Part shown: in pieces, positions 1 through 64,000 of the stretch
Numbering within the stretch: position 1 is the stretch's first letter
Layout of the letters: each line of letters opens with the position of its first letter
Sequence record: MH533020.1
Length of the DNA stretch: 64,000 nucleotides
Source of the DNA: Acinetobacter phage ABPH49
Reading direction: 5' to 3' (one strand)
Made by a program: the position numbers and the translations under genes
Notes under the pieces: model-generated
What the model saw: only the letters and a program-made list of their open reading frames with translations
Told to the model about the DNA's origin: nothing
The model's database searches: none

Positions 1-114
1 ACTTCTTTTTTAATCAGCGCTTTGGCCTCAACCGCCGATCCGGCCTTGATCCATTGCCGCCCGTAGTGCTGGCCGACTTGCCAGCGGATCAAATATTCTT
101 TCATTTTGTTGCCC

Positions 115-375
115 TCATCTTAATTGTGAATCTTTAGACCCGCGCCGGTTGTACGTTGACGCGATCGCCCGATCGTGGTCCTGTTGGCACGTGATGCAAT
201 ACCGGCAACCCGGCACGGCCGCCCGGCGGCGCTCTGGTATAGGCTCCCCGCAATCGTCACAGTGAGTTAATGATTCACCCCGGCGGATCTGGGACCGTGC
301 AAAATCGATCGCGTTGTCTATTGTTGCTTGGATCATGTTTAGATGATCGTCAGCACCTGCAAAACCACTAGCCAT
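115..375 (-). CDS. DksA/TraR-family C4 zinc-finger regulator (about 86 aa from the ATG at 375; the ORF track extends to a GTG at 420)
   Basis: C-terminal CDDCGEPIPERRRAAVPGCRYCITC four-Cys zinc finger typical of TraR/DksA. AAGGGA RBS 9 nt upstream of the ATG at 375. Confidence 0.7.
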   Translation of the reverse strand: MASGFAGADDHLNMIQATIDNAIDFARSQIRRGESLTHCDDCGEPIPERRRAAVPGCRYCITCQQDHDRAIASTYNRRGSKDSQLR

Positions 376-391
376 AAAATAGAGTCCCTTG

Positions 392-420
392 TAAAGTTTC
401 GGACAGTCTACGCCAGCCAC
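392..420 (-). promoter_or_regulatory. Candidate sigma-70 promoter for the DksA/TraR-like gene (TTGCTT-N17-TAGACT on the minus strand)
   Basis: Read on the reverse complement; weak match to consensus. Confidence 0.25.
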
Positions 421-456
421 CGGAGCAAAGCAAGCAAAAATATTTTAATTTTGTTG

Positions 457-484
457 TTGACTGCTGCAACACAGGGCCTATAAT
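457..484 (+). promoter_or_regulatory. Near-consensus sigma-70 promoter, TTGACT-N16-TATAAT
   Basis: TTGACT at 457-462 and TATAAT at 479-484. The ORF-track ATG at 483 lies inside the -10 element, so it is unlikely to be a real start. Confidence 0.5.
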
Positions 485-515
485 GGAGGTACAAACAACG
501 CGGAGAATTGAAACA

Positions 516-725
516 ATGTTGAACCTTGACCAGTTGAAAGCAGCAATAAATAACGGGGAGCTTGAAACGGCTTACAAGGATTGCCGCCGGTACGGGGTGA
601 TAACCTCCAAAGAGGATCGCCAGTGGTTTGGCGACATTATCACCACGGTTTGGATAAGTTATCTGGGTAGGCCCTTTAAATTCTCCTTGCGGTTAGGTGT
701 GGTAACGGCGGCAACTCTTTATTAA
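516..725 (+). CDS. Small hypothetical protein (69 aa, MLNLDQLKAAINNGELE...)
   Basis: First ATG downstream of the predicted transcription start; GGAG about 10 nt upstream. Followed by a hairpin terminator. Confidence 0.4.
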   Translation: MLNLDQLKAAINNGELETAYKDCRRYGVITSKEDRQWFGDIITTVWISYLGRPFKFSLRLGVVTAATLY

Positions 726-731
726 ATTGTG

Positions 732-767
732 TTGACAACCCAGCGCAAGCTGGGTTATTCTGTTGTC
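732..767 (+). terminator. TTGACA followed by ACCCAGC-GCAA-GCTGGGT hairpin and U-rich tail; terminator for the 516-725 gene and/or a promoter-hairpin module
   Basis: 7-bp stem with a GNRA loop followed by TATTCTGTTGTC. An outer inverted repeat TTGACAAC/GTTGTCA encloses it. Confidence 0.45.
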
Positions 768-959
768 AGCAGGAAACGCCACCCCACGGCGAAAAGGCGG
801 GGCTAACGCAGCCGGGCACGGCGCGGAAGGTTAATCGCCGGTAGCTCGTCCAAAATTTCTTTTGTAAAGATTGAGAAAAAGCTTGATCGTGGGTGTGAGT
901 GTGCTATTCTTATCACATGGCACCGGATGACGGGGAAGACAAACACCACCCCTGCCTGT

Positions 960-1015
960 CATTCTGCAAACGAGAATGATTATCATTCAACATCCTAAAT
1001 GAGAACCATTCTCAT
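960..1015. promoter_or_regulatory. Palindrome cluster built on AGAATG/CATTCT half-sites (candidate operator or origin element)
   Basis: CATTCTgcaaacgAGAATG at 960-978, GAATGAT-T-ATCATTC at 974-988, ATGAGAAccaTTCTCAT at 999-1015. Confidence 0.5.
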
Positions 1016-1067
1016 CCCGACCGGGAGAGATCTAGACCGAAAAACTGATTTACAAAAACAGGATACC

Positions 1068-1269
1068 CTAGAAAAATTTTTCGCCCTCCCCTCTTCTGAT
1101 ATAATACGATCGGAAATTTAAAAAATCGATCGAGATCCTAAAAATTTTTCGCCCTGCCCTTCTGTAGATTACGAAACCGAAAATGAAAAACCGATCGAGT
1201 ACCAGAAAATTTTTTCGCCCTCCCCTGCCCGGGGTATTTCGATCTCGATTTTGAAAAACCGATCGAGAA
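1068..1269. repeat. Three tandem direct repeats of about 66 bp (AAAATTTTTCGCCCTCCCC ... AAAAACCGATCGAG)
   Basis: Units at about 1068-1137, 1138-1202 and 1203-1269 share both end motifs with a variable ~20-bp core. The region is non-coding; only a spurious antisense ORF covers it. Confidence 0.75.
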
Positions 1270-1284
1270 CTCAAGTTTTTTTTA

Positions 1285-1500
1285 ATCCCACGAGGTTGGT
1301 AGGAGCGGGCCGATGGAGACCCTTCCGGTGGGTCAAGGTGTTGGGATACGTGGCGAAGTTATCCACACTTGGAGGTAAGTGGGTGGTAAGCTGTAGGTGG
1401 ATGGAGGCCCTGAGTGGGTGATTACCGGCAACCGAGTGGCCGCCGGGATCTCAATTTGAATCTCGATTTGGATTTGATTTTGATTCAGGTTTTATAATAT
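1285..1500 (+). other. G-rich non-coding tract (GGTGG/GGAGG-rich) followed by GATTTG and AAATATC micro-repeats
   Basis: Strongly strand-asymmetric G-rich composition with no ORF; the AAATATC repeats run into the 3' end of the 1512-2291 gene. Confidence 0.35.
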
Positions 1501-1511
1501 CCTGAAAAATA

Positions 1512-2291
1512 TCAAATATCTCCAAATATCTTGTCGAGATTGTACTGGTGGGACGGGTAAATCATCTGGAAAAGATCTCCCTCTTCTTTCGTAGGCTTCG
1601 TCCAGTCAACAAATATCTTCTTCACCTCTGCGATAGGGATCGTTAAATATCCGCTATCACCGGGCAGCTGCATCCCGACCTTACCCTCTGTAAGGTTCAA
1701 CACACATCCATTGCGGTAAACGTAGAAGCCGTGGCCGCACCACACGGCACGAATACCCTGCACTGGGTCCATGATCTGATACTCACCACGCTTCAAGTCA
1801 GGGTACATGGTGCAACGCCTCAGGCCGAGCGACGTAATTACCTCAACAAACAACGGGGCGACTTTATGTGCGGCTATGTGGGAATCAACAGTCATGGCGT
1901 ATGGGAGGTTTCTAGTAAGTTCTTCCCTCATGTGGGTCACCATAATCTTCAGCTGTTCCAGAGACAGCTCGTCAAGGTCTGGTTCCTCATGTAAGCCGCC
2001 TGACGCCTCTAGGGCACATACCACGTCATGGCGGAAGTCATCCATCTTCTCGTAGACTTTGTCGTGGTACTCCATGAAGTCACTGAAGTCGGGGGCCGAA
2101 AGGCTGTTAAGCTCCTTCACCAATGGGTGCACGTCATCAAGATCATCAGCATTATCGAGATTGTTGGCAATCGTGGCAATCTCCGACATCAGGTCATCCG
2201 CACTCGGAGAGGCTGGAGTCTTGCAATTGTAATTGGCATAGTATTCGGTAACACCCAATACGTGATCCATAGTGATATGGTTTAGTGGCAC
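1512..2291 (-). CDS. Hypothetical protein (about 260 aa; GTG start at 2291 after GGAGG, alternative ATG at 2270)
   Basis: Long ORF. The upstream part of the 303-aa track ORF is occupied by the terminator hairpin of the preceding gene. No confident family assignment. Confidence 0.55.
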   Translation of the reverse strand: MPLNHITMDHVLGVTEYYANYNCKTPASPSADDLMSEIATIANNLDNADDLDDVHPLVKELNSLSAPDFSDFMEYHDKVYEKMDDFRHDVVCALEASGGLHEEPDLDELSLEQLKIMVTHMREELTRNLPYAMTVDSHIAAHKVAPLFVEVITSLGLRRCTMYPDLKRGEYQIMDPVQGIRAVWCGHGFYVYRNGCVLNLTEGKVGMQLPGDSGYLTIPIAEVKKIFVDWTKPTKEEGDLFQMIYPSHQYNLDKIFGDI

Positions 2292-2370
2292 AAAACCTCC
2301 TGTACGCCATTCTAAAGACGTTGATTGTTTACTGGTGTGGTTGGATGGGTTGGGGGTTGAAAGTTGAATA

Positions 2371-2394
2371 GCGGCCCGCAGGGGCCGCACAGAA
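2371..2394 (-). terminator. Hairpin GCGGCCCCTGCGGGCCGC downstream of the 2396-2698 gene
   Basis: Perfect 7-bp GC stem immediately after the stop; weak U tract. Confidence 0.45.
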
Positions 2395-2395
2395 G

Positions 2396-2698
2396 CTACA
2401 GCAGGTACGCCACCAACCAGCACCGGGTCTTCATGAACTCAAGGGTCCAATCAACCGCTTCGTTGAACTCCGCGACGTGCTCGGCGCTGGCGCTGATCCG
2501 AAGGATATTGAAGGTATTATCGTCAACATCCAGAGTCACGTGACTGTTGAAGTCCTGACTCTCAAATTCGGCAACCACCAAATCTTCCATCTCAGCGTTG
2601 TCCGACCAAACGTTTTCAGGGTCGGTGCTCTCGAATGCCAGCCGGGCGGTAGAGATTATCGACTTGATCCCGAGATCTTTTCTTTCGTGATGTTTCAT
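2396..2698 (-). CDS. Acidic hypothetical protein (100 aa)
   Basis: ORF with a GGGAGA RBS; Asp/Glu-rich. Confidence 0.55.
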   Translation of the reverse strand: MKHHERKDLGIKSIISTARLAFESTDPENVWSDNAEMEDLVVAEFESQDFNSHVTLDVDDNTFNILRISASAEHVAEFNEAVDWTLEFMKTRCWLVAYLL

Positions 2699-2706
2699 GT
2701 TCTCCC

Positions 2707-2856
2707 CTATCGATGCAGGATGTATGCGAAGTACGCGCTGTTGCGGTTGGCCTTCACGCCATAATACGCCTCATGCCCGTAGCCAAACAGCCAGCCGGTG
2801 ACGATCAGGATGTACTCCCACATCTTCCAGCGTGCTTTGAGTGCCAGCTTTTTCAT
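2707..2856 (-). CDS. Small hydrophobic protein (49 aa, MKKLALKARWKMWEYILIVTGWLFGY...)
   Basis: Not in the ORF track (under 60 aa). Strong GGAGGGG RBS, ATGA overlap with the upstream gene, one predicted TM segment. Confidence 0.45.
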   Translation of the reverse strand: MKKLALKARWKMWEYILIVTGWLFGYGHEAYYGVKANRNSAYFAYILHR

Positions 2857-3017
2857 TTCCCCTCCGGGTGGTTGATTGTCGTCAATGTCTCACCCAGAGT
2901 CCGGGCCAGCTGCTCACGGAGTTGTTGGGTGCCTTGGTATTTCACGGCCGTGTCACGGAGCCTGTTTACAAGCTCCCGAAACACGTGCGGCTTTACGTGG
3001 GTCTTAGTCTCGTTCAT
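2853..3017 (-). CDS. Small hypothetical protein (54 aa, MNETKTHVKPHVFRELVNRL...)
   Basis: Not in the ORF track. Fills the gap between the two neighbouring genes; its stop overlaps the next ATG (ATGA). Weak RBS. Confidence 0.35.
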   Translation of the reverse strand: MNETKTHVKPHVFRELVNRLRDTAVKYQGTQQLREQLARTLGETLTTINHPEGK

Positions 3018-3456
3018 CTTTCTTTGCCGGTGCGATGAAGTAGTTCTGACCCTGTTTCACTTGCACAAAGAAGCCACGGAACCACACGCTACCGTCCAGC
3101 ATGTCTGTATTCATAGCCACATCGTACAGATCGAGGGTTTCACGGGATGGGCGCATGGTGGCCGTCAGAAGAGTGTCGAATGCACTCATTGAAAGCTCGT
3201 ACATGTGGCCGTCTTTGTCTTCCAGATGGATGTTGGCTGCGCTACGCCCACGGCTGTAAGTGTTGTAACGGAGTTCCAGCTTCCGACTGATGTGCTGATC
3301 CACAATCTTGTGCGTCTGCGAAGGCATCCAGTGATATTTGTCCCGATCCTCCTCGATCCGGATGTCGCCTTCCCAGCCAGTATACCACTTGCCGTCTTTT
3401 TCCCCGCCATCGTAAACTACCGCAGGATACTTTCGTTTGTTCAGCTTTTTGTTCAT
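3004..3456 (-). CDS. Hypothetical protein (150 aa)
   Basis: ORF with a GGAGG RBS (ggaggtaaaATG). Confidence 0.65.
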   Translation of the reverse strand: MNKKLNKRKYPAVVYDGGEKDGKWYTGWEGDIRIEEDRDKYHWMPSQTHKIVDQHISRKLELRYNTYSRGRSAANIHLEDKDGHMYELSMSAFDTLLTATMRPSRETLDLYDVAMNTDMLDGSVWFRGFFVQVKQGQNYFIAPAKKDERD

Positions 3457-3545
3457 TTTACCTCCACAGCGTTATCAGTAGGTGGAGTGTACCACACACA
3501 ACCACCAATGCAAGCCCTAATCTGATCATCCAAAATGAGATCAGG

Positions 3546-3767
3546 TCACCCATGCGATCCTTTTCGATTTTTGGCCTCCTTTTGGTTTATTGCAATAAAC
3601 CATGCCACTGTAAATGCTATGCACGTTATGGATCTGGCGATCTTGTCATTCTCGACACCGAACAGGTGGTTCAACAACATGTGGGTGCCGACACCAAATG
3701 CAGCCAGTAAGGCTCCACACAGGGCCATCCAAAACATCACGACCAGAAACTGTAAGAAAATCTTCAT
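3546..3767 (-). CDS. Small membrane protein (73 aa from the ATG at 3767; the ORF track uses an upstream TTG)
   Basis: Two hydrophobic helices; ATGA overlap with the upstream gene. Confidence 0.5.
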   Translation of the reverse strand: MKIFLQFLVVMFWMALCGALLAAFGVGTHMLLNHLFGVENDKIARSITCIAFTVAWFIAINQKEAKNRKGSHG

Positions 3768-3964
3768 TTCTTTATGAACTCCTTCTCTATCATATTCCCC
3801 AACAAGTAGCAAGTGACAAATACAGCAGCTATTCCAACGAACTTAATGAACATCCACAAGTTATTGTTTATTAGCCATGCGGCACTGATCATCAAAGCTG
3901 CAACGATCATGATCACAATGATAGCACACAACCCATAAAACATACGCTTTAGAAAATTAGACAT
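3764..3964 (-). CDS. Small membrane protein (66 aa, MSNFLKRMFYGLCAIIVIMIVAALMI...)
   Basis: GGAGG RBS 5 nt upstream of the ATG at 3964; two TM helices. The ORF-track N-terminal extension lacks an RBS. Confidence 0.6.
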   Translation of the reverse strand: MSNFLKRMFYGLCAIIVIMIVAALMISAAWLINNNLWMFIKFVGIAAVFVTCYLLGNMIEKEFIKK

Positions 3965-4005
3965 GAAAACCTCCAACATTTAGTAAAGATCCGTTATAAT
4001 TAGGA

Positions 4006-4044
4006 GATCAATAATGACGACCGGTTAGGGAGTTATTATTGATC
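4006..4044. promoter_or_regulatory. 10/11-bp inverted repeat GATCAATAATG ... TATTATTGATC separated by about 17 bp (candidate operator in the leader of the leftward operon)
   Basis: Seen directly in the sequence between the 4153-4533 gene and the small membrane-protein genes. Confidence 0.3.
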
Positions 4045-4152
4045 GAATAATTATCATGAGCGACCAGCGGGAGCGAGTGTTCTTATGTTAATACTTGTGT
4101 TCCTTTTTAAGAACACCACTCCACGCCGATCTTGTAGCTGTTGACTACAACA

Positions 4153-4533
4153 TCATCTCTCGAGACGCTTGGTGAACTTCCTCACCGCGTTGTCAACCTC
4201 CTCATCATCGGTACCGGCCTGCCAGTGGATAACGAGAAGTGATCCCAACTCTATCATCTCTCGGTCCACGTCGTCAAACCTTTCCGTCAACATTTGGATC
4301 AGATCCTTCTCACTGTCCTGAACGTCGTCTGGATAGGTGAAACTGTTGAACTTGACATACGTGTCTTCGAATCCATCACTGAACTTCCGCTCAATTTGGA
4401 AACCTTTCCCGTTGGCCGTGATGTTGTACACGATGCTTGACTCTTCCCCTGAGTCTGGGATATCCGTTACTGTGAAGATCCCGTACATCCCTGTACGAAC
4501 GGCGATTGCTTCGCCAGATACGTTTCTTGCCAT
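4153..4533 (-). CDS. Hypothetical protein (126 aa)
   Basis: ORF with a GGAGA RBS. Confidence 0.6.
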   Translation of the reverse strand: MARNVSGEAIAVRTGMYGIFTVTDIPDSGEESSIVYNITANGKGFQIERKFSDGFEDTYVKFNSFTYPDDVQDSEKDLIQMLTERFDDVDREMIELGSLLVIHWQAGTDDEEVDNAVRKFTKRLER

Positions 4534-4542
4534 GAACTCTCC

Positions 4543-6309
4543 TTACATGAACTCATCGAAGTAGATCACCTCGCCAAATGGCGCTATCCACGGTGCCCGT
4601 CGCCCACCCAGCTTGACCCACAAGGTTTGGTTGTACTTGTGGTACCAATCTTTCTCGTTGGCTGGAGAGTGGAACTCGCAGTCAGTGAAGATTATCAGCT
4701 GATCAACCCGCTCGTCAAGCGTGTCGAGGTAATTAAACACGCAGAACACGTCAGTCCCCCACGAAGTCTCGATCTTGTAATCGTTGATCTCGAAGGCATT
4801 CTCTTTCGTGTACCGGCATACCTTGCCCACGTGCGTTGACCAGCAGAACAATACCACCTCGAACTCGTCGAACTGGTTCATCAGTCCACCGATCTCATTT
4901 CGAACATGGCGGAGAAGGCCGTCGTTAAATGACCCTGACACGTCGAAACCAATGAATACCTTGATGATCTTCTTGGTATCCTTGCCCGGCAACACGACCG
5001 ACTGGTTCGGCTTAATGTACCCACCTGACCGCAGTGAGCGAGTCAATGACCACGACCGACGATGTGGACGGCGATACGACACGTTTTCCTTACGCAGAGA
5101 CATCAGGGTCTTACGGATCATCTCCATGTAGTTGATACAGGCTTGTTGGCCGTCTTCCAACCACTCGCGGGCCTCTTTTGGTGCAGCTGCCCCAGCGTTA
5201 ATGATCGCAACCTCGCATGTGCGACGCATAACCGCCTGATTTTCTTTCATCTCCTCTTCGGAAATCTCAGGCTGCTTTGATGTGTCTACGCCCAGTGCAC
5301 TTTGGATATCCCCGAGGGAAGTCTTTCCGTCATCATCCTCTTCACCTTCCTGATCGGAGGATCCCTTTCCGCCGACGCCGGATCCTTCTCCCTCTTCTTC
5401 ACCCTCGCCCTCTTCAGGTTCGCCTTCCCCGTCGCCAGAATCTGCTTCGCCTGAGCCTTCCAAATCCCCCTCGTCGTCCTCTTCTTCCTCGGTATCATCG
5501 TCTTCATCCGGGGAAGACCCGCCACCTTCTTCTTCTTCGGGTTCCTCAGGTGGTGGAGTGCCAGAATCATCCTCTTCTCCCTCCGGCTTGTTGCCGGATC
5601 CGTCTTCATTGAGGTGGACGTCGTGGGACTTGTCTGGAACATCCTCGCCAGACTCTACACGCTTGTAGATGTCTCGGTAAATGTCTTCAGTCGCCCAGTT
5701 CAGGTACTTGAAGTCTACGCAGCACAGGGACAACCATCCGAACTCTTCACCACGGACAAAGACAGTTTTCTCTGCATCAGGGAACCACGCCTTGCCGAGG
5801 GCATCAGTTTTACTGTGCTCGATTACCAGACTTGTGTTGATGCCGTGATCCGCAGCGATGTTGAACTCATCATTGTTGAACTCTTTACCACGGAAGATGT
5901 GTTCGTTCAGTACGTGGCGCACCTCATGCTCCATGACAAAGACAACCTCGCGAGGGGTCTTCTCTTTGAACCAAACATCCAGCTCCTCCTTCAGCCGCTG
6001 CCGCTTAGCGAAGGACATACCCAGACTGTCGATGCGCTTGTGGACCATCTCACGGCGCTTCTCTGACATCCCGGCGATGAACTCGACGGAGTAGTAGAAG
6101 TTGCGACCATCAGTGGCGCAGGTACTTAACCACTCTGTGGCCTCAACAACCGGCATGGATGCGAGCATGGTGCCGTAGAACGGGCGAACACGCTGAAGCT
6201 GTATGGATGCCATCTCCAACAGGCGGGTCGCCTTCTCGGAGTTTATACGCGCCTCTGCAAGCTCTTCTTGGGTCATGTGTTTTGGTGCAGTTAACAACTC
6301 GATAGACAT
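4543..6309 (-). CDS. VWA-domain protein: N-terminal HExxH putative metallopeptidase-like domain, Asp/Glu/Gly-rich linker of about 110 aa, C-terminal vWA domain with DxSGS MIDAS (DUF2201/CobT-like architecture)
   Basis: MEHEVRH (HExxH) motif. Acidic low-complexity tract EEDDSGTPPPEEPEEEEGGG...EGEGEEEGEG. C-terminal FIGFDVSGSF (MIDAS) with vWA-like beta/alpha pattern. Start chosen at the ATG at 6309 (GGAGG RBS) rather than the track start at 6336. Confidence 0.8.
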   Translation of the reverse strand: MSIELLTAPKHMTQEELAEARINSEKATRLLEMASIQLQRVRPFYGTMLASMPVVEATEWLSTCATDGRNFYYSVEFIAGMSEKRREMVHKRIDSLGMSFAKRQRLKEELDVWFKEKTPREVVFVMEHEVRHVLNEHIFRGKEFNNDEFNIAADHGINTSLVIEHSKTDALGKAWFPDAEKTVFVRGEEFGWLSLCCVDFKYLNWATEDIYRDIYKRVESGEDVPDKSHDVHLNEDGSGNKPEGEEDDSGTPPPEEPEEEEGGGSSPDEDDDTEEEEDDEGDLEGSGEADSGDGEGEPEEGEGEEEGEGSGVGGKGSSDQEGEEDDDGKTSLGDIQSALGVDTSKQPEISEEEMKENQAVMRRTCEVAIINAGAAAPKEAREWLEDGQQACINYMEMIRKTLMSLRKENVSYRRPHRRSWSLTRSLRSGGYIKPNQSVVLPGKDTKKIIKVFIGFDVSGSFNDGLLRHVRNEIGGLMNQFDEFEVVLFCWSTHVGKVCRYTKENAFEINDYKIETSWGTDVFCVFNYLDTLDERVDQLIIFTDCEFHSPANEKDWYHKYNQTLWVKLGGRRAPWIAPFGEVIYFDEFM

Positions 6310-6383
6310 TCTTTCCTCCAAAAGAAAATGGGCCATCTGTTAAGATGACCCATTGTTTCATGTGTTGATTACGAAGTCAACAC

Positions 6384-7661
6384 CTATTTGAATGCACTCG
6401 CCATCGATGCATATCGCGCCATGTACATCGAGACGATATTCGACAGGTCTTTCACTTTTCGCAGCAAGCTGGTGATCAGGTTATCGCCACGCAGTGGGTT
6501 CATGTCCAGAATCGCCTCTTCCTCTTTGGCAACCTGACGCATCAGCTTCATGGAGACAGCAATGATCGAGTCCTTGGCTTCATGGATGTGGTTTTTCATC
6601 ATGAATTTCAGGAAGTTAGCTACACGACTCAGGAACTCGTCGTTGCTGTACTTGTCGATATTCATCACATCTTTCTTCAGCTGGCGCAGGCAGTAATACA
6701 CCAACACGGACACCAGATCGATCTCGTTAGGTGCCAGTTTGTTTTTGTGCTCTGTTACCTTCCCGCTGAGTACGTCCTCGGCGTCTGGAAGCTTCTTAGA
6801 CCGCACGTGGTGGTCCATCAGGGCAGTTACCATGTCTGAACCAACCAGACCTTGAATAGCCACTTCTGCCAACTCACGGTCCAGCTCTCCGGCATCATAA
6901 TCATCGAGAACATTGCCGCAGTCTACCAGTTGGCGAGGTGACGAGAAGCATGGCCCTTCGAAGCCTTGTGTACCAACCAGATGGCCGGTATAGATTTTGT
7001 CCGGGTTTTTCTTGATGAAGGTTACGACGCTCTGGTGCACGTTCTGAGGAACAGCGAAGTCCTCGATCCACACAGTTGCGTTATAATCAACCTCAACAAT
7101 CATCATTCGGTTAACCAACGGACCCAACAGCTCGGTTGTTGCACCGTTGTCGCCCGGGCGGTTACCAGCACCGATAAAGACGGACTTCGGGAAGGTGAAC
7201 TCGCCGATACGGTGATCCAGCATGATCTGGTATGCCGCCTGTTGACACGCCGGGCTGGCGTTTGTCAGCTCGTCAAGGAAGACGAATCCGCGCCAGTTTG
7301 GGTCGGTAGGCCAGAAGCTTGGCGTTGCGTACACGGTTCTGACGATAGTCTTTCCGTTCTCGACAACCTCAACTGGGATCTGCACACCGGCCAAGTCGGC
7401 AGGTTCTTTATCCGACAGGCGGATATCACAGACTGACCCCCACGACGTACCGATGTAATCTGGGAACATCTCCGCCGCGAGTTGGGCAATCTTTTGGGAT
7501 TTACCAAGACCGGCACCGCCGAAGAAGAAGATCGCCTTGCCAGTTTTGGCACAGTGTTTGATCAGGGGTTCCATCTGGCGCATGGTTATGCGACGAGTGA
7601 AGATGTTTTGCTTTTTGTACTGAGCCACAATATTTCCTCTTTCATGTGAATGAGGCCCCAT
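6384..7661 (-). CDS. MoxR/CobS-like AAA+ ATPase
   Basis: Walker A GGAGLGKS, Walker B VFLDELTN, sensor/Arg-finger region AGNRPGDNG. Lies directly upstream of the VWA protein. The start is uncertain: ATG at 7661 with an AAGG RBS, while the track uses a TTG at 7688. Confidence 0.8.
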   Translation of the reverse strand: MGPHSHERGNIVAQYKKQNIFTRRITMRQMEPLIKHCAKTGKAIFFFGGAGLGKSQKIAQLAAEMFPDYIGTSWGSVCDIRLSDKEPADLAGVQIPVEVVENGKTIVRTVYATPSFWPTDPNWRGFVFLDELTNASPACQQAAYQIMLDHRIGEFTFPKSVFIGAGNRPGDNGATTELLGPLVNRMMIVEVDYNATVWIEDFAVPQNVHQSVVTFIKKNPDKIYTGHLVGTQGFEGPCFSSPRQLVDCGNVLDDYDAGELDRELAEVAIQGLVGSDMVTALMDHHVRSKKLPDAEDVLSGKVTEHKNKLAPNEIDLVSVLVYYCLRQLKKDVMNIDKYSNDEFLSRVANFLKFMMKNHIHEAKDSIIAVSMKLMRQVAKEEEAILDMNPLRGDNLITSLLRKVKDLSNIVSMYMARYASMASAFK

Positions 7662-7684
7662 GATAAGGACCTTTTGACAGGATG

Positions 7685-7906
7685 TCAAATTACTTTTTCG
7701 TACCCTTCTGCATAGAGGTCAGTGACAAACCATGCAACCAACTTGACTCCACCTTCAGAGAATGGATCCAGTGCCGACGGGTATGGGGTAGCCATAGTTC
7801 CATCTCGCCTTTCAAACCAATTTGTCAGGGTTTTGTTTGCGAAGTCGAATCGGTAAGTATGTCCCGAGATTGGTTCGCGAAAAGTCAAGGTATCATCTTG
7901 ATTCAT
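7685..7906 (-). CDS. Hypothetical protein (73 aa)
   Basis: ORF with a GGAGA RBS. Confidence 0.5.
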   Translation of the reverse strand: MNQDDTLTFREPISGHTYRFDFANKTLTNWFERRDGTMATPYPSALDPFSEGGVKLVAWFVTDLYAEGYEKVI

Positions 7907-8102
7907 AGATGCTCTCCAAGTCTAACCACTGATCAAGACCAACAGCCTTTCCATCGGTCTTCCGGTATTTAGTAATCTTGCCAGTTGAGCACTGGACCGC
8001 ACTGACCCAGTATTTCTGACCCCCGTCCCGCAGTTGCTCTGACCAACCCCACCCGAGGGTGTTGCTGATCTTGCCTCTGTGAGTGAATTCTTTCTTAGCC
8101 AT
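7893..8102 (-). CDS. Hypothetical protein (69 aa, Trp/Gly-rich)
   Basis: ORF with a GGAGG RBS. Confidence 0.55.
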   Translation of the reverse strand: MAKKEFTHRGKISNTLGWGWSEQLRDGGQKYWVSAVQCSTGKITKYRKTDGKAVGLDQWLDLESIYESR

Positions 8103-8156
8103 TATTTACCTCCAGAACAACCCCAACTCCGCCGCAAGTTTGGCATGGGCCAACCT

Positions 8157-8447
8157 TCATGTCCGATTCATCATAGAAGAATCCTTGGTGGCACCCATTT
8201 CCCCGGCAAACATGGGCTTTAGCTTTTTTCGTTGCCGGATGATCCAGAATCCACTGTGACCACCTTTCCCAACCTCCTCGAGGTAACCTTTGGAGATCAG
8301 GCCTTCCGCCACCTTTCCGATTTTAACAGGTAACAGGCAGTCCCCGTCCCAATACTGGGTTTTTCGACGAGGACTGGCCTCTATCTCCCAGCCAAATACA
8401 ACAGCAGCTTGGAGGAAACTTGCCTCGCGTTTGTTAATCTTGCTCAT
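8157..8447 (-). CDS. Hypothetical protein, possible winged-helix fold (96 aa from the ATG at 8447)
   Basis: MSKINKREASFLQAAVVFGW...; 1-nt TGATG overlap with the HD gene stop. Confidence 0.45.
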   Translation of the reverse strand: MSKINKREASFLQAAVVFGWEIEASPRRKTQYWDGDCLLPVKIGKVAEGLISKGYLEEVGKGGHSGFWIIRQRKKLKPMFAGEMGATKDSSMMNRT

Positions 8448-8926
8448 CACTGACCCCCGTGAAGGATTTCGTGCAGCTGGCGGGCAGAGTCCAGACGAAC
8501 CCACATCGCGTGGTATTTACGCATACGCAGCAGATCCTTGTCGGTAATGCCCTTCAGGCGGCGAATGTCGGTATTGTGGCGCAGGTCGGCCAGCTTAACC
8601 AGTGTTGCATTCGGGCTTTGCATCAGGCCATTGAGGTATTCCTCAGGCGTCTGACCTTCCTTCTTGGTCATGCGGTCGACAATGTCCACGACGGACTTGT
8701 CAAATCCGGCCTCGAGGAGGTATTCCAAAGTGACGTTGGTATCTTCCACCAGATCGTGCATTACCGCAGCCGCTTTCACCAACGGGTCCTGCGACTTGAC
8801 GTAGTGCATCACTTTCAAGCAGTGCAGGATGTATGGTTGACCACCCTTGTCAAACTGGCCGTGGTGATGGGTAGCTGCCAGATAGATTGCTTTAGCCAGT
8901 TGTTCTTCTTTGCTCATCAGTTCCAT
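8447..8926 (-). CDS. HD-domain phosphohydrolase (MESH1/SpoT-hydrolase-like, 159 aa)
   Basis: AATHHHGQFDKGGQPYILHCLKV ... MHDLVEDT, an H..HD metal-binding pattern. AGGAG RBS. Confidence 0.8.
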   Translation of the reverse strand: MELMSKEEQLAKAIYLAATHHHGQFDKGGQPYILHCLKVMHYVKSQDPLVKAAAVMHDLVEDTNVTLEYLLEAGFDKSVVDIVDRMTKKEGQTPEEYLNGLMQSPNATLVKLADLRHNTDIRRLKGITDKDLLRMRKYHAMWVRLDSARQLHEILHGGQ

Positions 8927-8938
8927 TATCTTCTCCTA

Positions 8939-9895
8939 TTAAAACATCTGTGGTGGCGGGAAGTATCTAATTTCTTCGTACTTAGGATATGAAGGATATC
9001 CTAACTTCTCCCCCTCGTCAACAAAAAACTGACCATCAGGCCAAACCATCCGAACCAGTGGTGGGATCTCTGGAAGGTTTTTAATCTCCTCGTCGAGCAT
9101 CTTTGCAACATCCTGCGTCCGGCAGAAGGAAGCACATACCCTGTCATTTGGGAAAATAACAGATTCATGCTCTGTGCCGATCTCCATCCACATGTGGGTG
9201 TCACGATTGGACCAGCTGGAATAGTCCCTGACATTGGACCCATAATCCGGCCGCGCCGGTGCATTGCCGAAGTTTATCCGCAAGCCACCCAGCTGCGTCC
9301 TAACCCTATTGACGCCATACCCGAATTCCTTCGTCACCAGAGAGATCTCTGTCCCGAGCGTCAGCTCTTTGTGTTCTTCGGTGAGAAGACTACTCACCGC
9401 ACTTAAACCCTCTATGCAGTACCAGAGGGACCCAACTTTTGGGCCACTACCCTGTTGGGAATCGAGCTTATAGAAATGCTCGAAAAGCTCCTCCAGAACG
9501 GTTTTTATGGAGGTGTTGTAGAATTTAACCATCCCAGTCCCGCTGACTGTCGGCATCAGATTAGGGCTTGCATTGGTGGTGGTGTGGTATCGGATAGATG
9601 GAGCCTCACGATAGAGAACAAAGGAAACGTCATCCCTTTCCTGATGCTTTACTGAATAGGCAGCGGCGCTGCCCATATTGATCATCGCATCAAGAATGCG
9701 CTCATGGAACTGAACAGACCGGTAATTTGGTATTTTACGCAAGGCTGAGTAAAACAGTGACTCATTTTTGTCGTTGGTCTGAGTGTCCCAATTGCCATTC
9801 AACATCGCCTTCATCTCCCTTTCTGAGAAGTTTGGTGTGCGTATGGATCGTTGTCCGACCCACCACGGATTTTTGTCAATTTTCATATTCCCTCC
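8939..9895 (-). CDS. Hypothetical protein (318 aa)
   Basis: Long ORF; GGAGGG RBS 3 nt before the ATG at 9895. No recognisable motif. Confidence 0.65.
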   Translation of the reverse strand, partial: GGNMKIDKNPWWVGQRSIRTPNFSEREMKAMLNGNWDTQTNDKNESLFYSALRKIPNYRSVQFHERILDAMINMGSAAAYSVKHQERDDVSFVLYREAPSIRYHTTTNASPNLMPTVSGTGMVKFYNTSIKTVLEELFEHFYKLDSQQGSGPKVGSLWYCIEGLSAVSSLLTEEHKELTLGTEISLVTKEFGYGVNRVRTQLGGLRINFGNAPARPDYGSNVRDYSSWSNRDTHMWMEIGTEHESVIFPNDRVCASFCRTQDVAKMLDEEIKNLPEIPPLVRMVWPDGQFFVDEGEKLGYPSYPKYEEIRYFPPPQMF

Positions 9896-9944
9896 TTCAT
9901 TAGATTCACATAAAGGTACCATGATATTTTTATGATTTCAAGTG

Positions 9945-9973
9945 TTGACTTCGGATAATTCGACATGTAATAT
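9945..9973 (+). promoter_or_regulatory. Sigma-70 promoter TTGACT-N17-TAATAT with TG at -14, heading the rightward block
   Basis: Sits at the divergent junction. Shares TTGACTTCGG...TAATAT with the promoter at 42165. Confidence 0.55.
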
Positions 9974-10005
9974 TGGCACATCTTAAACGAACTGAGGGTA
10001 TGAAT

Positions 10006-10704
10006 ATGTCTCGAGTTATGACCAAGAAAGAAAAGATGGCCTACATCCAAGAAACCAAGAAGATCTTGGCCGGAGCACCGACAGACTTTATCGCGGGGTT
10101 TGATCATCAGAAAGGTACGGACTTCATGGCTTACCGCGACAACCCATACACCCGTGAAGATGGGGACAAGGGCCGCCACTGGGCCGCTGGTTTTGAACGG
10201 GCAACCATTACCAATCGGGTACGGGAGGAACTGAAGAACACCGTTCCTGTGACCTTCGGCGAGATCCTTGCTCTGCCACGTAAAGATATGGAGTCTTGGG
10301 ACACATCTCGTATTTGCAGCCTGATCGAGCACCACATGATCCAAGGTGTCTATAACGCAACAAGCGTCTGGGTGGAAGATAAGGCCTTTGAGCGCATCGA
10401 CGTCGAGACGATCTTCTACGACAATGGTGATGGAGAACGTACCCGCACTATCGGCCTGTTGAGCTTCGACAGTATCCCTGTGATGCTTTACAACCACTCT
10501 GGTCGTGGTAGTTTTGAATACTCCAACGAATTTGTTTTGAATTCGCTTGTGTTCAAGAACATGGCGTTGTATATTCAAAGTGTTCTTTTGGAACACGACG
10601 ATGATGCGGATATTGTTGAGTATTCGCCAGATGATGACGCGGAGCACCTGATCAACTTCTATGGGTCCCGTCTGGAAATTGTAAAAGGAGAGGAAAATGT
10701 CTAA
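10006..10704 (+). CDS. Hypothetical protein (232 aa), first gene of the rightward block
   Basis: GAGGG RBS 7 nt before the ATG at 10006. The ORF-track TTG start at 9973 lies inside the promoter -10. Confidence 0.6.
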   Translation: MSRVMTKKEKMAYIQETKKILAGAPTDFIAGFDHQKGTDFMAYRDNPYTREDGDKGRHWAAGFERATITNRVREELKNTVPVTFGEILALPRKDMESWDTSRICSLIEHHMIQGVYNATSVWVEDKAFERIDVETIFYDNGDGERTRTIGLLSFDSIPVMLYNHSGRGSFEYSNEFVLNSLVFKNMALYIQSVLLEHDDDADIVEYSPDDDAEHLINFYGSRLEIVKGEENV

Positions 10705-10954
10705 GACAATCAAGCGCCACCCTGCTGTTTACGAGTGTGATCCGGGTGAATCTCTCGGAGGAGAGGCCAAGTACGATGTCCTGCTCAAATCGGGTTGGCA
10801 CTTCTCTGACCTTGACGAGATGCCTGATGACACCCCGGTAGGTCACCCTAACCTCCGCCGGGAGGCTCGTTTCGAGACGGTGAAGGAGTTCTTTGATGCC
10901 AAACCTCGCCGTCTTAAAGACAAGAATGGAAATCCAGTTGCGGAGGGCGTGTGA
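10697..10954 (+). CDS. Hypothetical protein (85 aa)
   Basis: AAGGAGAGG RBS; overlaps the previous stop. Confidence 0.6.
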   Translation: MSKTIKRHPAVYECDPGESLGGEAKYDVLLKSGWHFSDLDEMPDDTPVGHPNLRREARFETVKEFFDAKPRRLKDKNGNPVAEGV

Positions 10955-11301
10955 TGAAAACCTCTAAAATCGATGAGGCGTTGATACTTTTCCTGTTGTG
11001 CTGGGCTATCATCGCCACGTGGTTTGCTATTCCAAGCGGCCCGCGATCGGATCTTCTTCAATCCAAAGAGGAGATCGCTGCCATCATGAAGGCCAGTGGC
11101 TACCGGGACGTAACTTTTGGACCGGAAGTTAAGCAGATGGGCAAGGAGTGGGGTCCTTGCCTGATCTTTGATGCCCGATATGAGAAGTCTCATGTCAGTG
11201 GTGGATACTGCACACCGAAATTTATGGACTGGGGTGTTGTCATTACTGACTACAAAGTTTCCGATATGGAACATAAAATCGAGGAGAGTTATCAAAAATG
11301 A
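10951..11301 (+). CDS. N-terminally membrane-anchored protein (116 aa)
   Basis: GGAGGG RBS, ATGA overlap, one N-terminal TM helix. Confidence 0.6.
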   Translation: MMKTSKIDEALILFLLCWAIIATWFAIPSGPRSDLLQSKEEIAAIMKASGYRDVTFGPEVKQMGKEWGPCLIFDARYEKSHVSGGYCTPKFMDWGVVITDYKVSDMEHKIEESYQK

Positions 11302-11555
11302 AAAAGTTACTGATTCTGGTCACCGCCGTTCTGCTGTCTGGCTGCGATCCAACAACAAGGGACGTCAGTGGGACATTTGCAATCCCACAGGAGCTGAAGG
11401 ACAAAGGCTGTACAATGTACCGCATGAAGAATGAGTACGCAGAGGCTATTTATGTCCTGTACTGTCCGAATGCGAACACAACAACGCAGCTGCAAGCCAA
11501 GCATCCCGCAAACGGATCAGTCATCAATGGTGTGTATTATGAAGAAAACCATTAA
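11298..11555 (+). CDS. Predicted lipoprotein (85 aa; signal peptide with LLSGC lipobox)
   Basis: MKKLLILVTAVLLSGC...; GAGGAG RBS; ATGA overlap. Confidence 0.65.
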   Translation: MKKLLILVTAVLLSGCDPTTRDVSGTFAIPQELKDKGCTMYRMKNEYAEAIYVLYCPNANTTTQLQAKHPANGSVINGVYYEENH

Positions 11556-11760
11556 GTATGAGTACCGGATTGCCCGGTTTACGGTGTCTCTATATCCGAC
11601 CCCGAGAATGTCTTTCCGTATAGAGCGTCGCCGAACCGATAAGTACCTGTTTGTTTTCCCATACGCATGGGTGCCGGTGCGGCACAACGCATGGGTAACA
11701 ATCTCTGGTGTTGGGTGCTGCTTAGTCCCTCCCGAGGGGGGATTACTTTGCGGAGTATGA
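11539..11760 (+). CDS. Possible small basic protein (73 aa)
   Basis: In-frame part of the track ORF 11431-11760 beginning at an ATG that overlaps the previous gene's end. Weak RBS. Confidence 0.3.
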   Translation: MKKTIKYEYRIARFTVSLYPTPRMSFRIERRRTDKYLFVFPYAWVPVRHNAWVTISGVGCCLVPPEGGLLCGV

Positions 11761-11897
11761 AACTTTGGAGGAGGCCGTGGATTCTATTAAAAAGGCTCTT
11801 GACAAGCAGACGGATCCCGAGGTAACATTAACCTACTTTGACGCAGCCGGTAATAAAATCGGCTCTGAAAAAGAAGGAACTGACCTATATTAAGGCC

Positions 11898-11933
11898 TTG
11901 ACAACTGAAGTGGGAAGATGAGATACTCTTCCC
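11898..11933 (+). promoter_or_regulatory. TTGACA + GGGAAGA-loop-TCTTCCC hairpin module (candidate promoter with a stem-loop) upstream of the 11962 gene
   Basis: TTGACA at 11898; possible TGaGATACT extended -10 lies inside the hairpin loop. Confidence 0.35.
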
Positions 11934-11961
11934 AACGCAAACAACAAAGAAGGATAAAATT

Positions 11962-12969
11962 ATGACTCTGCAAACTCAAATCTCTACTATCAAAGATGTA
12001 AACCGCGCTTATGGCTACACCGATTGTGGCTCTCTGGTCCGCAAACTGGGTAACAAGAAGCTGAATGCAGCTGACCGAAACATCGCGTATGACCTGAACT
12101 TTGACGACCTCCTGATGATGGGTTATAAACTCTCTGGCAACGGCACCTGTGACTATACCGGCTTACCTTTCTTCGGTACCGATAACGAAGCCTTCGCCCC
12201 GACCATCGAGCGTATCGACGACTGCAAGGGCTATGTCCGTGGCAATATCGCCATTGTTGGTGCCCGGGCAAACTATCTCAAAGATAAGTTTATCGACAAG
12301 AACCATCAGGACCCTTCCGATCTGGAGCTGAGCAAAGACGACATCAAGATCATCAACGCCATGCTGCCGCGTGTACACGCCAAGGGTTATCTGGAAGCCC
12401 TGAAGGGGAAATACATCCCTAACTTCGCAACCGAAGAAGAACTGGTAAAAATGCTGGACGAGAAGTGGTTCTTACCATCACTCCACCGCATCAACGACCA
12501 GCTGGAAGAGATCGCCAAAGGATCTGCTCCAGAGGATGGTAACATTTCCCTTCAGGGCGTGGGTGCGAAACTGGAAGTTCCTGAGGTGGATACCTCAGAA
12601 GAGGTTGATGCAGCACCTCTGGAGATCGACACCTCAACCCCGGCAGAAGATGAAGCAGAGAAGCCTTCTTTGCCAGATGATGTGGAGATTGCCGCGAGTT
12701 ACGCAAAACTCTGCCGGGCACTGGGTAAAGTGATGACTGTGAATATCACCTTCAGCCAGTACAAGAGTATCTACACCAACAAGCGTTGCCCGTTCACCGG
12801 TGAAGAGTTGACAGAGCGTTACCCTCTGATCCTCGACCGATCGTTGCCTCTGGAGTCTGGCAACGTGAAGATGACCAGCAACCGAGTTGGGCAGGCAATG
12901 AACGAATTTATCGACGCCACAGGCCTGTCTGTTTTCGAACTGGCTAAAAACCTGAAGAAGTTGGCGTAA
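11962..12969 (+). CDS. Hypothetical protein with two degenerate Endonuclease-VII/HNH-like repeats separated by an acidic linker (335 aa)
   Basis: Repeat 1: CDYTGLPFFG...PTIERIDDCKGYVRGNIAIVGARAN. Repeat 2: KRCPFTGEEL...LILDRSLPLESGNVKMTSNRVG. Pattern C..TG...(D/E)R.D...G.VRGN...V.AN, but the catalytic His pair is missing. Confidence 0.6.
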   Translation: MTLQTQISTIKDVNRAYGYTDCGSLVRKLGNKKLNAADRNIAYDLNFDDLLMMGYKLSGNGTCDYTGLPFFGTDNEAFAPTIERIDDCKGYVRGNIAIVGARANYLKDKFIDKNHQDPSDLELSKDDIKIINAMLPRVHAKGYLEALKGKYIPNFATEEELVKMLDEKWFLPSLHRINDQLEEIAKGSAPEDGNISLQGVGAKLEVPEVDTSEEVDAAPLEIDTSTPAEDEAEKPSLPDDVEIAASYAKLCRALGKVMTVNITFSQYKSIYTNKRCPFTGEELTERYPLILDRSLPLESGNVKMTSNRVGQAMNEFIDATGLSVFELAKNLKKLA

Positions 12970-13000
12970 CACCACAGGGCAAACAACAAAGAGGATAGCA

Positions 13001-13207
13001 ATGAACGAAGAACTGATAGTTGATAGCGGGGAATATCCCGGCGTAGCCACCCCAAAGTTTAAGGTTGGTGACCGGGTACGCGACCTCGTAACTCAAAATG
13101 TGTTTTACATTGCGAGTGCGGTGTGGCAACCAGCCTTCGAAAACTGGTGCTACTCTTCCGGCGAAGATACGATGTTTATCTCGGAAGTCGATCTCGAAGG
13201 GGTGTAA
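13001..13207 (+). CDS. Hypothetical protein (68 aa)
   Basis: AAAGAGGA RBS. Confidence 0.6.
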   Translation: MNEELIVDSGEYPGVATPKFKVGDRVRDLVTQNVFYIASAVWQPAFENWCYSSGEDTMFISEVDLEGV

Positions 13208-13213
13208 AAACCC

Positions 13214-13251
13214 TTGACACTGAAACAGGAGCATGTAACAATGCTCCTGTT
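13214..13251 (+). promoter_or_regulatory. Promoter-hairpin module: TTGACA-N17-(TGt)AACAAT with the -10 inside the loop of an 11-bp perfect stem (AACAGGAGCAT/ATGCTCCTGTT)
   Basis: Seen directly; shares the ATGTAAYAATGC core with the module at 34371. Confidence 0.45.
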
Positions 13252-13276
13252 CTCACATAAACCCAAGGAGTTATAA

Positions 13277-13873
13277 ATGGTCACTTTTGAAGAAATGAAC
13301 AATATTATCAGTATCGAGCGTGTTAAAATCGAGGATTGTTCGAAGCCTCTCCGAGTTTTCCGCCTGAAAGTCCGCGAAGATGGTTCTATGGAGCATGAAG
13401 AGCAGGGCTACGCACTGACAGAAGAGTCCCTGAATACCATCCGCCAGTCAGGCTATGATATTGTTCAGGTGGAAGATATCATCGCTGCGGACATGCCTGC
13501 TCGGATATTTTACGATCTGGACCAATTGGCTGCGACAACCGGTGCGGTTGCTTTCCTTGAGGAAGAAGCGCGCCGCCTGCGCCTTGCTTGGGATATTGCG
13601 TCGGCAAAGCGCGTCATGGAAGAGGAAGAGAAAAAAGAGTCCCTTAAAAAGTCGGTGGCTGTTCTCGGCCTTTGTGGGGTAAGTGGCAAACTGATAAGGG
13701 ACATCCTTGCCGAGCGCCACGGGGTCAGCTGCCTGATGGCTCGCCCAAACGATGTTTGGGATTTCCCGCAAGAGATGTTGGCGGACACCCCGCAGGAAAG
13801 CTGGAAACAGACAAAGCTTCGCCGGGGGCCGGGCCACAATAAATTCAGCAAGCGTAAGGGGAAGAAAAAATAA
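13277..13873 (+). CDS. Hypothetical protein with a basic C-terminal tail (198 aa)
   Basis: AAGGAG RBS; C-terminal ...RRGPGHNKFSKRKGKKK. Confidence 0.65.
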   Translation: MVTFEEMNNIISIERVKIEDCSKPLRVFRLKVREDGSMEHEEQGYALTEESLNTIRQSGYDIVQVEDIIAADMPARIFYDLDQLAATTGAVAFLEEEARRLRLAWDIASAKRVMEEEEKKESLKKSVAVLGLCGVSGKLIRDILAERHGVSCLMARPNDVWDFPQEMLADTPQESWKQTKLRRGPGHNKFSKRKGKKK

Positions 13874-14232
13874 TGAAAGACGTAGACTATTACCGGTCTA
13901 TTTACAACCGGGATGAACTCAATCTTGAGAAAATCCTGATGCTTCTTGACGAGACCTGTAAGGACCGTGACAACGATTCACTCATCGACCGTCCACTTGG
14001 ATACCTTCGTGACATTCTCGCCCTTGGCGAGGCGTACAGGAAGGAATTGTACGCAGTTCGTGTGGTTGGTCTGTCGAAGTTTGTTTCTGGCGACTTGGTT
14101 GTCGATAAGGTTCTCGGATTTAAGTTCGAGGTAACAGACGCGCAGGTCGAACTTAACGACGGCGCTTACAAATGGATGTACCGCCGTGGTGCATACTGGA
14201 TCCCAGAGGAAGACTTGGAGGAAGTGCAATGA
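13873..14232 (+). CDS. Hypothetical protein (119 aa)
   Basis: TAATG overlap; ORF. Confidence 0.6.
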   Translation: MKDVDYYRSIYNRDELNLEKILMLLDETCKDRDNDSLIDRPLGYLRDILALGEAYRKELYAVRVVGLSKFVSGDLVVDKVLGFKFEVTDAQVELNDGAYKWMYRRGAYWIPEEDLEEVQ

Positions 14233-14504
14233 AAAGTGCAGATGCAGCAATCCGCGAAGCCATTTCAGCTTTGCGTTATCTGGCAAAACACGAACGCCCT
14301 GTCGGTGGTGAAAGCCTGTTCAACTCGGCTCACCTCGAACAGCTGGCTCAGCAACTGGTACCAGTCCAATACGAGGTTGGGTTTGTTGTTCAGTTGCCGA
14401 AAGGTCTGGCGAAGAATATCAAAGATGACGGGTATTACCGTGGGGTCTGCGATATGATGGACTGTGTTCGCGCCGCAGGTAGTAAGATGGTAGGGGACGA
14501 ATGA
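14229..14504 (+). CDS. Hypothetical protein (91 aa)
   Basis: GGAGG RBS; ATGA overlap. The track ORF starts upstream with no RBS. Confidence 0.55.
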   Translation: MKSADAAIREAISALRYLAKHERPVGGESLFNSAHLEQLAQQLVPVQYEVGFVVQLPKGLAKNIKDDGYYRGVCDMMDCVRAAGSKMVGDE

Positions 14505-14686
14505 TGACAAAATCTCATGAAGAGCGTATCCTGTTTGCACAGGTTAACGATATGCCGATGGACTTTGTTGATTGGTTCTTCGATAACAAAGCCCCGGCAA
14601 TCAGCAGCTCGATGGTTCTGTGTGCAGCGGCCTTCATGTATGAAGGTTGGAAAGGTCGTGACGATCAAGATGGCCGGGGGTGTTAA
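14501..14686 (+). CDS. Hypothetical protein (61 aa)
   Basis: ATGA overlap. Confidence 0.45.
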   Translation: MMTKSHEERILFAQVNDMPMDFVDWFFDNKAPAISSSMVLCAAAFMYEGWKGRDDQDGRGC

Positions 14687-15133
14687 ATGAGTATGACTCC
14701 AGAGCAAAAGAAGATCCTGATTGACACCTGCAACGTGTTAATAAAAAGGGAGAATACCTCCGAGTATTCTGATAACCTGCGTGAAGTGGCGAAGGTCGCA
14801 CTGTCCGTTCTGACTGACAGCAAAGACCCGATCGCATACCTGACTTGGCATCAGGGTTGCCGGGCACCGGATGATTGTGAGTATTATCTGGAAGCTTGGA
14901 TGCACAAAACTGAAGAGCGCAGCATTGACGGGAGTCCTGCAATTCCCGTGTACGCCAATCCGTGGGAAGTTCGTAATCCTGATTATTGGATCACTTATTA
15001 CCCGGAAGTGGTCGGCTTCGATGACAAAGCCCACTCCCAAAGTGGCGCGGAGTCCTGTGCGAAACGTATTGCCAAAGAGATCGGCGGTTTTGTCCGCCCT
15101 GTCTATATTGGCGACATCCAAAAAGTGGTCTGA
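14687..15133 (+). CDS. Hypothetical protein (148 aa)
   Basis: ORF with a GGGGGTG RBS. Confidence 0.6.
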   Translation: MSMTPEQKKILIDTCNVLIKRENTSEYSDNLREVAKVALSVLTDSKDPIAYLTWHQGCRAPDDCEYYLEAWMHKTEERSIDGSPAIPVYANPWEVRNPDYWITYYPEVVGFDDKAHSQSGAESCAKRIAKEIGGFVRPVYIGDIQKVV

Positions 15134-15149
15134 CCGAGGAGATAAAATC

Positions 15150-15512
15150 ATGGGTTTTGAAAAGGATAAGCAGTACAAGTTCCTGAGTGCAACCACCCGT
15201 CAGCGCTTCGTTGACCGAGGTGTCGCAGATGCTGACGATTATGTGGCTAACGAGATAATTGGCGATAAATCCTTCACCGTTCTGCATATCGATTCAGCGG
15301 GTTGTGTGACGGAGATTAAAGTTGGAGAGAAAGTGTTCACCAGCGATGATATCGACCAGTCTTTCCTCTTTGATGAGGAAGAGATCGAGTTCTTCTACGA
15401 GTACGTTCCCGTAGATGACCCGGCGTACCGGTCGTATCTGGTGGGTAAGCTGGCCGCACTCCGTGAAGAGTGCGATGCAATCGAGCAAGAAATCAACAAC
15501 CTTAAAAAGTGA
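15150..15512 (+). CDS. Hypothetical acidic protein (120 aa)
   Basis: GAGGAGA RBS 7 nt before the ATG at 15150. The track ORF 14871-15512 is an overlapping N-terminal extension. Confidence 0.55.
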   Translation: MGFEKDKQYKFLSATTRQRFVDRGVADADDYVANEIIGDKSFTVLHIDSAGCVTEIKVGEKVFTSDDIDQSFLFDEEEIEFFYEYVPVDDPAYRSYLVGKLAALREECDAIEQEINNLKK

Positions 15513-15520
15513 GGTGACAA

Positions 15521-15706
15521 ATGGTAATGCATGAAGTTATGAATCCGATTATGGACCTGATCGACGACATCTGCGATGGTAATACAGAGCTGGCAATGAA
15601 GGCATTGGTTCTGTGCACAGCAACCTTGCTGGCGCAAAACGACATGGATGGTGTTGAGATCGGCGTTGCCGGTCAAAAGATCACAGTAACGATCGAGGAA
15701 GAGTAA
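15521..15706 (+). CDS. Hypothetical protein (61 aa)
   Basis: GAGGTG RBS. Confidence 0.5.
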   Translation: MVMHEVMNPIMDLIDDICDGNTELAMKALVLCTATLLAQNDMDGVEIGVAGQKITVTIEEE

Positions 15707-15707
15707 T

Positions 15708-16025
15708 ATGTGGTACGTCACACTGACGTCACTTCTCTTCCATGCATTGGTTCTGGTATTCATAGTCTGGCCGGTGATTCGTGAGACGTCGAGGGCGATC
15801 GCCCGCTGCGCCTCCATCTACCGCTGGACAATGGCTGGCCGCGAAGCAAACGGCCTGCCGAAATACCGGTGGAAGGTGTTCAAGTACAGCTGCGGCTGGT
15901 TCTGGAACTTCTTCGGGAGTGAAATAACCCGGGTGTCATCTAACCACGGAGAGTGGTTCGGCATTGGCGATTGGAAGGTCTACACAGGGGATAAAGATGA
16001 GAGCGCTGCTGAAGATCGAATGTAA
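15708..16025 (+). CDS. Membrane-anchored Trp-rich protein (105 aa)
   Basis: One N-terminal TM helix; GAGGAAGAG RBS. Confidence 0.55.
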   Translation: MWYVTLTSLLFHALVLVFIVWPVIRETSRAIARCASIYRWTMAGREANGLPKYRWKVFKYSCGWFWNFFGSEITRVSSNHGEWFGIGDWKVYTGDKDESAAEDRM

Positions 16026-16185
16026 AGGGAAGGTCTTGTTCAACAGCGGGGTCCAGCACGATGTCCCCGAGGTTGGAGAGAAGATCTGGGTGAACTTCAA
16101 AGAGGTGGAGGTTACTGAGATAAAGAAACTGTACAGCCGCGACGAAGTCGTTGCACTGGTGGAGGTAAAGAAAAATGAACAATAA
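15997..16185 (+). CDS. Possible small protein (62 aa, MRALLKIECKGKVLF...)
   Basis: GGGGA RBS; overlaps the previous gene by 29 nt. Confidence 0.4.
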   Translation: MRALLKIECKGKVLFNSGVQHDVPEVGEKIWVNFKEVEVTEIKKLYSRDEVVALVEVKKNEQ

Positions 16186-16402
16186 TGAGCGTCCAACAGT
16201 CATGTACGCAGTATATGACACCGTACTCAACGAGATCCCGCAGATGGGTCACGTACTGACACCAACTCAAAAGGCGGTGTTTGGTATTGAACGAGATGCA
16301 GCATACATTGTTGCGAACTGCAACTTTAAGCATCCCAATCGGTTCCGAGTAGTTCCTGTTGAGATTTTCCATGTTGACAACGTGGAACAACCCATGCAAT
16401 AA
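16175..16402 (+). CDS. Hypothetical protein (75 aa)
   Basis: GGAGG RBS. Confidence 0.55.
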   Translation: MNNNERPTVMYAVYDTVLNEIPQMGHVLTPTQKAVFGIERDAAYIVANCNFKHPNRFRVVPVEIFHVDNVEQPMQ

Positions 16403-16451
16403 TGCTCCACATGAAGACGGCCCACACCGGGCCGTTATTTAGGAGTTTGAA

Positions 16452-16886
16452 ATGCAATTCGATATTGATGATTACCGTGTGACAATCAAAGACAGCAAGT
16501 CTGACACGATTATCGATGCCCTCTTTGGACACCACCCGGGCAATAAGTTTGCGGTGATCTCCCTCCCAGATGAGTTGATGCACCCCGCCATAATCCCTTT
16601 TGTGAAGTTTAAGATAAAAATGATGATTGACTTCACGGAGAGAAAGAGTAAGATGAATTCCACTTCTCGATACATTCCCAACCGGGATCGTCCAACGAAG
16701 TGGGTGGTGCGGAAGTTCAAGTCCGAGTTTGAAAAGGTTCATGGTCACGACATTGAGGTCGCGAAGACAAACTGGGATTACAACAAGGCACCAAAGCATA
16801 ACAACACAGGCCGGTTTGGGGACCTGAAAGCATTCTGCGGGATGCGAAAAGGACAGGAACTTGACCTCGTAGCGAAAGGAGAGTGA
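16452..16886 (+). CDS. Hypothetical protein (144 aa)
   Basis: AGGAG RBS. Confidence 0.6.
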   Translation: MQFDIDDYRVTIKDSKSDTIIDALFGHHPGNKFAVISLPDELMHPAIIPFVKFKIKMMIDFTERKSKMNSTSRYIPNRDRPTKWVVRKFKSEFEKVHGHDIEVAKTNWDYNKAPKHNNTGRFGDLKAFCGMRKGQELDLVAKGE

Positions 16887-16887
16887 G

Positions 16888-17403
16888 ATGACTACGCCAT
16901 ACTCAGAGTACATGGCCCGTCAGTTGGAGGGGTGTGTAAACGACCCAGAGGGTCCTCGATACTACGGTAATATTGAGGTGGATCTCGAAGATATAACTGA
17001 TCAGCAAGAAAAAGCGTTGATGGAACAGTTCAAATCTATCGGCGTGTCCTGTCAGATGATAAACAATCTGGACAGGCCGGTATTGATAGGTTTTGAGAGT
17101 GAAGAATACATAGGTTGGTCAATTTTATCCTGCGTAACTCTCGGCCTGTTTAACAAGACTCATTACGATGTTGGTCGAGATCTTGTCCGGGTGAGTATGT
17201 ATGCCATGAAGTATGGACTGCAAAAATACACCGTGGAGGAGAATGCGGTGTATCTCGAGTTCATGATTTATTTGGCAAACAACCAGTTCTGTAATTGGGA
17301 AGATGCGGTAACACGGGTAAACTCTGTGTACCCAGATCTCCCCCGGTCAGAGATCAACAAGGCTGGGGATCGTATTCGTCGTGAAGTTGCGGGGTTGGAA
17401 TAA
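16888..17403 (+). CDS. Hypothetical protein (171 aa)
   Basis: AAGGAGAG RBS. Confidence 0.6.
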   Translation: MTTPYSEYMARQLEGCVNDPEGPRYYGNIEVDLEDITDQQEKALMEQFKSIGVSCQMINNLDRPVLIGFESEEYIGWSILSCVTLGLFNKTHYDVGRDLVRVSMYAMKYGLQKYTVEENAVYLEFMIYLANNQFCNWEDAVTRVNSVYPDLPRSEINKAGDRIRREVAGLE

Positions 17404-17900
17404 TGATTGATTACCAAATTGGGGATTTGTTCCCACACGCTTACGCCTCGGTACTGGAAGGCCACCCAACGGTTGTTGCACACTGTTGCAACTGCTTCAA
17501 CACGATGAAGTCTGGGATTGCACCGCTGGTTGCGAAGAACTTCCCAGAGGCAGAGTCCGTTGATAAGCTGACCACCAAAGGTGATCGTGGCAAACTGGGA
17601 ACCACAACAGAGGCCTTCAGTCAGGGCATTCTGGTGTTCAACCTGTACGGCCAGTTTGGCTACTGGAAACGTCGTGAAGGTAAGATGGACCTCGAGTACC
17701 CAGCCCTTGACTCTGCCCTCGGTCAAATGGCCGCAAGCATTCACGCAAAGTGCCGGGTCAATGATATCCGTCCCAACGAGGTGAAGGTACTCTTGCCGAT
17801 GATCGGTGCCGGTCTGGCAGGTGGTGATTGGAACGTAATTTCCCAGCTGATCGAGAAAAATCTCGGTAAATTCAGCGTTACTGTTTTCAAATTGAAATAG
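17403..17900 (+). CDS. Macro-domain protein (ADP-ribose-binding / ADP-ribosyl hydrolase fold, 165 aa)
   Basis: VVAHCCNCFNTMKSGIA (N-terminal macro motif) and LLPMIGAGLAGGDW (G-rich diphosphate-binding loop). TAATG overlap. Confidence 0.75.
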   Translation: MIDYQIGDLFPHAYASVLEGHPTVVAHCCNCFNTMKSGIAPLVAKNFPEAESVDKLTTKGDRGKLGTTTEAFSQGILVFNLYGQFGYWKRREGKMDLEYPALDSALGQMAASIHAKCRVNDIRPNEVKVLLPMIGAGLAGGDWNVISQLIEKNLGKFSVTVFKLK

Positions 17901-17908
17901 GAGAGAAG

Positions 17909-19276
17909 ATGAGCGAGTACAAAGATCAGTACGAAGGTAAAGTGTTTGGTGGTGAGTTGGCCCTGATGGCCTGCTATGCTTGCAACCTGTACGGTAATCT
18001 GCGTAAAGACATGCGGGGCCGATTCAAAGACAACACTTCTGTGGAGACGTCTTCCGTGGAGAAGCTGGTTGTTGACAACGACACCATGATCGCGATCACC
18101 CGCAACACCGCGTATGCGTTGGTCGGCCCGTTGGTTGAGAGAGCGGTTAGTAAATCCTACGGCATGATGGCTCTATGGGACGCTGCTGTAGCAGAGCACA
18201 AAGTGGCTGTCGTTGCAGGGTTCAAAGGCCGCAAGTACCCAAGTACCGGCCAATTCCGCAATGCGATCCGCCATGCAAAACAAGTGCTGTCGTTCGAAGG
18301 CCTTGACGCCGAGGGTAATCCGATGTACGCTCCCGGCCCATACCCGAAAATTGCCTACGGCGGTACTGTTAAGATCCACGGCACCAACGGGAGTTTCTTC
18401 AAGCTTCACCCGGAAGCCGAGATCGTTTACCAGTCCAAAGAGCGCGTTCTGTCTCTGGAGAGCGACAACTATGGCTTCTATGCCAAGTACAAGCCGAAAG
18501 AGGACGTAATTAACGGCATCTTCGGTGAGGTCGTCGAATACCTGAAAGGATCCGGCCTTGATGATGGTGAGATTTATCCGATCCGCATCAGTGGTGAGTA
18601 CGCCGGTGAAGGTATCCAGCGCGGGGTTGCAGTTGGTGAAGTGCCACGCTTCTTTGCCATCTTCGGTATTGCCTTTGGCCCAGAGCAGAACTGGTTGCCG
18701 GAAGTTGATGGTTTCGGTCATGATCTTGAAGATCATCGCATCTTCAACATCGTCGACCTCGGCGGCGTAGACATTCTGTATCTGGACGTGGAAAACCCTC
18801 AGGCAATCCAGAATGAGCTGATTGAGCGGACGCTCGCGGTAGAGAAAGAGTGCCCGGTTGGTAAGTTCTTCGGCGTGACTGGTGTCGGAGAAGGTAAGGT
18901 ATGGAAGCCTCTGGCTGCGGAATACGCAGGGGACACTGGCCTGTGGTTCAAGGTGAAGGGTGAGAAGCACTCCACCACCAAGGTCAAGACACTGGCGGAG
19001 ATCGACCCGGTTAAGCTGGCTAACATCGCGGAGTTTGTTGAGTACGCACTGACCGATGCTCGTCTGGATCAGGGGTTGGCAGAACTCTTCCCAGATGGTA
19101 AGCTGGATATCCGTCGCACTGGTGACCTGCTGCGTTGGGTTAACCGCGACATCCACAAAGAAGAGTCTGACGTTCTGGAGAAGTCCGGCCTGACGATGAA
19201 GGATATCTCCAACGCCGTCGGTCTGAAGACCCGCACTTGGTTCTTCGAGCAGATTAACAATCAGGAGGTGGTGTAA
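17909..19276 (+). CDS. Rnl2-family RNA ligase with an N-terminal extension of about 150 aa (455 aa)
   Basis: Nucleotidyltransferase motifs KIHGTN (I), GEYAGEGIQ (III), EGKVWKP (IV) and FKVKGEKH (V) match T4 Rnl2 (KIHGTN / GEFAGPGIQ / EGYVLKP / KCK). Confidence 0.8.
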   Translation: MSEYKDQYEGKVFGGELALMACYACNLYGNLRKDMRGRFKDNTSVETSSVEKLVVDNDTMIAITRNTAYALVGPLVERAVSKSYGMMALWDAAVAEHKVAVVAGFKGRKYPSTGQFRNAIRHAKQVLSFEGLDAEGNPMYAPGPYPKIAYGGTVKIHGTNGSFFKLHPEAEIVYQSKERVLSLESDNYGFYAKYKPKEDVINGIFGEVVEYLKGSGLDDGEIYPIRISGEYAGEGIQRGVAVGEVPRFFAIFGIAFGPEQNWLPEVDGFGHDLEDHRIFNIVDLGGVDILYLDVENPQAIQNELIERTLAVEKECPVGKFFGVTGVGEGKVWKPLAAEYAGDTGLWFKVKGEKHSTTKVKTLAEIDPVKLANIAEFVEYALTDARLDQGLAELFPDGKLDIRRTGDLLRWVNRDIHKEESDVLEKSGLTMKDISNAVGLKTRTWFFEQINNQEVV

Positions 19277-19632
19277 TGGACATCATTCAAAGCCGTGATG
19301 GTAAGGTGGTGATCGCTGGAAACAGCCAGAGCTTGGTTATCTCCAACTCCAACGGGGTTGTGACAGTGAATGGTGTGGAGATCTCACAGGTTTCCAACTG
19401 CTCGCTGGTCATCAAAATCGATGGCAACGCCGGACCAGTAACCCTGAATGGCAGCGGCAATGTCGAAGTTTGGGGCAGTGTTGACGGCAACGTGCAGTCA
19501 ATGTCTGGTGACATCGATATTCGCGGTTCGGTAGGTAGCGGTGTAACAAGTGCATCCGGCAATATCGAGGTCGGTGAAGAAGTCTGGGGCAACGTAACAA
19601 CAATGTCCGGGGATATCCTCACCAAGCGATAA
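19276..19632 (+). CDS. Bactofilin-like beta-helical repeat protein (118 aa)
   Basis: Repeated G-x-V-x-G-x-(I/V) hexapeptide-like pattern (VNGVEISQ/VTLNGSGNVEVWGSVDGNVQSMSGDIDIRGSVGSGV...) resembling the bactofilin DUF583 domain. AGGAGG RBS. Confidence 0.5.
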   Translation: MDIIQSRDGKVVIAGNSQSLVISNSNGVVTVNGVEISQVSNCSLVIKIDGNAGPVTLNGSGNVEVWGSVDGNVQSMSGDIDIRGSVGSGVTSASGNIEVGEEVWGNVTTMSGDILTKR

Positions 19633-19639
19633 GAACCTT

Positions 19640-19667
19640 TTGCCGCCCTTAGGTGGGCGGCTTTTCC
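19640..19667 (+). terminator. Intrinsic terminator GCCGCCC-ttaggt-GGGCGGC + TTTTCC
   Basis: Seen directly after the 19276-19632 gene. Confidence 0.6.
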
Positions 19668-19680
19668 CATTGGAGGTAAA

Positions 19681-20118
19681 ATGCGATTATGTGCCACTCT
19701 GTTGGCCTTTACACTGTCTTTGGCACCAGCTTTATCGTATGCCCAAGAGAGTGCAAAGAAACCCCATCAGCGCGTCATACACACGTGCAGCACTAAAGAC
19801 AACTCGACGTATGCCCTTGCCTGCAACATCTACAAGGAGGCCGAAGGAGAGGGTCTGGAGGGGCAAATGGCGATCGGTTTTGTGACGATCAACCGGGCGC
19901 AGCATGATAAGTTCCCGACGTCGGTCCGAAAAGTAGTTTACCAGCACAAACAATTCAGCTGGACAATCTACAAAAACGGGTATAAGATTCGTAATCAAGA
20001 GGTGTGGGAACAGAGCATTAAAATCTCTAAGTTCCTGATAAAGATAAGGAATATGCCGGTGCTGTATAATTACCTTGACAACACACATGGTTCCCTGTAC
20101 TTTCACACCACGCAATAA
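19681..20118 (+). CDS. Secreted SleB-like cell-wall hydrolase (signal peptide + Hydrolase_2 domain); endolysin candidate
   Basis: N-terminal signal peptide MRLCATLLAFTLSLAPALSYA. LACNIYKEAEGEGLEGQMAIGFVTINRAQ matches the SleB/CwlJ catalytic region. GGAGG RBS. Confidence 0.7.
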   Translation: MRLCATLLAFTLSLAPALSYAQESAKKPHQRVIHTCSTKDNSTYALACNIYKEAEGEGLEGQMAIGFVTINRAQHDKFPTSVRKVVYQHKQFSWTIYKNGYKIRNQEVWEQSIKISKFLIKIRNMPVLYNYLDNTHGSLYFHTTQ

Positions 20119-20194
20119 AGCCTTACTGGTCAAAGTCTTTTAAGAAGACAGTGGTGATCGGTAACCACCAGTTTTATAAACTAAAGGAGCCATC

Positions 20195-20437
20195 ATGAAA
20201 GGTCGTCTGTTCAAGTCCCTCAAGTCACTGCAAATCGTTGCAATCTTCCTTGCACCAATGGCGATTTGGATCTTCGTGGGACAGTTCGTCGCAGGGATGT
20301 TTTTCTCCGGCGTGTACGCTGAACACCCAAGCATCGTGCCGTTTATGTTCATGGCTGGGTTTGCAGTTGGACGCATCGCAGAGTTGGTAATGTGCGGCAT
20401 GGTGGAAGTATTCAAAAGAAAAGAGGGGATCGAGTGA
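20195..20437 (+). CDS. Small membrane protein (80 aa, 2 TM)
   Basis: AAGGAG RBS; hydrophobic helices. Confidence 0.55.
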   Translation: MKGRLFKSLKSLQIVAIFLAPMAIWIFVGQFVAGMFFSGVYAEHPSIVPFMFMAGFAVGRIAELVMCGMVEVFKRKEGIE

Positions 20438-21765
20438 GCTACGAAATCGGCAGTGAGTCCGCCATCAAGAGCATCATGAGCGGAAAAAATACATTCATTA
20501 CAGGCCCGGGTGGCTCTGGTAAGTCACAGATCATCCACACGGTACAGGACATGTTGGGAGAATCTTCCCTGTCTCTGGCACCAACGGGTATCGCGGCATT
20601 GAACATCAACGGCATGACAGCACACCGTGCGATGGGACTGTCGATGGGTGTGACAATGGACGAAGACATTACAAAGGTCCGTTCCAACAAACAGGCCAAG
20701 CTGTTGTCTTCTCCGGCAATCAAGCGTATCATTCTGGACGAGGTCAGTATGATCCGTGCAGACAAGCTGTACGAAATGGACCACAAGTTCCGCCACTTCC
20801 GCAAAAACAGTAAGCCGTTTGGTGGTTTGCAGGTTGTAGCGTTTGGCGACGGATTCCAGATCAGCCCGGTCCTGACGCAGCGTGAAGCGATGGATTTCAG
20901 AAACCTGTATGGTTCAGAGATCCCGTTCGACTCGCAGACGTGGTCAGAAGCAGGGTTCCATAACATCCTGCTGGACAAGGTTTGGCGTCAGGAGGACAAG
21001 GAGTTTAGTGGTGCCCTGAACAATCTTCGTGTTGGCCGGGACATTGATGCGGCGATCGCCTTCATCAACAACCGCTGCGCTAACAAGGGGATTCATTCGG
21101 ACGCGGTAACCCTGACTTCGACCAACAAATTGGCCGACGAGATCAACTTGCGGGAGTTTAATGCTCTCCCGGGCAAGAAGTCTACCCACAGGGCGAGTAT
21201 CTTGGGCGACTTCAAGGATCGACCAGTTGCTGAGGTTCTGGAATTGAAGGAGGGTTTGAAGGTGATGATCACCGCCAATGACCAAGCCGTTCCTTCCCGG
21301 TACGTCAATGGTACGGTCGGAATCGTCCGGCGCATGGCCTCGAGCTACATTCTTGTTGATATCGACGGGGATCTGGTTGAAATCATGCCGAAAGAGTGGA
21401 AGAATATCGGTTATGAGATCCAACGTCATCAGGAAGAGGTGTTTGACAAGGAAGGTAATCCGAAGTTCGTGATGGTGGATAAGAAGGTTGAGGTAAATCT
21501 CGGCCAGTACACTCAGTTCCCTTTGAAGTTGGGTTACGCCATCACCACCCACAAGTCCCAAGGCCTGACTCTGGGTCGTGTGAACATTGACCTCGGTCAC
21601 GCTGGTGCATTCACCGCCGGTCAGGCTTACGTGGCGCTGTCACGTGCTCGCTCCACCGAAGGCCTGCGGATGGTTAAACCTCTGCGAAGAAAAGATATCA
21701 TCGTAGATAAGCGTGTGGTAGACTTCTACCTGAAGACATTCCCAACGCTGAGAGGAGAAGGTTGA
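20434..21765 (+). CDS. SF1B DNA helicase (Dda/RecD/Pif1-like)
   Basis: Walker A GPGGSGKS, Walker B ILDEVSM, GDGFQISPV, TTHKSQG and VALSRAR motifs. A GTG start at 20434 (GAGGGG RBS, GTGA overlap) places Walker A at about residue 27. The track ATG at 20392 lacks an RBS. Confidence 0.85.
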   Translation: MSYEIGSESAIKSIMSGKNTFITGPGGSGKSQIIHTVQDMLGESSLSLAPTGIAALNINGMTAHRAMGLSMGVTMDEDITKVRSNKQAKLLSSPAIKRIILDEVSMIRADKLYEMDHKFRHFRKNSKPFGGLQVVAFGDGFQISPVLTQREAMDFRNLYGSEIPFDSQTWSEAGFHNILLDKVWRQEDKEFSGALNNLRVGRDIDAAIAFINNRCANKGIHSDAVTLTSTNKLADEINLREFNALPGKKSTHRASILGDFKDRPVAEVLELKEGLKVMITANDQAVPSRYVNGTVGIVRRMASSYILVDIDGDLVEIMPKEWKNIGYEIQRHQEEVFDKEGNPKFVMVDKKVEVNLGQYTQFPLKLGYAITTHKSQGLTLGRVNIDLGHAGAFTAGQAYVALSRARSTEGLRMVKPLRRKDIIVDKRVVDFYLKTFPTLRGEG

Positions 21766-21956
21766 TGGAAGACGAATACGTTAACCACACTATCGTGTTG
21801 CCGGGTCCGTGCCCGGTAATCATTGCAGTTTCCAAAACTATCGCCGTAGATGCTGCAAAAAGCATGTATGGTGAGAAATGGGAAAGTAAAGGGGTAACTG
21901 TGCGTAAGACCACGGTGAATGATTTCCGACTGCTGAATCCAAGGGGTACAAAATGA
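21765..21956 (+). CDS. Hypothetical protein (63 aa)
   Basis: GAGGAGAAGG RBS; TGATG overlap. Confidence 0.5.
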   Translation: MEDEYVNHTIVLPGPCPVIIAVSKTIAVDAAKSMYGEKWESKGVTVRKTTVNDFRLLNPRGTK

Positions 21957-22159
21957 GCATACCGTTTTATGATGACGGGGTGTCAGCTTTCTACTTCCCC
22001 CCGGAAGATAAAGATCAGGGTGGTAACATCCAGATTATCGATGAAGAGGGTGGGGAGATTTGGCTGACAACTGATCAGGCAGCTGCACTGCGTGAGGTCC
22101 TTAACAAGGCACTCAAGATCGCAGACGAGAAAGAGGGGACCTTCGATGTCAACAATTAA
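21953..22159 (+). CDS. Hypothetical acidic protein (68 aa)
   Basis: AAGGGG RBS. Confidence 0.55.
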   Translation: MSIPFYDDGVSAFYFPPEDKDQGGNIQIIDEEGGEIWLTTDQAAALREVLNKALKIADEKEGTFDVNN

Positions 22160-22379
22160 AGATTGCTTCGGCAACGAGGTGCGTCTGGGAGACACGATTT
22201 ACTTCTCCCGGGGTAATGCTGGTGCCAAGCCGTGGGAAAAGTCGGTGGTTACCAAGATCACTGCAAAAACCATCACCTTCCACGGTAAGACGGGAAGTAT
22301 GTACCGGTCAGAGTCAGAGGAGCTTCGGCGGGGTGAAGGTTGTTTCGTAATTGACATGGGAGCACGTGCAGATGGCTAA
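22149..22379 (+). CDS. Hypothetical protein (76 aa)
   Basis: AGAGGGGA RBS 6 nt before the ATG at 22149. Confidence 0.5.
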   Translation, partial: STIKDCFGNEVRLGDTIYFSRGNAGAKPWEKSVVTKITAKTITFHGKTGSMYRSESEELRRGEGCFVIDMGARADG

Positions 22380-22557
22380 GAAATTCAAGGGTGGCGATGT
22401 TGTAATCCTGAACAGCGGTGGTCCCCACATGACCATCAGTCGCTACGAAGACGATGAAATTTGCAGCGCTACATGGTGGAACGGCTCAGAGTTCACTGCC
22501 GCCCGGTTCCATCAGGAATCTCTGACCAAGGTGGAGAAGAAGGAGGCCAAGCAATGA
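22372..22557 (+). CDS. Small DUF2158/YodC-like protein (61 aa)
   Basis: GGDVVILNSGGPHMTIS motif; paralog of the 33181-33525 gene. Confidence 0.5.
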   Translation: MAKKFKGGDVVILNSGGPHMTISRYEDDEICSATWWNGSEFTAARFHQESLTKVEKKEAKQ

Positions 22558-22742
22558 TGGTTAAGGACCTGTCAAAGGATCTGACTGCACTGAGCAATGA
22601 TAAATTGCTGAAGATGCGAGACGTCGCCAACGATAACTACTTGGAAGCCAAGATCGAGATGGCGAAGGCAGAACAGTACCTGTACCAGATTTTCGGTGAA
22701 ATTGATCGTCGCCGGATGTTGGAAGGGCAGAGGCAAGCATAA
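22554..22742 (+). CDS. Hypothetical coiled-coil protein (62 aa)
   Basis: GGAGG RBS; ATGA overlap. Confidence 0.5.
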   Translation: MMVKDLSKDLTALSNDKLLKMRDVANDNYLEAKIEMAKAEQYLYQIFGEIDRRRMLEGQRQA

Positions 22743-22936
22743 TGGCACCGGCAGACTTCACATACCAGATTAACGAACGGCTGAAGTTCGATCAGGGCGA
22801 CAAGTCTTATCATTTCCGTGGAGAAGGCAAGGTCCTTCTCCAACAGAACTACCCGCAGTGCAACTGCTATCTGGTGGAAATGGACGACGGTCGCAAGGTG
22901 CAGGTCGTCGAGGAGCACATCCTCGGCAAGATTTGA
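22742..22936 (+). CDS. Hypothetical protein (64 aa)
   Basis: TAATG overlap. Confidence 0.5.
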   Translation: MAPADFTYQINERLKFDQGDKSYHFRGEGKVLLQQNYPQCNCYLVEMDDGRKVQVVEEHILGKI

Positions 22937-22945
22937 GGAGTTCCA

Positions 22946-23182
22946 ATGGAAAGCAAAGAGTTAGGGCTGTACTGTATTGAGGTCCGGGGTGCAGCCCCGG
23001 AGAGTGGTAAATTAGAGACTGCCCGCCAAGTTTACGTGGTGGCAGACTCTCCAGAGCACGCAAAATTGCAAGTTAGCGGCTTGTCTGGTGTGGTTTGCAC
23101 CTTCGATAACGACAAGCATGAAAGTAAACTGGTTGGTTTTGGCAGCACGACTGATCCGAAGAAGTCAAAAATTTATCACTAA
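22946..23182 (+). CDS. Hypothetical protein (78 aa)
   Basis: GAGGAG RBS. Confidence 0.55.
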   Translation: MESKELGLYCIEVRGAAPESGKLETARQVYVVADSPEHAKLQVSGLSGVVCTFDNDKHESKLVGFGSTTDPKKSKIYH

Positions 23183-23194
23183 GGAGTAGCACAA

Positions 23195-23464
23195 ATGACT
23201 CAAAGTATCGAGATTGCAACATTCGTAGAAGGTATTGGCGCAGTGGTTCTGGACGTTCAATACAACTACCTCCCCGCCGTGATCGGTGCCAATTCCGACT
23301 GGGATTCCCGCAACCACATCGAAATTGTCGAAGCATCTTTGTGGCAAAAAGGTGAAAAGCTGGACGTTGACATTGATCTGAATCAGGTGTACCCTGTAGT
23401 TTCGGCTCGACTTCAGGAAGTTGAGATGGAACAGGCATTCGAAGAAGAGGAAGGGGGCTTTTGA
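23195..23464 (+). CDS. Hypothetical acidic protein (89 aa)
   Basis: AAGGAG RBS. Confidence 0.55.
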   Translation: MTQSIEIATFVEGIGAVVLDVQYNYLPAVIGANSDWDSRNHIEIVEASLWQKGEKLDVDIDLNQVYPVVSARLQEVEMEQAFEEEEGGF

Positions 23465-23634
23465 TGGATGATGTTTACATCATCACTCATGCAGACTCCA
23501 CCGTTCTTTCCAAGGAAATCGTGCGGGTAAGTGACCTGTTTGGTTACCGATTCGTAGGTCCAGTCAGTACAGCAACCTGTATGAAGACTGGCAAGATCAT
23601 GTACACGGCAACACTGGTGCGAGGGAAAGAATGA
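23464..23634 (+). CDS. Small protein (56 aa, MDDVYIITHADSTVLSKEIVRV...)
   Basis: Not in the ORF track. TGATG overlap upstream and ATGA overlap with the primase-helicase start. Confidence 0.4.
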   Translation: MDDVYIITHADSTVLSKEIVRVSDLFGYRFVGPVSTATCMKTGKIMYTATLVRGKE

Positions 23635-25829
23635 GCGGTGGAATCTTTGGTGATGGCCTGCTAGGCGGGTACAAGTTGGGGTACAAAAACCCTAAAGCAT
23701 CGGCGACACGAAGCTCAGGGGGCGGTAGAATGGAAAAGTATCAGGAAACGTTGGAGGATATCCTGACATATCCTTCGAAGGCAATCCCAGAACGAGGAAT
23801 CTCCGAGGAGACAGCACGTCACTTCGGTATCCGGGTAAAGCTTTCAGCTAAGGATGGCCTGACGCACGAAGCACACTATTTCCCTTACTACATCGAGGGC
23901 AAGGTGTGTGGCTACAAAAAGCGTGATCTGACGATCCCTAAACTCCAGAACGGTCACTTCTCGACCATCGGGTATCAGGGCGTACAGTGCGAGCTGTTTG
24001 GTATGCACGCTGCCAACAAAACATCCAAACGGATGATCGTTATCACCGAAGGTGAGTATGACGCGGCGATTGCATGGCAGACGATCCGCGAGAACTACAA
24101 GAAAGACGGTAAGCCGGTAAAAATCAACCCGACGGTGGTTTCAATCACCAACGGTACCAGCAACGCAGTGCAGTGTTTGTCCCAAAAGGTCAACTACAAG
24201 CTGGTGAATAAGTTCGAGCAGGTGATCGTTGCATTCGATGGTGACAAAGCCACCGAGGCAGAGAAAGCCAAGGGCATCATGAAGGGTAAAGACGCCACGG
24301 CGGCGGTGTACTCGGTAATCCCGCAGATGAAAGTCTCGGACATCCCTGAGGACATGGACCCTTGTGACATGTACAACAAAGGCATGGCCGTCCAGCTGTT
24401 CTGGTCGTTCTTCAAGCCAAAAGAGTACGTCCCTGAGGGCTTCAGCCTGTACGAGCAGTTCCGCGACAAAGCGCATGAACTTCCAACGCTGGGCCGTCCG
24501 TGGCCTTGGCCGACGATGACCAAGAAGACTCTGGGCCGAAGACTCGGCGAGGGCTACTTCATTGGTGCAGGCGTCAAGATGGGTAAGTCGGAGTGGCTTA
24601 ACCAGTTGGTAGAGCACATCATTGTCACGGAGAGGACAAAGGTTGCGGTGTTCAAGTTCGAGGAAGAGAACAAGATCACCTGTCAGAAGGTTGCCGGGAA
24701 GCGGTACCACAAGGACTTTACAAACGCTGAGAAGGTGTTGTACCCTCAAGAAGATGGGTCTTACAAGGACATCTGGGGTAATGAGGTCCACCCGGGGATG
24801 CGTGGATACTTCACGCAGGAAGAGCTGGTTGAAGCAACGGATAGTGTTGGAGACAACATCATCTATTACAACAACTACGGTCGAGCAGTTTGGGACGAAG
24901 TTAAGGGCGCGATCCGACACGCCGTGTTGGTAGAGGGCTGTCTTGACATCTTCATCGACCCAATCACTCGTCTGGTGCAGGGTATGAGCGCCAGTGACGC
25001 GAACATCGAGCTTGAACGCTTCTCTGATGAAATCAGTAAGATGGCGAAAGAGTTGGGCTTCACGTACTACTGCTTCTGCCACCTGAACAAGCCAGAGAAC
25101 GGCAAGCCGCACGAATTCGGCGGTCAGGTTCAGTCTGCACAGTTCGCCGGTTCTCGTTCGATGATGCGTAACACGTACTACATGATTGGTATTGAGCGAT
25201 CGAAAGATCCTGAGTTGTCACTGAAGCAACGCAACACCTCTCATTTCGTTATCCTTGATGACCGTAAGCATGGTCGTTCTGGTAAATTCCCGGTCTTCTA
25301 CGACATTGATACCGGTGATTACCTCGAACCACCTGAAGGTTTCTTGGATTCTCAGTACGAGACGCTGAGGGAGTGGTATCTGGCCTATCCAGACTCCGAT
25401 CCTACCAAGCTGGCACCGCGTGATGCATCCGTGCCTCTGTCGCCGGAGCAAGAGGTGGTGACCGAGTCGGACCTGACGCAGGACGACATTCCGGCCATGC
25501 GTGATCAGGACAAAGAGCCTGTTTACCCGGAAGAGGAAGAGGACGAGCCAGAGTTCAATCAGGATGATGAACCAGTAGCTGAGGAAAAGACTGACACTCC
25601 GACGGAGGAACCAAAAACTCCAGAGGTTGTGAGTGAAGAACCAAAACCGGAACCACAGCAGGAAGCCCCTGTAGAGCCTGTGGCTGAACCGGTAGTCGAA
25701 CCAGTGCAACCGGAAGGTCGTGAAGAGATCTCTTCTCCTGCCGCCCCTGCGGAGCCGCCTGAACCACCTGTGGCGAGTTTCGGAGAGTGGCAAGAGGATG
25801 ACGACGACGATGACTCCTGCCCGTTCTAA
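23631..25829 (+). CDS. Bifunctional primase-helicase (TOPRIM primase + DnaB/gp4-like helicase) with an acidic Pro/Glu-rich C-terminal tail ending ...DDDDDDSCPF
   Basis: TOPRIM motifs MIVITEGEYDA and VAFDGDKATE. Walker A FIGAGVKMGKSEW and Walker B LVEGCLDIFIDP. C-terminal about 120 aa is a low-complexity acidic tail. GAGGG RBS. Confidence 0.9.
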   Translation: MSGGIFGDGLLGGYKLGYKNPKASATRSSGGGRMEKYQETLEDILTYPSKAIPERGISEETARHFGIRVKLSAKDGLTHEAHYFPYYIEGKVCGYKKRDLTIPKLQNGHFSTIGYQGVQCELFGMHAANKTSKRMIVITEGEYDAAIAWQTIRENYKKDGKPVKINPTVVSITNGTSNAVQCLSQKVNYKLVNKFEQVIVAFDGDKATEAEKAKGIMKGKDATAAVYSVIPQMKVSDIPEDMDPCDMYNKGMAVQLFWSFFKPKEYVPEGFSLYEQFRDKAHELPTLGRPWPWPTMTKKTLGRRLGEGYFIGAGVKMGKSEWLNQLVEHIIVTERTKVAVFKFEEENKITCQKVAGKRYHKDFTNAEKVLYPQEDGSYKDIWGNEVHPGMRGYFTQEELVEATDSVGDNIIYYNNYGRAVWDEVKGAIRHAVLVEGCLDIFIDPITRLVQGMSASDANIELERFSDEISKMAKELGFTYYCFCHLNKPENGKPHEFGGQVQSAQFAGSRSMMRNTYYMIGIERSKDPELSLKQRNTSHFVILDDRKHGRSGKFPVFYDIDTGDYLEPPEGFLDSQYETLREWYLAYPDSDPTKLAPRDASVPLSPEQEVVTESDLTQDDIPAMRDQDKEPVYPEEEEDEPEFNQDDEPVAEEKTDTPTEEPKTPEVVSEEPKPEPQQEAPVEPVAEPVVEPVQPEGREEISSPAAPAEPPEPPVASFGEWQEDDDDDDSCPF

Positions 25830-26277
25830 GGTGTGTAAGAAGTGCGGGGCTGAAAAGCCCCTCACTGACTTTTACCGCCACAGTGGAATGCTTGATGGGT
25901 TCTTAAACCACTGCAAGTCGTGCGTCAAGTCTCGGGTTAAGAATCACCGGGATGAGAACATAATGGAAGTTCGACAAAAAGATCAGGAAAGGGCTGCGAG
26001 AAGGGATATGGTTGCAGCTACCAAATCAGGAAAGAAGTATCGTCAGCGAAACCCAGAGAAATACAGGGCACACACGGCGGTAGGTAATGCAGTTAGGGAT
26101 GGAACCCTTATTAAACCTACCAATTGTGAGAGGTGTGGGTCTGGAGGCAGGATTACCGGACACCACCACTCTTACGCTGAAGAATTCCATCTTGACGTAC
26201 TGTGGTTATGCTATCCTTGCCACTCGGCAGAGCATAAAAGGTTAAACCTTCTGGGGATTGACCCAGACAATGGTTGA
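25798..26277 (+). CDS. HNH homing endonuclease (zinc-ribbon N-terminus + HNH), overlapping the primase-helicase 3' end
   Basis: CKKCGAEKPLTDFY...CKSC zinc ribbon. ERCGSGGRITGHHHSYAEEFHLDVLWLCYPCHSAEH, an HNH motif with CxxC...CxxCH. AGA/AGG-rich codon usage unlike its neighbours. Paralog of the 47840-48283 gene. Confidence 0.75.
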   Translation: MTTTMTPARSKVCKKCGAEKPLTDFYRHSGMLDGFLNHCKSCVKSRVKNHRDENIMEVRQKDQERAARRDMVAATKSGKKYRQRNPEKYRAHTAVGNAVRDGTLIKPTNCERCGSGGRITGHHHSYAEEFHLDVLWLCYPCHSAEHKRLNLLGIDPDNG

Positions 26278-26283
26278 CTTTTC

Positions 26284-26317
26284 CAAAGGGGTGGCGTAAG
26301 CTGCCCCTTAGTTTTAT
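26284..26317 (+). terminator. Hairpin AAGGGG-tggcgtaagctg-CCCCTT + AGTTTTA
   Basis: Seen directly after the HNH gene. Confidence 0.45.
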
Positions 26318-26331
26318 CCACGGAGGACAAG

Positions 26332-26496
26332 ATGAAGAAGAAATATATCATTTTTGGAAGGATGGGTGTTGACTATGACTGGCATCAGGTCGGCACCGTG
26401 TATGCTGAGTTCTTGGACCAGCGCATGAAGCACTATTACAAAACATGGCGACAGCTGAAAACTGAGGAGATTACGTATGACCGTGATGAAGGGTAA
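26332..26496 (+). CDS. Small protein (54 aa, MKKKYIIFGRMGVDYDWHQVG...)
   Basis: Not in the ORF track. GGAGG RBS 5 nt upstream of the ATG at 26332; overlaps the start of the next gene. Confidence 0.4.
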   Translation: MKKKYIIFGRMGVDYDWHQVGTVYAEFLDQRMKHYYKTWRQLKTEEITYDRDEG

Positions 26497-26863
26497 AGAA
26501 GAACTGGGCGTTCTGTTGGAAGACGGAAAGAAGTACGCGCGAATTGTCGGAGCGATCGGTCAGGCTGCTGACCTCCACATTGGGTCCGGTAAGGCAGAAG
26601 ACGCTGAGTCAATCATCACCTTCGCCCAGCTGATAAATGACACCTCTGGGTTGCTGGAAACCCTCGTCTCCGAGTTGGATAAAACCCGACAGGCAGCGGA
26701 TGCACGTCTGGAGTGTGTCCAGATTTATCACCGCCGCCAGCAATACATCACCAATATTGCTGCAAAATACCCTGATCTGCCTGTAAGCGAGGTCATGGAG
26801 ATGACGCGTCAGTACATGATCCGAACAAATAAAGAGGTTGCCGATGGCGCAGAGTCGGCATGA
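26477..26863 (+). CDS. Hypothetical protein (128 aa)
   Basis: GAGGAG RBS. Confidence 0.55.
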   Translation: MTVMKGKEELGVLLEDGKKYARIVGAIGQAADLHIGSGKAEDAESIITFAQLINDTSGLLETLVSELDKTRQAADARLECVQIYHRRQQYITNIAAKYPDLPVSEVMEMTRQYMIRTNKEVADGAESA

Positions 26864-27044
26864 ATTGATTGCGATGGGTATTCGCATGGCTATGGATGTT
26901 GTCCAGCAGGCTCGGGATAACATCTGCGCCGGTGGCGATGCAACATCTCGCCAGTACGAAGAGTCCATCGTAGGGCCGTATCTCGATGGGGTACACGACG
27001 AGTTGAACGACATAGCAAGTGACCTGCATAAAAAGGGAGAGTAG
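26844..27044 (+). CDS. Hypothetical protein (66 aa)
   Basis: AGAGG RBS; overlaps the previous gene's 3' end. Confidence 0.45.
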   Translation: MAQSRHELIAMGIRMAMDVVQQARDNICAGGDATSRQYEESIVGPYLDGVHDELNDIASDLHKKGE

Positions 27045-27046
27045 TG

Positions 27047-27331
27047 ATGGCAAGAATAACAAGACCAAAAGACCGTATCGCACACCTCACCGATGAGGCG
27101 ATAAAAGAGGCTTTCGAGGGGACAAACTTTGGCCGCGAGGATTACGATGTGATCTTGGCCGAGGTTGTTGTCAAGCGTGCCGCCGGGTATTGGTGCGGAC
27201 ACACCGCAACCTACCTCGCCGAGAAACTGGGCCTGATCTCACCTAAGACCCACAACCCGACAAAAGCTGGTTATGAGTGGGCCTGCGAAGTGTTCTATTC
27301 CCGCCGGGAGAGAAAGGGGGCGACTTCATGA
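27047..27331 (+). CDS. Hypothetical protein (94 aa)
   Basis: GGGAGAG RBS. Confidence 0.55.
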   Translation: MARITRPKDRIAHLTDEAIKEAFEGTNFGREDYDVILAEVVVKRAAGYWCGHTATYLAEKLGLISPKTHNPTKAGYEWACEVFYSRRERKGATS

Positions 27332-27633
27332 CAAAATTCAAAGGAACCAAAGGGCCTTGGGAGGCATTCGTCGGGCATGGTGGGTTGACACTCGCAATCC
27401 ACACTCCCGGGGACAGAGGCTGCGATAATGTTGTGGGGTGGATGGGTTTCGACAGTATTGACGAAACAGCCAAGGTCAAGGTTGCGAATGCAAGACTGAT
27501 AGCTGCCGCCCCAGAGCTGCTTGAGGTACTGGAATCAATAATCTCTTGCCAAGAAAACAATGGTGCCATTTCGGCAGCGCACCTAATCGCTGCGAAGGCT
27601 GTTGTACGTAAAGCTCTTACTCAAAGAGGTTGA
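27328..27633 (+). CDS. Hypothetical protein (101 aa)
   Basis: AAGGGGG RBS; ATGA overlap. Confidence 0.55.
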   Translation: MTKFKGTKGPWEAFVGHGGLTLAIHTPGDRGCDNVVGWMGFDSIDETAKVKVANARLIAAAPELLEVLESIISCQENNGAISAAHLIAAKAVVRKALTQRG

Positions 27634-27634
27634 C

Positions 27635-27901
27635 ATGTACAGAAATGAAGACGAATGCCTTGCTGCGGGGCTTGACCCCAAAGAGGTAGAGAAAATTGCC
27701 AGAGGTCTGAGCCGCTATGGAAAGATGGCGAAGGATCTGGGAATCTCTGTTTTCGGTGGGTCTGGGTCGGGATCTTTGCGATTCAACCAGATGAACGGAA
27801 AGCCAGAGCTTATTGTTGCCGACCTCGTCGGTGGCATTTTTGACGGCGGAGACGGGGCAACGGATTACGATTCTGATGGCCTGCGACGCGGAGAGATGTA
27901 A
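27635..27901 (+). CDS. Hypothetical Gly-rich protein (88 aa)
   Basis: AAGAGG RBS. Confidence 0.55.
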   Translation: MYRNEDECLAAGLDPKEVEKIARGLSRYGKMAKDLGISVFGGSGSGSLRFNQMNGKPELIVADLVGGIFDGGDGATDYDSDGLRRGEM

Positions 27902-27910
27902 GGAGAGTGA

Positions 27911-30583
27911 ATGAAGGGGTTGTTCATTGGAGATCTGGAGGCCAACGGCCTGCTGGATGAATTGACTCACTTCCACTGTGTCCTGTTCAAAGAGTACGAG
28001 AAGGAGAACTACCACCTTTTCCTGAACAAGGCGCATGAGGAATTTGAGTCTGCATTGGCTTATGCCGAGGACAGGGCAAATGTGCCCGGCACCAACCTGA
28101 CCGTGTATGATTTCACGGAATTGAACACATGGTTTGTTACTTGTCCAAGATCAATCGCGATCCACAACCTGTTTGGTTACGACCTGCGGGCGATGAAGAT
28201 GTTGTACAACACAGAGTACGATATGTTCAAGGATCCGAAGTGCATGGGCACCATCAACGGGAAGCAGGTGAACCTGTTCGACACGCTGTCTATGTCGAGA
28301 ACCCTGTTCCCTGACCGACCGCTACCACGTGGTTGCCCTGACCAGATGAAAAACCCGGTCACCGGCAAGATGAAAAAGATGGGTCCTCACGGTCTGGAAG
28401 CTTGGGGTCTGCGAGTAGCCAACCTGAAGCCGTCGATCGAGGACTGGCGTGACCTCCCGCTGTGGAAATACGTTGACCGTGTTTGGGAAGACGTAACCAT
28501 CAACGAATTGGTGTGGACTGCACTGATCGCTGAGACACGGAGCGATAACACCCCGGAAGACAAGCGCTTCTATTACGACGAGGTCCCAGACCCGAAACGT
28601 ATGAAGCTGATCAACTGGAAAAACGCCCTGCGTCGTGGTATGTTGACCGACTACCTGATGGTTGAGCAGGAAATCCAAGGGGTCGTGTTCGATATCGAGA
28701 AGGCCTTGAAGCTTCGCGATGTGATCGACGCCCTGATGCGGGACATTGAGGAGGACGTTGAGCCGAAACTTCCGATGAAGGAAATGACGGCATCCGCCCG
28801 GCCAAACTTCCCGGCCAGCCCGTTCAAGGCTGATGGCACTATCTCGGGCAATGGTTGGAAATGGTTGGAACGTCTCGGGTATAAAGTCGATTGGGACGCA
28901 CTGAACTTCAAAGGCCCACCGGCCAAGGCATTCAAGGCTGATGGATCGCTGAGTGCATCAGGCATCAAGTATTGTAATGAGCACGGGATTGAAGATGAGG
29001 ATGTGATGCCTAACTTCATCCGTAATCAGAACAAGCGTGGTGAAAACCTGTCGCCGCTCCCGGCAGACCAGTTGGAAAAAGCACATCAGGATCTTCGTGA
29101 CAAGAAAGAACCTGACTTCCTGATCCCGATGCGAATTGGTAACCAAGACGACATCAAGAAATACCTGATCAGGGACGCTGGGTGGAAGCCTACGCTGTGG
29201 CGAACCAACGACGTAACCAAGGACCAGTTCAAGAAACAGCGTCCAGACAGTGACGTTGACGCGCTGGTTAAGCTGTACATCCAGAAACTGGACGAGTCGG
29301 AGTACCGAGATCTGATCCTGAACAACATTGGTTTCCCGTTGTCTAAGTTCAAGAACCCGGATCAGGCTTACAAGTTCTTCCGCAAGAAAGCGCGGCAGTT
29401 GCCTTCCTCGCCGAAGCTGAAGGATGAGCGTGGGGAGTTGTGTCCAAACCTCGAGAAGATCGATGGTGAGCTGGCAAAACAGATCGTTAAGTGGCTGTCT
29501 TCACGTAACCGCCGTTCTGTTCTTGACCCGCTGAAAGAGGACAAGGTTGATACCGGCTGGCTGAACCACCCACGACTGAAGATCGATGGTAAACTCCCGG
29601 CCAGATTCTCGGGGATTACCAACACCGGACGTCGTAAGCACACGATCGTAGCCAACGTTCCGAAGCCGGATCCGAAGGTTCTCTTCGGTTACGAGATGCG
29701 TGAGTTGTTTACGGTACCAAAAGGCCATTATCAGGTTGGTATCGACGGTTCTAACCTCGAGGGGATGATCGCCGCATGGGGCGCTTATGAGTTCGATGGT
29801 GGTGAATACCTGCGGATCATGGAGTCCGGTGACGCCCACGCCCGAAATGCCGAGGCATACTCGAAGGCAGCTGGGGTTACGGTAACACGTAACGGCGGTA
29901 AGAGCATCACCTACGGCATCATGTATGGTGCACAGGCCGCGAAGATTGCAGCGATGTTGGGCATATCCTTGGAGAAAGCACAGGCTGTAATCGACGCATT
30001 CTGGGACAGCAACATCGGGTTGAAAGGTCGTAAAGAGGCCCTCGAGAAGTTCTGGGAGTCGAATGGTAAGCGCTTCATCTACGGTCTGGACGGTCGTAAA
30101 ATCTACACCCGCTCCAAGCACAGCCTGTTGAACGCCTACCAGCAGAACGGCGGCGCAAGCCTGTTCGACCTTGTTGGTATCCTGCTGCACAACCAGCTGG
30201 TCAAGAAGGGTTGGTACGATCAGGGTGTTCGTCGGACGATTTACTATCACGATGAATACCAGCTTCAGGTTCCAAACAGCTTCAAAAAGGTGTGGGAGTT
30301 CGACACGCTGGAACAAGCAGATGCGTTCGTTGCAGACATGACGAGCAAGAAGCGTGTTCTGGATGGTCACGACTACAAGAAGCAGTGCAAGGATGAGAAC
30401 GGCGACAAGATCAAGGGTAAGTTCGACCCAATCTTGAACGCCAGAGGGAAGATCGAGATCGGGTACTGCCCGGTCGGCGAGATGGTTGTGAAGTGTGTTG
30501 AGCAAGCGGCACGCCTCATGAAGTCTCCAGTACACATCACCGGTGCATACCTGACGGGTATGAACTGGGGAGACTGCCACTGA
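27911..30583 (+). CDS. Family-A DNA polymerase with N-terminal 3'-5' exonuclease domain (890 aa)
   Basis: Exo I IGDLEANGL. Pol motif A GIDGSNLEGMIAA, motif B RNGGKSITYGIMYGAQAAK, motif C YYHDEYQLQV. AAGGAGAG RBS. Confidence 0.92.
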   Translation: MKGLFIGDLEANGLLDELTHFHCVLFKEYEKENYHLFLNKAHEEFESALAYAEDRANVPGTNLTVYDFTELNTWFVTCPRSIAIHNLFGYDLRAMKMLYNTEYDMFKDPKCMGTINGKQVNLFDTLSMSRTLFPDRPLPRGCPDQMKNPVTGKMKKMGPHGLEAWGLRVANLKPSIEDWRDLPLWKYVDRVWEDVTINELVWTALIAETRSDNTPEDKRFYYDEVPDPKRMKLINWKNALRRGMLTDYLMVEQEIQGVVFDIEKALKLRDVIDALMRDIEEDVEPKLPMKEMTASARPNFPASPFKADGTISGNGWKWLERLGYKVDWDALNFKGPPAKAFKADGSLSASGIKYCNEHGIEDEDVMPNFIRNQNKRGENLSPLPADQLEKAHQDLRDKKEPDFLIPMRIGNQDDIKKYLIRDAGWKPTLWRTNDVTKDQFKKQRPDSDVDALVKLYIQKLDESEYRDLILNNIGFPLSKFKNPDQAYKFFRKKARQLPSSPKLKDERGELCPNLEKIDGELAKQIVKWLSSRNRRSVLDPLKEDKVDTGWLNHPRLKIDGKLPARFSGITNTGRRKHTIVANVPKPDPKVLFGYEMRELFTVPKGHYQVGIDGSNLEGMIAAWGAYEFDGGEYLRIMESGDAHARNAEAYSKAAGVTVTRNGGKSITYGIMYGAQAAKIAAMLGISLEKAQAVIDAFWDSNIGLKGRKEALEKFWESNGKRFIYGLDGRKIYTRSKHSLLNAYQQNGGASLFDLVGILLHNQLVKKGWYDQGVRRTIYYHDEYQLQVPNSFKKVWEFDTLEQADAFVADMTSKKRVLDGHDYKKQCKDENGDKIKGKFDPILNARGKIEIGYCPVGEMVVKCVEQAARLMKSPVHITGAYLTGMNWGDCH

Positions 30584-30585
30584 CC

Positions 30586-30617
30586 ACAAGGCCACCTTCG
30601 GGTGGCCTTTTCTATTT
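30586..30617 (+). terminator. Strong intrinsic terminator AAGGCCACC-TTCG-GGTGGCCTT + TTCTATTT
   Basis: UUCG-tetraloop hairpin. The GCCACCTTCGGGTGGC core is identical to the terminator at 32655. Confidence 0.7.
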
Positions 30618-30644
30618 GCATCGTAAAACAGATGGTGATATACT
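30616..30644 (+). promoter_or_regulatory. Sigma-70-like promoter TTGCAT-N17-TATACT
   Basis: Seen directly, immediately after the terminator and ahead of the AT-rich island. Confidence 0.5.
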
Positions 30645-30668
30645 GCACGAAACTTTAAAGGGGCTATT

Positions 30669-31226
30669 GTGAACTATTCAGATTTTCCAGATATTCAGCA
30701 AGATGAGTGGAGCTTGACAAGACCTACGTTCCCAACGCCAAAGGGTGGGGATTTAACGGTTGTTGGGTGGTCGGGCAGGGTAGGTAGGATAGGTGCACAT
30801 AAAGCCTATATCGTGGAGTGCAGTGAATGTAAAAAGGATCCATGCTTGCATGGGGGTGGCGTTTTTAAAATCTCTAAACAAGGCCTCAGCAAAGGGGGAA
30901 TACCCTGCGGCTGTGCAAGAAGGGTGTATTGGACACCAGAGCAATATAAGGTGTTGATCGAAAGAATCCTGAATGGGAGCGAATTAAAATTTTTAGGCTT
31001 CGTAGATAACAATGTGGAAAATGGGAACAAGACAAAGGTGAGGGTATTTTGTCAAAAACATGGTGAGTGTAACAAAACTTCGATAAGACAAGCTCTGAGA
31101 TCAGGAATAAGTTGCCCTTCGTGCACTGCCGATAGGCTGGTGAAAATAATTAATCTCAAAAAGTCATCTCGCCACGCCGGATTGCGAAAGATATTTTGGA
31201 AGCCTCCCCAAAAAGCTATACTTTGA
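30669..31226 (+). CDS. Zinc-finger endonuclease-like protein (185 aa; GTG start)
   Basis: ECSECKKD...PCGCARR...FCQKHGEC...ISCPSCTA Cys clusters. Paralogous to the N-terminal half of the 31259-31924 product. AAAGGGG RBS. Confidence 0.5.
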   Translation: MNYSDFPDIQQDEWSLTRPTFPTPKGGDLTVVGWSGRVGRIGAHKAYIVECSECKKDPCLHGGGVFKISKQGLSKGGIPCGCARRVYWTPEQYKVLIERILNGSELKFLGFVDNNVENGNKTKVRVFCQKHGECNKTSIRQALRSGISCPSCTADRLVKIINLKKSSRHAGLRKIFWKPPQKAIL

Positions 31227-31258
31227 GAACCTCAGACAAAAAGTCGGGTGGGAAGAAT

Positions 31259-31924
31259 ATGGTACAAATTGAGTGTTCGATCTGTGCAAAAGACATGTAT
31301 GCAGAGGCAGGACTTTGTGATGGGGTATTTTATACTCTTCCGAGACACTTGCTGAGAGAACCTCCGCAGCTCCCTTGTCGTTGTTCTAGAAGACCCAGTT
31401 ACACTAAAGAGCAATTGGACTACAGGGCAAAAAAGGTCTGTGAGGGGTTAGGTTATGAATTTGTTGAGTGGGTTAAAGAAATAAGGACATCAGGGAAGAT
31501 ACGTTACAGATGCAAAATCCACGGAATTCACTCAATAAGGATGAAAAATATGGTTAATGGAACAGGGTGCCCAGAGTGTGCAGGAAAAAACCAAAAACAA
31601 TGCTACATAAATACGGTATACGACAACCGTACAGCTGTAGCTATTAAGTTTGGTATCACCAAAGACAGCGACAAGAGGGTTAAACATCAGAATTACAGAA
31701 ACCTCTTCCAGATGGAACAATCTGCGGTGTACGAGTTCAAAACCGTTAAGGCGTGCAAGGATGCAGAGAAGGCCTGCAAGGGCGAGCTGAAGTGCGGGGT
31801 TCTGTCAAAGAGAGAGCTGAAGGATGGGCACTCAGAGACTGTTTCTCTGTTGGATCTGGAGAAGGTAATTGCCATTTACGAGAGATTTGGTGGTGTGAGG
31901 GTGTTGACACCAGCCAAGGAGTAG
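31259..31924 (+). CDS. Zinc-finger + T5orf172/GIY-YIG-like domain protein (putative homing endonuclease, 221 aa)
   Basis: N-terminus ECSICAKD...PCRCSRR...GCPECAG. C-terminus YINTVYDNRTAVAIKFGITKDSDKRVKHQN resembles the T5orf172/GIY-YIG-like core. Confidence 0.5.
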   Translation: MVQIECSICAKDMYAEAGLCDGVFYTLPRHLLREPPQLPCRCSRRPSYTKEQLDYRAKKVCEGLGYEFVEWVKEIRTSGKIRYRCKIHGIHSIRMKNMVNGTGCPECAGKNQKQCYINTVYDNRTAVAIKFGITKDSDKRVKHQNYRNLFQMEQSAVYEFKTVKACKDAEKACKGELKCGVLSKRELKDGHSETVSLLDLEKVIAIYERFGGVRVLTPAKE

Positions 31925-31964
31925 TCCACAATGCAGAAAATCAACCACAAGATAGGAGATTGAA

Positions 31965-32648
31965 ATGTTTAAACAGCTGATCGAACTGAAAGACAAATAC
32001 TTCCCAAGCAAAAAGTCACTGGAGCGGGAGGCCCGCAAAGAACGGACCAAAAAGGCCATCGACTACTACGAGGAGCTGTGTACCCTGACCAATAGTCTGG
32101 GGATTCCCTGTGATAGTGGGTATTATATCGAAATTGAAGATCGGTGTACTCAGCTACTCAGGAACATAATCGTCTCGGATTGCTCTGTATCGAAGCCCGG
32201 GAGCACCAAGATCTACATCGCTACCTTTGAAGAGGCATACCGGTTCAGGAACAGCTTAGAACTTCTCCTGCCGGAGCTTGACGAACCGGCGACATCGATG
32301 ATTGCAGAGATCACTGCTGCTACTGAGCGGGTGAAGCAGGGTTTGTGGTCTGAATCCGATCGCATATCCCCGATCATCAAGCGGGATGAAAATGGTTGGG
32401 TTATCTGCAAGGGGGTTGAAGATAGCGAAGTAAGTCTCGTACTTCATATTGATGACGCCCATCCACCGAAGCTGTGTAAGATCGAGGATCGTGACATGGA
32501 TAAGGATGTCACAGACCTCTCTTGGCTATCTTCTTACGAGAGACACCAGATCGGAAAAGCGATCGATGAATTCCTCTCCGAATACGACAAGGCTGATGCC
32601 CGTGAGATGCGTAAGTTCTACACCGGCGTGTACAACGGGTCAGTCTGA
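31965..32648 (+). CDS. Hypothetical protein (227 aa)
   Basis: GGAGA RBS; ORF. Confidence 0.6.
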   Translation: MFKQLIELKDKYFPSKKSLEREARKERTKKAIDYYEELCTLTNSLGIPCDSGYYIEIEDRCTQLLRNIIVSDCSVSKPGSTKIYIATFEEAYRFRNSLELLLPELDEPATSMIAEITAATERVKQGLWSESDRISPIIKRDENGWVICKGVEDSEVSLVLHIDDAHPPKLCKIEDRDMDKDVTDLSWLSSYERHQIGKAIDEFLSEYDKADAREMRKFYTGVYNGSV

Positions 32649-32654
32649 ATAAGA

Positions 32655-32684
32655 AAGCCACCTTCGGGTGGCTTTATTTTTATC
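32655..32684 (+). terminator. Strong intrinsic terminator AAGCCACC-TTCG-GGTGGCTT + TATTTTTAT
   Basis: Same hairpin core as the terminator at 30586. Confidence 0.7.
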
Positions 32685-32690
32685 TGGGGG

Positions 32691-32719
32691 TTGACTCCCG
32701 GCTTTGGGGGTGCCATAAT
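32691..32719 (+). promoter_or_regulatory. Sigma-70 promoter TTGACT-N17-CATAAT
   Basis: Seen directly; similar to the promoters at 42165 and 9945. Confidence 0.55.
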
Positions 32720-32745
32720 CTCTCCATCGAAACACAGGAGGCTAT

Positions 32746-32934
32746 ATGGTAATTTACAACAAAGAGGGTATACGGGTCCTTCAACATGACCATTTGCAAC
32801 TCTTCCACGTCCAACAATGGATGGAGGGGGATTGCCCACGGTCATACGGCCGCAGCTACGACTACCACACGGTTCTGGAAACGAGAAGTATCGAAGAGGT
32901 CAACAAGAAGGTGAAGGAGCTTTCTGATGCTTAA
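32746..32934 (+). CDS. Hypothetical protein (62 aa)
   Basis: AGGAGG RBS. Confidence 0.5.
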   Translation: MVIYNKEGIRVLQHDHLQLFHVQQWMEGDCPRSYGRSYDYHTVLETRSIEEVNKKVKELSDA

Positions 32935-33181
32935 AGAAGATTTCTTTTACCACCTTGGGCAAACGTCTCAAAAGTTTGAACCGAAGGGAATAAGAATCTC
33001 GTCGAAGTGGGAAGAGCACAAACTCTTTATTTGCGGACCTTCCAGCATCGACCCGACACTGGTGCTCGGGATTGACATCTGGCCCGCTGAGCGTACTGTG
33101 TATAAAAGTGAGAGCCGGGCATTGTTGCAGTTGAACAAGCTCCAGCGCTGGTTTAAAGAATGGGAAAAGGAGTATAAATAA
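32927..33181 (+). CDS. Hypothetical protein (84 aa)
   Basis: AAGGAG RBS. Confidence 0.55.
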   Translation: MLKEDFFYHLGQTSQKFEPKGIRISSKWEEHKLFICGPSSIDPTLVLGIDIWPAERTVYKSESRALLQLNKLQRWFKEWEKEYK

Positions 33182-33525
33182 TGAAAGTTGGCGATATTGT
33201 TGTTCTGAAGAGTGGCGGACCTAACATGGTGATCAGTGCCCTCAACAACCGAGGGTCTGCTGAAGGTAAGCAAGGTACTGCGATCTGTAACTGGATGCAT
33301 GAGGGTAATTACCACTGCTCTGAGATACCGAAGAATGCTTTGCAGTTGTACCATGAGCCAAAGCATAACGAGACGGGGATCTTCGTCACGGCAAGCAGCC
33401 CTCACTATCGGTATGGTAGAAAGGTTGAGATGAGTGGAGACATCTCCATGTCCCAGTTTAAAGAAGCATTCTCGGATATCCTGTCTCTGGGCGCAACTTT
33501 CAGATTCTCCTCGGAGGAAGATTAA
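33181..33525 (+). CDS. DUF2158/YodC-like protein (114 aa), paralog of the 22372-22557 gene
   Basis: VGDIVVLKSGGPNMVIS motif; AAGGAG RBS. Confidence 0.55.
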   Translation: MKVGDIVVLKSGGPNMVISALNNRGSAEGKQGTAICNWMHEGNYHCSEIPKNALQLYHEPKHNETGIFVTASSPHYRYGRKVEMSGDISMSQFKEAFSDILSLGATFRFSSEED

Positions 33526-33927
33526 ATGTTAGAACTTAAAAATTGGGTGGAGTTCACGAAGAAATACCCACCGGCGGAGATCTTCTTCCAGCAGAACAAA
33601 GAAAAGCAGGAGAAGCGCTGCAAGCAGCTGTGCGAGATCCTTTTCACACTGGAGCCTACCAACAGTGATCACCCGGCGGCAAAGCTGCGCCTGATGTGGC
33701 AATGGTGGCGTGAGTTTGAGGTCCTTCTCAAGCTGGGCATCGACGACATGAAGCGCGAAGAGGTCGTCACCACGGCAGCTTGCTTCAAGCAGACGGCAAA
33801 AGATGCCATCCGGCTGATGGAAATGTATTACAAGGCTGATCAGTACCTGTGGGCGCATTATCAAACCGGCGGCATCTCTATCAAGAAGATGACCGAACTT
33901 GTCGAAAAAGAGATTGGGAGGGGTTGA
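33526..33927 (+). CDS. Hypothetical protein (133 aa)
   Basis: GGAGGAAGA RBS. Confidence 0.55.
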   Translation: MLELKNWVEFTKKYPPAEIFFQQNKEKQEKRCKQLCEILFTLEPTNSDHPAAKLRLMWQWWREFEVLLKLGIDDMKREEVVTTAACFKQTAKDAIRLMEMYYKADQYLWAHYQTGGISIKKMTELVEKEIGRG

Positions 33928-33928
33928 G

Positions 33929-34366
33929 ATGGAACATTATTTAGTTTCTCACAAAGACGGGTTCAAGGGTATTCAGGACATCATTACGATCTGCAACAAT
34001 GGCGACCTCCTTACCTATTCCAAAGAAACCCGGTGGGTGAAGTGTCACCTGTGGTCTGAAGATTACATTCGTGAGCACGGAGAGCGGATCTCCCGCTATT
34101 CGTTGAAAAGTTCAGGCATCACTCCGCCAGTCCGAGATTTTAAGGATCTGGCTTGGGAGTGGAATGAAGAGCGTCAAGAATACCATGCAGTTGCCCACAT
34201 TCAGGGCTATGTAGACCTGATTATCTTCCACGATGGGTCTGACTGGTGCCTGCATTACGAAGACCGGGACCCTAGTGAGCTAATCTTCAAAGGTGAGTTT
34301 TATCAGCTTCAAGATAAGGCCCAATCTCTTCACGAAGAGTCTTTGATGGCTGAATTCTTCGAATAA
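33929..34366 (+). CDS. Hypothetical protein (145 aa)
   Basis: GGGAGGGG RBS 5 nt before the ATG at 33929. Confidence 0.55.
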   Translation: MEHYLVSHKDGFKGIQDIITICNNGDLLTYSKETRWVKCHLWSEDYIREHGERISRYSLKSSGITPPVRDFKDLAWEWNEERQEYHAVAHIQGYVDLIIFHDGSDWCLHYEDRDPSELIFKGEFYQLQDKAQSLHEESLMAEFFE

Positions 34367-34370
34367 TCGG

Positions 34371-34408
34371 TTGACGGAAGGAAAGGGGTATGTAATAATG
34401 CCCCTATC
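34371..34408 (+). promoter_or_regulatory. Promoter-hairpin module: TTGACG-N17-(TGt)AATAAT with the -10 in the loop of stem AGGGGTAT/ATGCCCCT
   Basis: Shares the ATGTAAYAATGC loop core with the module at 13214. Confidence 0.45.
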
Positions 34409-34428
34409 TTGAAACGAGGAGTCATATT

Positions 34429-34680
34429 ATGGACATGAAGAAGCAAAAAGAAGAGCTGTCTGCAAAAAGAGTTGCCGAGATTGATCGTACCAAGCGTCAA
34501 CGTCTAAGTTTGGAGATGGTAAGGGCGCTCGTCAAGAAGGAATCCAGAAAGGGGGTTCTCTCGATGATTGAGGCAAAAAGGGCGCTCGAAGCGATCGACA
34601 AGTTGGACCACCACACGATGGTTGTTCTGTCACAACAGCAGGAAAATCACCGTATTCGGGAGAAGCGTAATGGAAAATAA
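34429..34680 (+). CDS. Hypothetical basic coiled-coil protein (83 aa)
   Basis: GAGGAG RBS. Confidence 0.55.
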   Translation: MDMKKQKEELSAKRVAEIDRTKRQRLSLEMVRALVKKESRKGVLSMIEAKRALEAIDKLDHHTMVVLSQQQENHRIREKRNGK

Positions 34681-34891
34681 AGAAATCAGTTTAGAAGACC
34701 TTCAGGAAAATCTGCGCCAAGACCTGAAGAAGCTGACCAAGTCGCAGCTGATCGAGGTGGTTATCCAATCGCAGATGCAGGTGATGGATCTGGTTTGGTC
34801 TTTGGATAACGAGAGAAAAGACCACCGCCGGTTGAAGCAGGTAGCCAGCTCCCGCCCTCTGCGCTCCGTCGGCGGGGTAACTCTCCCATGA
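34670..34891 (+). CDS. Hypothetical protein (73 aa)
   Basis: GGGAGAAG RBS. Confidence 0.5.
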   Translation: MENKEISLEDLQENLRQDLKKLTKSQLIEVVIQSQMQVMDLVWSLDNERKDHRRLKQVASSRPLRSVGGVTLP

Positions 34892-35067
34892 ATAAGCCAG
34901 ACACTGATTACTGTGCTCATGCTATCATCATCGGTCGCTGCCTTATGGGGATCTGGTCTACCAAGCACGGGGCTATCTCTGTTGCGGAGGCAATGTACCC
35001 ACACCGGGGCTGGGAGGTTACGATTGCAACGCGGGAACATTACAGACTTTTGGGGGTACGTCCATGA
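34888..35067 (+). CDS. Small protein (59 aa, MNKPDTDYCAHAIIIGRCLMG...)
   Basis: Not in the ORF track. ATGA overlaps at both ends; weak RBS. Confidence 0.35.
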   Translation: MNKPDTDYCAHAIIIGRCLMGIWSTKHGAISVAEAMYPHRGWEVTIATREHYRLLGVRP

Positions 35068-35429
35068 AAAACTACAATGAACTTTCCGACGTCCAGATCA
35101 ACCGGATGGTTGCCGGAACCTTAGGTTTCGACGAATTCGGCTTTGGATGGGTAGACGGGTATGACGGCATGTACCAGTACATGTCGAAGAAGGGATCTGA
35201 GTGGCGTTCCATGCTGCCGGATTACTGCAACAATATCGCCTACGGGGCAGAGCTGGCCTTCAACGAGAAGATCACGATCATGTTTGATGGTGGTATCAAC
35301 CCGATCGCCGGTACGGTTGATAGCGTTGGGCAGTGCTTCGAGGTATCCTTTGAGCACCTGATCGAGGACAAAAATCCTCTGCGGGCAGCGATGATCGTTT
35401 ACTTACTGAAGAAGAGGGTTTTGCTATGA
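35064..35429 (+). CDS. Hypothetical protein (121 aa)
   Basis: GGGGG RBS. Confidence 0.55.
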   Translation: MKNYNELSDVQINRMVAGTLGFDEFGFGWVDGYDGMYQYMSKKGSEWRSMLPDYCNNIAYGAELAFNEKITIMFDGGINPIAGTVDSVGQCFEVSFEHLIEDKNPLRAAMIVYLLKKRVLL

Positions 35430-35728
35430 ACACACCTGTGGTCACTGCGTTGGTAAAATACGACCTGTTCCCACATTATGTGGTATGTACCGGGACCCTC
35501 CGTAATGACGGCGGTATTCAAATGTCCGGGGCTTCTTACTATCCGGCGGGGAGCGTTCTTCGTATCCTCCCTGAATCCTGTTATCAGGAGGAACGGCGCA
35601 AGCGAGGGGAACTCGAGCGCCGCCACTCGGCAGGGGTTGAGCGTCTTCGCTATGAACTCTTGTCGGAGGCTGGGGTTTTGGAACTCGTAGGACGAGGAGA
35701 GGGGAATGGCGCGGATACGGGTTACTGA
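35426..35728 (+). CDS. Hypothetical protein (100 aa)
   Basis: ATGA overlap; GAAGAGGG RBS. Confidence 0.5.
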   Translation: MNTPVVTALVKYDLFPHYVVCTGTLRNDGGIQMSGASYYPAGSVLRILPESCYQEERRKRGELERRHSAGVERLRYELLSEAGVLELVGRGEGNGADTGY

Positions 35729-35897
35729 CCGGGGAGGCTGCTACATCCCGTCCTCTGAGATAAGAGAACTTCCAGAGGTCAAGGAAATGCAGCGCCTTGC
35801 CAAAATAATTGTTGAAAAGTCTCGGGAAATGTCTTACCGTATGTTGGAAGGATTGCCGGAGAAGATGGAAGAAGAGAACTTCAACAATCCCGAATAA
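35706..35897 (+). CDS. Hypothetical protein (63 aa)
   Basis: GGAGAGGGGA RBS. Confidence 0.5.
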   Translation: MARIRVTDRGGCYIPSSEIRELPEVKEMQRLAKIIVEKSREMSYRMLEGLPEKMEEENFNNPE

Positions 35898-35903
35898 AAG
35901 TTG

Positions 35904-35932
35904 TTGACAGCAGAAATTCACCGGGTTAATAT
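35904..35932 (+). promoter_or_regulatory. Sigma-70 promoter TTGACA-N17-TAATAT
   Basis: Seen directly upstream of the 667-aa gene. Confidence 0.55.
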
Positions 35933-35964
35933 ACTCGCACATTCACTGAAGAGGAGTTTTAAAG

Positions 35965-37968
35965 ATGGCAAATTTCGCCAAGTTCGCAGAAGCAGTTAAA
36001 GCACGTTTCGTTCAACTGGAAGCACGCGGTCTGTTCAAGGTCGAGCTGTCGAAAGACGAGATCTGGGACGCATATATGGCAGCGTTCCCGGCGGGCACCA
36101 ACGAAATGTTCCGTGAGCGCCGTGAGTACGACTGTAACACCTGTAAGCAATTCCTGCGTACCGCCGGTGGGTCTGTGGCAATCGGCGACAACGGTGAGCT
36201 GCTGTCAATCTGGGAAGTCGACGCTGAAGGTTACTACCAAGAAGTGGCCGACAAGATGGCGGCGCTGGTCAAGTCTGCTCAGATCCGTGGCAAGTTCTAC
36301 CACTACGAAAACCGTGTGGGCATGAAAGAAACCCGCAACCTGTCCAATGTGGGTGACAAAGTTGAAGTGTACAACCACTTCTACGCTCCGCTGGCAAACA
36401 GCAGTGTCAAGCGTAAAGACGACATCGCAACTCAGCTGGGCCGCGAGCGTGCCAACAAAGACGTGCTGCTGCGGACGATGGAAGAGATCAGTCTCGATTC
36501 GGCAGAAACCGTACTGGAGCTGATTGCCCAGAACAGCCTGTACCGTGGAGAAGAGCACAAGCGCACCATCGAGCTGTTTGTACGACTGAAGCGTGCGTTC
36601 GATAAAGCCGACAACAAAGACACGTTCGCGTGGGTTGAGAGCCAGAAACTGGGTGAAGCTTCCAAGATCCGTAACACCGTGATCGGCACCCTGCTGTCCG
36701 ACCTGTCAGAAGGTCAGGATCTGGAGAAGGCGGTTAAGTCGTTCGAAAGCAAAGTGGCACCGACCAACTACAAGCGCCCTACCGCGCTGGTAACTCCGGC
36801 CATGATCAAAAAGGCACAGGAGAAGGTTGAAGAGTTGGGCCTGATCGATGCACTGCCGCGCCGCTTCGCAGTGGCTACTGACCTGAACATCACGAACGTA
36901 CTGTTCGCTGACCGTTCCGTCAAGCCTGCGATGAACGTGTTCGAAGAGCTGGCGCAGGGTACCGGCGTCAAAGCCAAGGACTTCGGCAAGGTTGAAGAGA
37001 TCGGCATCGAAGACTTCCTGACCAAGGTACTGCCGTCGGCAGAATCTCTGGAAGTTCTGGTGGAGAACGGCCACACTGGCAACCTGATGAGCCTGATCGC
37101 TCCTCAGCACGCAGACGCTCCGAACCTGATGAAGTGGGGCAATAAGTTCAGCTGGTCGTACAACGGCGATGTTACCGACTCCATTAAGGAGCGTGTGAAG
37201 TCTGCCGGTGGTTGTGTCGAAGGTGCACTGCGTGTGTCTCTGGCATGGAGCAACCCGGACGATCTGGACCTGCACATGCGTACCCCGGACGGCCACCACA
37301 TCTACTACGGTAACAAGCGTGGGGGCGGTGCGGAGCTGGATCTGGACATGAACGGCATGGACAAACATGATGCCAACAACCCGGTAGAGAACATCATCTT
37401 CGTCAGCGAAGGTAAGATCAAAGAGGGTGTCTACACCGTGTGGGTAAATCAGTTCCGCCGTCGTTCTGGTGACCGTGTTGGTTTCACCGTGCAGCTGGAT
37501 CACAAAGGTACGCAGTTTGACTTCAGCCACCCGAAAGAGCACCGCTCCGGCGATGTGAATGTGGTTAAGTTCAACTACAGCCGTAAGGATGGCATCAAGA
37601 TCATCGAATCGATGCCTCATACCAAGCAGTCGAAGGAAGTGTGGGGCGTAACCACCGAGAAGTTCCAGAAGGTCAGTATGGTGATGAACTCGCCAAACCA
37701 CTGGGACGGTGAGCAGACCGGCAACAAGCACGTGTTCTTCATCCTGCAAGGTTGTAAGAACCCTGACGCGGCACGCGGCTTCTACAATGAGTACCTGCGT
37801 GGCGATCTGGAAGAGCACCGTAAAGTGTTCGAGCTGCTGGGTGGCAAGATGAAGGTTGAGCCGTCCGACGATCAACTGAGTGGTGTTGGCTTCTCCAGCA
37901 CGAACCGCAATAAAGTTGTCGTAAAAGTGACTGGAAAGGTTGCACGAACCCTGAAAGTTGTGTTCTAA
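35965..37968 (+). CDS. Large hypothetical protein (667 aa) in its own promoter-to-terminator unit
   Basis: Long ORF with a GAGGAG RBS. No recognisable catalytic motif; it is probably not structural given its place in the replication/early block. Confidence 0.8.
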   Translation: MANFAKFAEAVKARFVQLEARGLFKVELSKDEIWDAYMAAFPAGTNEMFRERREYDCNTCKQFLRTAGGSVAIGDNGELLSIWEVDAEGYYQEVADKMAALVKSAQIRGKFYHYENRVGMKETRNLSNVGDKVEVYNHFYAPLANSSVKRKDDIATQLGRERANKDVLLRTMEEISLDSAETVLELIAQNSLYRGEEHKRTIELFVRLKRAFDKADNKDTFAWVESQKLGEASKIRNTVIGTLLSDLSEGQDLEKAVKSFESKVAPTNYKRPTALVTPAMIKKAQEKVEELGLIDALPRRFAVATDLNITNVLFADRSVKPAMNVFEELAQGTGVKAKDFGKVEEIGIEDFLTKVLPSAESLEVLVENGHTGNLMSLIAPQHADAPNLMKWGNKFSWSYNGDVTDSIKERVKSAGGCVEGALRVSLAWSNPDDLDLHMRTPDGHHIYYGNKRGGGAELDLDMNGMDKHDANNPVENIIFVSEGKIKEGVYTVWVNQFRRRSGDRVGFTVQLDHKGTQFDFSHPKEHRSGDVNVVKFNYSRKDGIKIIESMPHTKQSKEVWGVTTEKFQKVSMVMNSPNHWDGEQTGNKHVFFILQGCKNPDAARGFYNEYLRGDLEEHRKVFELLGGKMKVEPSDDQLSGVGFSSTNRNKVVVKVTGKVARTLKVVF

Positions 37969-37973
37969 TACAC

Positions 37974-37998
37974 ACATGGCCCCGGTGCTCGGGGCCTA
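37974..37998 (+). terminator. Hairpin GGCCCCG-gtgct-CGGGGCC + TAAACAA
   Basis: Seen directly after the 667-aa gene. Confidence 0.5.
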
Positions 37999-38029
37999 AA
38001 CAACAAATTCCATTGAGAGGAGAATAAAG

Positions 38030-38428
38030 ATGACTACTACCGCAAACCTGTTCGAACTGGCTGCACGTCGTAAGTTCCGTTTCGAGTCCCCACGTGGCCT
38101 GCTGACCGTAGAAGACCTGTTCGAGCTGCCGCTGACCGGCAAGCTGTCCCTGAACACCGTGGCGCAGCTGGTTAACCGCGACGTTAAGGCGCTGACCGAG
38201 GAAAGCTTCGTCGATACCCCGACCATTCAGGCATCTCTGGCGACTGACAAGCTGGAACTGGTTAAGCGTGTAATCGCTATCCGTAAAGAAGAAGGCGAAC
38301 AGCAAGATCGTGCCCGCAACGCTGCGGCTCAGAAACAAATCCTGCTGGCGGCGCTGGAGCGTAAAGACCAGCAAGATATCAACGAGCTGACCCGCGAAGA
38401 GCTGCTCGCTAAGCTGAAAGACCTGTAA
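38030..38428 (+). CDS. Hypothetical protein (132 aa), monocistronic between two terminators
   Basis: GAGAGGAG RBS; Lys/Glu/Gln-rich alpha-helical composition. Confidence 0.65.
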   Translation: MTTTANLFELAARRKFRFESPRGLLTVEDLFELPLTGKLSLNTVAQLVNRDVKALTEESFVDTPTIQASLATDKLELVKRVIAIRKEEGEQQDRARNAAAQKQILLAALERKDQQDINELTREELLAKLKDL

Positions 38429-38441
38429 GGTAAAATCCCAG

Positions 38442-38470
38442 AGGCCCCTTCCGGGGCCTTTCTTACATTA
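38442..38470 (+). terminator. Intrinsic terminator GAGGCCCC-TTCC-GGGGCCTT + TCTT
   Basis: Seen directly. Confidence 0.6.
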
Positions 38471-38481
38471 GGAGAGAAGAG

Positions 38482-39021
38482 ATGATTACTATTCGTATCC
38501 CTGCTCAGATTCGTGGTGAAGAGCGAACCAACGTGAAAGACCTGAACCTTGGCTTTGTTCGCCTTTCCTCTGTGTTCCAGCACCAGTTCGACCAGAAACT
38601 GGCCCGTGCCGTTCGTGGCATCACTCTGGAAAAGCGCCCAACTGTTGGCAATACCCGATTCTTCCCGATCGACCTTGACCTGTCGCAGGAAGATATCGAA
38701 GAGTTCCGCATTGCCTCCGCCACCCAAGACCTGAGCCGATACACTACCAAGGTCCACAAGAAAGCCCAGAGTCTGGTAGACCTGATGGTTAGCCAGTGGG
38801 TAGCCATGATCCGTGATGAGCTGGCAGTATTCTCTGAGCAGAACCCGGGCAAGGCCGCCGCCGTAACTGCCGTAATCGAAGGCGCAGATACCGTGCTGAA
38901 TGAAGAAATCCTGCCGGTCAACGTGTTCCTCCGTGACTACGCCGACCGCACACCTCAGCTTCAGGTGGAAACATCTGTTAACTTCGTGGTCACCGAGGCT
39001 GAAGTAAAACAGGAAGGCTAA
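38482..39021 (+). CDS. Hypothetical protein (179 aa)
   Basis: AGGAGAG RBS. Confidence 0.6.
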   Translation: MITIRIPAQIRGEERTNVKDLNLGFVRLSSVFQHQFDQKLARAVRGITLEKRPTVGNTRFFPIDLDLSQEDIEEFRIASATQDLSRYTTKVHKKAQSLVDLMVSQWVAMIRDELAVFSEQNPGKAAAVTAVIEGADTVLNEEILPVNVFLRDYADRTPQLQVETSVNFVVTEAEVKQEG

Positions 39022-39368
39022 TGGCAAAGGTCCTCAACTTCTACAAAGAGGGCCTAAAGATCCCAGACGGTGCTGTGTACATTGGCAGGCGCATGGTTAA
39101 ACACGGGCTTTCTGCCAGCAAGTTTGCCAACCCCTTCCGTTTATCTGACGATGAACCAAGGGGTGCTACCATTGAGCGGTACCGGCACTGGCTCTGGGAA
39201 AATATCAGGTCCGGCAAGATAACAGAGAAAGATCTGCTTGCATTGGAAGGTAAAGATGTAGTATGCTTCTGTCATCCGGCACCATGTCATGGTGATGTGG
39301 TGGTAAAGGCTGTTGAATGGGCAATTAGGAGAAGAGATGAAAGATTATCGTCGTACAAAAAGAAGTGA
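39021..39368 (+). CDS. Hypothetical protein with a C-x-C-H-P-x-P-C-H-G-D motif (115 aa)
   Basis: VVCFCHPAPCHGDVVVKAV motif. I have a loose recollection that this resembles a DUF4326-type domain, but I have not verified that. Confidence 0.55.
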   Translation: MAKVLNFYKEGLKIPDGAVYIGRRMVKHGLSASKFANPFRLSDDEPRGATIERYRHWLWENIRSGKITEKDLLALEGKDVVCFCHPAPCHGDVVVKAVEWAIRRRDERLSSYKKK

Positions 39369-39753
39369 TAACTCCCCTGTCGAGTACATGATGGGCACCG
39401 GTGAGATCTGCATGGTGATTCACGCAGACGGTAATACCAACATCATGACCGATGCTGACCGTGTCGTCATTTCCACCAAGTATGCCGCAGTGGCCCTGCG
39501 TAATATGCTGAATGATGCGTATTCTCGCGGTGAGCTGGGTGTCGAACCAGAGAAGAAGGTTAGTGTATTCTGTGAGTGGGATATCGGCCAAGAGAACCTT
39601 GTGTTTAACAGCAAGGAAGAGGCTAAACAGTGGCTGATCGACAACACCAATCTGGAAGAGTGCTACGAAGAAGGCCTCGAGGGCGTTGAAGCCGTTGATG
39701 ACCTGATCGGCGCGGGTCTGGTTGGATTCACAGAACTGACTGGCGGCCACTAA
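39337..39753 (+). CDS. Hypothetical acidic protein (138 aa)
   Basis: AGGAGAAGAG RBS directly before the ATG at 39337; overlaps the previous gene by 32 nt. Confidence 0.5.
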   Translation: MKDYRRTKRSDNSPVEYMMGTGEICMVIHADGNTNIMTDADRVVISTKYAAVALRNMLNDAYSRGELGVEPEKKVSVFCEWDIGQENLVFNSKEEAKQWLIDNTNLEECYEEGLEGVEAVDDLIGAGLVGFTELTGGH

Positions 39754-40043
39754 TGCGTCGCTCAGCCCGGTTTGACACCGGCACTCCAAAATTGTTCAAA
39801 GGTTGGTTTGCGTTTGTTGGGATCATGATTGTCGCTATGGTTTCATTGACCGCAACGCATATGTATCTTGACGTGCAGGACGACATCAAGTATAACTGTC
39901 AACCTACCGGACAGCAGCGCATGGTGAACTCCATGCTGCACGCATCAGATTCGGCTATGTCCACACTGGTAGTTCAAGACCAGTTTGAATGCGACGGTGG
40001 CCGCATCAAGTGGAAAACTCAGTACAACCAGTTTGGAGGTTAA
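39753..40043 (+). CDS. Membrane-anchored protein (96 aa)
   Basis: One TM helix (WFAFVGIMIVAMVSLTA); TAATG overlap. Confidence 0.5.
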   Translation: MRRSARFDTGTPKLFKGWFAFVGIMIVAMVSLTATHMYLDVQDDIKYNCQPTGQQRMVNSMLHASDSAMSTLVVQDQFECDGGRIKWKTQYNQFGG

Positions 40044-40044
40044 A

Positions 40045-40278
40045 ATGGCACAGAACTTGCACATCAACAACTATCAAGAGCGTGTAACCATGCTGGCGCG
40101 GGAGATCTTTATTGCCGCCGGGGGTAAAATGGTACCATCGGATGCCTTCATCCACGCTAAGCGGTTCATCGAAGAACAGCAGTGGCAAGAAGATAAGGCT
40201 CGTAAGGAGTCAGAAGAGGAGTTGGCACGCACGCTGGCCCGAGCAAACAAACCACACGGGGGTACGTTACGTGGCTAA
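40045..40278 (+). CDS. Hypothetical protein (77 aa)
   Basis: GGAGG RBS 5 nt before the ATG at 40045. Confidence 0.5.
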   Translation: MAQNLHINNYQERVTMLAREIFIAAGGKMVPSDAFIHAKRFIEEQQWQEDKARKESEEELARTLARANKPHGGTLRG

Positions 40279-40285
40279 GAATCAC

Positions 40286-40885
40286 ATGATGTTGGATATT
40301 GAGACTCTCGATCTCAAACCAACGGCTGCGGTATTGAGCATCGCGGCGACATTCTTCGATCCGCTTACCGGCGAGCTGGGTGAAAGCTTTGATAAGCAGA
40401 TCAACCTGAAGTCGTGCACGGACCTCGGCCTGACTGTTGATCCTTCCACAATTATGTGGTGGATGGAGCAGTCGAAGGAGGCTCAGGACGCCTTCAAAGG
40501 TAACAACAAGGCGCAGGCCTTGTCAGAGGTACTCATCAACTTCCACAACTGGGTAACTCTGCATAGAGGCTATCTGTTTTCAGATGGTGAGTCAGACCTC
40601 TGTGTATGGGGAAACGGCAAAGACTTCGATTGCGTAATCATCGAAAATGCCTACCTCGCTGCGGGGATTAAACGCCTGTGCCCTTGGAAATTCTGGGAAA
40701 CAATGGATGTTAGAACCCTTGTCCAGCTCGGGTCAATGGCTGGTGTTCCTGACTTCAAGAAAATGGCACTTGACAACTTCAAAGGTGTCAAGCACAATGC
40801 TCTCGATGACGTGCAGAACCAGATTAAGTACGTTGTCCAGTACACACAGGCGCTGGTAGGCAAAGGTGGTGTTGATGCTCAGTAA
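40286..40885 (+). CDS. DEDDh (DnaQ-like) 3'-5' exonuclease (199 aa)
   Basis: Exo I MMLDIETLD; DGESD (Exo II region); HNALDDV (Exo III with His). Start at the first ATG after the upstream stop. Confidence 0.75.
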   Translation: MMLDIETLDLKPTAAVLSIAATFFDPLTGELGESFDKQINLKSCTDLGLTVDPSTIMWWMEQSKEAQDAFKGNNKAQALSEVLINFHNWVTLHRGYLFSDGESDLCVWGNGKDFDCVIIENAYLAAGIKRLCPWKFWETMDVRTLVQLGSMAGVPDFKKMALDNFKGVKHNALDDVQNQIKYVVQYTQALVGKGGVDAQ

Positions 40886-41396
40886 ATTGAAAGCGTGGTT
40901 CGCCAAGTGGCTGCATGGTAAAGTTGAAAAGGTTTCGGTTCAGGATCCTTATCTTCGACAATTCGTAACTTTGGAAAAGGAACGAAAAGAAGATGTTTCC
41001 CCGACCGGACGTCGAAATCTTGAAGCCCTTCGGCACCAAAAAGAGATCGACAAAGCCATCTCGCAGATGGCGAGTCTTCGCAAACGAAACATCGTGAAGC
41101 CGAAGCCGGGTAACCACCCGGGTTGGCGTAGCCAAGGATCTCCATACGACGCTACGTTTGGTATTCGTTCGAATGAAAGACCGCGCCAGAGTGATGGTGG
41201 AACTATTGACCCGGCAACCGCCGTGACAATGGGATACATGCTGGGTTCTATGCCTGATGTGTCTACCTCACACTCAACGCGGTCCAGCAGCAGTAGTGAT
41301 AGCTGTGATTACCACAGCAGTCATAGCAGCTCATCATCGAGCAGTTATGACAGCAGCTCTTACGACAGTGGGTCTTCCTACTCAAGTTCAAGCTGA
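40875..41396 (+). CDS. Hypothetical protein with an extreme Ser-rich C-terminal tail (173 aa)
   Basis: C-terminal STSHSTRSSSSSDSCDYHSSHSSSSSSSYDSSSYDSGSSYSSSS; GGTGG RBS. Confidence 0.55.
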   Translation: MLSKLKAWFAKWLHGKVEKVSVQDPYLRQFVTLEKERKEDVSPTGRRNLEALRHQKEIDKAISQMASLRKRNIVKPKPGNHPGWRSQGSPYDATFGIRSNERPRQSDGGTIDPATAVTMGYMLGSMPDVSTSHSTRSSSSSDSCDYHSSHSSSSSSSYDSSSYDSGSSYSSSS

Positions 41397-41445
41397 GATT
41401 AAACCGAGCAAACGCTCATCATAAACTGGGAATAGGAGAAGTATC

Positions 41446-41838
41446 ATGGGAACACAAACAAACAAAGCGCCACAACGACTGACCGACGAAGAGTTTCAGG
41501 GTTGCCTGAAGCACTGGCCTACCGCTTATGCCACCGGGCAGAGCGAAGACCCACATCAGTTGTTTGCGTCATTGATGGGCGTAACTCGTAACGAGGCCAA
41601 GCGCATTTCGTGGACTTACATCTACACGAACAAAAAGCCGTGGGTTATGGACCACATGGCTTACGAACGGCACCGTATCAGCGTCCTGTCTCGAGAACTG
41701 ATCAAGATGCACCGTGCCAACGGGGTGGACATGTCAGTTTATCAACTGCTCAATTGGGCGGATGACGAGGTTCAAAAAGAGAAAGCGGCCCGGGCAGAAC
41801 GTATTGCCAAGCAAAAGGAGGAGGCTAAAAATGTTTGA
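41446..41838 (+). CDS. Hypothetical protein (130 aa)
   Basis: AGGAGAAG RBS. Confidence 0.6.
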   Translation: MGTQTNKAPQRLTDEEFQGCLKHWPTAYATGQSEDPHQLFASLMGVTRNEAKRISWTYIYTNKKPWVMDHMAYERHRISVLSRELIKMHRANGVDMSVYQLLNWADDEVQKEKAARAERIAKQKEEAKNV

Positions 41839-42124
41839 TCTTCTTATCACGATCTCTACTCCGCCGACAGGTAGCGTCCTCCTGTCCGCGATCCTGAAGG
41901 TATTCTTCACGGCGGCACTGATCAGCCTGTTCATCCTCCCGATGATAATTGCTGGTGCCCGCCGGGTTAAGAACTGGTTCTGGACCAGCATGTTCGTCTG
42001 GATCAGTGTCCTTCCGTTGGTGATCCCTTCGAAAGACCCCGGGATGGCGGTCTTGTGGCTGGTATGCTGGCTGATTGCGATGGTGACCAGCGTGCTGATG
42101 CCTACGGAAAAAGAGCATCAATGA
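41831..42124 (+). CDS. Membrane protein (97 aa, 3 TM)
   Basis: AAGGAGGAGG RBS before the ATG at 41831. The track ORF 41714-42124 has an unsupported N-terminal extension. Confidence 0.55.
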   Translation: MFDLLITISTPPTGSVLLSAILKVFFTAALISLFILPMIIAGARRVKNWFWTSMFVWISVLPLVIPSKDPGMAVLWLVCWLIAMVTSVLMPTEKEHQ

Positions 42125-42128
42125 AAAT

Positions 42129-42154
42129 AAACCGCCTTCGGGCGGTTTTTTCGT
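42129..42154 (+). terminator. Intrinsic terminator AACCGCC-TTCG-GGCGGTT + TTTTCG
   Basis: Seen directly. Confidence 0.7.
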
Positions 42155-42164
42155 ATCTGGGGTA

Positions 42165-42193
42165 TTGACTTCGGGTTTTGGAACACTTAATAT
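42165..42193 (+). promoter_or_regulatory. Sigma-70 promoter TTGACT-N17-TAATAT
   Basis: Near-identical to the promoter at 9945 (TTGACTTCGG...TAATAT). Confidence 0.55.
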
Positions 42194-42223
42194 GGGTTCT
42201 CAAACAACAGAGGAGGATAGTAA

Positions 42224-42550
42224 ATGAGCGAGATTACTTTGGAAAACGTAAGCTTGGTAACTGCACCACCTGCAAAGATTCAGGATGCAATCGAACTTCG
42301 TCGCCAGCTGGGTGAGGCGATCAAGAGCTACGGCAAGCCGGTCGCCACAGAACTGACTGACGACGTCCTGTTGCACTTCTCCCGCTGCAACCACAGCGTG
42401 ATCATGGACGACATCGTAAAACGTATGCGTGTCCTGAGCGACCTGAAGAAGGCCCGATCTAACGATACAGACGTCCTCAGCGAAATGCACCAAGGCACTT
42501 TGCTGGCGGTAAAGATCCGCATCGACGAGGAAAAACTCCTAGAGAAATAA
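42224..42550 (+). CDS. Hypothetical protein (108 aa)
   Basis: GAGGAGGA RBS. Confidence 0.6.
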   Translation: MSEITLENVSLVTAPPAKIQDAIELRRQLGEAIKSYGKPVATELTDDVLLHFSRCNHSVIMDDIVKRMRVLSDLKKARSNDTDVLSEMHQGTLLAVKIRIDEEKLLEK

Positions 42551-42553
42551 AGC

Positions 42554-42585
42554 TTGACACCGTCGCCCAGTGCGGTAAACTGGGC
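42554..42585 (+). promoter_or_regulatory. TTGACA + GCCCAGT-gcggtaa-ACTGGGC hairpin module (same family as the 732-767 module)
   Basis: Seen directly; no clear -10 at canonical spacing. Confidence 0.3.
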
Positions 42586-42614
42586 ACTCAATAACTTATA
42601 TGGGAGTAAACAAC

Positions 42615-43295
42615 ATGTTATTTAATCGCAACGAAGTCGTATTTGGTCGCACCATCGAGAAGCCATCTCAGGATGACATCAAGAACACAATGGGCCTGTG
42701 GAACGCATCAGTCGAAGACGCCATCAAGTTTGGTGGGGACGTTACCAGAGCTGCCATTCAGGCCATGAACCTGCGTGGAGACTACAAGCACATTGTTGTC
42801 GATGTCAAAACCCACATGCTGATGCCCAACATGATCCCTGCGATCCCGGGCTGGCACACTGATGGCGTACCGCGCGGTGCAGACCTGAACCCGGCCAGTA
42901 AAGGTGACCCGAACATCTATGCACAGGAAACCATGCGTAGCCCTCGGTATCACCTTCTGGTCACCGGGGGCAACTGCCCAACTCGCTTCATCCGTGACCG
43001 CGATATCGAGATCGGTATCGAGAATGGTCATAACCCTAAGCTCTACTCTGACATCAGCGCTTATGTCAAGCTTCGCGAGGGCCGGGGTTGGTTTGATACC
43101 TACGACGCGCCGGACTCTCAGGTGGTCGAGTGGGATTGGTGGGAATTGCACACCGCACAGCGTGCCCGGGGTCATGGTTGGCGCTATCTGATCCGCGTAA
43201 CAGAGACGGACCACATTGCACCGCAAACGGATCTTCGTCAGGTACTTCGCACACAACAACAAGTCTACATGCCTACGGAGGTGTTCGGGTGGTAA
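42615..43295 (+). CDS. Putative 2OG-Fe(II) oxygenase / cupin-like protein (226 aa)
   Basis: PGWHTDG (HxD) with a distal His in HGWRY, consistent with the HxD...H iron-binding facial triad. Weak, motif-only call. GGGAG RBS before the ATG at 42615. Confidence 0.45.
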   Translation: MLFNRNEVVFGRTIEKPSQDDIKNTMGLWNASVEDAIKFGGDVTRAAIQAMNLRGDYKHIVVDVKTHMLMPNMIPAIPGWHTDGVPRGADLNPASKGDPNIYAQETMRSPRYHLLVTGGNCPTRFIRDRDIEIGIENGHNPKLYSDISAYVKLREGRGWFDTYDAPDSQVVEWDWWELHTAQRARGHGWRYLIRVTETDHIAPQTDLRQVLRTQQQVYMPTEVFGW

Positions 43296-43555
43296 AGGAA
43301 AAGTATGAAATACAAATGTTCGACATAGTCAGGATTATCTGTGTCGACGAACACGGGTTTATGCGGGACGTTGTTAAAACAGGTGTCCCGCTAGATGAAG
43401 ACCTCGTTGTCGTTGAGATTTACCACGACATCCGCTTCGGCTGGCGATATGTGGTAGGTGAAGGGTCTTATCCTTTTGACGTCTACGATGTTGGGGAGCG
43501 GGAGATTTACGAAGTTAATCATCCCCCGGAGGTATTCCATGTCGCAAAATACTAA
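43289..43555 (+). CDS. Hypothetical protein (88 aa; GTG start)
   Basis: GGAGG RBS 7 nt before the GTG at 43289. In-frame part of the track ORF 43130-43555. Confidence 0.4.
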   Translation: MVKEKYEIQMFDIVRIICVDEHGFMRDVVKTGVPLDEDLVVVEIYHDIRFGWRYVVGEGSYPFDVYDVGEREIYEVNHPPEVFHVAKY

Positions 43556-43868
43556 ACTGGAATCTCGGATCTTCATGATCCTTGCTGTTGCCGGAATGGC
43601 TGTGGCGGGAATGCTTTGGGCAGCTAAGGATGAACCGGAGAAGGTTTTTGAACCGCCGATCTTACCGGCTGAGATTTCAAGACTCTCTGAGATCTGTACC
43701 AAAAACGGCGCTTACTCAAGCTACCTGATTATCGAGAAGTCACAACCTCGAAAAGTCATGTGTAAGTTTGAGCGGCGCGTTAAATCGACCGACTCTTTGG
43801 GCGGTCAACACTGGAGTCGTGAGGTCTACACTTACGATGCTAAACAACTTGAGAAGGAGAAAGTATAA
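43539..43868 (+). CDS. N-terminally membrane-anchored protein (109 aa)
   Basis: GGAGG RBS 6 nt before the ATG at 43539; TM helix IFMILAVAGMAVAGMLWAA. Confidence 0.55.
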   Translation: MSQNTKLESRIFMILAVAGMAVAGMLWAAKDEPEKVFEPPILPAEISRLSEICTKNGAYSSYLIIEKSQPRKVMCKFERRVKSTDSLGGQHWSREVYTYDAKQLEKEKV

Positions 43869-44242
43869 TGCTGGAGATCACTGCACTCGTCGTGGTGTTC
43901 CTCGTAATCCTGTTCGCAGCGATTGCGGGTACACCGGCGGTTATCGCCAAGAAGCGTAAGCACCGCCAGTTCCCGGCCATTGTGGCTGTCTGCGTGGTGG
44001 CTTACATCTTCGTAATCTTCAACCTTCAGATCGCGGGCATCTTGTGGCTCGCCGCGCTGATTTGGTCACTGACAACACCGTCCACTGTGATTCAGGGTCC
44101 TAAGGGTGAGCAAGGCCCTCAGGGGTTCATGGGCCAGAAAGGTGATAAGGGTGACCCGGGAAAAGATGCAATCCCGATGTCAAAAGCCGGGAACCTGTAC
44201 ACCAGTCTTCACAACGGGGGCAATGTCAACGTCAATGGCTGA
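43868..44242 (+). CDS. Membrane protein with a collagen-like Gly-X-Y tract (124 aa)
   Basis: Two or three TM helices followed by GPKGEQGPQGFMGQKGDKGDPGKD (seven GXY triplets). AAGGAGAAAG RBS. Confidence 0.6.
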   Translation: MLEITALVVVFLVILFAAIAGTPAVIAKKRKHRQFPAIVAVCVVAYIFVIFNLQIAGILWLAALIWSLTTPSTVIQGPKGEQGPQGFMGQKGDKGDPGKDAIPMSKAGNLYTSLHNGGNVNVNG

Positions 44243-44318
44243 ATTAAAAGAGAAAGGGTCCGTACTGACGTATTACGAACGTGAAGGTTTTTCGAAGCAA
44301 CCGGAGGTAAAGAAATAA

Positions 44319-44498
44319 ATGAGAAAACTGCGTGATTTTAAGTGCCCACAAGGACACGAATTCGAAGCATTGGTTAACGATGACGTGCTGAGCATGTTGT
44401 GTCGTCAGTGTTCGGATCTGGCACACCGTCAGGTATCTGCACCGGCGGGATCTGGTAACGCAGCTCACGGTTTCATGGCTAAAGCGAGGGAGCGTTGA
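44319..44498 (+). CDS. Small zinc-ribbon protein (59 aa, MRKLRDFKCPQGHEF...CRQC)
   Basis: Not in the ORF track. GGAGG upstream; CPxG...CRQC Cys pairs. Confidence 0.45.
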   Translation: MRKLRDFKCPQGHEFEALVNDDVLSMLCRQCSDLAHRQVSAPAGSGNAAHGFMAKARER

Positions 44499-44712
44499 TG
44501 AATGAAGGGCTGAGAGATTTGTTCGAGGAAGCGGTCATGGAGAAAATCAATATCTCCAAAAAGACCCTCGTCGGGATGCGTACCAACTCGGGTACAGAAA
44601 CTCCACCATCTCGGGGATTGACTACAACCTGATGTGGGAGATGTGGCTGAGCGGCCACATGGCTGCTTGGCGAGAGGTTGATGCACTGGTAAAACGTGGG
44701 AAAGGACAATGA
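44498..44712 (+). CDS. Gene split by an apparent -1 frameshift at the CCAAAAAG run at about 44557-44563 (frame-A 44 aa + frame -1 continuation of about 50 aa)
   Basis: The start is coupled to the upstream stop (TGATG). The -1 frame stays open to a TGA that overlaps the next gene's ATG (ATGA). One extra A in the A5 run would give a single 71-aa ORF. Confidence 0.45.
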
Positions 44713-44978
44713 AGAACAGTAAGGTTGCATCATGCCTCCTGTTTGCTCTCTGGGTCCCCGTGGCGCTGTTAATTTGCCTTGCCCGTCTGGTTGTGTGGGT
44801 TTTGGCTAAAGCAGCCTACAGGCTCAACAGAGGAGCTTGGTGGGCGCATGGCAAAGTAGGTAAGCTCGGCAATTCTGTCGGAGAGTGGTTCTACGAATCG
44901 GCATGTTTCGAATGGCTGAGGATTAAGCACGCGGCCAGTCGGAAAAAGGCCCTTGATGAGTGGATGGCTAATGACTGA
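44709..44978 (+). CDS. Membrane protein (89 aa)
   Basis: Hydrophobic N-terminus; ATGA overlap. Confidence 0.55.
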   Translation: MKNSKVASCLLFALWVPVALLICLARLVVWVLAKAAYRLNRGAWWAHGKVGKLGNSVGEWFYESACFEWLRIKHAASRKKALDEWMAND

Positions 44979-45183
44979 ACTGACAAAAAAGCAGGCCTTT
45001 TGGCTGGAGGAGATGAGGGGAAGCTTCATGCAGACTGTCTCCATTTACCACCATAAGCCACGGCCACCGGCGGCACTCATGCGTAAGCTTGAGGCAGCAG
45101 GATACTGCGTTAACGTCATGGACACTTTCTGGAGGTTGACTCCAGAAGGTCTTGAGAAAATAAATCAGGTGTCGCCAAAATAA
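44956..45183 (+). CDS. Hypothetical protein (75 aa)
   Basis: ORF; the start is ambiguous between 44956 and 44971. Confidence 0.5.
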   Translation: MSGWLMTELTKKQAFWLEEMRGSFMQTVSIYHHKPRPPAALMRKLEAAGYCVNVMDTFWRLTPEGLEKINQVSPK

Positions 45184-45186
45184 GTG

Positions 45187-45220
45187 TTGACAGCACCGGC
45201 CAGTCTGGTAAGATGGCCGG
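45187..45220 (+). promoter_or_regulatory. Promoter-hairpin module TTGACA-N16-TAAGAT overlapping hairpin CCGGCCA...TGGCCGG
   Basis: Seen directly. Confidence 0.4.
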
Positions 45221-45248
45221 ACTTTCAACGAAACAGGAGGATATTATA

Positions 45249-45614
45249 ATGGCTAAGTCAGATTTCATCGAAGGCATGATGTTGGATTGCGGTTTTGACT
45301 GCGTTTCTGCGGAAAAGCATATCTCGGTTAGCGAAGAGTACAAGTACGTCATGGTGAATCTCGAGTTCATCGACTCTTCGAAACGGGCATTCAAGGTCAG
45401 CTCTTCGTATGTCGTTAACCGTGGTGGCAAGATCTCCATGCAGGAGTCAGCCAAGGTTGCCGCACAATACCTCAACGACGGCAAGGTGATCAACCGTGAG
45501 CGGATCGTGGCGTACAACGAAGCAGAGTTCACTGAAGAGCTGCTCAATGCAATCAACGACATCAACGAGCTGTTCGAGCAGGCAGACGTTGAAGGGAAAA
45601 AGGTGTACATGTGA
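45249..45614 (+). CDS. Hypothetical protein (121 aa)
   Basis: AGGAGG RBS 8 nt before the ATG at 45249. Confidence 0.6.
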   Translation: MAKSDFIEGMMLDCGFDCVSAEKHISVSEEYKYVMVNLEFIDSSKRAFKVSSSYVVNRGGKISMQESAKVAAQYLNDGKVINRERIVAYNEAEFTEELLNAINDINELFEQADVEGKKVYM

Positions 45615-46095
45615 AGCAGTACGACATCAAGGGTTGGATAAAAAACGCCGGGGGCCTAAGAATCCCTCACGGATTCATCAAGGGTGAGTTGGTTGATGTA
45701 ATTCACCGAGATGGTGAGGTGTTTTATAGTCTACCGGTCGGAAATAGCTCTGCTACAGACTTCAAACATTGGTCGCGACATAGCGGTGCAGATGTTATTT
45801 ATTTCAGGAAGTCATGTGGAGAGTCAGCAGGAAAAGAGAAAGTCTTTTTCGGGAAGCCGTTGCTGGAAGCATCGAAGGAGTTATCGCAGAGGGTATTGAA
45901 CCGGCGGATAAGGAGAGTAAAGAGGTGGATCACACAGAACTGCATGTGGATAGTCGTACATTCCACGGCCTTATTGAGGCTATCTCTCGAGATAAACCAA
46001 ACACGTGGTCGTTCAATGCGGGCGGAAAATCACGCCCATATCGGACACTGACCATCGGGAACACCATCTTCATCGAATTAACGGAGGAAAAATAA
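45611..46095 (+). CDS. Gene split by an apparent -1 frameshift at the CTTTTTC run at about 45844-45850 (track ORFs 45611-46051 and 45814-46095)
   Basis: The upstream frame reads protein-like up to ...KEKVFF, then the -1 frame reads protein-like (...REAVAGSIEGVIAEGIEPADKE...) to a TAA overlapping the next ATG. One extra T merges them into about 161 aa. GTG start with GTGA overlap. Confidence 0.45.
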
Positions 46096-46304
46096 TGGCT
46101 AAGAAGACTTACTCAGTGACCGGTAAAGCAGCAGGCGGTGGTTGTCTGGCACTGACCCTGTTCATGATCACCATGTTCGCGGCGTGGGTTACCCACATCG
46201 TAACCTGCTTCAAGACCGATGCGTGGGGCTTCCTGATCGCCGGTGCCATTGCTGCACCAATTGGTGTGATTCACGGTATTGGCATTTGGTTCGGCGTGTG
46301 GTAA
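46095..46304 (+). CDS. Small membrane protein (69 aa, 2 TM)
   Basis: GGAGG RBS; TAATG overlap. Confidence 0.55.
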   Translation: MAKKTYSVTGKAAGGGCLALTLFMITMFAAWVTHIVTCFKTDAWGFLIAGAIAAPIGVIHGIGIWFGVW

Positions 46305-46349
46305 AATACCCATCCGGTCAATAAGGGCCGGATAACAAAGGAGAAAGAC

Positions 46350-46571
46350 ATGGTGCAGTTGTACGTGGCAGTGGACACCCTGAAAGAACCACCTGAGGTG
46401 ATGACCCCGCCAATGACGCTGATCGAAACGGAAGTCGCAATCCAGAAGATGATCGCGGACCCTATGAACGGGATCACGATCTTCCCTGACGATGAAGGCG
46501 TGTACCACGGGGATTACATGGGGAACACGGTGGCGCTGAAGCCTGTCCCTTATGAACCCGAAGAGCAGTAA
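46350..46571 (+). CDS. Hypothetical acidic protein (73 aa)
   Basis: AAGGAGAAAG RBS. Confidence 0.55.
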   Translation: MVQLYVAVDTLKEPPEVMTPPMTLIETEVAIQKMIADPMNGITIFPDDEGVYHGDYMGNTVALKPVPYEPEEQ

Positions 46572-46577
46572 GTAATT

Positions 46578-46605
46578 CCGGGTGGCTTAGGCCACCCATT
46601 CAATG
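46578..46605 (+). terminator. Hairpin GGGTGGC-TTAG-GCCACCC with a weak U tract
   Basis: Seen directly. Confidence 0.4.
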
Positions 46606-46626
46606 AAGTAACGAAGGAGATAGTGA

Positions 46627-47868
46627 ATGTCAGTAATTACAATGGTAACCGACCCCGCAACCGACAAACAGATCCCTAAAGCAAAAGGCATCATCAAGCG
46701 TATCAACATCAAACAGATCAACGCGGATGGTTCCCCACGCATCACCAACATCAACAAAGGTCCTAACGCCGGTAAGACCATCAAGGCTACCCACCGTTAT
46801 TCGATCCTGTTGGAAGTTGGCGAAGACGCGGTCTGGCTCTCGTTCGGCGAAGGTGAGGTTAAAAACCCGAAATACGCTGACCAGTTCCAAATCAAAGTCG
46901 GCGACCAGTACAAAAACCTTCTGGCGGGCATGGAAATATCGGTGTACCCGGTTCAAGAGAACAAGTGGATGAAGGACGGCGTTGAGCAGACTTCATGGCA
47001 GGCGAAGAAGAAGAACATCAATCTTCTGGATGAGTCCGGTGCTCAGCAACCGACTCAGCAACAGTCCTCCGGTGGCGCAGCTATCCCAGCTGGCGGAACC
47101 AAGATCTTCGGCGAAGTTATCTCGATCGATAACGGCGTTGCTCAGGTCAAGACCGAGAACGGTCTGGTTGGTCCGGTAGTTCTGGGCAGCAATACCGTAA
47201 CCGTTGGTGGCCGTCTGGCAGCGATCGTTGATGCAAGTGGTAACATCCTGTCCGGCTTCAAGGCTTATGGCCCAGCTGGTCAAGGTGGTGGCGCATCGGG
47301 TGGTAAGTCTGCGGGTTCCTTCAAGAAGGATAACTCAGGCGTTGAAACCGGCCATGCGATCAATGGCGCTCTGAACCTGAAGCGTAATGGTCACAAGCTT
47401 GAAGTTCTGGATCTGGCGAAGATCGTTCATGATACCACTGTTGCACTGAAGGCATCTGAACGTGCACGTGACGAGAACAAGGGTGTGTCTGATTACGATA
47501 TCGGCGCAGCTGTTGGTCACGCGGTGTTGAACGCAACCCGCGACGTGAAGCCACAAGATGGTCTGGCTGAAGCTCTGACTACCTACGCACAGGGTCTGTT
47601 GTCTCGAGTAGTACCAGAGATCACAGCCTACGTGAAGGCTGGTGGTGCAGAAGGTATCAAAGCTGCCGAAGCAGAAGCCGCAGCTAAGGCTAAAGCAGAG
47701 CAGGAGGCCGCAGCAGCTGCCGCTCAGCAAGCTTCACAGCCGGTGCAGCAACCTGTTCAGCAGCAACAGTCGATCGATATGTCACCACCACCAATGGATT
47801 TCGACGATGACATTCCGTTTGCTCCGATCGGGTTGCAGTATGCACGACATGCAATCCACGCCATCTAA
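46627..47868 (+). CDS. SSB-like protein: N-terminal OB-fold-like domain, Gly/Gln-rich linkers, Ala/Gln-rich tail carrying an internal E. coli-type SSB-Ct motif ...PPPMDFDDDIPF followed by 15 extra residues
   Basis: MDFDDDIPF is identical to the last nine residues of E. coli SSB. G/Q-rich low-complexity linkers are typical of SSBs. AAGGAGA RBS. Confidence 0.7.
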   Translation: MSVITMVTDPATDKQIPKAKGIIKRINIKQINADGSPRITNINKGPNAGKTIKATHRYSILLEVGEDAVWLSFGEGEVKNPKYADQFQIKVGDQYKNLLAGMEISVYPVQENKWMKDGVEQTSWQAKKKNINLLDESGAQQPTQQQSSGGAAIPAGGTKIFGEVISIDNGVAQVKTENGLVGPVVLGSNTVTVGGRLAAIVDASGNILSGFKAYGPAGQGGGASGGKSAGSFKKDNSGVETGHAINGALNLKRNGHKLEVLDLAKIVHDTTVALKASERARDENKGVSDYDIGAAVGHAVLNATRDVKPQDGLAEALTTYAQGLLSRVVPEITAYVKAGGAEGIKAAEAEAAAKAKAEQEAAAAAAQQASQPVQQPVQQQQSIDMSPPPMDFDDDIPFAPIGLQYARHAIHAI

Positions 47869-48283
47869 GGTGTGTTTCAAGTGTGGGGTGTTAAAGCCCC
47901 TCACTGATTTCTACAAACACCCTAAAATGTCCGACGGAAGAGTCAATAAGTGTAAGTGCTGCAACAAAAAGGATGTTTCTGATAACCGAAGTGATAAGCT
48001 TGAAAAGTATAGGGCTTATGACCGAGATCGTGGGAACAGACAAAGTGATACCTACATCGGGAAGTACAGGAAAGAGTTCCCCAAGAAATACAAGGCACAC
48101 AATGCGGTTAACAATGCGTTACGTGATGGCAGAATAACCAAAGGCCCGTGTGAAATATGCGGCGCTGAGAAGTCGGTAGGTCACCATGACGATTACGACA
48201 AACCGTTGGAGGTAAGGTGGTTGTGTCAAGGTCATCACAAACAGTGGCACGCAGAACATGGCGAAGCACTTAACGCCAGATAA
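47840..48283 (+). CDS. HNH homing endonuclease (paralog of the 25798-26277 gene), overlapping the SSB-like gene 3' end
   Basis: CFKCGVLKPLTDFY...CKCC zinc ribbon. EICGAEKSVGHHDDYDKPLEVRWLCQGHHKQWHAEH HNH motif. The 5' end is about 75% nucleotide-identical to the first HNH gene. Start codon uncertain. Confidence 0.7.
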   Translation: MHDMQSTPSKVCFKCGVLKPLTDFYKHPKMSDGRVNKCKCCNKKDVSDNRSDKLEKYRAYDRDRGNRQSDTYIGKYRKEFPKKYKAHNAVNNALRDGRITKGPCEICGAEKSVGHHDDYDKPLEVRWLCQGHHKQWHAEHGEALNAR

Positions 48284-48318
48284 TAAAAAAGGGAGCCGGA
48301 TGGCTCCCTTTTCTTTTA
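48284..48318. terminator. Bidirectional intrinsic terminator at the convergent junction (AAGGGAGCC-GGAT-GGCTCCCTT flanked by A6 and T-rich tracts)
   Basis: Perfect 9-bp stem with A-rich 5' and T-rich 3' flanks, so it works as a terminator on both strands. Lies between the HNH stop at 48283 and the tail-fiber stop at 48316. Confidence 0.75.
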
Positions 48319-50169
48319 CTTAGGTGTTGCTGGTGTTGCTGGTGCGTCTTTGAAGAGGCGAGTAACCCGAATCTGGAAGGATCCGGTGTTCTTGATGGCC
48401 TCGTTCACGTTGCTGTTTCCACCACCAACCAGTTCAGGTTTGTGAGCTGCACCGCCCTCCGCGACCTGAATGACAATCCAGTCACCTTGATCGGAACCAG
48501 AAGCAATCTTCTGACGCATCCCACGGACACCGAACATTTCCATCTTGCTCCCGTCTTTATCATCAGGTGCATAACCCCAACCAGACTCGTAAGAGTCAGT
48601 GGAGCTACCCAGTGGGTTGATGAAGACCTTCACGTCAATCGCGTATCCCGGGAACGGGTTCTGATACAACTTCCTGACTCCTGCATCCAACCCTACAGTT
48701 ACAGACAGATACTTACCAACCCCATCAGATCCTCCGGCCAATGCCGCCAGATCGATTGTTGCCTCTGTGGTCGGGGTGTCATTGTAGATCACCTTCCCGT
48801 CGTTGACCTTCAACTTCCCGGTAGTCGTTTGACCAACAACAGTTGCGTTTGTTCCGACGTTGACATATTCTGTGGCGGAAACAGACTTAGGACGAATGTC
48901 TTTATCATTGACATCTGCGGAGATACCTGTTGTGGTCCCAGTGACCTTCAGGTTTTGAACAGTCAAGGTGCCGCTGAATTGGCTGTCATTGGAGGCTACA
49001 ACCGACCTTGGCTTGATGTCCTTCCCGTCCACGTTGGCCGCTGGGAATGTGATTCCCTCAACTGTCCCGGTGAACTTGACGTTCCCGATCGTAGAGGTAC
49101 CAGTCACAGTCATTGTGTCGGTAACAGTCAGCTTTTTGGTAGCGATCTGATCAGTATCAACAGACGTCGGCTTCACGTCTTTACCATCGATGGATGCAGA
49201 AATACCCGAGGCAGTACCTGTCACCTGAATGTCCTTGAACACCGCCCGGCCATCGACTACCAGCTGTGGATCACTTGGTGGACGAGCGCCGTTACCAGTG
49301 ATGTGAACATAGTCCATATCCGCGTTCCCGTGGACCGTCAGGGCGTCTTTATCTGCAACCGGTGAAACTGCATTGCCTACAACTGCCGTGGCCGTGGTGG
49401 TGGCATCGGCTTTGATTCCTGACGTCTCGATGGTATGTGGACGAATGACTGTTCTCAGCTTGTCAGCGTATGCTGGGTCGAGGTAATCAAAATCTACCTT
49501 CCCGTCATCACCCATGATGTGCAGGGTGTTAAGCAACATACGGACAGTTGTTGCATCGATAGGGCCTCTGACGAACTTGGCATCTTCCGTAACCTCGAGG
49601 GTTCTGGTTGTTGTCTTGTTCCTAACAGTCAGGTTGTTGAATGTCCCAACGTTCTGATTCGGGTCACCCATTGCGGCTGTGATCGCCGCAACAACGAATG
49701 CCGTTGTAGCCAACGATGTGCTGTCGTCACCCTCCGCCGGTGTAGGGCCGCGCGGGTTTCCTTTGAACAGCGGGCTGATCAGAGGGGCATAAATGTCCGC
49801 GATGGAGGCCGTGTCAATAATCAGTCTCCAGTTCGGGTCATCATGCGGCTTCTCTTTCATCATTACCGGGGATACGGTAGTGGCACCCGGGGCGTACCAC
49901 CAAGAAGCACCCATGTTTGGCTCTGAGAAGGTGTACAACTGGTTGAAGACAGTGGTTGTCCTTCCCGGTGTCCATGCGAAAGGTGGCGTCTTGAAGTACA
50001 GGTTGTCCATCATCGCTTTGCGGATGGAAGGGATCACGCTCCCATCTTCAACTGTTACACCTTGGGTAGCCAGTCCGTTAACGATCCCGTGGACCCTTTC
50101 ACAATCGAGGATCAGTTGGTCTACCGCTGCGTAGAATTCAGGGTTGACGTTGACTCTTGGATCTGCCAC
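48316..50169 (-). CDS. Tail fiber / receptor-binding protein (617 aa; GTG start)
   Basis: Large Thr/Gly/Val-rich beta-repeat protein (repeated ...VTGT...KDI(K/R)P... units). GGAGGAG RBS; last gene of the leftward structural block. Confidence 0.7.
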   Translation of the reverse strand: MADPRVNVNPEFYAAVDQLILDCERVHGIVNGLATQGVTVEDGSVIPSIRKAMMDNLYFKTPPFAWTPGRTTTVFNQLYTFSEPNMGASWWYAPGATTVSPVMMKEKPHDDPNWRLIIDTASIADIYAPLISPLFKGNPRGPTPAEGDDSTSLATTAFVVAAITAAMGDPNQNVGTFNNLTVRNKTTTRTLEVTEDAKFVRGPIDATTVRMLLNTLHIMGDDGKVDFDYLDPAYADKLRTVIRPHTIETSGIKADATTTATAVVGNAVSPVADKDALTVHGNADMDYVHITGNGARPPSDPQLVVDGRAVFKDIQVTGTASGISASIDGKDVKPTSVDTDQIATKKLTVTDTMTVTGTSTIGNVKFTGTVEGITFPAANVDGKDIKPRSVVASNDSQFSGTLTVQNLKVTGTTTGISADVNDKDIRPKSVSATEYVNVGTNATVVGQTTTGKLKVNDGKVIYNDTPTTEATIDLAALAGGSDGVGKYLSVTVGLDAGVRKLYQNPFPGYAIDVKVFINPLGSSTDSYESGWGYAPDDKDGSKMEMFGVRGMRQKIASGSDQGDWIVIQVAEGGAAHKPELVGGGNSNVNEAIKNTGSFQIRVTRLFKDAPATPATPK

Positions 50170-50184
50170 AATAATCTCCTCCGA

Positions 50185-50439
50185 TTAATCTTGTGCCTTT
50201 GTTTTGTCTTCCGTTGGAGCGATACCCCAGCGAAGGGAAATCAGCTTACTCAGCAATTGAGGCGCTGCCACAGCGGATGCATACACCCACATGTACCACT
50301 CGGGAAGGGATTCTTTGAACCCATAATGAAGGAAGATGATTGTCATCGACAACATGCCGACGTTCGACCAAAACTTCGTATGGGATGCTTTGTCTGGTTG
50401 GACCGAAGATCTGACGAGGTCCTTCAAGAATTTTAGCAT
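50185..50439 (-). CDS. Small membrane protein (84 aa, 2 TM); possible holin or lysis-associated protein
   Basis: Hydrophobic helices; GAGAGGG RBS. Confidence 0.45.
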   Translation of the reverse strand: MLKFLKDLVRSSVQPDKASHTKFWSNVGMLSMTIIFLHYGFKESLPEWYMWVYASAVAAPQLLSKLISLRWGIAPTEDKTKAQD

Positions 50440-50467
50440 AAACCCTCTCGTTTATCAACTTGGTGGA

Positions 50468-50932
50468 TTAGGAGAGTATGTGTGCCGCAATGACGAAGAA
50501 CAGAATGGAACTTGTACGGATCCACTCGCTCACCGTGTTGTCCTTTAAGGCACTACAGAAGATGAACGCTTCGATAAAGTACATGTGTCCGCTATGAACT
50601 GCGAAATTGAATACATACTCTGGGAACAACATTGGGTATTGGATTGCAAACACTTGGACAAGCATCATTGGCACGGCCAGCCCAGCCATGAGCTTTTGCC
50701 TAAGCCCCGACAGAACACAACCCACACCAAACAGAAGTGCTGAATCCAATGCCCAACAGATCGTCATGTAGAGATTGAAGTCAAAGAGATAATTGTGCGT
50801 CAGGAAGTACCAGTACACAAGGTTTTCAGAAACGAGATAGGCGAGACATAGTCCCGCCATCACTCGAATATTCTTGTTCACGCCGAAGAGTAGTACGATA
50901 AAGCAGAGGCCGTAAACAATTGAAACTATCAA
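50468..50932 (-). CDS. Polytopic membrane protein (154 aa, about 4-5 TM; TTG start with TTGA overlap)
   Basis: ORF with several hydrophobic helices; the start is uncertain. Confidence 0.45.
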   Translation of the reverse strand: MIVSIVYGLCFIVLLFGVNKNIRVMAGLCLAYLVSENLVYWYFLTHNYLFDFNLYMTICWALDSALLFGVGCVLSGLRQKLMAGLAVPMMLVQVFAIQYPMLFPEYVFNFAVHSGHMYFIEAFIFCSALKDNTVSEWIRTSSILFFVIAAHILS

Positions 50933-51243
50933 CGTCTTTGGTTCTCCATCATGATATTGATCAGTCGCTGCATGTCGGAGCGGAGGGCGCTGATTTCAGA
51001 GCGACTCTCACTTCTCATCTCGGTCAGTGACTCCTGAAGGTGTTTCATCTTACGATCAAAGATCTCATCAAGGCTGTCTTTGGTAACCATGTCAGATTTG
51101 ATACGGATGATTTCCTTTTCGAGGTTGTCCTGCCGCTCTTGCATCTTTTTGTAGTCTGAGTAGGTGATCTTGAGAACACCAAGCAGAACGAACGTAGCGA
51201 AGCCCCAGAGAGCTTTTACGATGGCAATCAAGTCAACAGCCAT
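50929..51243 (-). CDS. N-terminal TM + C-terminal coiled-coil protein (104 aa; i-spanin- or holin-like topology)
   Basis: MAVDLIAIVKALWGFATFVLLGVL TM helix followed by heptad-rich EKEIIRIKSDM...LQESLTEMRSES. GGGGA RBS. Confidence 0.5.
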   Translation of the reverse strand: MAVDLIAIVKALWGFATFVLLGVLKITYSDYKKMQERQDNLEKEIIRIKSDMVTKDSLDEIFDRKMKHLQESLTEMRSESRSEISALRSDMQRLINIMMENQRR

Positions 51244-51253
51244 TTATGTCCCC

Positions 51254-51679
51254 TTATGGATATTCAGGCCAGATGATCTTGGCGGGATAGGCAGGTTGCC
51301 TATTGAGTTTACGGAGGGTGTTGATGTAGCGCTTCAGCTCGAGGATCCTCTGATCATCACCTTGTTCCGGCTCTCCAAGCTCAACGCTGATTTGGATAAC
51401 CTGAAGTTCTTTCAAGGCTCTGTCAGTCTCTTTGCCTACACGTTTTATTGCGAGGTATTCCAGCTCTTCGCTGTCTTTTTCTTCCTTGTCGACCCAAGCA
51501 GGCATTCCATCATCCCCCGCTCCAAGCTTCTTGTCTGGTGGAGGGGTAATAGAGTATGCTTGATAAATGTCGTCAGAGATGAGGAAAGAATCAAGGGGCC
51601 AACTACCGGCCCCTTCGTACATATCCCTCAACTCCCCCGGCAGGAAGGTGCCGGTTTCGGGGCTGAAGAAGTAACTCAT
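51254..51679 (-). CDS. Tail fiber assembly chaperone (Tfa/gpG-like, 141 aa)
   Basis: Lies immediately downstream of the fiber gene. C-terminal ...LELKRYINTLRKLNRQPAYPAKIIWPEYP matches the conserved Tfa C-terminus (...W.xYR..L......P..I.WPe.P). Confidence 0.75.
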   Translation of the reverse strand: MSYFFSPETGTFLPGELRDMYEGAGSWPLDSFLISDDIYQAYSITPPPDKKLGAGDDGMPAWVDKEEKDSEELEYLAIKRVGKETDRALKELQVIQISVELGEPEQGDDQRILELKRYINTLRKLNRQPAYPAKIIWPEYP

Positions 51680-51682
51680 TGG

Positions 51683-52858
51683 TTATCTCCCAACGGCCCA
51701 GACGATGGTTCTCTGTCCGACTTCCCAAGAAGCACCGGTGCCCGGCCATTGAACACAGGCGCGGCATCCGTTACGGTCCCACGCTGCAACTTGACCAAAC
51801 CCGTCCGCTCGGTTAGACTCTCTCTCGAGCTGGATCCCTACCATTACTGTCAGACATTCAGCTGGGAATGGGATCGGCCATGAGATGCTGTCAAACGATT
51901 CATCGTTATAGCCTTTCCACTGACCAACCGCCCACTGGTGGATGTATCCGGTCTTTTCGTCTTTGAACCATCCACGCTCTTGACCAAGACTGGCAGAGGT
52001 TGTAACACGGCTGTCAATGTAGTTCTTCAGGCTTCCGTTGTTTGTTCCGTCACCCCAGATCACCCCAGAAACGTCACCGTTCTCTTGGTAATATGCAGTC
52101 CTGCCGCTGTGTTGCACAGTGATGTTTGAGCGGGCATTCAGCTGGGCAAAGTCTGCCTGACCGTTAGTCCACATAGTGGCAGAGGCTACAGAGCCGTTCC
52201 CTGCGACGATGTCTCCATTAGAGATGAGCTTACGTGCCCAGACTGTCCCGGTGACTTCCATAAAGGCGGAAGTGGCGGAGTCGGCGTGAAGTTCAACCAT
52301 CGAGAATGGTACACCAGACCCCGGGCCGTCAGTCCCCGCAGGGATAAACCGGAAGCGCATCACGTCAACGCCGGTGGCATTCTTGTCACCAACGTTATCC
52401 CCGAGGGTGAAGTCGAAGAAAGTCTTATCTACCGCTGGACTTGAAGCCTCGATGTAGGCATAATCAGACGACGCTGCATTGAAGTTGACCCGTGGGGTTG
52501 TCAACGCACCGGTCATGGTGTCGCCCTTGATGTCAACGAACGCTGCATCAGACTCTGTCTTGCTGTACACCCCGAGGTTGTTTCTGGCGGTAACCTTGTT
52601 TGGAACGTCAGAGAAGTTCAGATCCTTTTTAAGGTACTTGTCGTCAAGACCCGGCATTGCTTCGTCTGCAAGGTAGCGGATCCAATCTGTCTGCATGTTC
52701 CACATATAGTTCCATGCCTGAACAGATGGCCGCTGGCCTTTGTCATAACCCTTGTCCCACAGGTCATTGATCGGGCGGCGCTTGTTTGGTGTGTGAGCTA
52801 CAGGAAGTTCGATATCTTGTTGTGCCCAAACTTCAATTGGGACCGATGGACGTGCCAT
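51683..52858 (-). CDS. Tail fiber protein (391 aa)
   Basis: Conserved fiber N-terminus MARPSVPIEVWAQQDIELP...; the tail-fiber GDTMTG motif (DIKGDTMTGALTTP). GAGGAGAG RBS. Confidence 0.8.
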   Translation of the reverse strand: MARPSVPIEVWAQQDIELPVAHTPNKRRPINDLWDKGYDKGQRPSVQAWNYMWNMQTDWIRYLADEAMPGLDDKYLKKDLNFSDVPNKVTARNNLGVYSKTESDAAFVDIKGDTMTGALTTPRVNFNAASSDYAYIEASSPAVDKTFFDFTLGDNVGDKNATGVDVMRFRFIPAGTDGPGSGVPFSMVELHADSATSAFMEVTGTVWARKLISNGDIVAGNGSVASATMWTNGQADFAQLNARSNITVQHSGRTAYYQENGDVSGVIWGDGTNNGSLKNYIDSRVTTSASLGQERGWFKDEKTGYIHQWAVGQWKGYNDESFDSISWPIPFPAECLTVMVGIQLERESNRADGFGQVAAWDRNGCRACVQWPGTGASWEVGQRTIVWAVGR

Positions 52859-52870
52859 TTAGTTCTCTCC

Positions 52871-53497
52871 TCAATAAACGCTTTCGTCATCTGAAACGTA
52901 GATCTCAGAGGCGATCCCGCCACTAAATCCTTCTACGTCCTCATCAGATCCGAAACCTGAAACTTTGTTTCCGTCTTCCTCAAAACCGAAGGCGGTACCG
53001 TTGGACTCGACAACCCGAAGGTGTGTCGGCATAGGAAGCATGTCCACAATCTCTTGGATGACGTTTCGTACATCAAAGCAAGAGTTCGTAATGTTGATAT
53101 CGAACCGGTAATTCCACCCCTTCCACGTGGAGAAGTTACCCTCTCCGAACAACTGAGTGAGGCTTGCGATCAGTTCTGATCTCGTTCCCGATGTTCTGCT
53201 CGATGCAGACAGGATCATCAGTACCGCTCGGTAATCGTTATCTTCCAGACCGTTTCTTTCGATCCCCAACTGACGGCCAATCTCATCGAGGTTGGCACCT
53301 TTGGCAGAAAGGACGCGGCGGTCTTCCGCCATAGTCACCATAGCCACGTCGATAGTCTTCAACCTTTCGAGGAAGATCTCCAAGAGAGCGATGAAGTTTT
53401 TCTTGTCGTCGAGGAATCCAGAGGGAAGGTAATCCTTCCCCCCTTCAACGAAGTCTGGCAGGGGGTGGATGTGGTTGACATCTTTCAACTCTGCCAT
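52871..53497 (-). CDS. Baseplate protein, P2 gpI / Mu gp48-like (208 aa)
   Basis: Position between the J-like and fiber genes; size and loose sequence pattern. AAGGAGA RBS. Confidence 0.55.
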   Translation of the reverse strand: MAELKDVNHIHPLPDFVEGGKDYLPSGFLDDKKNFIALLEIFLERLKTIDVAMVTMAEDRRVLSAKGANLDEIGRQLGIERNGLEDNDYRAVLMILSASSRTSGTRSELIASLTQLFGEGNFSTWKGWNYRFDINITNSCFDVRNVIQEIVDMLPMPTHLRVVESNGTAFGFEEDGNKVSGFGSDEDVEGFSGGIASEIYVSDDESVY

Positions 53498-53507
53498 TAT
53501 GATCTCC

Positions 53508-55007
53508 TTAGATGATCTGGCTGAACGTCACATCTTCCAGCGACAGAGAGAACAGCTGGTTGAATTCAGCGGTAAAGTCAGCGGAAGTGTACTCGTCATC
53601 TGGTGCGTCACGGTCCTTGACCTCAACGATGATCTTTGTGAATCGCCCGGCGTTGACCGAGATACCCACAGCGGAAACCAGCTGAATGTTGTACAGGGTG
53701 TCGGAGATGTTGAGCGAGTCAACGATCTGTTTAAGACCTGCGGCAATATCCTGCTCTTCCGTCATCGCAACAGGACGACCTTGATATCTGACACGAATAG
53801 CCAGTGGGCGGCTTGCAGCCTTGGAGTGGTAAATCCTCTCCTCTTCCCCGTCCTCAGTAGCCACATCAAGGAACACATCCCCGTAGGTGTTGTTCGACAG
53901 CGCGATGGTGTCGTACAGAACCCGGCTAATCTGCTCGGTAGTTCCACCGTAGCAAACAGTCATGAAGCGGTATGGAGGGATTCCGAGGGCGTTAGTCGAT
54001 CCGGTGTTGTTGTTGAAGATCCTTACCTTCTCCAACCCCTCTACCTTTTCTCTCAGGGCAGAAAGAACCGCTGATCGGGTTGCCTTACCTTGAGTGACGA
54101 TAGTGAGTGCTCGAATCTTGTACTCGTTGTCTGTTTCGACATCAGATCCATCTGTGAATGCACGGAGGTTCGTGATTGAAACAAAACCAGCTGGAGTTGG
54201 AGAGATGCTGCGAACAGAATTGCTTTCACGTGAGATTTCTCCTGCCTCTACGGCGATACAGTCGAGGGTGATCGTCTTGTTGCCCACCAGAGGGGTGAAG
54301 CGAAGGTCGACACGGCTCGACAGGCCAATCATGTTCCCAGTCGCATCGTACCCGATCAGCATACCACCGGCAGCGGTGTTGATGAGGATTCTGTTATCGT
54401 TCTCGAGGATGGTGTTCTCCACGATGAAACGCTTGATGTTCGACATGAACGTGTTCAGCACCGGGTTGTTCGGTGTTTTGTTCGTCAGGTTGTAGGTGAA
54501 GGTCTTGGTCGTCTGGTCGTTCATGTTCTGAATCGTCAGGCGGTAAGTACCAACAGACCACATCTGGTTCGTGATCTCCATAGCAATGATGTTGCCAGCC
54601 ACCTGAGTGTCATTGGAGAATTCGAAGTTACCATCGTCAATGGTGTACGCGGCTTGCGTGTAGACCATGTTATATGGTACGGTATTATCAACAGTCATTT
54701 CCACCTGACCGGTACCTTTTGTCTTACCTTTGCGGAAAACACCGCGCTTGGCAAGCAGGTCGTCAAGGTAGATTCCCTCAGCACCATGAATGGTTTGAGC
54801 CGAGTAAACGTCGGCCATCAAGGCCCAGAGTTGATATTCCCTTTCGTTGAAGATAGAGCTGAATTTGTCAGCAATCGAGTTGTTTTGGGTGTTGAAGTTT
54901 TCACCAAAAACGGACTTCATCGCCGCTTTAGTTTCTGCGGAAAGATCCGCGAATGCTGGCAGCTCAAAGCCTGCATCGGTAAGACCGTATTTGACGTCAT
55001 TAGCCAC
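53508..55007 (-). CDS. Baseplate wedge protein, J-like (499 aa; GTG start)
   Basis: Position and size; loose similarity to the P2 gpJ N-terminal pattern. GGAGA RBS. Confidence 0.6.
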   Translation of the reverse strand: MANDVKYGLTDAGFELPAFADLSAETKAAMKSVFGENFNTQNNSIADKFSSIFNEREYQLWALMADVYSAQTIHGAEGIYLDDLLAKRGVFRKGKTKGTGQVEMTVDNTVPYNMVYTQAAYTIDDGNFEFSNDTQVAGNIIAMEITNQMWSVGTYRLTIQNMNDQTTKTFTYNLTNKTPNNPVLNTFMSNIKRFIVENTILENDNRILINTAAGGMLIGYDATGNMIGLSSRVDLRFTPLVGNKTITLDCIAVEAGEISRESNSVRSISPTPAGFVSITNLRAFTDGSDVETDNEYKIRALTIVTQGKATRSAVLSALREKVEGLEKVRIFNNNTGSTNALGIPPYRFMTVCYGGTTEQISRVLYDTIALSNNTYGDVFLDVATEDGEEERIYHSKAASRPLAIRVRYQGRPVAMTEEQDIAAGLKQIVDSLNISDTLYNIQLVSAVGISVNAGRFTKIIVEVKDRDAPDDEYTSADFTAEFNQLFSLSLEDVTFSQII

Positions 55008-55079
55008 GGCTGATCTCCAGTTGTTAATTTAGGCAATAGTCGTATTTTACCATGTTTGTCAGTAAATTGAAAGAAACGC

Positions 55080-55112
55080 CCATAGAAAAAGGGACCCGAA
55101 GGTCCCTTTGAA
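55080..55112 (-). terminator. Intrinsic terminator AAAGGGACC-TTCG-GGTCCCTTT + T5 (minus strand) after the tailspike gene
   Basis: Seen directly. A possible TGgTAAAAT extended -10 promoter follows at about 55035-55065 on the minus strand. Confidence 0.65.
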
Positions 55113-55113
55113 T

Positions 55114-56511
55114 TTAGGCTGGTGTGCCATCCATCTTTATCCAAGACATTGGACTGTTAGATTTTAGGCAGATTGGGATGCCAAGCACTTTGTCGAAGAA
55201 AATCATTCCCTCGGGTCCCGTTGTCGGTCTAGTTTGTCCAGACATCGGGATAGACCTTGCAACTTGGTCTATAAAGGCCTTCACCTCAAACCAGTCCACA
55301 TTTACCGCATGGTTTGTCCCATCTGCATTGGAGTTTGTCGCTCTAGACCAACCGATCACCGCGTAGTTGGCCGGGGTTGTTAGCCCCAAGGCTGTAGGTT
55401 TTGAGCTGAACACGAAATCCCCAGCCTTATAAAACGATCCGACAGTTGGCATTTGTTCAGAGAACAAGACTGAATTAGCTGTCGTATGCCAAGAGCCGGA
55501 GCTTCTTGACCGAATGTCGACACGGCAGGTGCTGTCTATTGTTACTTTGCCACCACCTGCCCATCTGTACCCCTCAAATCCAACACCTGTTATCGTTGTT
55601 CCGCCAGACATCGTCAGTGTACCTGTTGAGTCGTCTGACCACACCCCTCTTGAGTTGTCAAGGCTGAGCTGTATCTCAACGCCCTGTAGGTGTACATCGG
55701 AGTTAGCACCAGATCTGGCCCTAAATACCGCACGCTGTGTACCTGCCTTACCGACGTTGTAAAACTTGCAGTTGCTTACCCGGATATGACTGCCGAAACT
55801 GATGGCATCTCCCGATAGGTTATTGAACGTTGCATTGTTCAATACCACCTGAGATGCTGGAGAGGTCTGATAAAACAGACATCCACTCAAGTCCGTCTCC
55901 ACAAGGCCTAATGTTCCTGCCGAAGCACCTGTGAATTTACCCCCATCAACTACAAAAACCCCACCGTAGTTCTGGGCAAATATCGGGCGACTACAGATAT
56001 CTGCATCACACTCTACCAAACGGAAAGAATCGGACGACCCATTGTATCTCTCCGACCGGAAGTAGTAGGCAATCTTGTATCCGAAACAAAATAACCTGAA
56101 CGCCGCCGCGAAGTCTACCCTGCCGAAATGAAATCCTGTGGCGTTATCAAAAATCCACTGCTTCAAGTCCTGAGCGTATTCATTTTCCTTCCCGAGGTAG
56201 ATGTTGTAATTCCAGTGTATGTCTGAAATCCTTGGGATATCTAGACACCTGTCAAGAGACAACCCTCGACCTATTGGAGCGCCAACAATGTTACGTATAA
56301 CTATCTTACTGGAACTACCGATATTTGTAGGTGTCTGACCACCAAACATCATGGCGTAGTATGAATTTCCTACGTTCAGGTCCTCGAAGAGTGATTCAAA
56401 TCCAGACCCAGAGAGCAGAGGTTTGTACGCAACCACTCCCTTTTTAGATAGGTCATAAGTCTGCTTCGAATACCAGAAGCTCACCCCAGAAACTACGTTT
56501 CTGGACGTCAT
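55114..56511 (-). CDS. Tailspike, right-handed beta-helix (pectate-lyase-like) body (465 aa as annotated; probably the C-terminal part of a split gene)
   Basis: Beta-helix-like repeats (NATFNNLSGDAISFGSHIRVSNCKFYNVG...). The ATG at 56511 has no RBS, and the same frame is open with no stop for a further 85 nt upstream, merging into the 56597-56848 ORF after a 1-nt shift. Confidence 0.7.
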   Translation of the reverse strand: MTSRNVVSGVSFWYSKQTYDLSKKGVVAYKPLLSGSGFESLFEDLNVGNSYYAMMFGGQTPTNIGSSSKIVIRNIVGAPIGRGLSLDRCLDIPRISDIHWNYNIYLGKENEYAQDLKQWIFDNATGFHFGRVDFAAAFRLFCFGYKIAYYFRSERYNGSSDSFRLVECDADICSRPIFAQNYGGVFVVDGGKFTGASAGTLGLVETDLSGCLFYQTSPASQVVLNNATFNNLSGDAISFGSHIRVSNCKFYNVGKAGTQRAVFRARSGANSDVHLQGVEIQLSLDNSRGVWSDDSTGTLTMSGGTTITGVGFEGYRWAGGGKVTIDSTCRVDIRSRSSGSWHTTANSVLFSEQMPTVGSFYKAGDFVFSSKPTALGLTTPANYAVIGWSRATNSNADGTNHAVNVDWFEVKAFIDQVARSIPMSGQTRPTTGPEGMIFFDKVLGIPICLKSNSPMSWIKMDGTPA

Positions 56512-56596
56512 GAAGAATTGCGAGGTACTGACATCCTCATGGTCAATAATGAACGTGAAGCTCCCTCGCCCGCCAGCGCAAATAATCCCAGTCCCG

Positions 56597-56848
56597 TCAG
56601 AAGATGAAATTACTTGTTCTCAGGGTTACCTTGCCGCCAGAGGGGGCTGAGATTGTCCTCCCTGTATCACTCGAAGCCTTGATTGCTTGACGAAGGCCGT
56701 CATCGCCGGGTATCACGCCGGAAACATCGCAGTAATCCTCCAAGTGAATTACACCGGTCAGGAGGTGAAGCTTATCCAGATCTTGCTGCAATTCCCCGGT
56801 TGAGGACGCTGTCTTGATCATCCATGCTGGAACTTTGGTTGTTGACAT
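56597..56848 (-). CDS. Tailspike N-terminal fragment (83 aa) terminated by TGA; separated from the beta-helix body by an apparent +1 frameshift
   Basis: Strong GGAGAG RBS. ...VIPGDDGLRQAIKASSDTGRTISAPSGGKVTL resembles the pectate-lyase-fold N-terminal cap (GDGxTDDT.A.Q.A.....GG.V). Deleting one T near 56597 fuses it to the downstream frame (...NFIFDGTGIICAGG...). Confidence 0.55.
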   Translation of the reverse strand: MSTTKVPAWMIKTASSTGELQQDLDKLHLLTGVIHLEDYCDVSGVIPGDDGLRQAIKASSDTGRTISAPSGGKVTLRTSNFIF

Positions 56849-56893
56849 ATCTTTCTCTCCTTTACCGCCCCGAAGGGCGGCAATGTTGTCTCG

Positions 56894-59230
56894 TTATGCG
56901 GCTACCACGGTATTATCGTAGAATGTTCTCCACGCTGCCCCGTCGTAGAATACTGGGACTCCAGTCCCTGCACCCACTGCTTCTCCTGCACGCCGTCCGT
57001 TGGTTGCGTACATCATTCCGCCGACAGATGCTGAGGTCGGGAGTTCTGCAACTTTTACAGAGGCTGGGGCCACCTCACGTTTAGATACCAAGCTCCCGTT
57101 GTTGGTGATCCTCAAAGCCTGAGAGGTGTTTGGTGTTGAGAAAGCCAAACCTCCGTGAGAACCTCCACCAGAAACAATACACTTATTACCCGAACTGTCC
57201 TCAAGTTCGAGGTTGATTGATGCACCCCCGGGACCGGTTCTGACAAAACCAACACCTTGGGCGCTGTACGTCACGACCCTGATCGGTGCCCCGCTCTCGC
57301 CACTGGTACCAAACTCAAGGGTGTTTGATGCAGAGTTATGATAAATCAGACTCTGCCCTACGGTACTAGTGTCCCCGCCGATACGTACCCTGAACCCTTT
57401 GCCGAGGTGCAGCACCGAATTCGGCTTCAAGATTCTTACGTTTCTGTTCAGGTCTACATGCCCGCTCTCACCCCCATAGCTCTGGTCGTAAGGACGGATG
57501 TACAAAGCAGGTGTTTGAGCACCGGTTCCGTCGTAGTTATACAGCGCAAACCCCCGGTTACCAATCCCAGACCCATATGTTCCAAGGGCGAGATTGTCCG
57601 CCGACATGTTAAACACGCTCTGACCGTTGAACCTGATCCTTGGGTCATACAGCGTATTTCCGTCCAACCTAATCTCTGCCGAAGATGCAGCAGCGGTACC
57701 CTTCAAACTTGCAAGGGGCTGCGTCATCGCCTGTTTGTTGCCGGTATTGAACTCAATAACCATGCAGTAGACATCGGAACGGGAGTCAGAGTCATCAACC
57801 TTTGAGGGGTATGCAACAAGGATCCTATCCCCGAACAATACTGCGTGTTGTACACCACCAACCCCAGCTGCTGCCTGATACCCCGCACTTGTGCTGGTTA
57901 GCCTTTTCACTTCAGATCCTGTATCGAAATCTCGGGAGAATGCAGAATCCAATGGGCATTTCCTGACATAAAGGCCAGATTGCACCCCTTTAGGGTTTGC
58001 ATTATCGTATCTGTTCGAGTAAAAGAACCAGACAGATTTGAAGTCTGGGGTGAAGACCGGGGTAATTGGGTTTACACTGAACGGCATCGGGAATTCCGCC
58101 GCGTCAGAAATAGACTCAAAACCTTCTGTGGCTACCCATGCTTTGCACTTCGAGATGCCAACGTTCTGAGAACGGGACACAACAAGGATCTGGCCCGTGT
58201 CAACCCTACGGAGGAAGTTAAGTTCGCATTGAAGAACCGCCCCGTTGTTATTGTTGTTCGCCGCAGACAGCAACACCTTAGTAGTGTAAGACCAGTCCGT
58301 AGGATCCACGATCAGGATCCCGAGGCTCCCAACCGCGTCGTGGTAACCGCAAGCAAATTTCCCATCCCCCAAAAGGACAAAGCCGTGGTAAGCGACGATG
58401 TCCCTTCCCGTGTCTGGAAGGAAATCAATGGCTTTTACTTCTTGCCACTGCACTCCGTTATTTGACGAAGTGTAGATTGAATGACGGATTGGAGCTTGGT
58501 CATTTGTGCCTTTTCTGAATCTCACAATTGAAACCAAGGTCCCATCAAGCAAGGCCCCGAGTGACCAAGCACTTGCAGCCTCTGTGCTTGTTCTTGGTGC
58601 AATGGTTCTTACCTTTCCGAAGTCAATCCCGTTTCGTGTGCCGACAATCATCGCATCACTAGCAATGGTTCCGTGACCGGAGGCCAAGTTGAAGCCGAAA
58701 TAAGCCCGATCCCCGACAACAACACCCTTCCCCTGCGGCCAGTTTGAGAATCCAACACCAAAGTCGGTAACCCGTGTGGAGAAGTTACCGAGAGCCTCGA
58801 CAGGGTCTTGGATCATCTTCTGGACTTCGTCGTAAGTTGGGCTGGGGTCAGACGAAGAAAGTCCAACAGCCACCAGAACTTCCTCGCCAACTTTCAGCGC
58901 ATCCTCAGGTTTAAGGACAATCTTGTTGTTTTGTACAGAGTACGCCCCAAGCTCTTCAAGTTGGAGAACACCCCCTCTGAACAGTAGGGCCTCCTTGAAA
59001 ATCAAGGAGGGTGACAACTCTACTTCACCGCCCGTGGCTACGTATGTCCAAGTTTCCAGTTTCCCGCCTGAACCTGAACCTCCAGAGATTTTAGACGCCT
59101 TGACCTTCTTTGTCACCCCTTTCTGGTCAACCACGAAGACATCATCAGCTCCGATGGTGCTCGCCTCTGGAAGGTCTGTGATCTTAATCAGAGTCAGGTC
59201 TTCTGCACCTACATCAACCAAAGTTCCCAT
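56894..59230 (-). CDS. Large tail spike / fiber protein with a sialidase-like beta-propeller module (778 aa)
   Basis: Asp-box/BNR-like YTSSNNGVQWQEV and further S-x-D-x-G-like repeats in the central region. N-terminus typical of baseplate-attached spikes. GAGAGAGG RBS. Confidence 0.65.
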   Translation of the reverse strand: MGTLVDVGAEDLTLIKITDLPEASTIGADDVFVVDQKGVTKKVKASKISGGSGSGGKLETWTYVATGGEVELSPSLIFKEALLFRGGVLQLEELGAYSVQNNKIVLKPEDALKVGEEVLVAVGLSSSDPSPTYDEVQKMIQDPVEALGNFSTRVTDFGVGFSNWPQGKGVVVGDRAYFGFNLASGHGTIASDAMIVGTRNGIDFGKVRTIAPRTSTEAASAWSLGALLDGTLVSIVRFRKGTNDQAPIRHSIYTSSNNGVQWQEVKAIDFLPDTGRDIVAYHGFVLLGDGKFACGYHDAVGSLGILIVDPTDWSYTTKVLLSAANNNNNGAVLQCELNFLRRVDTGQILVVSRSQNVGISKCKAWVATEGFESISDAAEFPMPFSVNPITPVFTPDFKSVWFFYSNRYDNANPKGVQSGLYVRKCPLDSAFSRDFDTGSEVKRLTSTSAGYQAAAGVGGVQHAVLFGDRILVAYPSKVDDSDSRSDVYCMVIEFNTGNKQAMTQPLASLKGTAAASSAEIRLDGNTLYDPRIRFNGQSVFNMSADNLALGTYGSGIGNRGFALYNYDGTGAQTPALYIRPYDQSYGGESGHVDLNRNVRILKPNSVLHLGKGFRVRIGGDTSTVGQSLIYHNSASNTLEFGTSGESGAPIRVVTYSAQGVGFVRTGPGGASINLELEDSSGNKCIVSGGGSHGGLAFSTPNTSQALRITNNGSLVSKREVAPASVKVAELPTSASVGGMMYATNGRRAGEAVGAGTGVPVFYDGAAWRTFYDNTVVAA

Positions 59231-59847
59231 CAGTTTCCTCTCTCAATTAGTTTGCCGTCTTGGGTAGAGATCCCTCTACCGTCTTGTGTGCCAATACCAG
59301 ACCTTGTTGCCGTGATTGGGTCTTGGACTGACCATTTGTTATACCATGTTGCATCACCGTAGATCGGGAGTCGGAAGTTGATCAAGTAGTACAACTTATT
59401 CTGCCATTTAATCCACTGGTTATCCCCGCACAGGGTTACGCCATCTTCTGGGGGCGTTGGATAAGCAAATTGGCTACTTCCTGTGAAGGCGATGTTGATG
59501 TCTTCACCTTCGTTTGTGGTTACCGTCATGTAGCATTCGTAGCTACGACTAGAGGCTTCCATTGCAGAGTTAAAGCTGGTAATATCAATTACGTCCGGCT
59601 CTTCTCTGACCGTTTGTTTGATTCTTCCATCCAGCACCGACTTCATGACCTTTTTGGAAATGAAAGTCCGGTATGGGAACCCAAAGGATTCGTCGAAGAA
59701 CCAGTCACCTGCCCAAACGCTGAATTTGATCCACAGTCGCTGGCGCAGGGAGATTTGGTTGGAGGTGATGAGGTTCAAACCATCACCCGAGATATCCAGA
59801 TCCCCGGTTACCGGGTCCATCTGGAGATCAGAAAACAGAGTTGGCAT
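59230..59847 (-). CDS. Baseplate protein with a gpW/gp25-like N-terminal domain (205 aa)
   Basis: N-terminus ...DPVTGDLDISGDGLNLITSNQISLRQRLWIKFSVWAGDWFFDESFGFPY follows the gp25/W pattern. AAGGAGA RBS; TGATG overlap. Confidence 0.55.
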   Translation of the reverse strand: MPTLFSDLQMDPVTGDLDISGDGLNLITSNQISLRQRLWIKFSVWAGDWFFDESFGFPYRTFISKKVMKSVLDGRIKQTVREEPDVIDITSFNSAMEASSRSYECYMTVTTNEGEDINIAFTGSSQFAYPTPPEDGVTLCGDNQWIKWQNKLYYLINFRLPIYGDATWYNKWSVQDPITATRSGIGTQDGRGISTQDGKLIERGN

Positions 59848-59856
59848 TTATTCTCC

Positions 59857-60600
59857 TTAAACCTTCGGTCCGGTGTTGCCAGACCCGGTCTGAACACCAC
59901 TGTGTCGGTGGTTGACGTAATCTTGCCAGAAGGCATTGAGGTCAACACCTTGAGCCGTGATGAAGTTTCCATCTTTGGTGATGGTACCACCATTGAACTT
60001 CGATTCACCGTCGGCATAGATTGTCAGGCCGCCATTGGCGTTCCCTGCGGTGATCTGCCCTTCCGGGGTGATGGTCAACGATCCTGCTCCGTTACCTCCA
60101 GACAGGGTCCCATCCTTCAGCAACTTGAAAGATCCTTTTGGCGTCTCAAGGGTGTAATCCCCGTCCGGGGTCATGGAGAACTTGACTTTATCGTTCTCAA
60201 GCTCTACGTTGTCCGGGTGGATTGGTTTGGAGTTGCCCTCGGTGAAGATCTCTGTCACTGCCCAGCCTGCAAACAGCTGGTGGGTGTTCTTATCGTTGAC
60301 GTCGTTCTCGTTTCGTTCGCTGAAACTCAGGCCGACGATGTCTCCCGGCTTAACCGGCATCGAAAGTCTGGCCTTGCCACCATTACCGGAGGGGAGTTGA
60401 AGTGGTACGTCGAAAATTACTGGATAACGATCCTCGGCCCCGCTCTCGAACACTGTAAAGGCCATTGGCTGAACATCAACCCTTGGCCCGTTAACGTTGA
60501 CTGAGACAACCCGTGCACGGATGTTCGTGTGCACGTTGTTCCTCATGTACCGGTCAGTGTAAATGCCGAGAGCAGCGTCAAGTCTATCTGTCGCCGCCAT
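59857..60600 (-). CDS. Baseplate central spike, gpV/Mu gp45-like (247 aa)
   Basis: N-terminal OB-like region. C-terminal VNHRHSGVQTGSGNTGP matches the gpV HxH....G..T..P apex motif. AAGGAG RBS. Confidence 0.7.
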   Translation of the reverse strand: MAATDRLDAALGIYTDRYMRNNVHTNIRARVVSVNVNGPRVDVQPMAFTVFESGAEDRYPVIFDVPLQLPSGNGGKARLSMPVKPGDIVGLSFSERNENDVNDKNTHQLFAGWAVTEIFTEGNSKPIHPDNVELENDKVKFSMTPDGDYTLETPKGSFKLLKDGTLSGGNGAGSLTITPEGQITAGNANGGLTIYADGESKFNGGTITKDGNFITAQGVDLNAFWQDYVNHRHSGVQTGSGNTGPKV

Positions 60601-60610
60601 TGAAAACTCC

Positions 60611-61600
60611 TTACTTGATCAGCTGACCACGGGTTTCTGCCAGTGCCAGTTCTGTGATCCAATCACCACCTTCCAGCTGCCCTTTATGCTTAATCTGGAC
60701 AACCTTGTAAAAGCCGGTATACTGACGGCTCTTTAGGTAGACTGTCGATTCGGGGAGGATAGCGCCGTTGAGAAGCGTCTCCACAACAAGACCGGCATCT
60801 TCTCGGACCTGAGAGTGGGTTGGAAGCTTCGGCTTACCATCCTTCGTGGTTGTCTTTGTCTTTTTCTCAGCCTGCTTGGCAAGACGTCTCTTTTTCGGCT
60901 CAGGGTTCTGCGGGGTTGGTGAGCCACGCATCCCGGTTTCCTCGCTGATCTCGAACATGACCTGACTGAATCGTGAACCCTCTTTGGTCCAGTAAACAGC
61001 CCCGTCTTGCACGGAGAAAGAAGCACCCGTGTTTTTCGCCAAGTTGGCAAGGTTCTGGGAGGCATTGCCGGAGAAGGCCATAGAATGTTGCAGGGTTGCA
61101 CCCTCGGATCCTACAACGCGGCCCTTGGGTAGCTTCAGATCCGTAATCAAGTCGTTGATCACCTGATCCACTGGGGTTCCTGCCCGGTATGACCGGGACG
61201 TGGTGGCAGTTGTCAGGTTGAGAACGCCATCCCCGAGGATCAGTTTTGTCTTTCTTGTTGGACCATCCCAAGAGTCCTGCATGAACTCGACGGTACCAGA
61301 GAAGATCAGCTTATCGTCATCGTCATAACCGGCATGGAAAAGCACTGCAAGCGATTCTCGCTGGTTTTGGTCAAGGTATGCCACAGTCTCATCGGATAGG
61401 TTGTAAATCGTCACGTAGCCCTTGTTAGGCTCCTTAGATTTGTCCTTCATGATGTCGAACTCGATGTTCAAGTCCTTGATCAGATAAGCTTCACCACCTT
61501 GCGCCTTGGAAGACGCATACTTCTCGATGTTTGTCGGCTTCTCCCCGATATAAACAGGTCGGCCAACAGTCAGGCTGTATGTGCGACGAGTAGCTCTCAT
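60611..61600 (-). CDS. Baseplate hub-like protein (gpD / Mu gp44-like, 329 aa)
   Basis: Position immediately upstream of the spike gene; size. GGAGG RBS. Confidence 0.5.
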   Translation of the reverse strand: MRATRRTYSLTVGRPVYIGEKPTNIEKYASSKAQGGEAYLIKDLNIEFDIMKDKSKEPNKGYVTIYNLSDETVAYLDQNQRESLAVLFHAGYDDDDKLIFSGTVEFMQDSWDGPTRKTKLILGDGVLNLTTATTSRSYRAGTPVDQVINDLITDLKLPKGRVVGSEGATLQHSMAFSGNASQNLANLAKNTGASFSVQDGAVYWTKEGSRFSQVMFEISEETGMRGSPTPQNPEPKKRRLAKQAEKKTKTTTKDGKPKLPTHSQVREDAGLVVETLLNGAILPESTVYLKSRQYTGFYKVVQIKHKGQLEGGDWITELALAETRGQLIK

Positions 61601-61612
61601 TCTCTCCTCCGA

Positions 61613-61981
61613 TTACTCAATAGCCTCAACGTCTTGAACTCGGGAGGCATAAACCATTTGAATTGGTGTCTGGATCCCGATACTATATCTGCCAACACGT
61701 TCACCGATATTTCTCAGTGGGAGAAGGATCAAGTTCCCTGCTGGGATATTATCCTTGTAGCGATAAGGATCGAGGATGTTTACGAAGCAAGTGAGTTTGC
61801 ATGTGAATGTCGGGGCTGTCCCAACGTTCCCAAAACTGAATTGCCAATATTCTCCGCGTTCATTCCAAACAAAGGTGACCTCGTAGGTCACCGAATCGAG
61901 AACAACGCGAAACGTCTGCCAAGGATAACCGTCCAACTCGAAGTCGAACGTCCTTACGTATTCTTGAGTCGTCTCTGCCAT
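61613..61981 (-). CDS. Tail/baseplate assembly protein (122 aa)
   Basis: ORF within the tail module; AGAGG RBS. Confidence 0.5.
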   Translation of the reverse strand: MAETTQEYVRTFDFELDGYPWQTFRVVLDSVTYEVTFVWNERGEYWQFSFGNVGTAPTFTCKLTCFVNILDPYRYKDNIPAGNLILLPLRNIGERVGRYSIGIQTPIQMVYASRVQDVEAIE

Positions 61982-61983
61982 TA

Positions 61984-62823
61984 TTACCTCTTCAGGCTGG
62001 TAGGATCGAATTTACCGTCTGGACGAATGGTCTTGGCCGGTTCATCGACGATATCGTATTTCTTCCCAGTGAATTTAGTGTCCACTTCAGCGAAGGTTGT
62101 TTTGCTCTTGGAGATGTACGGAGAGTTATTTCTTTTGCCTTGGGCATCGTTATCTGCATCACCGCCTTTGGCAGTCTGCTTAGCGCCCCCACTCTTCTTC
62201 CCGGCCTTTTTAGGCGGGGTAGTGGCAAGAACTGTTCTCCCGATCGCTACTCTCCTGAACTCTTCCATTTCAATCTGGAAAGCCAAAGAGCTGCCGTCCT
62301 GAGCATTCCTGTTGACAGACAGCGAAGTAATGACGTAGCCGGTCAGGATATTATCTTCCGTCACCAGAGTCAACATGTTTCTTTCTTTTGCGATCTTCTC
62401 AAGGATCTCGAGGCCCTTGGTTGACCTCTTCGACTGCATCGGGTTGTCTGGATCAGTATCTCTATCGAGGTAGTTCTTCGGATTGATAAAGGTGATTACG
62501 TCAGAGATCCGTGCAGTGAATGAAAACTTACCATCCTGTTCCTGAACGTGGTCAGATGCGTTTGACTTTGATTCAAGGGGGAAGGTTGACTTCTGGAAGG
62601 TTTTGGTGTAGGTTGTGTCTTGAACAACGTCGAACAGAATCGCTACGTCGTCTTTGTTATTCTTTTCGTCGAGAAGGTTGGCGCGGCCACCGTTAATCAG
62701 GCCGGACGCAAACAGCGTGTATTGGACCTGACTTTCTTGCTCTGCAAGTTGTGACGCCTTGTCATTCTCTCTGGTTCTTTTTGCTGCATCCGCATCAGCT
62801 TGAGCTTGGTTTGTTGTAGCCAT
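61984..62823 (-). CDS. Tail protein (279 aa) immediately downstream of the tape measure gene
   Basis: Position; GGAGGG RBS. Confidence 0.55.
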   Translation of the reverse strand: MATTNQAQADADAAKRTRENDKASQLAEQESQVQYTLFASGLINGGRANLLDEKNNKDDVAILFDVVQDTTYTKTFQKSTFPLESKSNASDHVQEQDGKFSFTARISDVITFINPKNYLDRDTDPDNPMQSKRSTKGLEILEKIAKERNMLTLVTEDNILTGYVITSLSVNRNAQDGSSLAFQIEMEEFRRVAIGRTVLATTPPKKAGKKSGGAKQTAKGGDADNDAQGKRNNSPYISKSKTTFAEVDTKFTGKKYDIVDEPAKTIRPDGKFDPTSLKR

Positions 62824-62859
62824 TTGTGCCCTCCTGAGGTAGTGTCCATTTTATCATTT

Positions 62860-62891
62860 ATTTAGCAAAAGAAAAAGGGGCCGAAGCCCCT
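62860..62891 (-). terminator. Intrinsic terminator GGGGC-TTCG-GCCCC + TTTTTCTTTT (minus strand) after the tape measure gene
   Basis: Seen directly. Confidence 0.65.
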
Positions 62892-63983
62892 TTATTCGTT
62901 ACCTCCACCAGTCAACAGGTTGAAGTTGAAGCCATTCTGCTCGTCGACCACAGCCTTCACGTATTTCTGAAGTTCACCTGCGTCGATCTTGATGGTAACA
63001 TCGCCCTCTACTTGCTGGGTTGGCAATTTGCCCGGGAATGGGTTGGCAGACTGATAAGCCACCTGATCCAGCCCTGCGGCTCTCAGGTACTCAGCACGAC
63101 GATCCTCTTTCTCGTTCTGCAAACCATCCCACCACTCTGTGATATCTGTCCACATGGTTGGGCGGTTGTTATTGTCCTGAACCTCTTTGAGGAAGCCCGG
63201 CATGTCAGACTGGATTTCGTTAAGCCTTCCGAACATATCGGCTGCAACGATCCACGCAGGGAGGCCAACAGAGAAACCTCTTCCGCCACCTTTCCCTCCT
63301 TTTCCCCCACCAGTTCCAGCAGCACCTCCACCTTTACCCATTGTGGTAACTGCGTCCTTGACAGCTCCAAGGGCACCTGCCAGTCCAGCAATCTTGGTCA
63401 GCCAACCGAACAGCTTGGCAACGAAGCTAGTGAAGATGACGATCCCGAGGATGTAAGCACCCCAGTCAAAGATCTTGTCGAATGCTTCACCCTTGACTCC
63501 CCACTCTTCGAGGTAATGATCGAGGATTCTCGAGAAGAGTACAAAAGCATCGTGGACGTATGTTACCATGTCCCACGCACCTTCGATCATCTTGCTGAAG
63601 AATTTACCCAAGTTCTTAGCCAGCTCACCGTTTTCAGAGAGGACCTTAGCCAAGTCGTTGAAGATCTTGGTCATCTGCTCACCAAAACCACCTTGGAAGA
63701 TGTCGTTCTGGAAGTTGATCCAAGTCTGGGCCATGCGCTGGGCTGCTACTCGGTTACCCTCGAGTGCTTTGTTCAGAGCGCCACCCTTACGGGCCGCTTC
63801 AGCGTAGTATTTGGCAACGAATGGCAGAACCTTGGCAGCTTTCAGCTCGCCCTTCTGCATCTTGTCCATGAGTTTCTCAACGTCGATGGAGGTGTCGTTA
63901 AAGGCCTCCTGAGAGGCTTTCACGAACACTTGCAGAGAACCGGGGATACCTTCAGCCAGCTGCTGCTTCAGCTCTTCCGCCAT
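62892..63983 (-). CDS. Tail tape measure protein (363 aa)
   Basis: Alpha-helical. Hydrophobic central segment ILGIVIFTSFVAKLFGWLTKIAGLAGALGAV. Gly-rich tract GKGGGAAGTGGGKGGKGGGRG. Position upstream of the baseplate genes. Confidence 0.65.
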   Translation of the reverse strand: MAEELKQQLAEGIPGSLQVFVKASQEAFNDTSIDVEKLMDKMQKGELKAAKVLPFVAKYYAEAARKGGALNKALEGNRVAAQRMAQTWINFQNDIFQGGFGEQMTKIFNDLAKVLSENGELAKNLGKFFSKMIEGAWDMVTYVHDAFVLFSRILDHYLEEWGVKGEAFDKIFDWGAYILGIVIFTSFVAKLFGWLTKIAGLAGALGAVKDAVTTMGKGGGAAGTGGGKGGKGGGRGFSVGLPAWIVAADMFGRLNEIQSDMPGFLKEVQDNNNRPTMWTDITEWWDGLQNEKEDRRAEYLRAAGLDQVAYQSANPFPGKLPTQQVEGDVTIKIDAGELQKYVKAVVDEQNGFNFNLLTGGGNE

Positions 63984-64000
63984 GATCTGACCTTTACCCA

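Follow-up and report, generated by a model that had tools for sequence, protein, structure and literature searches.

Closest described systems

Rnl2-type RNA ligases seal nicks with 3'-OH and 5'-PO4 ends and leave no 2'-phosphate. T4 Rnl2 was reportedly described in 2002, and the role of Rnl2-type ligases in phages is said to have been unclear since; we know of no established biological role for the T4 enzyme.

The ligase that is the main subject here has T4 RNA ligase 2 (gp24.1; PDB 2HVQ, 1S68) and T. brucei REL1 (1XDN) among its closest known relatives. Both differ from it in being only about 20% identical and in lacking its N-terminal domain of about 105 residues. The Rnl5-type nick-sealing ligases (Naegleria NgrRnl, PDB 5COT; Deinococcus DraRnl) also belong among the closest known systems. 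A further comparison is with the Pnkp/Hen1 and Pnkp1-Rnl-Hen1 repair systems (4DRF, 4XRP), since two relatives of the ligase, P0026 and P0032, have an N-terminal metallophosphoesterase (PF00149) of the end-healing type of such systems. In contrast, the ligase described below has a small beta-barrel domain and no phosphoesterase.

T4 RNA ligases 1 and 2 directly reseal the single 3'-OH/5'-P nick that a Toprim nuclease leaves in tRNA (PMC12445682). In some phages, comparative studies have tied Macro domains to NAD-dependent RNA repair (PMC7824862, PMC9503650), and an RNA-repair neighbourhood with sirtuin, cREC, kinase and MazG genes has been described for rV5 and Mydo (PMC9503650). A small macrodomain protein of T4, Tk.4 (AdfM), is required for resistance to DarTG2, as established genetically (2025 preprint, bioRxiv 10.1101/2025.11.20.689424).

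The locus and its limits

The stretch analysed here (the window) comprises 64,000 nucleotides of phage ABPH49 and matches Serratia phage vB_SmaM-Kashira, a member of the Vequintavirinae, at 99.6% identity. An earlier note, made from the letters alone, had placed three consecutive genes on the + strand at 17403-17900, 17909-19276 and 19276-19632. The three ORFs are found at these positions and encode 165, 455 and 118 amino acids, respectively. The features of the locus, apart from the domains of the ligase (see below), are as follows.

16374..16403, + strand: sigma-70-like promoter match, TTGACA-18 nt-AATAAT with TG, the best match of a consensus scan (11 of 12 positions)
16452..16886, + strand: upstream co-oriented ORF of 144 aa, phrog_12513
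16888..17403, + strand: upstream ORF of 171 aa whose stop overlaps the macrodomain start (TAATG)
17403..17900, + strand: macrodomain protein of 165 aa, T4 Tk.4/AdfM family (phrog_335 at E 1e-47; PDB matches; BLASTP to Tk.4)
19276..19632, + strand: beta-solenoid-type repeat protein of 118 aa, phrog_3163, with four 17-residue repeats (SG[DN][IV] at residues 60, 77, 94 and 111)
19642..19665, + strand: GC-rich hairpin GCCGCCC-UUAGGU-GGGCGGC followed by UUUU, with a computed fold of -19.4 kcal/mol

The genes are tightly packed. The overlap of the 171-aa ORF with the macrodomain start lies at 17401-17405, and a second TAATG at 19274-19278 joins the stop of the ligase to the start of the third gene. 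The ligase ATG is preceded by a GGAGAG Shine-Dalgarno sequence within a spacer of 8 nt.

The promoter-like site is a candidate start of the transcription unit, recognized as a consensus match alone in a scan that returned 12 sites against 7.5 expected. The 144-aa ORF is kept upstream of the block in ChuuTotoro, SSBI34 and relatives L010, L011 and L012. The 171-aa ORF has no family match in the Pfam and PHROG comparison; Kashira and ChuuTotoro keep it, as does L010 in part. At the other end, the hairpin recurs with the same stem at the same position in ChuuTotoro and L011 (z = -3.3 in L011) and forms an intrinsic-terminator-like element that may close the gene run. The consensus terminator scan missed it because it is followed by only four U. 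The gene run probably reaches from the site near 16374 to the conserved hairpin at 19642-19665. A PIF1/Dda-like helicase lies 1.1 kb downstream of the ligase, followed by more helicases and a polymerase, and the annotation of the Kashira genome lists a separate DNA ligase and 20 tRNA genes. On balance, we regard the region as the end of a tightly packed, co-oriented series of accessory genes, in a phage of the Kashira/ABPH49 type of Vequintavirinae.

An Rnl2-like RNA ligase

The second and longest of the three genes encodes a protein with the following domains.

17909..18223, + strand: N-terminal domain, up to about residue 105 of the ligase; homologue of phrog_16099, a small phage protein that stands free
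18224..18964, + strand: nucleotidyltransferase domain, Rnl2-like RNA ligase (motif I K155, III E230, IV E328, V K348/K350)
19001..19273, + strand: all-helical C-terminal domain, aligned to the C-domain of T4 Rnl2 (invariant R385 and D414)

Motif I, with its lysine in KxHGxN, and motifs III, IV and V of the covalent nucleotidyltransferases are all present. The residues K155, E230, E328 and K348/K350 are invariant among 45 homologues and align with K35, E99, E204 and K225/K227 of T4 Rnl2. In the C-terminal domain, R385 and D414 align with R266 and D292 of the T4 enzyme, and residues 367-452 are helical in the AF2 model. This full-length model is confident throughout, linker helices included (pLDDT 90, pTM 0.76), and its closest structural neighbours are Rnl2-type ligases, not DNA ligases or capping enzymes. 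A search of PDB with the single sequence returned nothing; with the family profile, T4 Rnl2 was the sole match, over both domains, the alignment to 2hvq reaching residue 327.

The intact active site, the profile match to T4 Rnl2 and the presence of a separate DNA ligase in this phage type all bear out the proposal that the gene encodes an Rnl2-like RNA ligase. The family models give a mixed picture. Most homologues carry a precomputed match to the Pfam RNA_ligase model (PF09414), which the earlier note had named for a profile search, but the protein of the window stays below the threshold (19.2 bits versus 27). With the NCBIfam equivalog model of Rnl2 (TIGR02307) it scores 15.2 bits against a cut-off of 197. 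With these motifs and this fold, the 455-aa protein is rather likely, in our view, to be an Rnl2-like RNA ligase that depends on ATP. By analogy with the family, lysine 155 would be adenylylated, AMP would be passed to the 5'-phosphate and the 3'-OH/5'-PO4 nick would then be sealed. The substrate may be a structured RNA, for instance a broken tRNA.

The N-terminal domain is a fused small gene

The ligase had been credited with about 150 extra N-terminal residues of unknown function. The excess is smaller: the nearest unfused homologues are shorter by about 105-108 residues, and measured against motif I of T4 it comes to about 120. Nor is the domain an orphan: its homologue is a separate small protein encoded directly upstream of the ligase in sister phages. 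The domain consists of five beta-strands followed by a helical hairpin, and residues 1 to about 100 show homology to the standalone proteins over the full length. Of the 17 phage records common to both tables, 16 have the standalone gene 29-62 nt upstream of the ligase; in PVP-SE1, one ORF of 51 aa intervenes. The N-terminus of the ligase is therefore a gene fusion of a small beta-barrel and helical hairpin, and the new detail is that the ligase took in the small gene found just upstream of it in sister phages.

Detection of this family depends on the type of search. Queried by itself, the N-domain returned nothing in a word-index homology search, while an exhaustive search of representatives did find relatives. 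Family profiles of the N-domain and of the third protein gave compositional matches only, or none, against PDB. An apparent match of the N-domain in Vibrio phage Brizo was discounted as a tblastn artefact, since its long alignment runs through an upstream frame crowded with stop codons.

The family (phrog_16099 and relatives) weakly resembles DUF6957. In phrog_16099 and in the GenBank records of the free-standing form, it bears the label 'methyltransferase'. Neither a catalytic methyltransferase fold nor an AdoMet-binding motif was found in the protein, and the label appears to stem from weak similarity to a non-catalytic domain of DNMT1 only.

What does this domain do? It would act as an accessory subunit of the ligase, in substrate targeting or regulation. 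It is not an obligate one, since in L012 and L013, which have no ligase, the standalone protein adjoins the macrodomain. This persistence, together with the wide occurrence of the beta-barrel core as proteins of 60-130 aa in unrelated phages, T4-like and T7-like groups included, could also mean that the N-domain is an autonomous phage factor, such as an inhibitor or sensor-binding protein directed against a host system. Such a factor would not need the ligase, and the fusion would reflect the neutral loss of a 30-60 nt spacer. We consider this distinctly unlikely. The fusion is kept in several lineages, with only 41-56% identity between the ligases (P0004-P0007 and P0009) and about 29-41% between the N-domains, and this persistence speaks for selection on it. 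Adjacency is nearly universal wherever the ligase is present, and the confident model of the full-length protein extends through the linker helices.

A more specific version of the accessory-subunit reading can be offered only tentatively, and it is unlikely to hold in every part. It assumes that the beta-barrel/helical-hairpin protein, free or fused, is a dedicated partner of phage Rnl2-like ligases that has so far gone unrecognized. The two would form a minimal RNA repair system independent of end healing, in which the N-domain might confer specificity for the substrate or the defence. Such a system might reseal the 3'-OH/5'-phosphate tRNA nicks made by metal-dependent nucleases, either Toprim effectors of defence systems (for instance PARIS AriB or OLD-family proteins) or PIN toxins.

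Which breaks might the ligase seal?

A T4-type kinase-phosphatase (Pnkp) was not found in the Kashira genome, either in its annotation or by a motif test in which no ORF combined a P-loop with DxDGT; the annotation is sparse, the test is simple, and a divergent enzyme could escape both. The breaks open to the ligase would then be those whose ends are a 3'-OH and a 5'-phosphate from the start, for example those that metal-dependent Toprim or PIN nucleases leave. Neither a kinase nor a Hen1 methyltransferase was seen near the ligase in the ORF scan, and a sirtuin/cREC/kinase/MazG neighbourhood did not show up among the scanned ORFs, which lie between 8.9 and 17.4 kb of the window. A dNMP kinase gene and a HAD-like gene were considered as a split Pnkp; the pair is unsupported, PHROGs assigning them to dNMP kinase and to 'unknown'.

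The ligase could instead have a housekeeping function unrelated to counter-defence, such as RNA processing or circularization, maturation of the phage's own tRNAs, or sealing of nicks in RNA-DNA hybrids during replication. The 20 tRNA genes of Kashira would suit such a function, as would the replication-rich surroundings (the PIF1/Dda-like helicase, the other helicases and the polymerase) and the fact that no natural role is known to have been established for T4 Rnl2. However, the close relatives L012 and L013 keep the surrounding genes without the ligase, which fits an accessory and not a core function. In P0026 and P0032, this ligase is joined to a calcineurin-like phosphoesterase, as is typical of RNA end healing and repair, and a dedicated DNA ligase is present. 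With these observations, a housekeeping role seems very improbable to us.

The macrodomain belongs to the Tk.4/AdfM family

The first of the three genes had been read as a macrodomain from its ADP-ribose-binding signature, and this reading holds. The protein has the loop motifs AHCCNCF (residues 26-32) and MIGAGLAGGDW (133-143), both common to Tk.4, and it falls into PHROG 335. Sequence matches in PDB are the macrodomains BT1257 (2fg1), 2afc, SCO6735 (5e3b) and yeast Poa1p (6lfu), with E values from 1.6e-7 to 2.6e-5. The Pfam Macro model (PF01661), proposed in the earlier note as a check, gives no match even at E<=10, and the score with the NCBIfam model of DarG (NF048014) is 15.7 bits versus a threshold of 250.

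With T4 Tk.4 (AdfM), the protein shares PHROG 335, both signature motifs and the form of a small stand-alone phage macrodomain. It differs in its diverged sequence (BLASTP E 3e-20, 32% identity across 142 aa) and in its host, which is Serratia whereas that of T4 is E. coli. Since Tk.4 is an anti-DarTG2 factor, the suggestion that the macrodomain reverses DarT-type ADP-ribosylation has an experimental precedent in a homologue (bioRxiv 10.1101/2025.11.20.689424). In this scheme, the macrodomain would strip ADP-ribose from DarT2-modified thymidines in the single-stranded DNA of the phage and so neutralize a DarTG2-type defence. Judging from homology, removal of DarT2 lesions is the most likely function.

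The best matches among solved structures, Poa1p (6LFU), SCO6735 (5E3B) and BT1257 (2FG1), have the HxCN and P-x-IG-x-GLAGG-x-W motifs in common with the protein; they differ in being cellular enzymes that act on ADP-ribose-1''-phosphate or protein-linked ADP-ribose. Because of the resemblance to Poa1p- and SCO6735-type enzymes, and with an identity to Tk.4 of only 32%, the substrate could also be a protein adduct or a soluble ADP-ribose derivative.

The third gene encodes a repeat protein

The SG[DN][IV] repeats of the third protein are exactly 17 residues apart, and at least four copies occurred in 1 of 20000 shuffled sequences. Its tblastn matches comprise 14 records, from phages of Serratia, Klebsiella and Proteus; all for which the taxonomy was looked up belong to the Vequintavirinae.

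The protein had been described as a bactofilin homologue. The Pfam Bactofilin model (PF04519) does not match it at E<=10 and scores its homologues below threshold (E 0.015-0.5, 11-16 bits versus 27.9), nor did the family profile find a bactofilin chain in PDB. The L011 homologue, 39.5% identical, passes the Toastrack model (DUF4097, PF13349) with 33.4 bits versus 22.9; the protein of the window itself has no match. Its short repeats, rich in glycine and valine and recurring every 17 residues, resemble those of bactofilins and toastrack proteins and would suit a small right-handed beta-helix, yet it matches neither model. By these features, the 118-aa protein is a predicted generic short beta-solenoid, toastrack/bactofilin-like. 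Nothing that we saw points to joint action with the ligase.

One module or three functions?

The adjacency of the three genes had been taken as the sign of one functional module. In related phages, each gene is lost singly or separated from the others by other small genes: L011 is without the macrodomain, SSBI34 without the third gene, and L012 and L013 without the ligase. Six small genes lie between macrodomain and ligase in PVP-SE1 and three in FENT2, and in PhiW-14 the two are about 20 kb apart. In T4, tk.4 and rnlB are far apart as well.

The earlier note had also linked macrodomain and ligase through ADP-ribose-1''-phosphate (Appr-1''-p). That route requires a Tpt1/KptA-type 2'-phosphotransferase pathway, and the link fails on family knowledge of Rnl2-type sealing, which leaves no 2'-phosphate. 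KptA/Tpt1, 2H, sirtuin and cREC were not detected in the flanking 7 kb.

It seems fairly probable, then, that three separate functions are grouped here by shared synteny and do not form one machine. The tight packing and the stop/start overlaps fit co-regulation, which could mean a shared purpose. Taken further, this would make the macrodomain, the ligase and the repeat protein one integrated cassette in a single pathway of nucleic-acid repair or anti-ADP-ribosylation, in which, for example, the macrodomain clears ADP-ribose by-products or RNA-linked ADP-ribose before sealing. We hold such a cassette to be quite improbable. Its genes do lie within one span from the promoter-like site to the conserved hairpin, no more than about 1-4 kb separates macrodomain and ligase in Vequintavirinae and some Vibrio Thalassavirus phages, and the association of Macro domains with NAD-dependent RNA repair in some phages lends it plausibility. 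Against this, close relatives lose each gene individually and keep the others, the genes intervening in FENT2 and PVP-SE1 are unrelated, and the gap in PhiW-14 is wide. The macrodomain family has homologues in 2850 phage records versus 153 for the ligase clade. KptA/Tpt1, 2H, sirtuin and cREC were, as said above, not detected in the flanking 7 kb, and Rnl2-type sealing is established to make no Appr>p.

Implications

The region holds mostly known kinds of accessory genes in a syntenic arrangement, together with a modestly novel ligase fusion. To read it as a single cassette would mislead annotation. The newly described AdfM family of anti-DarT2 macrodomains is now extended to the Vequintavirinae, and the 'methyltransferase' label of the small N-domain protein, an error that recurs in databases, is corrected. 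For the Rnl2-type ligases of phages, the small protein that is kept upstream of the ligase, and repeatedly fused to it, provides a named candidate partner and, with it, a handle on their role.

Organization of the locus

The three ORFs reported in the earlier note are present at precisely the positions listed here.

Features of the locus (window positions)
16374-16403, strong promoter-like site, 11 of 12 consensus positions
16888-17403, ORF upstream of the macrodomain gene
17403-17900, macrodomain gene (gene 1), 165 aa
17909-19276, ligase gene (gene 2), 455 aa
19276-19632, repeat-protein gene (gene 3), 118 aa
19642-19665, GC-rich hairpin followed by UUUU, directly 3' of the repeat-protein gene

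The three-gene region is 99.6% identical to that of Serratia phage vB_SmaM-Kashira (ON287374), a member of the Vequintavirinae with a 144.5-kb genome. TAATG overlaps join the upstream ORF to gene 1 and gene 2 to gene 3, and 8 nt separate the macrodomain stop from the ligase start, which is preceded by a GGAGAG Shine-Dalgarno sequence. The hairpin (stem GCCGCCC/GGGCGGC, then the U-run) lies between the repeat-protein and hydrolase genes. It was overlooked by a consensus terminator scan as it is followed by four U only. An equivalent site is found in phage ChuuTotoro and in a metagenomic relative, L011 (~8017-8040 in the related locus L002, ~6049-6070 in L011), and the stem is kept although the surrounding sequence has diverged. 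Given the promoter-like site and the hairpin, the transcription unit likely comprises five genes: two unknown ORFs, then those for the macrodomain, ligase and repeat protein.

Downstream, at 19681-20118, a 1-bp deletion around position 20112 relative to Kashira (CCACGGCAA to CCAC-GCAA) shifts the reading frame and leaves a SleB-type cell-wall hydrolase of only 145 aa, versus 172 aa in Kashira. This could be a true frameshift or a sequencing error.

Two other ORFs of the window deserve mention. The product of 8447-8926 (minus strand), annotated in Kashira as 'GTP pyrophosphokinase', matches HD_4/HD hydrolase domains only (PF13328, 37 bits), which suggests a small alarmone hydrolase and not a synthetase. 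Possibly, it counters (p)ppGpp/ppApp-based or toxSAS-type host systems. The 335-aa ORF at 11962-12969 (plus strand) matches PHROG 3118 'HNH endonuclease' and shows additional similarity, in its N-terminal part, to the Srd anti-sigma and sigma-70 decoy families (phrog_4592, phrog_1400).

The macrodomain protein

The Pfam Macro model, suggested earlier as a check, gives no match with the gene 1 protein, but a sequence search of solved structures does recover macrodomains: BT1257 (2fg1), 2afc, SCO6735 (5e3b) and yeast Poa1p (6lfu), with E values of 1.6e-7 to 2.6e-5 and both loop motifs in common. The protein is a member of a known family, PHROG 335 (E 1e-47). This family spans 2850 phage records and is represented in T4-like phages by gene tk.4. 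Aligned directly with T4 Tk.4, the gene 1 protein is 32% identical across 142 residues (E 3e-20). On a DarTG2 host, tk.4 is the single T4 gene required, and its clean knockout sensitised T4, hence the new name adfM (2025 preprint, bioRxiv 10.1101/2025.11.20.689424). Since its homologue plays this part in T4, gene 1 is best read, by homology only, as encoding a putative anti-DarT2 ADP-ribosylglycohydrolase. Given its similarity to Poa1p and SCO6735, the enzyme might instead process soluble or protein-linked ADP-ribose.

In Vibrio Thalassavirus phages, a PRPP synthetase gene adjoins the Tk.4-like macrodomain gene. In Kashira (52.4-60.3 kb, beyond the window), the 20-tRNA cluster adjoins an NAD+ salvage pair, the genes for nicotinamide phosphoribosyltransferase and ribose-phosphate pyrophosphokinase.

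The ligase

Residues 108-450 of the gene 2 protein match PHROG 548 'RNA ligase' (E 4e-58). It stays below the thresholds of the curated models, both for Pfam RNA_ligase, the check proposed earlier (19 bits, below the cut-off of 27), and for NCBIfam Rnl2 (15 bits versus 197), and the single sequence finds no match in the PDB. A profile built from 45 homologues, however, retrieves T4 Rnl2 as its sole PDB match, with both domains covered (E 8.6e-9). K155 (the catalytic lysine, in KIHGTN), E230, E328 and K348/K350 are invariant in the family, as are R385 and D414 of the C-domain, which align with R266 and D292 of T4 Rnl2. The near residue-for-residue match to T4 Rnl2 noticed earlier thus holds for the motifs but not outside them. 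The profile match and the invariant catalytic residues indicate that gene 2 encodes a genuine, distant Rnl2-like RNA ligase. It belongs to a known family, and the ABPH49 record already annotates the 100% identical protein as 'RNA ligase 2'. Kashira carries a separate DNA ligase gene and 20 tRNA genes.

Two metagenomic ligases of this clade (P0026 and P0032, 524-525 aa) are fused at the N-terminus to a calcineurin-like metallophosphoesterase (PF00149), a healing-plus-sealing architecture. The phosphoesterase, standing in place of the N-domain, supports an RNA-repair setting for the clade. The ligase of Pseudaeromonas phage KLEP7 (P0053) contains an intein.

The repeat protein

The gene 3 protein (PHROG 3163) carries SG[DN][IV] at residues 60, 77, 94 and 111, that is, four exact 17-residue repeats. 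By tblastn it occurs in 14 phage records only, each that of a Serratia, Klebsiella or Proteus phage with a Kashira-like genome size. The Pfam Bactofilin model does not match the protein, and its homologues score 11-16 bits, below the cut-off of 27.9. One homologue (39.5% identical) exceeds the cut-off of Toastrack DUF4097. The protein is better described as a predicted toastrack/bactofilin-like beta-solenoid repeat protein, uncharacterised and apparently ordinary.

One cassette or separate genes?

The earlier note took the adjacency of the three genes to signify one module. Gene order in related phages and contigs argues otherwise.

Gene order in relatives
PVP-SE1, FENT2 (Seunavirus-type): macrodomain, 3-6 small ORFs, N-domain gene, ligase, 2 small ORFs, repeat protein, SleB-type hydrolase
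SSBI34: macrodomain, fused ligase, hydrolase; without repeat protein
L010: macrodomain, 53-aa ORF, fused ligase
L011: fused ligase, repeat protein; without macrodomain
L012, L013: macrodomain, N-domain gene; without ligase

The macrodomain, the ligase and the repeat protein are thus each missing singly from some relative, and in PhiW-14 ~20 kb separate the macrodomain and ligase genes. Such variation suggests that each gene is gained and lost individually inside a syntenic accessory region, and speaks against a single cassette. A link between macrodomain and ligase through Appr-1''-p fares no better. That route requires a Tpt1/KptA-type pathway, and sealing by an Rnl2-type ligase leaves no 2'-phosphate. 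A scan of the flanking ORFs detected neither a Tpt1/KptA-type gene nor one for a 2H protein, sirtuin, cREC or kinase.

The N-terminal domain of the ligase

The N-terminal extension, put earlier at about 150 residues, measures ~105 against the nearest unfused homologues (345-350 aa). Nor is it an orphan: free-standing proteins of 105-130 aa, among them FENT2 CDS0027 and PVP-SE1 gp237 (phrog_16099), both mislabelled 'methyltransferase', are homologous to it over its whole length. Of the 17 phage records found in both the ligase and N-domain tables, 16 place the N-domain gene ahead of the ligase, in the same orientation and 29-62 nt away; in the other, PVP-SE1, a single 51-aa ORF intervenes. Kashira, ChuuTotoro and SSBI34 have the fused form, as do several lineages known from metagenomes, with ligases only 41-56% identical. 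The fusion is thus maintained and no sequencing artefact. When 1.84 billion representatives were searched exhaustively with a profile, 56 N-domain members emerged, nearly all small and stand-alone, the ligase fusion being the sole recognisable multi-domain form.

The conserved adjacency and recurrent fusion suggest, with low confidence, that the N-domain is accessory to the ligase. This is weakened by the metagenomic contigs L012 (3001-3396) and L013 (605-943), where the gene for a free-standing N-domain comes immediately after that for the macrodomain and there is no ligase. The N-domain protein may thus have its own role, or one tied to the macrodomain.

Proposed functions

What is new here is that a small, mislabelled domain recurs fused to, or next to, an Rnl2-like ligase. 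In the Kashira genome, neither the annotation nor a scan for P-loop and DxDGT motifs reveals a T4-type Pnkp, so the ligase would be suited to breaks made by metal-dependent nucleases. Indeed, a single Toprim-made tRNA nick is resealed by commercial T4 Rnl1 and Rnl2 without end healing (PMC12445682). We propose three accessory functions acting independently. The macrodomain would undo DarT2-type DNA ADP-ribosylation, the ligase would seal nicks with 3'-OH and 5'-phosphate ends in structured RNA, tRNA being the most plausible substrate, and the N-domain might, more tentatively, target or regulate the ligase.

Follow-up and report, generated by a model that had tools for sequence, protein, structure and literature searches.

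The window analyzed here is a stretch of 64,000 nucleotides from the genome record of Acinetobacter phage ABPH49 (MH533020), and all positions refer to it. At 44498-44712, on the plus strand, it carries a small gene whose reading frame is interrupted (Table 1). Frame 0 encodes MNEGLRDLFEEAVMEKINISKKTLVGMRTNSGTETPPSRGLTTT in 44 codons and ends in a TGA at 44630-44632, while the -1 frame has no stop codon from 44506 until the TGA at 44710-44712, as an earlier first-pass annotation of this sequence had described. Its account of the two ends of the gene also holds: the TGA of the upstream gene (44496-44498) shares bases with the ATG at 44498-44500 (TGATG), and the final TGA overlaps the ATG of the next gene at 44709 (ATGA). 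The A5 run near which it saw the frame change was correctly placed at 44558-44562, inside CCAAAAAG, but the distance from the AAG codon to the frame 0 stop is 23 codons, not the 20 codons past the run that had been counted. The product of the upstream neighbor has a weak, subthreshold match to a zinc ribbon.

Table 1. Features of the interrupted gene and its neighbors, and isolated one-base indels between the window and Kashira coding sequences
Feature	Position	Strand	Kashira counterpart	Remark
Upstream coupled gene, 59 aa	44319..44498	+	KASHIRA_00300 (ortholog)	
5' fragment ORF, 44 codons + TGA	44498..44632	+		Deposited as AXN57952.1 (ABPH49)
AAAAAG, codons K21-K22, slip site suspected in first-pass annotation	44558..44563	+		Not the break
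Lesion, one C of ancestral CC gone	44587..44588	+		From Kashira alignment
-1 frame segment, native residues 31-71 (LGYRNSTISGIDYNLMWEMWLSGHMAAWREVDALVKRGKGQ) + TGA	44587..44712	+		DNA 100% identical to Kashira
Frame 0 TGA (44630-32) overlapping ATG 44632 (TGATG), then 26-codon ORF	44630..44712	+		
Downstream coupled gene, 89 aa, hydrophobic N terminus	44709..44978	+	KASHIRA_00320	Protein identical
Indel, -C in window (CCC to CC)	8235		KASHIRA_02410	Not polarizable, without outgroup
Indel, +G in window (G5 to G6)	11736		KASHIRA_02480	Window broken; ChuuTotoro backs Kashira frame
Indel, -G in window (GG to G)	20113		KASHIRA_02660, cell wall hydrolase	Window broken
Indel, -C in window	34194		KASHIRA_00080/00090	Kashira broken
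Indels, +T and -A in window	43522 + 43701		KASHIRA_00270	Kashira broken
Indel, -C in window	44588		KASHIRA_00310	Window broken
Indel, -C in window (GCC to GC)	45871		KASHIRA_00350	Window broken

The closest relative of ABPH49 is phage Kashira (PMC11126041). At this locus, the Serratia phage Kashira carries a single intact coding sequence, KASHIRA_00310, of 216 nt and 71 amino acids, and phage ChuuTotoro likewise has one intact coding sequence of 225 nt and 74 amino acids; both phages are Vequintavirinae. Aligned over the 216 nt of the Kashira gene, the window shows a one-base gap and is identical at every other base, the A5 run included: Kashira reads ACCAACCTCGGG and the window reads ACCAACTCGGG, that is, ACC AAC CTC GGG versus ACC AAC TC GGG. 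What the window lacks is a single C from the CC dinucleotide at 44587/44588, a site 26 nt 3' of the A-run; C44587 completes the Asn30 codon in frame 0 and opens the Leu31 codon in the -1 frame. When the Kashira protein was searched against the window with tblastn, the match switched from frame 2 to frame 1 at residue 30. Codons 1 to 30 of the 5' fragment encode residues identical to residues 1 to 30 of KASHIRA_00310, and codons 31 to 44 (SGTETPPSRGLTTT) are out-of-frame junk, leaving a 44-amino-acid stub that carries ...MRTNSGTETPPSR. The intact 71-amino-acid gene is also present in two independent read-level (Logan) assemblies, SRR19221879, which is identical to Kashira at the locus, and SRR19221883, a third variant with two mismatches from Kashira. 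Searches of IMG/VR, the JGI metagenomes, and the GTDB genomes with exact and degenerate patterns yielded no independent copies of either allele. The earlier proposal that the true product spans both frames is borne out by the orthologs, which are single proteins of 70 to 75 amino acids, collinear with frame 0 and then with the -1 frame. Inspection of the orthologous locus in relatives, which the first-pass annotation had recommended, was the decisive test.

The repaired 71-amino-acid sequence has no match in Pfam. It matches PHROG 29036, a family of small proteins labeled "ead/Ea22-like" from lambdoid and P22-like prophages, with an E value of 1e-18 over residues 6 to 59; the conserved domain of this match comprises ∼55 amino acids, and the family, annotated as function unknown, has no Pfam model. 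A profile search retrieved 46 cluster representatives from phages and prophages of Enterobacterales. Continuity across the break was judged from an alignment of the 23 intact members among these 46, and all 23 read through ...ISK(S/T/E/K)TLxGxR(T/E)xxGYRN(S/T)TxSGxDYN... in one frame. The block that the family has in common with the repaired window protein is ERDLFExWVMxxICISKSTLxGLRTxxGYRNSTLSGxDYNxMW, and in an alignment of 34 sequences, the invariant residues are R6, F9, E10, S20, K21, T23, L24, G26, R28, G32, Y33, R34, N35, G40, and W47. The product encoded in the window diverges from the family directly after MRTN, and its homology ends past residue 30. Among deposited phages, tblastn found homologs in P22-like Salmonella phages (SE1 gp08) and in Stx1-converting lambdoid phages (H19J orf228), where homologs of this type lie in the early region and adjoin ead/Ea22-like genes, DUF551, xis, and int; a longer protein of phage vB_KsaM-C1 has the domain as its N terminus. 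The window gene is similarly placed among small early genes, but it belongs to a 150-kb virulent Vequintavirinae myovirus instead of a temperate lambdoid phage, and, unlike the family members, it is interrupted, with no intact ORF through the domain.

An AlphaFold2 model built from the family alignment (mean pLDDT of 86.5) has helices at residues 3 to 16, 21 to 26, and 43 to 69, with the conserved GYRN loop joining helices. The break at residue 30 precedes both this loop and the helix at 43 to 69, so that, according to the model, over half of the compact domain would be lost. Foldseek searches against PDB and BFVD returned only the family itself and ABPH49's own stub, with no neighbor of assigned function. 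Judged from these sequence comparisons, the gene is an ortholog of KASHIRA_00310 with a one-base deletion, which we call nonprogrammed because the orthologs are intact in a single frame, Kashira has the same A5 run, and conserved residues lie across the break.

AAA-AAG, a pair of lysine codons known to be slippery, is found in dnaX and in IS elements; in the dnaX-type signal, A-AAA-AAG is accompanied by an SD-like element upstream and a hairpin downstream. The first-pass annotation had offered two explanations located at the A-run, namely, programmed -1 slippage on CAAAAAG or one A missing from a 6-A run. According to the first of these, dnaX-type frameshifting on C-AAA-AAG (44557-44563) would yield the full-length protein, and the gene does share with dnaX an AAA-AAG in the zero frame and an open -1 frame. 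A GGAG is located ∼15 nt upstream. However, the identical CCAAAAAG and the same GGAG, in the same codons, are present in the unbroken gene of Kashira, its sister phage, where no shift is required. The heptamer starts with C instead of the A of dnaX, it is located 26 nt upstream of the real frame change, and the site is not conserved: ChuuTotoro has TCC AAG TCA in its intact gene, with no A-run, and the run is absent from 21 of the 23 aligned family members, in which S, T, or E replaces the second K. Within the aligned family, the second lysine that makes AAA-AAG is confined to Kashira and ABPH49. A shift at the A-run would lead to ...ISKKDPRRDAYQLGYRN..., with DPRRDAYQ instead of TLVGMRTN, a segment with four invariant residues for which every relative uses frame 0; the trans-frame product (ISKKDPR) would thereby lose T23, L24, G26, and R28. 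Regarding the hairpin, the downstream 77 nt fold with -26.3 kcal/mol (z = -1.74), a stability matched by 12 of 200 shuffled sequences, and by this measure the downstream structure is not significant. Since AAAAAG occurs 62 times in the window (∼1 per kb), its presence inside a 133-nt ORF is unremarkable, and at the true break (44587/88) there is no slippery sequence. We therefore regard programmed slippage at CAAAAAG as ruled out by the nucleotide alignment with Kashira and ChuuTotoro and by the family alignment, and it is the least probable of all the readings considered. The loss of an A from an A6 run is ruled out as well, given that Kashira also has A5 and that the lost base is a C located 26 nt downstream. 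The suggestion of a homopolymer undercall or deletion was right in kind, as one base is indeed lost, but it named the wrong base and the wrong position.

An alternative view of the locus is that it holds two genuine separate small genes of 44 and 26 amino acids instead of one broken gene. Each piece has its own start codon, the TGATG at the junction and the terminal ATGA would permit coupled translation, and the 44-amino-acid piece was annotated by the depositors. We nevertheless consider this extremely unlikely, given that the final 14 residues of the 44-amino-acid piece match nothing, that the split falls inside the most conserved block of the domain, and that no relative has this arrangement. 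The first-pass annotation had named two separate genes in relatives as an observation that would speak against a single product, but Kashira, ChuuTotoro, and all 23 aligned intact members have a single ORF, and no relative with the same two-ORF layout was found in phage records, IMG/VR, metagenome contigs, or genome contigs.

Returning to a single gene with a one-base deletion, ribosomes that initiate at the ATG at 44498 would add 14 out-of-frame residues to 30 native ones and stop at 44630. Neither the invariant GYRN loop nor the long C-terminal helix is present in the resulting stub, so inactivation of the gene is the most likely outcome. By coincidence, the stop codon of the shifted frame overlaps native Met46 (ACC TGA TG, 44630-44634), and the ORF that begins at this in-frame ATG (44632) runs from native Met46 to Gln71 and terminates at the ATGA shared with the next gene. 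This overlap of the new stop with an in-frame ATG makes a restart of translation possible: termination-reinitiation at TGATG may feed the downstream gene and thus limit polar effects, and it could give the 26-amino-acid C-terminal helix (MWEMWLSGHMAAWR peptide) while the ATGA-coupled gene is kept translated. It is conceivable that the lesion is real and the gene still alive, although we think this very unlikely. Either UGAUG reinitiation (44630-44634) would let the 44-amino-acid piece and the 26-amino-acid helix jointly keep some activity, with the 89-amino-acid gene staying coupled, or spontaneous low-level -1 slippage on AAA-AAG would supply a trickle of full-length hybrid protein.

The whole window was aligned to Kashira, with ChuuTotoro as the outgroup for polarity, and 51 indels were listed; the one-base indels in Table 1 are the isolated ones inside Kashira coding sequences, with one divergent gene left out. 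Over most of the 64 kb, ABPH49, although deposited as an Acinetobacter baumannii phage, is 95 to 99% identical to a phage of Serratia marcescens that came from German sewage. The block at 55131-59314 has no nucleotide match in Kashira or in any deposited phage. Two minus-strand ORFs (55114-56511 and 56894-59230) encode proteins of 465 and 778 amino acids in the tail module, which are probably the two predicted tailspikes discussed in PMC11126041, and the block looks like a receptor-binding-protein swap in an otherwise 95 to 99% Kashira-like genome. Separately, a large noncoding stretch at ∼730-1300 contains a repeated motif, AAAAATTTTT(T)CGCCCTCCCC, in which the window and Kashira have T-runs of different lengths (indels at 1082, 1215, and 1282); these repeats may be terminator- or promoter-like elements.

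Several genes other than the KASHIRA_00310 ortholog are split relative to Kashira. The homolog of KASHIRA_00350 (161 amino acids in Kashira and a single frame in ChuuTotoro), at 45611-46095 on the plus strand, is divided into ORFs 45611-46051 and 45814-46095, with its break 1.3 kb downstream of the KASHIRA_00310 lesion. A gene for a SleB-type hydrolase (PF07486, Hydrolase_2), at 19681-20195 on the plus strand, is frameshifted and cut to 145 amino acids, with the loss of 24 of the 100 Pfam domain positions; on either side of the break, the protein is 100% identical to that of Kashira, and ChuuTotoro has an intact gene. Two small hypothetical genes, at 11527-11890 (plus strand) and 8098-8447 (minus strand), are also split across frames. 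At two other loci, it is Kashira that deviates. The window (33929-34366, plus strand) and ChuuTotoro have one ORF of ∼145 amino acids where Kashira (3847-4285), with one extra C in a C-run, has the overlapping genes 00080 and 00090. At 43289-43868 (plus strand), the window contains two intact genes, one of 88 amino acids (43289-43555) and one of 97 amino acids ending at 43868, the latter matching CHUUTOTORO_02790 in one frame, while KASHIRA_00270 (158 amino acids; Kashira 12790-13266) is a chimera that arises because Kashira lacks a T and has one A too many (A5 to A6).

In the coupled module itself, the homolog of KASHIRA_00290 (44235-44318, plus strand), two genes upstream of the lesion, has undergone a clean in-frame deletion of 273 bp (91 codons), flanked by the imperfect microhomologies CGTATTACG and CGTACTACG (protein ...TYY / ...AYY). 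A remnant of 27 codons is left, with the coupling to both neighbors kept. This deletion is unquestionably real, as a base-calling artifact of that kind is impossible, and its presence two genes upstream suggests relaxed selection on this module.

Given these data, the question is whether the missing C reflects a mutation in the phage or an error in its record; all the remaining readings together account for a small residue of the probability at most. We see about an even chance that the deletion is a genuine mutation that arose very recently, either in the lineage of ABPH49 or in the stock that was sequenced; it would then count among several lesions that this phage group carries in small, dispensable early genes. 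The chance that the record contains a consensus or assembly error, with a true CC, an intact gene of 71 codons, and AXN57952.1 as an annotation artifact, falls somewhat short of that, and we lean slightly toward the mutation. In favor of an error, the gene is otherwise 100% identical to that of Kashira, and at least three further polarized single-base breaks (11736, 20113, and 45871) are found in the same 64 kb, among them the hydrolase break, which is flanked on both sides by perfect protein identity, as would be expected of consensus errors. The breaks in the window mostly consist of a G or C lost or gained within short runs, no independent assembly contains the 44-amino-acid product, and ABPH49 was deposited in 2018 as a direct submission without a publication, for which the papers citing the record give no sequencing method. 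Exact look-ups for ABPH49's own reads or assemblies gave zero matches, whether with the 44-amino-acid stub, the window-specific 465-amino-acid tail protein, or the shortened products of the hydrolase gene and of the KASHIRA_00350 homolog.

On the other hand, the CC dinucleotide is a weak context for homopolymer miscalls, and the indels are unevenly spread over the coding sequence. Small indels number ∼11 in ∼3.5 kb of intergenic DNA versus 7 to 8 in ∼51 kb of coding DNA, and all uncompensated ones fall in coding sequences for fewer than 200 amino acids (P of ∼0.01 to 0.04 under uniform placement, in a test that rests on 4 to 6 events and on a threshold picked after the data were seen). The only pair within a large gene is compensated: a +1/-1 pair at 6450/6469, 19 nt apart, lies in a minus-strand replication-factor gene (KASHIRA_02380 homolog, 426 amino acids), after which the frame is regained, the protein being 97% identical overall. 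The intergenic excess and the restriction of uncompensated indels to short coding sequences indicate that the indels are not placed like random errors but bear the mark of selection. Moreover, Kashira is itself frame-broken at two loci (34194 and 43522/43701), against four to five breaks in the window; the ratio of window to Kashira lesions is ∼4:3, and there is no clear excess in the window. If the Kashira sequence is accurate at these two loci, small genes of this phage group would indeed undergo genuine frameshifts; around the KASHIRA_00310 gene, an independent read assembly exactly reproduces the Kashira locus.

In either case, the locus is a small accessory gene with a frameshift lesion of an ordinary kind, caused by a single base. 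It matches other frameshift-disrupted phage accessory genes in having a single-base indel relative to intact orthologs and no conserved recoding signal and in being a small early gene; similar lesions affect other genes in its own genome and in that of its sister phage. Nothing essential distinguishes it from such genes, the sole curiosity being the new stop that overlaps an in-frame ATG. The case holds no new recoding biology, and it teaches that, before the orthologs have been checked, an AAA-AAG close to a frame break should not be taken as a sign of programmed slippage. Its value lies in the correction of annotation: AXN57952.1, with its 44 amino acids, is a fragment of a conserved 71-amino-acid protein, at least three other genes in the 64-kb stretch are broken likewise, the SleB-type hydrolase among them, and KASHIRA_00270 and KASHIRA_00080/00090 also resemble frameshift products. 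The host assignment of ABPH49 deserves a check, and the ABPH49 and Kashira records call for caution when they are used for protein family or comparative genomics work.

Follow-up and report, generated by a model that had tools for sequence, protein, structure and literature searches.

Gene layout at 45611–46095

Two overlapping ORFs on the + strand occupy positions 45611–46095 of the window, by which we mean the whole stretch of 64,000 nucleotides of Acinetobacter phage ABPH49 that was analysed. ORF A (45611–46051) starts with GTG and encodes 146 aa. ORF B (45814–46095) starts with ATG, encodes 93 aa, and lies in the frame one base back from that of ORF A. The two ORFs, their −1 frame relation, and a fused length of 161 aa had been described in the initial annotation, and all are confirmed here: the window has 485 nt at this place, and restoring one base gives 486 nt, i.e., 161 aa and a stop. 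The overlap between the fused stop and the next ATG, also described there, is equally real (TAA at 46093–46095, ATG at 46095–46097). At the other end, the GTG at 45611 overlaps the TGA of the upstream gene. The surroundings consist of short, densely packed genes on the same strand, with overlapping starts and stops, a packing typical of phage early regions. The upstream neighbour is a DUF7325 gene (45249–45614; exact protein match to AXN57954.1), and a 413-aa ORF is found downstream (46627–47868; exact protein match to AXN57958.1).

The N-terminal part of the gene is read in frame A (45611–45870, + strand), from the GTG through codons 1–86 and two bases of Ala87. A C is missing beside C45870 (45870/45871, + strand), which turns the GCC of Ala87 into GC-, followed by ATC. 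The C-terminal part is read in frame B (45871–46095, + strand); it comprises codons 88–161 and the TAA, and includes the highly conserved TELHVDSRTFHGLIEAISRDKPNTWSFNAGG domain. Past residue 87, ORF A continues out of frame for 59 nonsense codons and a TGA (45872–46051, + strand), and protein alignment gives this tail similarity to no orthologue. ORF B opens with an out-of-frame ATG inside the gene, preceded by AGGA at a distance of 4 nt, and its first 19 residues are out of frame. The run of five Ts at 45845–45849 (+ strand) belongs to two native Phe codons, TTT TTC, and the lesion lies elsewhere.

In GenBank, ORF B is AXN57955.1 (93 aa, exact match), and this fragment has spread into UniProt/BFVD as a separate entry. 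AXN57954.1, the DUF7325 gene, is consecutive with AXN57955.1, so that ORF A is presumably unannotated. An exact protein look-up of ORF A gave no match; its GTG start may have been read there as V instead of M.

Orthologues and position of the lesion

The window is ~97–98% identical to Serratia phage vB_SmaM-Kashira (blocks of 93–99%, with some mosaic gaps), already noted as the closest relative of ABPH49 (accession MH533020; PMC11126041; PMC8878043). A megablast of the locus against a phage collection retrieved Kashira (98.5% over 3 kb) and vB_SmaM-ChuuTotoro (81%), both Vequintavirinae. The record bears the name of an Acinetobacter phage, yet its near-identity is to a phage of Serratia marcescens, and its metagenome relatives are of the same type; the receptor and host specificity of ABPH49 have been questioned (PMC11126041).

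We observed some further differences between the window and its relatives. At 44235–44318, a ~273-nt in-frame deletion removes most of the homologue of the 118-aa KASHIRA_00290 and leaves a 27-codon remnant (MAELKEKGSVLTYYEREGFSKQPEVKK); it appears to fall between two short ...YY repeats. At 46563, the window lacks 12 nt of Kashira, in frame, at a short direct repeat (GAGCAGGAAGTT GAGCAG) in the 3' end of a 73-aa gene. An insertion of ~400 nt relative to Kashira (47843–48283) carries a Cys/His-rich ORF (CxxC...CxxC...HH...H) that by eye looks like an HNH-type homing endonuclease; Pfam gave no match for it at E 0.01 or below, and at the position of the insertion the related contig L008 carries a gene for a 147-aa protein. 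In the segment 1065–1290, two intergenic copies of the motif AAAAATTTTTCGCCCTC, near 1077 and 1210, precede a T-run at 1276. The A/T runs there are unlike those of Kashira in length, and the repeats may be promoter or terminator elements.

When the window was searched with the 161-aa KASHIRA_00350 protein (tblastn), residues 1–87 matched 45611–45871 (100% identity, E 4e-57) and residues 75–161 matched 45832–46092 in the frame one base back (E 1e-46), which bears out the initial impression that each ORF is protein-like only in part. At the corresponding locus, Kashira has a single 486-nt CDS, KASHIRA_00350 (URC22629.1, hypothetical protein), and ChuuTotoro has a single 156-aa CDS, the orthologue CHUUTOTORO_02870. 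A single ORF of 156–161 codons, among neighbours arranged in a conserved order (DUF7325 gene, the orthologue, then genes for 69 aa, 75 aa, and 413 aa), is present in all nine related loci, i.e., Kashira, ChuuTotoro, and seven metagenome-assembled loci (Logan contigs), one of which is Kashira itself. Four of the Logan loci (ERR13731096, SRR29074712, SRR28250427, and SRR14573573) have single ORFs of 156–160 aa and keep the gene order: the DUF7325 gene, the orthologue of the 161-aa gene, and small downstream genes. The latter encode 69 aa and 75 aa in three of the four loci, and a gene of 402–413 aa follows where the contig extends. Three further Logan contigs, including L012 and L013, encode the exact intact 161-aa protein. 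The window gene and KASHIRA_00350 are alike in their neighbours and in the overlaps of their starts and stops, and their DNA is identical over 485 nt; the window gene differs from KASHIRA_00350 in being one C short in codon 87, which splits the ORF. By these alignments, the ORFs at 45611–46051 and 45814–46095 are the two halves of one gene, the orthologue of KASHIRA_00350.

Across the whole gene, the DNA alignment shows the window to depart from Kashira solely at 45870/45871, where it reads GGAAG-CATCG and Kashira GGAAGCCATCG; the single-C form at the lesion is GAAGCATC and the CC form is GAAGCCATC. In an alignment of seven sequences, the gap falls in an Ala codon (GCC, GCT, or GCA) in six out of six orthologue DNAs. 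The missing C is 21–22 nt downstream of the T5 run, where the initial annotation had placed the switch between frames. That run has the same length in the intact Kashira and in the intact ERR13731096, and the lesion is a reduction of CC to C instead of the proposed change in a 5-mer homopolymer preceded by C. Among six intact genes, the T-run reads TTT TTC in three and TTC TTT in one (SRR29074712), and is replaced by other sequence in two (ChuuTotoro included). The junction consensus of the orthologues, FFGK-x-[LI]-[I/L]-x-A-IEG, follows frame A to Ala87 and frame B from Ile88. The correct junction is ...VFFGKPLLEA/IEGV..., and five other orthologues agree with it. We rejected an insertion in the T5 run as the repair, since T5 is retained in intact orthologues, which stay in frame A for another 7 codons. 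The junction first proposed, ...VFF/REAVAGS/IEGV..., has 7 wrong residues (REAVAGS for GKPLLEA).

The intact gene would encode a two-domain early-region protein of unassigned function. The 161-aa protein has no match above cutoff in Pfam and none in PHROGs or PADLOC; its best match in a sequence search of the PDB has an E of 0.57, and Foldseek found no match to its model in the PDB at E 0.001 or below. This AlphaFold2 model, built from six orthologues and of moderate confidence (pLDDT 68), suggests an N-terminal beta-rich domain, a helix at 82–95 that would hold the lesion, and also a disordered linker and, at the C-terminal end, a conserved alpha/beta domain. The top Foldseek match in BFVD is A0A346FJ00 (93 aa, 92% identity), which appears to be the ABPH49 fragment itself. 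The other BFVD matches are small uncharacterised proteins of other phages, several of them Vequintavirinae-type. Among the latter, the stand-alone proteins Pectobacterium phiTE K9L3Q4 (62 aa), Salmonella PVPSE1 gp238 (51 aa), and SSE121 K4I3J1 (77 aa) are structurally like one domain of the 161-aa protein, as far as its low-confidence model allows. The family is very narrow, comprising three GenBank phages and a few metagenome contigs; in the phage collection, tblastn retrieved Kashira and ChuuTotoro only, and a scan of IMG/VR found no relatives.

Private loss of the C and its possible origins

Two of the contigs that encode the intact protein are closer to the window than Kashira is. Between L012 (SRR34880699) and the window there are 2 substitutions and the one gap in 1601 nt, whereas 14 substitutions separate L012 from Kashira. 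Thirteen of the 14 flank SNPs that distinguish ABPH49 from Kashira are of ABPH49 type in L012, as are all seven of those covered by L013 (SRR19221883), and both contigs retain the C. The loss therefore occurred on, or is restricted to, the terminal branch that ends in the ABPH49 deposit. The comparison of these genomes and contigs shows the loss to be private to the MH533020 record. A lesion confined to one record, with close relatives of the same haplotype intact, is the pattern expected of an error; a conserved frame disrupted by a lesion, with intact orthologues, is also that of a pseudogene. We found no secondary decay (extra substitutions, stops, or indels) across the 485 nt relative to Kashira. 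If the mutation is real, it would thus be very recent, given that nothing else in these 485 nt differs from Kashira.

We catalogued all the indels that distinguish the window from Kashira and, for those in coding DNA, used ChuuTotoro as the outgroup to polarise them. Besides the change of CC to C at 45870 in the KASHIRA_00350 orthologue, the window has four further frameshifts relative to its relatives, each of them a one-base length change in a G/C run. At 8235, a change of CCC to CC splits the homologue of the 117-aa KASHIRA_02410 (8098–8447, − strand); there is no ChuuTotoro homologue at this site, so its polarity is not assignable. At 11736, a change of G5 to G6 splits the homologue of the 121-aa KASHIRA_02480 (11527–11893). 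This change is private to the window relative to Kashira and to contig L017 (SRR19221883), as is an intergenic change of C4 to C3 at 9889. At 20112, a change of GG to G displaces the last 28 residues of a predicted cell-wall hydrolase (19681–20198), which is intact (172 aa) in Kashira and ChuuTotoro and whose Kashira orthologue matches PF07486 (Hydrolase_2); the contig found for this site is Kashira-type and uninformative. At 44587, a change of CC to C (ACCAA-CTCGG) affects the homologue of the 71-aa KASHIRA_00310 at a companion locus (44498–44712, + strand), 24 nt downstream of an intact A5 run (44559–44563). The companion gene is in a single frame in both Kashira and ChuuTotoro, and its 44-aa N-terminal stub in the window (44498–44632) is AXN57952.1 in GenBank (exact protein match). 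Kashira and ChuuTotoro are both intact at 11736, 20112, and 44587. Among these other frameshift sites, only 11736 could be polarised with ABPH49-type contigs, and look-ups for further contigs of this type with the 59-aa and 69-aa neighbour proteins found no record.

The initial annotation had regarded the locus studied here as a second event like the one at 44498. The two are indeed of the same kind, both being reductions of CC to C, but neither lies at its T5 or A5 run; the lesions are 21–24 nt downstream. The accompanying proposal of a systematic under-calling of homopolymers is not borne out by a census of A5/T5 runs: 87 of the 90 runs that could be aligned to Kashira are equal in length, so that 5-mers are not systematically under-called, and the three exceptions include no window-private gene-breaking frameshift. 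An assembly or base-calling error is still the leading explanation, although not through A5/T5 under-calling. In Kashira itself, KASHIRA_00080 and KASHIRA_00090 overlap by 59 nt (Kashira 3847–4285), with CCCC where the window has CCC; their homologue is in one frame in the window (33929–34366) and in ChuuTotoro (02620, 146 aa), and Kashira looks like the frameshifted genome at this place. The region at 43289–43868 also differs from Kashira, by +T at 43522 and −A at 43701, and has two overlapping ORFs against KASHIRA_00270. Its C-terminus is 55 aa longer than that of KASHIRA_00270, and ChuuTotoro matches the middle segment only.

We somewhat favour a consensus or base-calling error as the origin of the lost C. 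A one-base under-call of a short G/C run would have dropped the C of Ala87; the phage would then encode the intact 161-aa protein, and the annotation of the 93-aa ORF B in GenBank would be an artefact. This preference follows from the absence of the lesion in L012 and L013, which have the same haplotype, together with the further one-base changes in G/C runs of the window, and we also count the lack of any other change in the broken gene in favour of error. A close third sequence allows changes to be polarised over ~3.8 kb; there, the window-private branch has 8 substitutions and 3 run-length indels (45870, 11736, and the intergenic 9889), a ratio that is unusually high for real evolution, albeit from small counts.

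A genuine and very recent mutation is a quite possible alternative, though not the reading we prefer. It would be a loss of function or a gene fission in a dispensable accessory gene of the ABPH49 isolate, and the other four frameshifts would be similar real losses in the lineage or in the laboratory stock. Their distribution fits this explanation: the five lesions are all in small accessory genes and none is in the ~28 kb of large replication and structural genes, an avoidance that we estimate to have a chance of ~0.06 under uniform errors and that is expected of real mutations filtered by selection. Similarly, one-base indels between the window and Kashira are ~40-fold denser in intergenic than in coding DNA, as expected if most of them are real and filtered by selection. 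The comparable frameshifted pair KASHIRA_00080/00090 indicates that such lesions arise in other genomes too, and the window has undergone unquestionably real changes in gene content, namely the 273-nt in-frame deletion in the KASHIRA_00290 homologue and the 12-nt deletion at 46563. ORF B, moreover, has its own ATG with AGGA upstream, and the small stand-alone proteins of related phages are structurally like one domain in the low-confidence model. Against a real mutation stand the absence of further decay in the broken gene, the high ratio of run-length indels to substitutions on the private branch, and the shortness of this branch (2 substitutions per 1.6 kb relative to L012), on which a neutral indel in a 485-nt gene would be expected with a probability of ~0.05 by our estimate. 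If the base is truly absent, the phage would produce an 87-residue N-terminal fragment with a 59-residue nonsense tail and, at best, also the C-terminal domain on its own, from the internal ATG at 45814.

Error and recent mutation are both ordinary explanations. A one-base lesion of this sort in a hypothetical phage gene is unremarkable, and the finding is mainly of interest for curation. The 64-kb stretch contains at least four more genes that are split likewise, the predicted cell-wall hydrolase included. Comparative genomics or counts of 'unique proteins' based on MH533020 would inherit these artefacts.

Recoding, independent genes, and comparison with known systems

The remaining explanations have far lower probability. 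It is very unlikely that the C is truly absent and that the split gene is used either through low-efficiency spontaneous −1 slippage within 45784–45870 or as a nascent fission that expresses the C-terminal domain from the ATG at 45814. Slippage could involve, for example, the re-pairing of the A site from UUC to UUU at C UUU UUC and would give some full-length protein; the product of a real and rescued deletion would contain ...FFGKPLLEA/IEGV... or ...VFFREAVAGSIEGV....

Less probable still is that programmed −1 frameshifting or transcriptional slippage at CTTTTTC makes the full-length protein, the sequence being a recurring slippery motif, as the initial annotation had offered as an alternative. 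The −1 frame relation agrees with this possibility, and the A-site re-pairing is physically possible. However, Kashira has the identical T-run without needing a shift; the run reads TTC TTT in another intact orthologue and is absent in two more; frame A is followed for 7 further codons past the run in orthologues; no relative among the nine loci shares the split; and the companion locus has a private loss from CC to C away from its A5 run. A −1 fusion could only occur at 45784–46048, a zone delimited by the last stop of frame B (45781) and the stop of frame A (46049). This zone has no X XXY YYZ heptamer, the T-run reading C TTT TTC, and the only canonical heptamer of the gene (45640) is upstream of the frame-B stops. 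We found no sign of a stimulatory RNA structure at 45851–45940: the minimum free energy of these 90 nt downstream of the T-run is −15.1 kcal/mol, for a mean of −15.2 among dinucleotide shuffles (z = 0.03). Efficient transcriptional slippage is known from A or T runs of about 8–9 or more, and the T5 run, the longest in the overlap zone, is far shorter. The nine related loci conserve neither a two-ORF layout nor a slip site, and the T-run is not kept as a run. With both the heptamer scan and the RNA fold against shuffles being negative, programmed frameshifting is not supported, and nothing here indicates new recoding biology.

The least credible reading of all treats ORF A and ORF B as independent genes that overlap, a view that might be drawn from GenBank, where the 93-aa ORF B is listed as a gene. 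The orthologue alignment refutes it: the gene is a single uninterrupted ORF in every orthologue, and neither the N-terminal 19 residues of ORF B nor the 59 residues that end ORF A have a counterpart in any homologue.

Overlapping ORFs in −1 relation, with a T-rich run in the overlap, are also found in dnaX of E. coli and in the tail-chaperone G/GT genes of phages. Unlike these systems, the locus has no heptamer, stimulatory structure, or conserved split, and its ancestral junction lies off the run. Further parallels are the consensus errors of flow-based or long-read sequencing and the frameshifted pseudogenes of phages, with which the locus has in common a private one-base change in the length of a short G/C run within an otherwise identical gene, and several similar lesions within the one record. 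The change of CC to C differs from the classical error at long homopolymers; the runs concerned here are mostly of 2–3 bases, and the A5/T5 runs of the window are unaffected.
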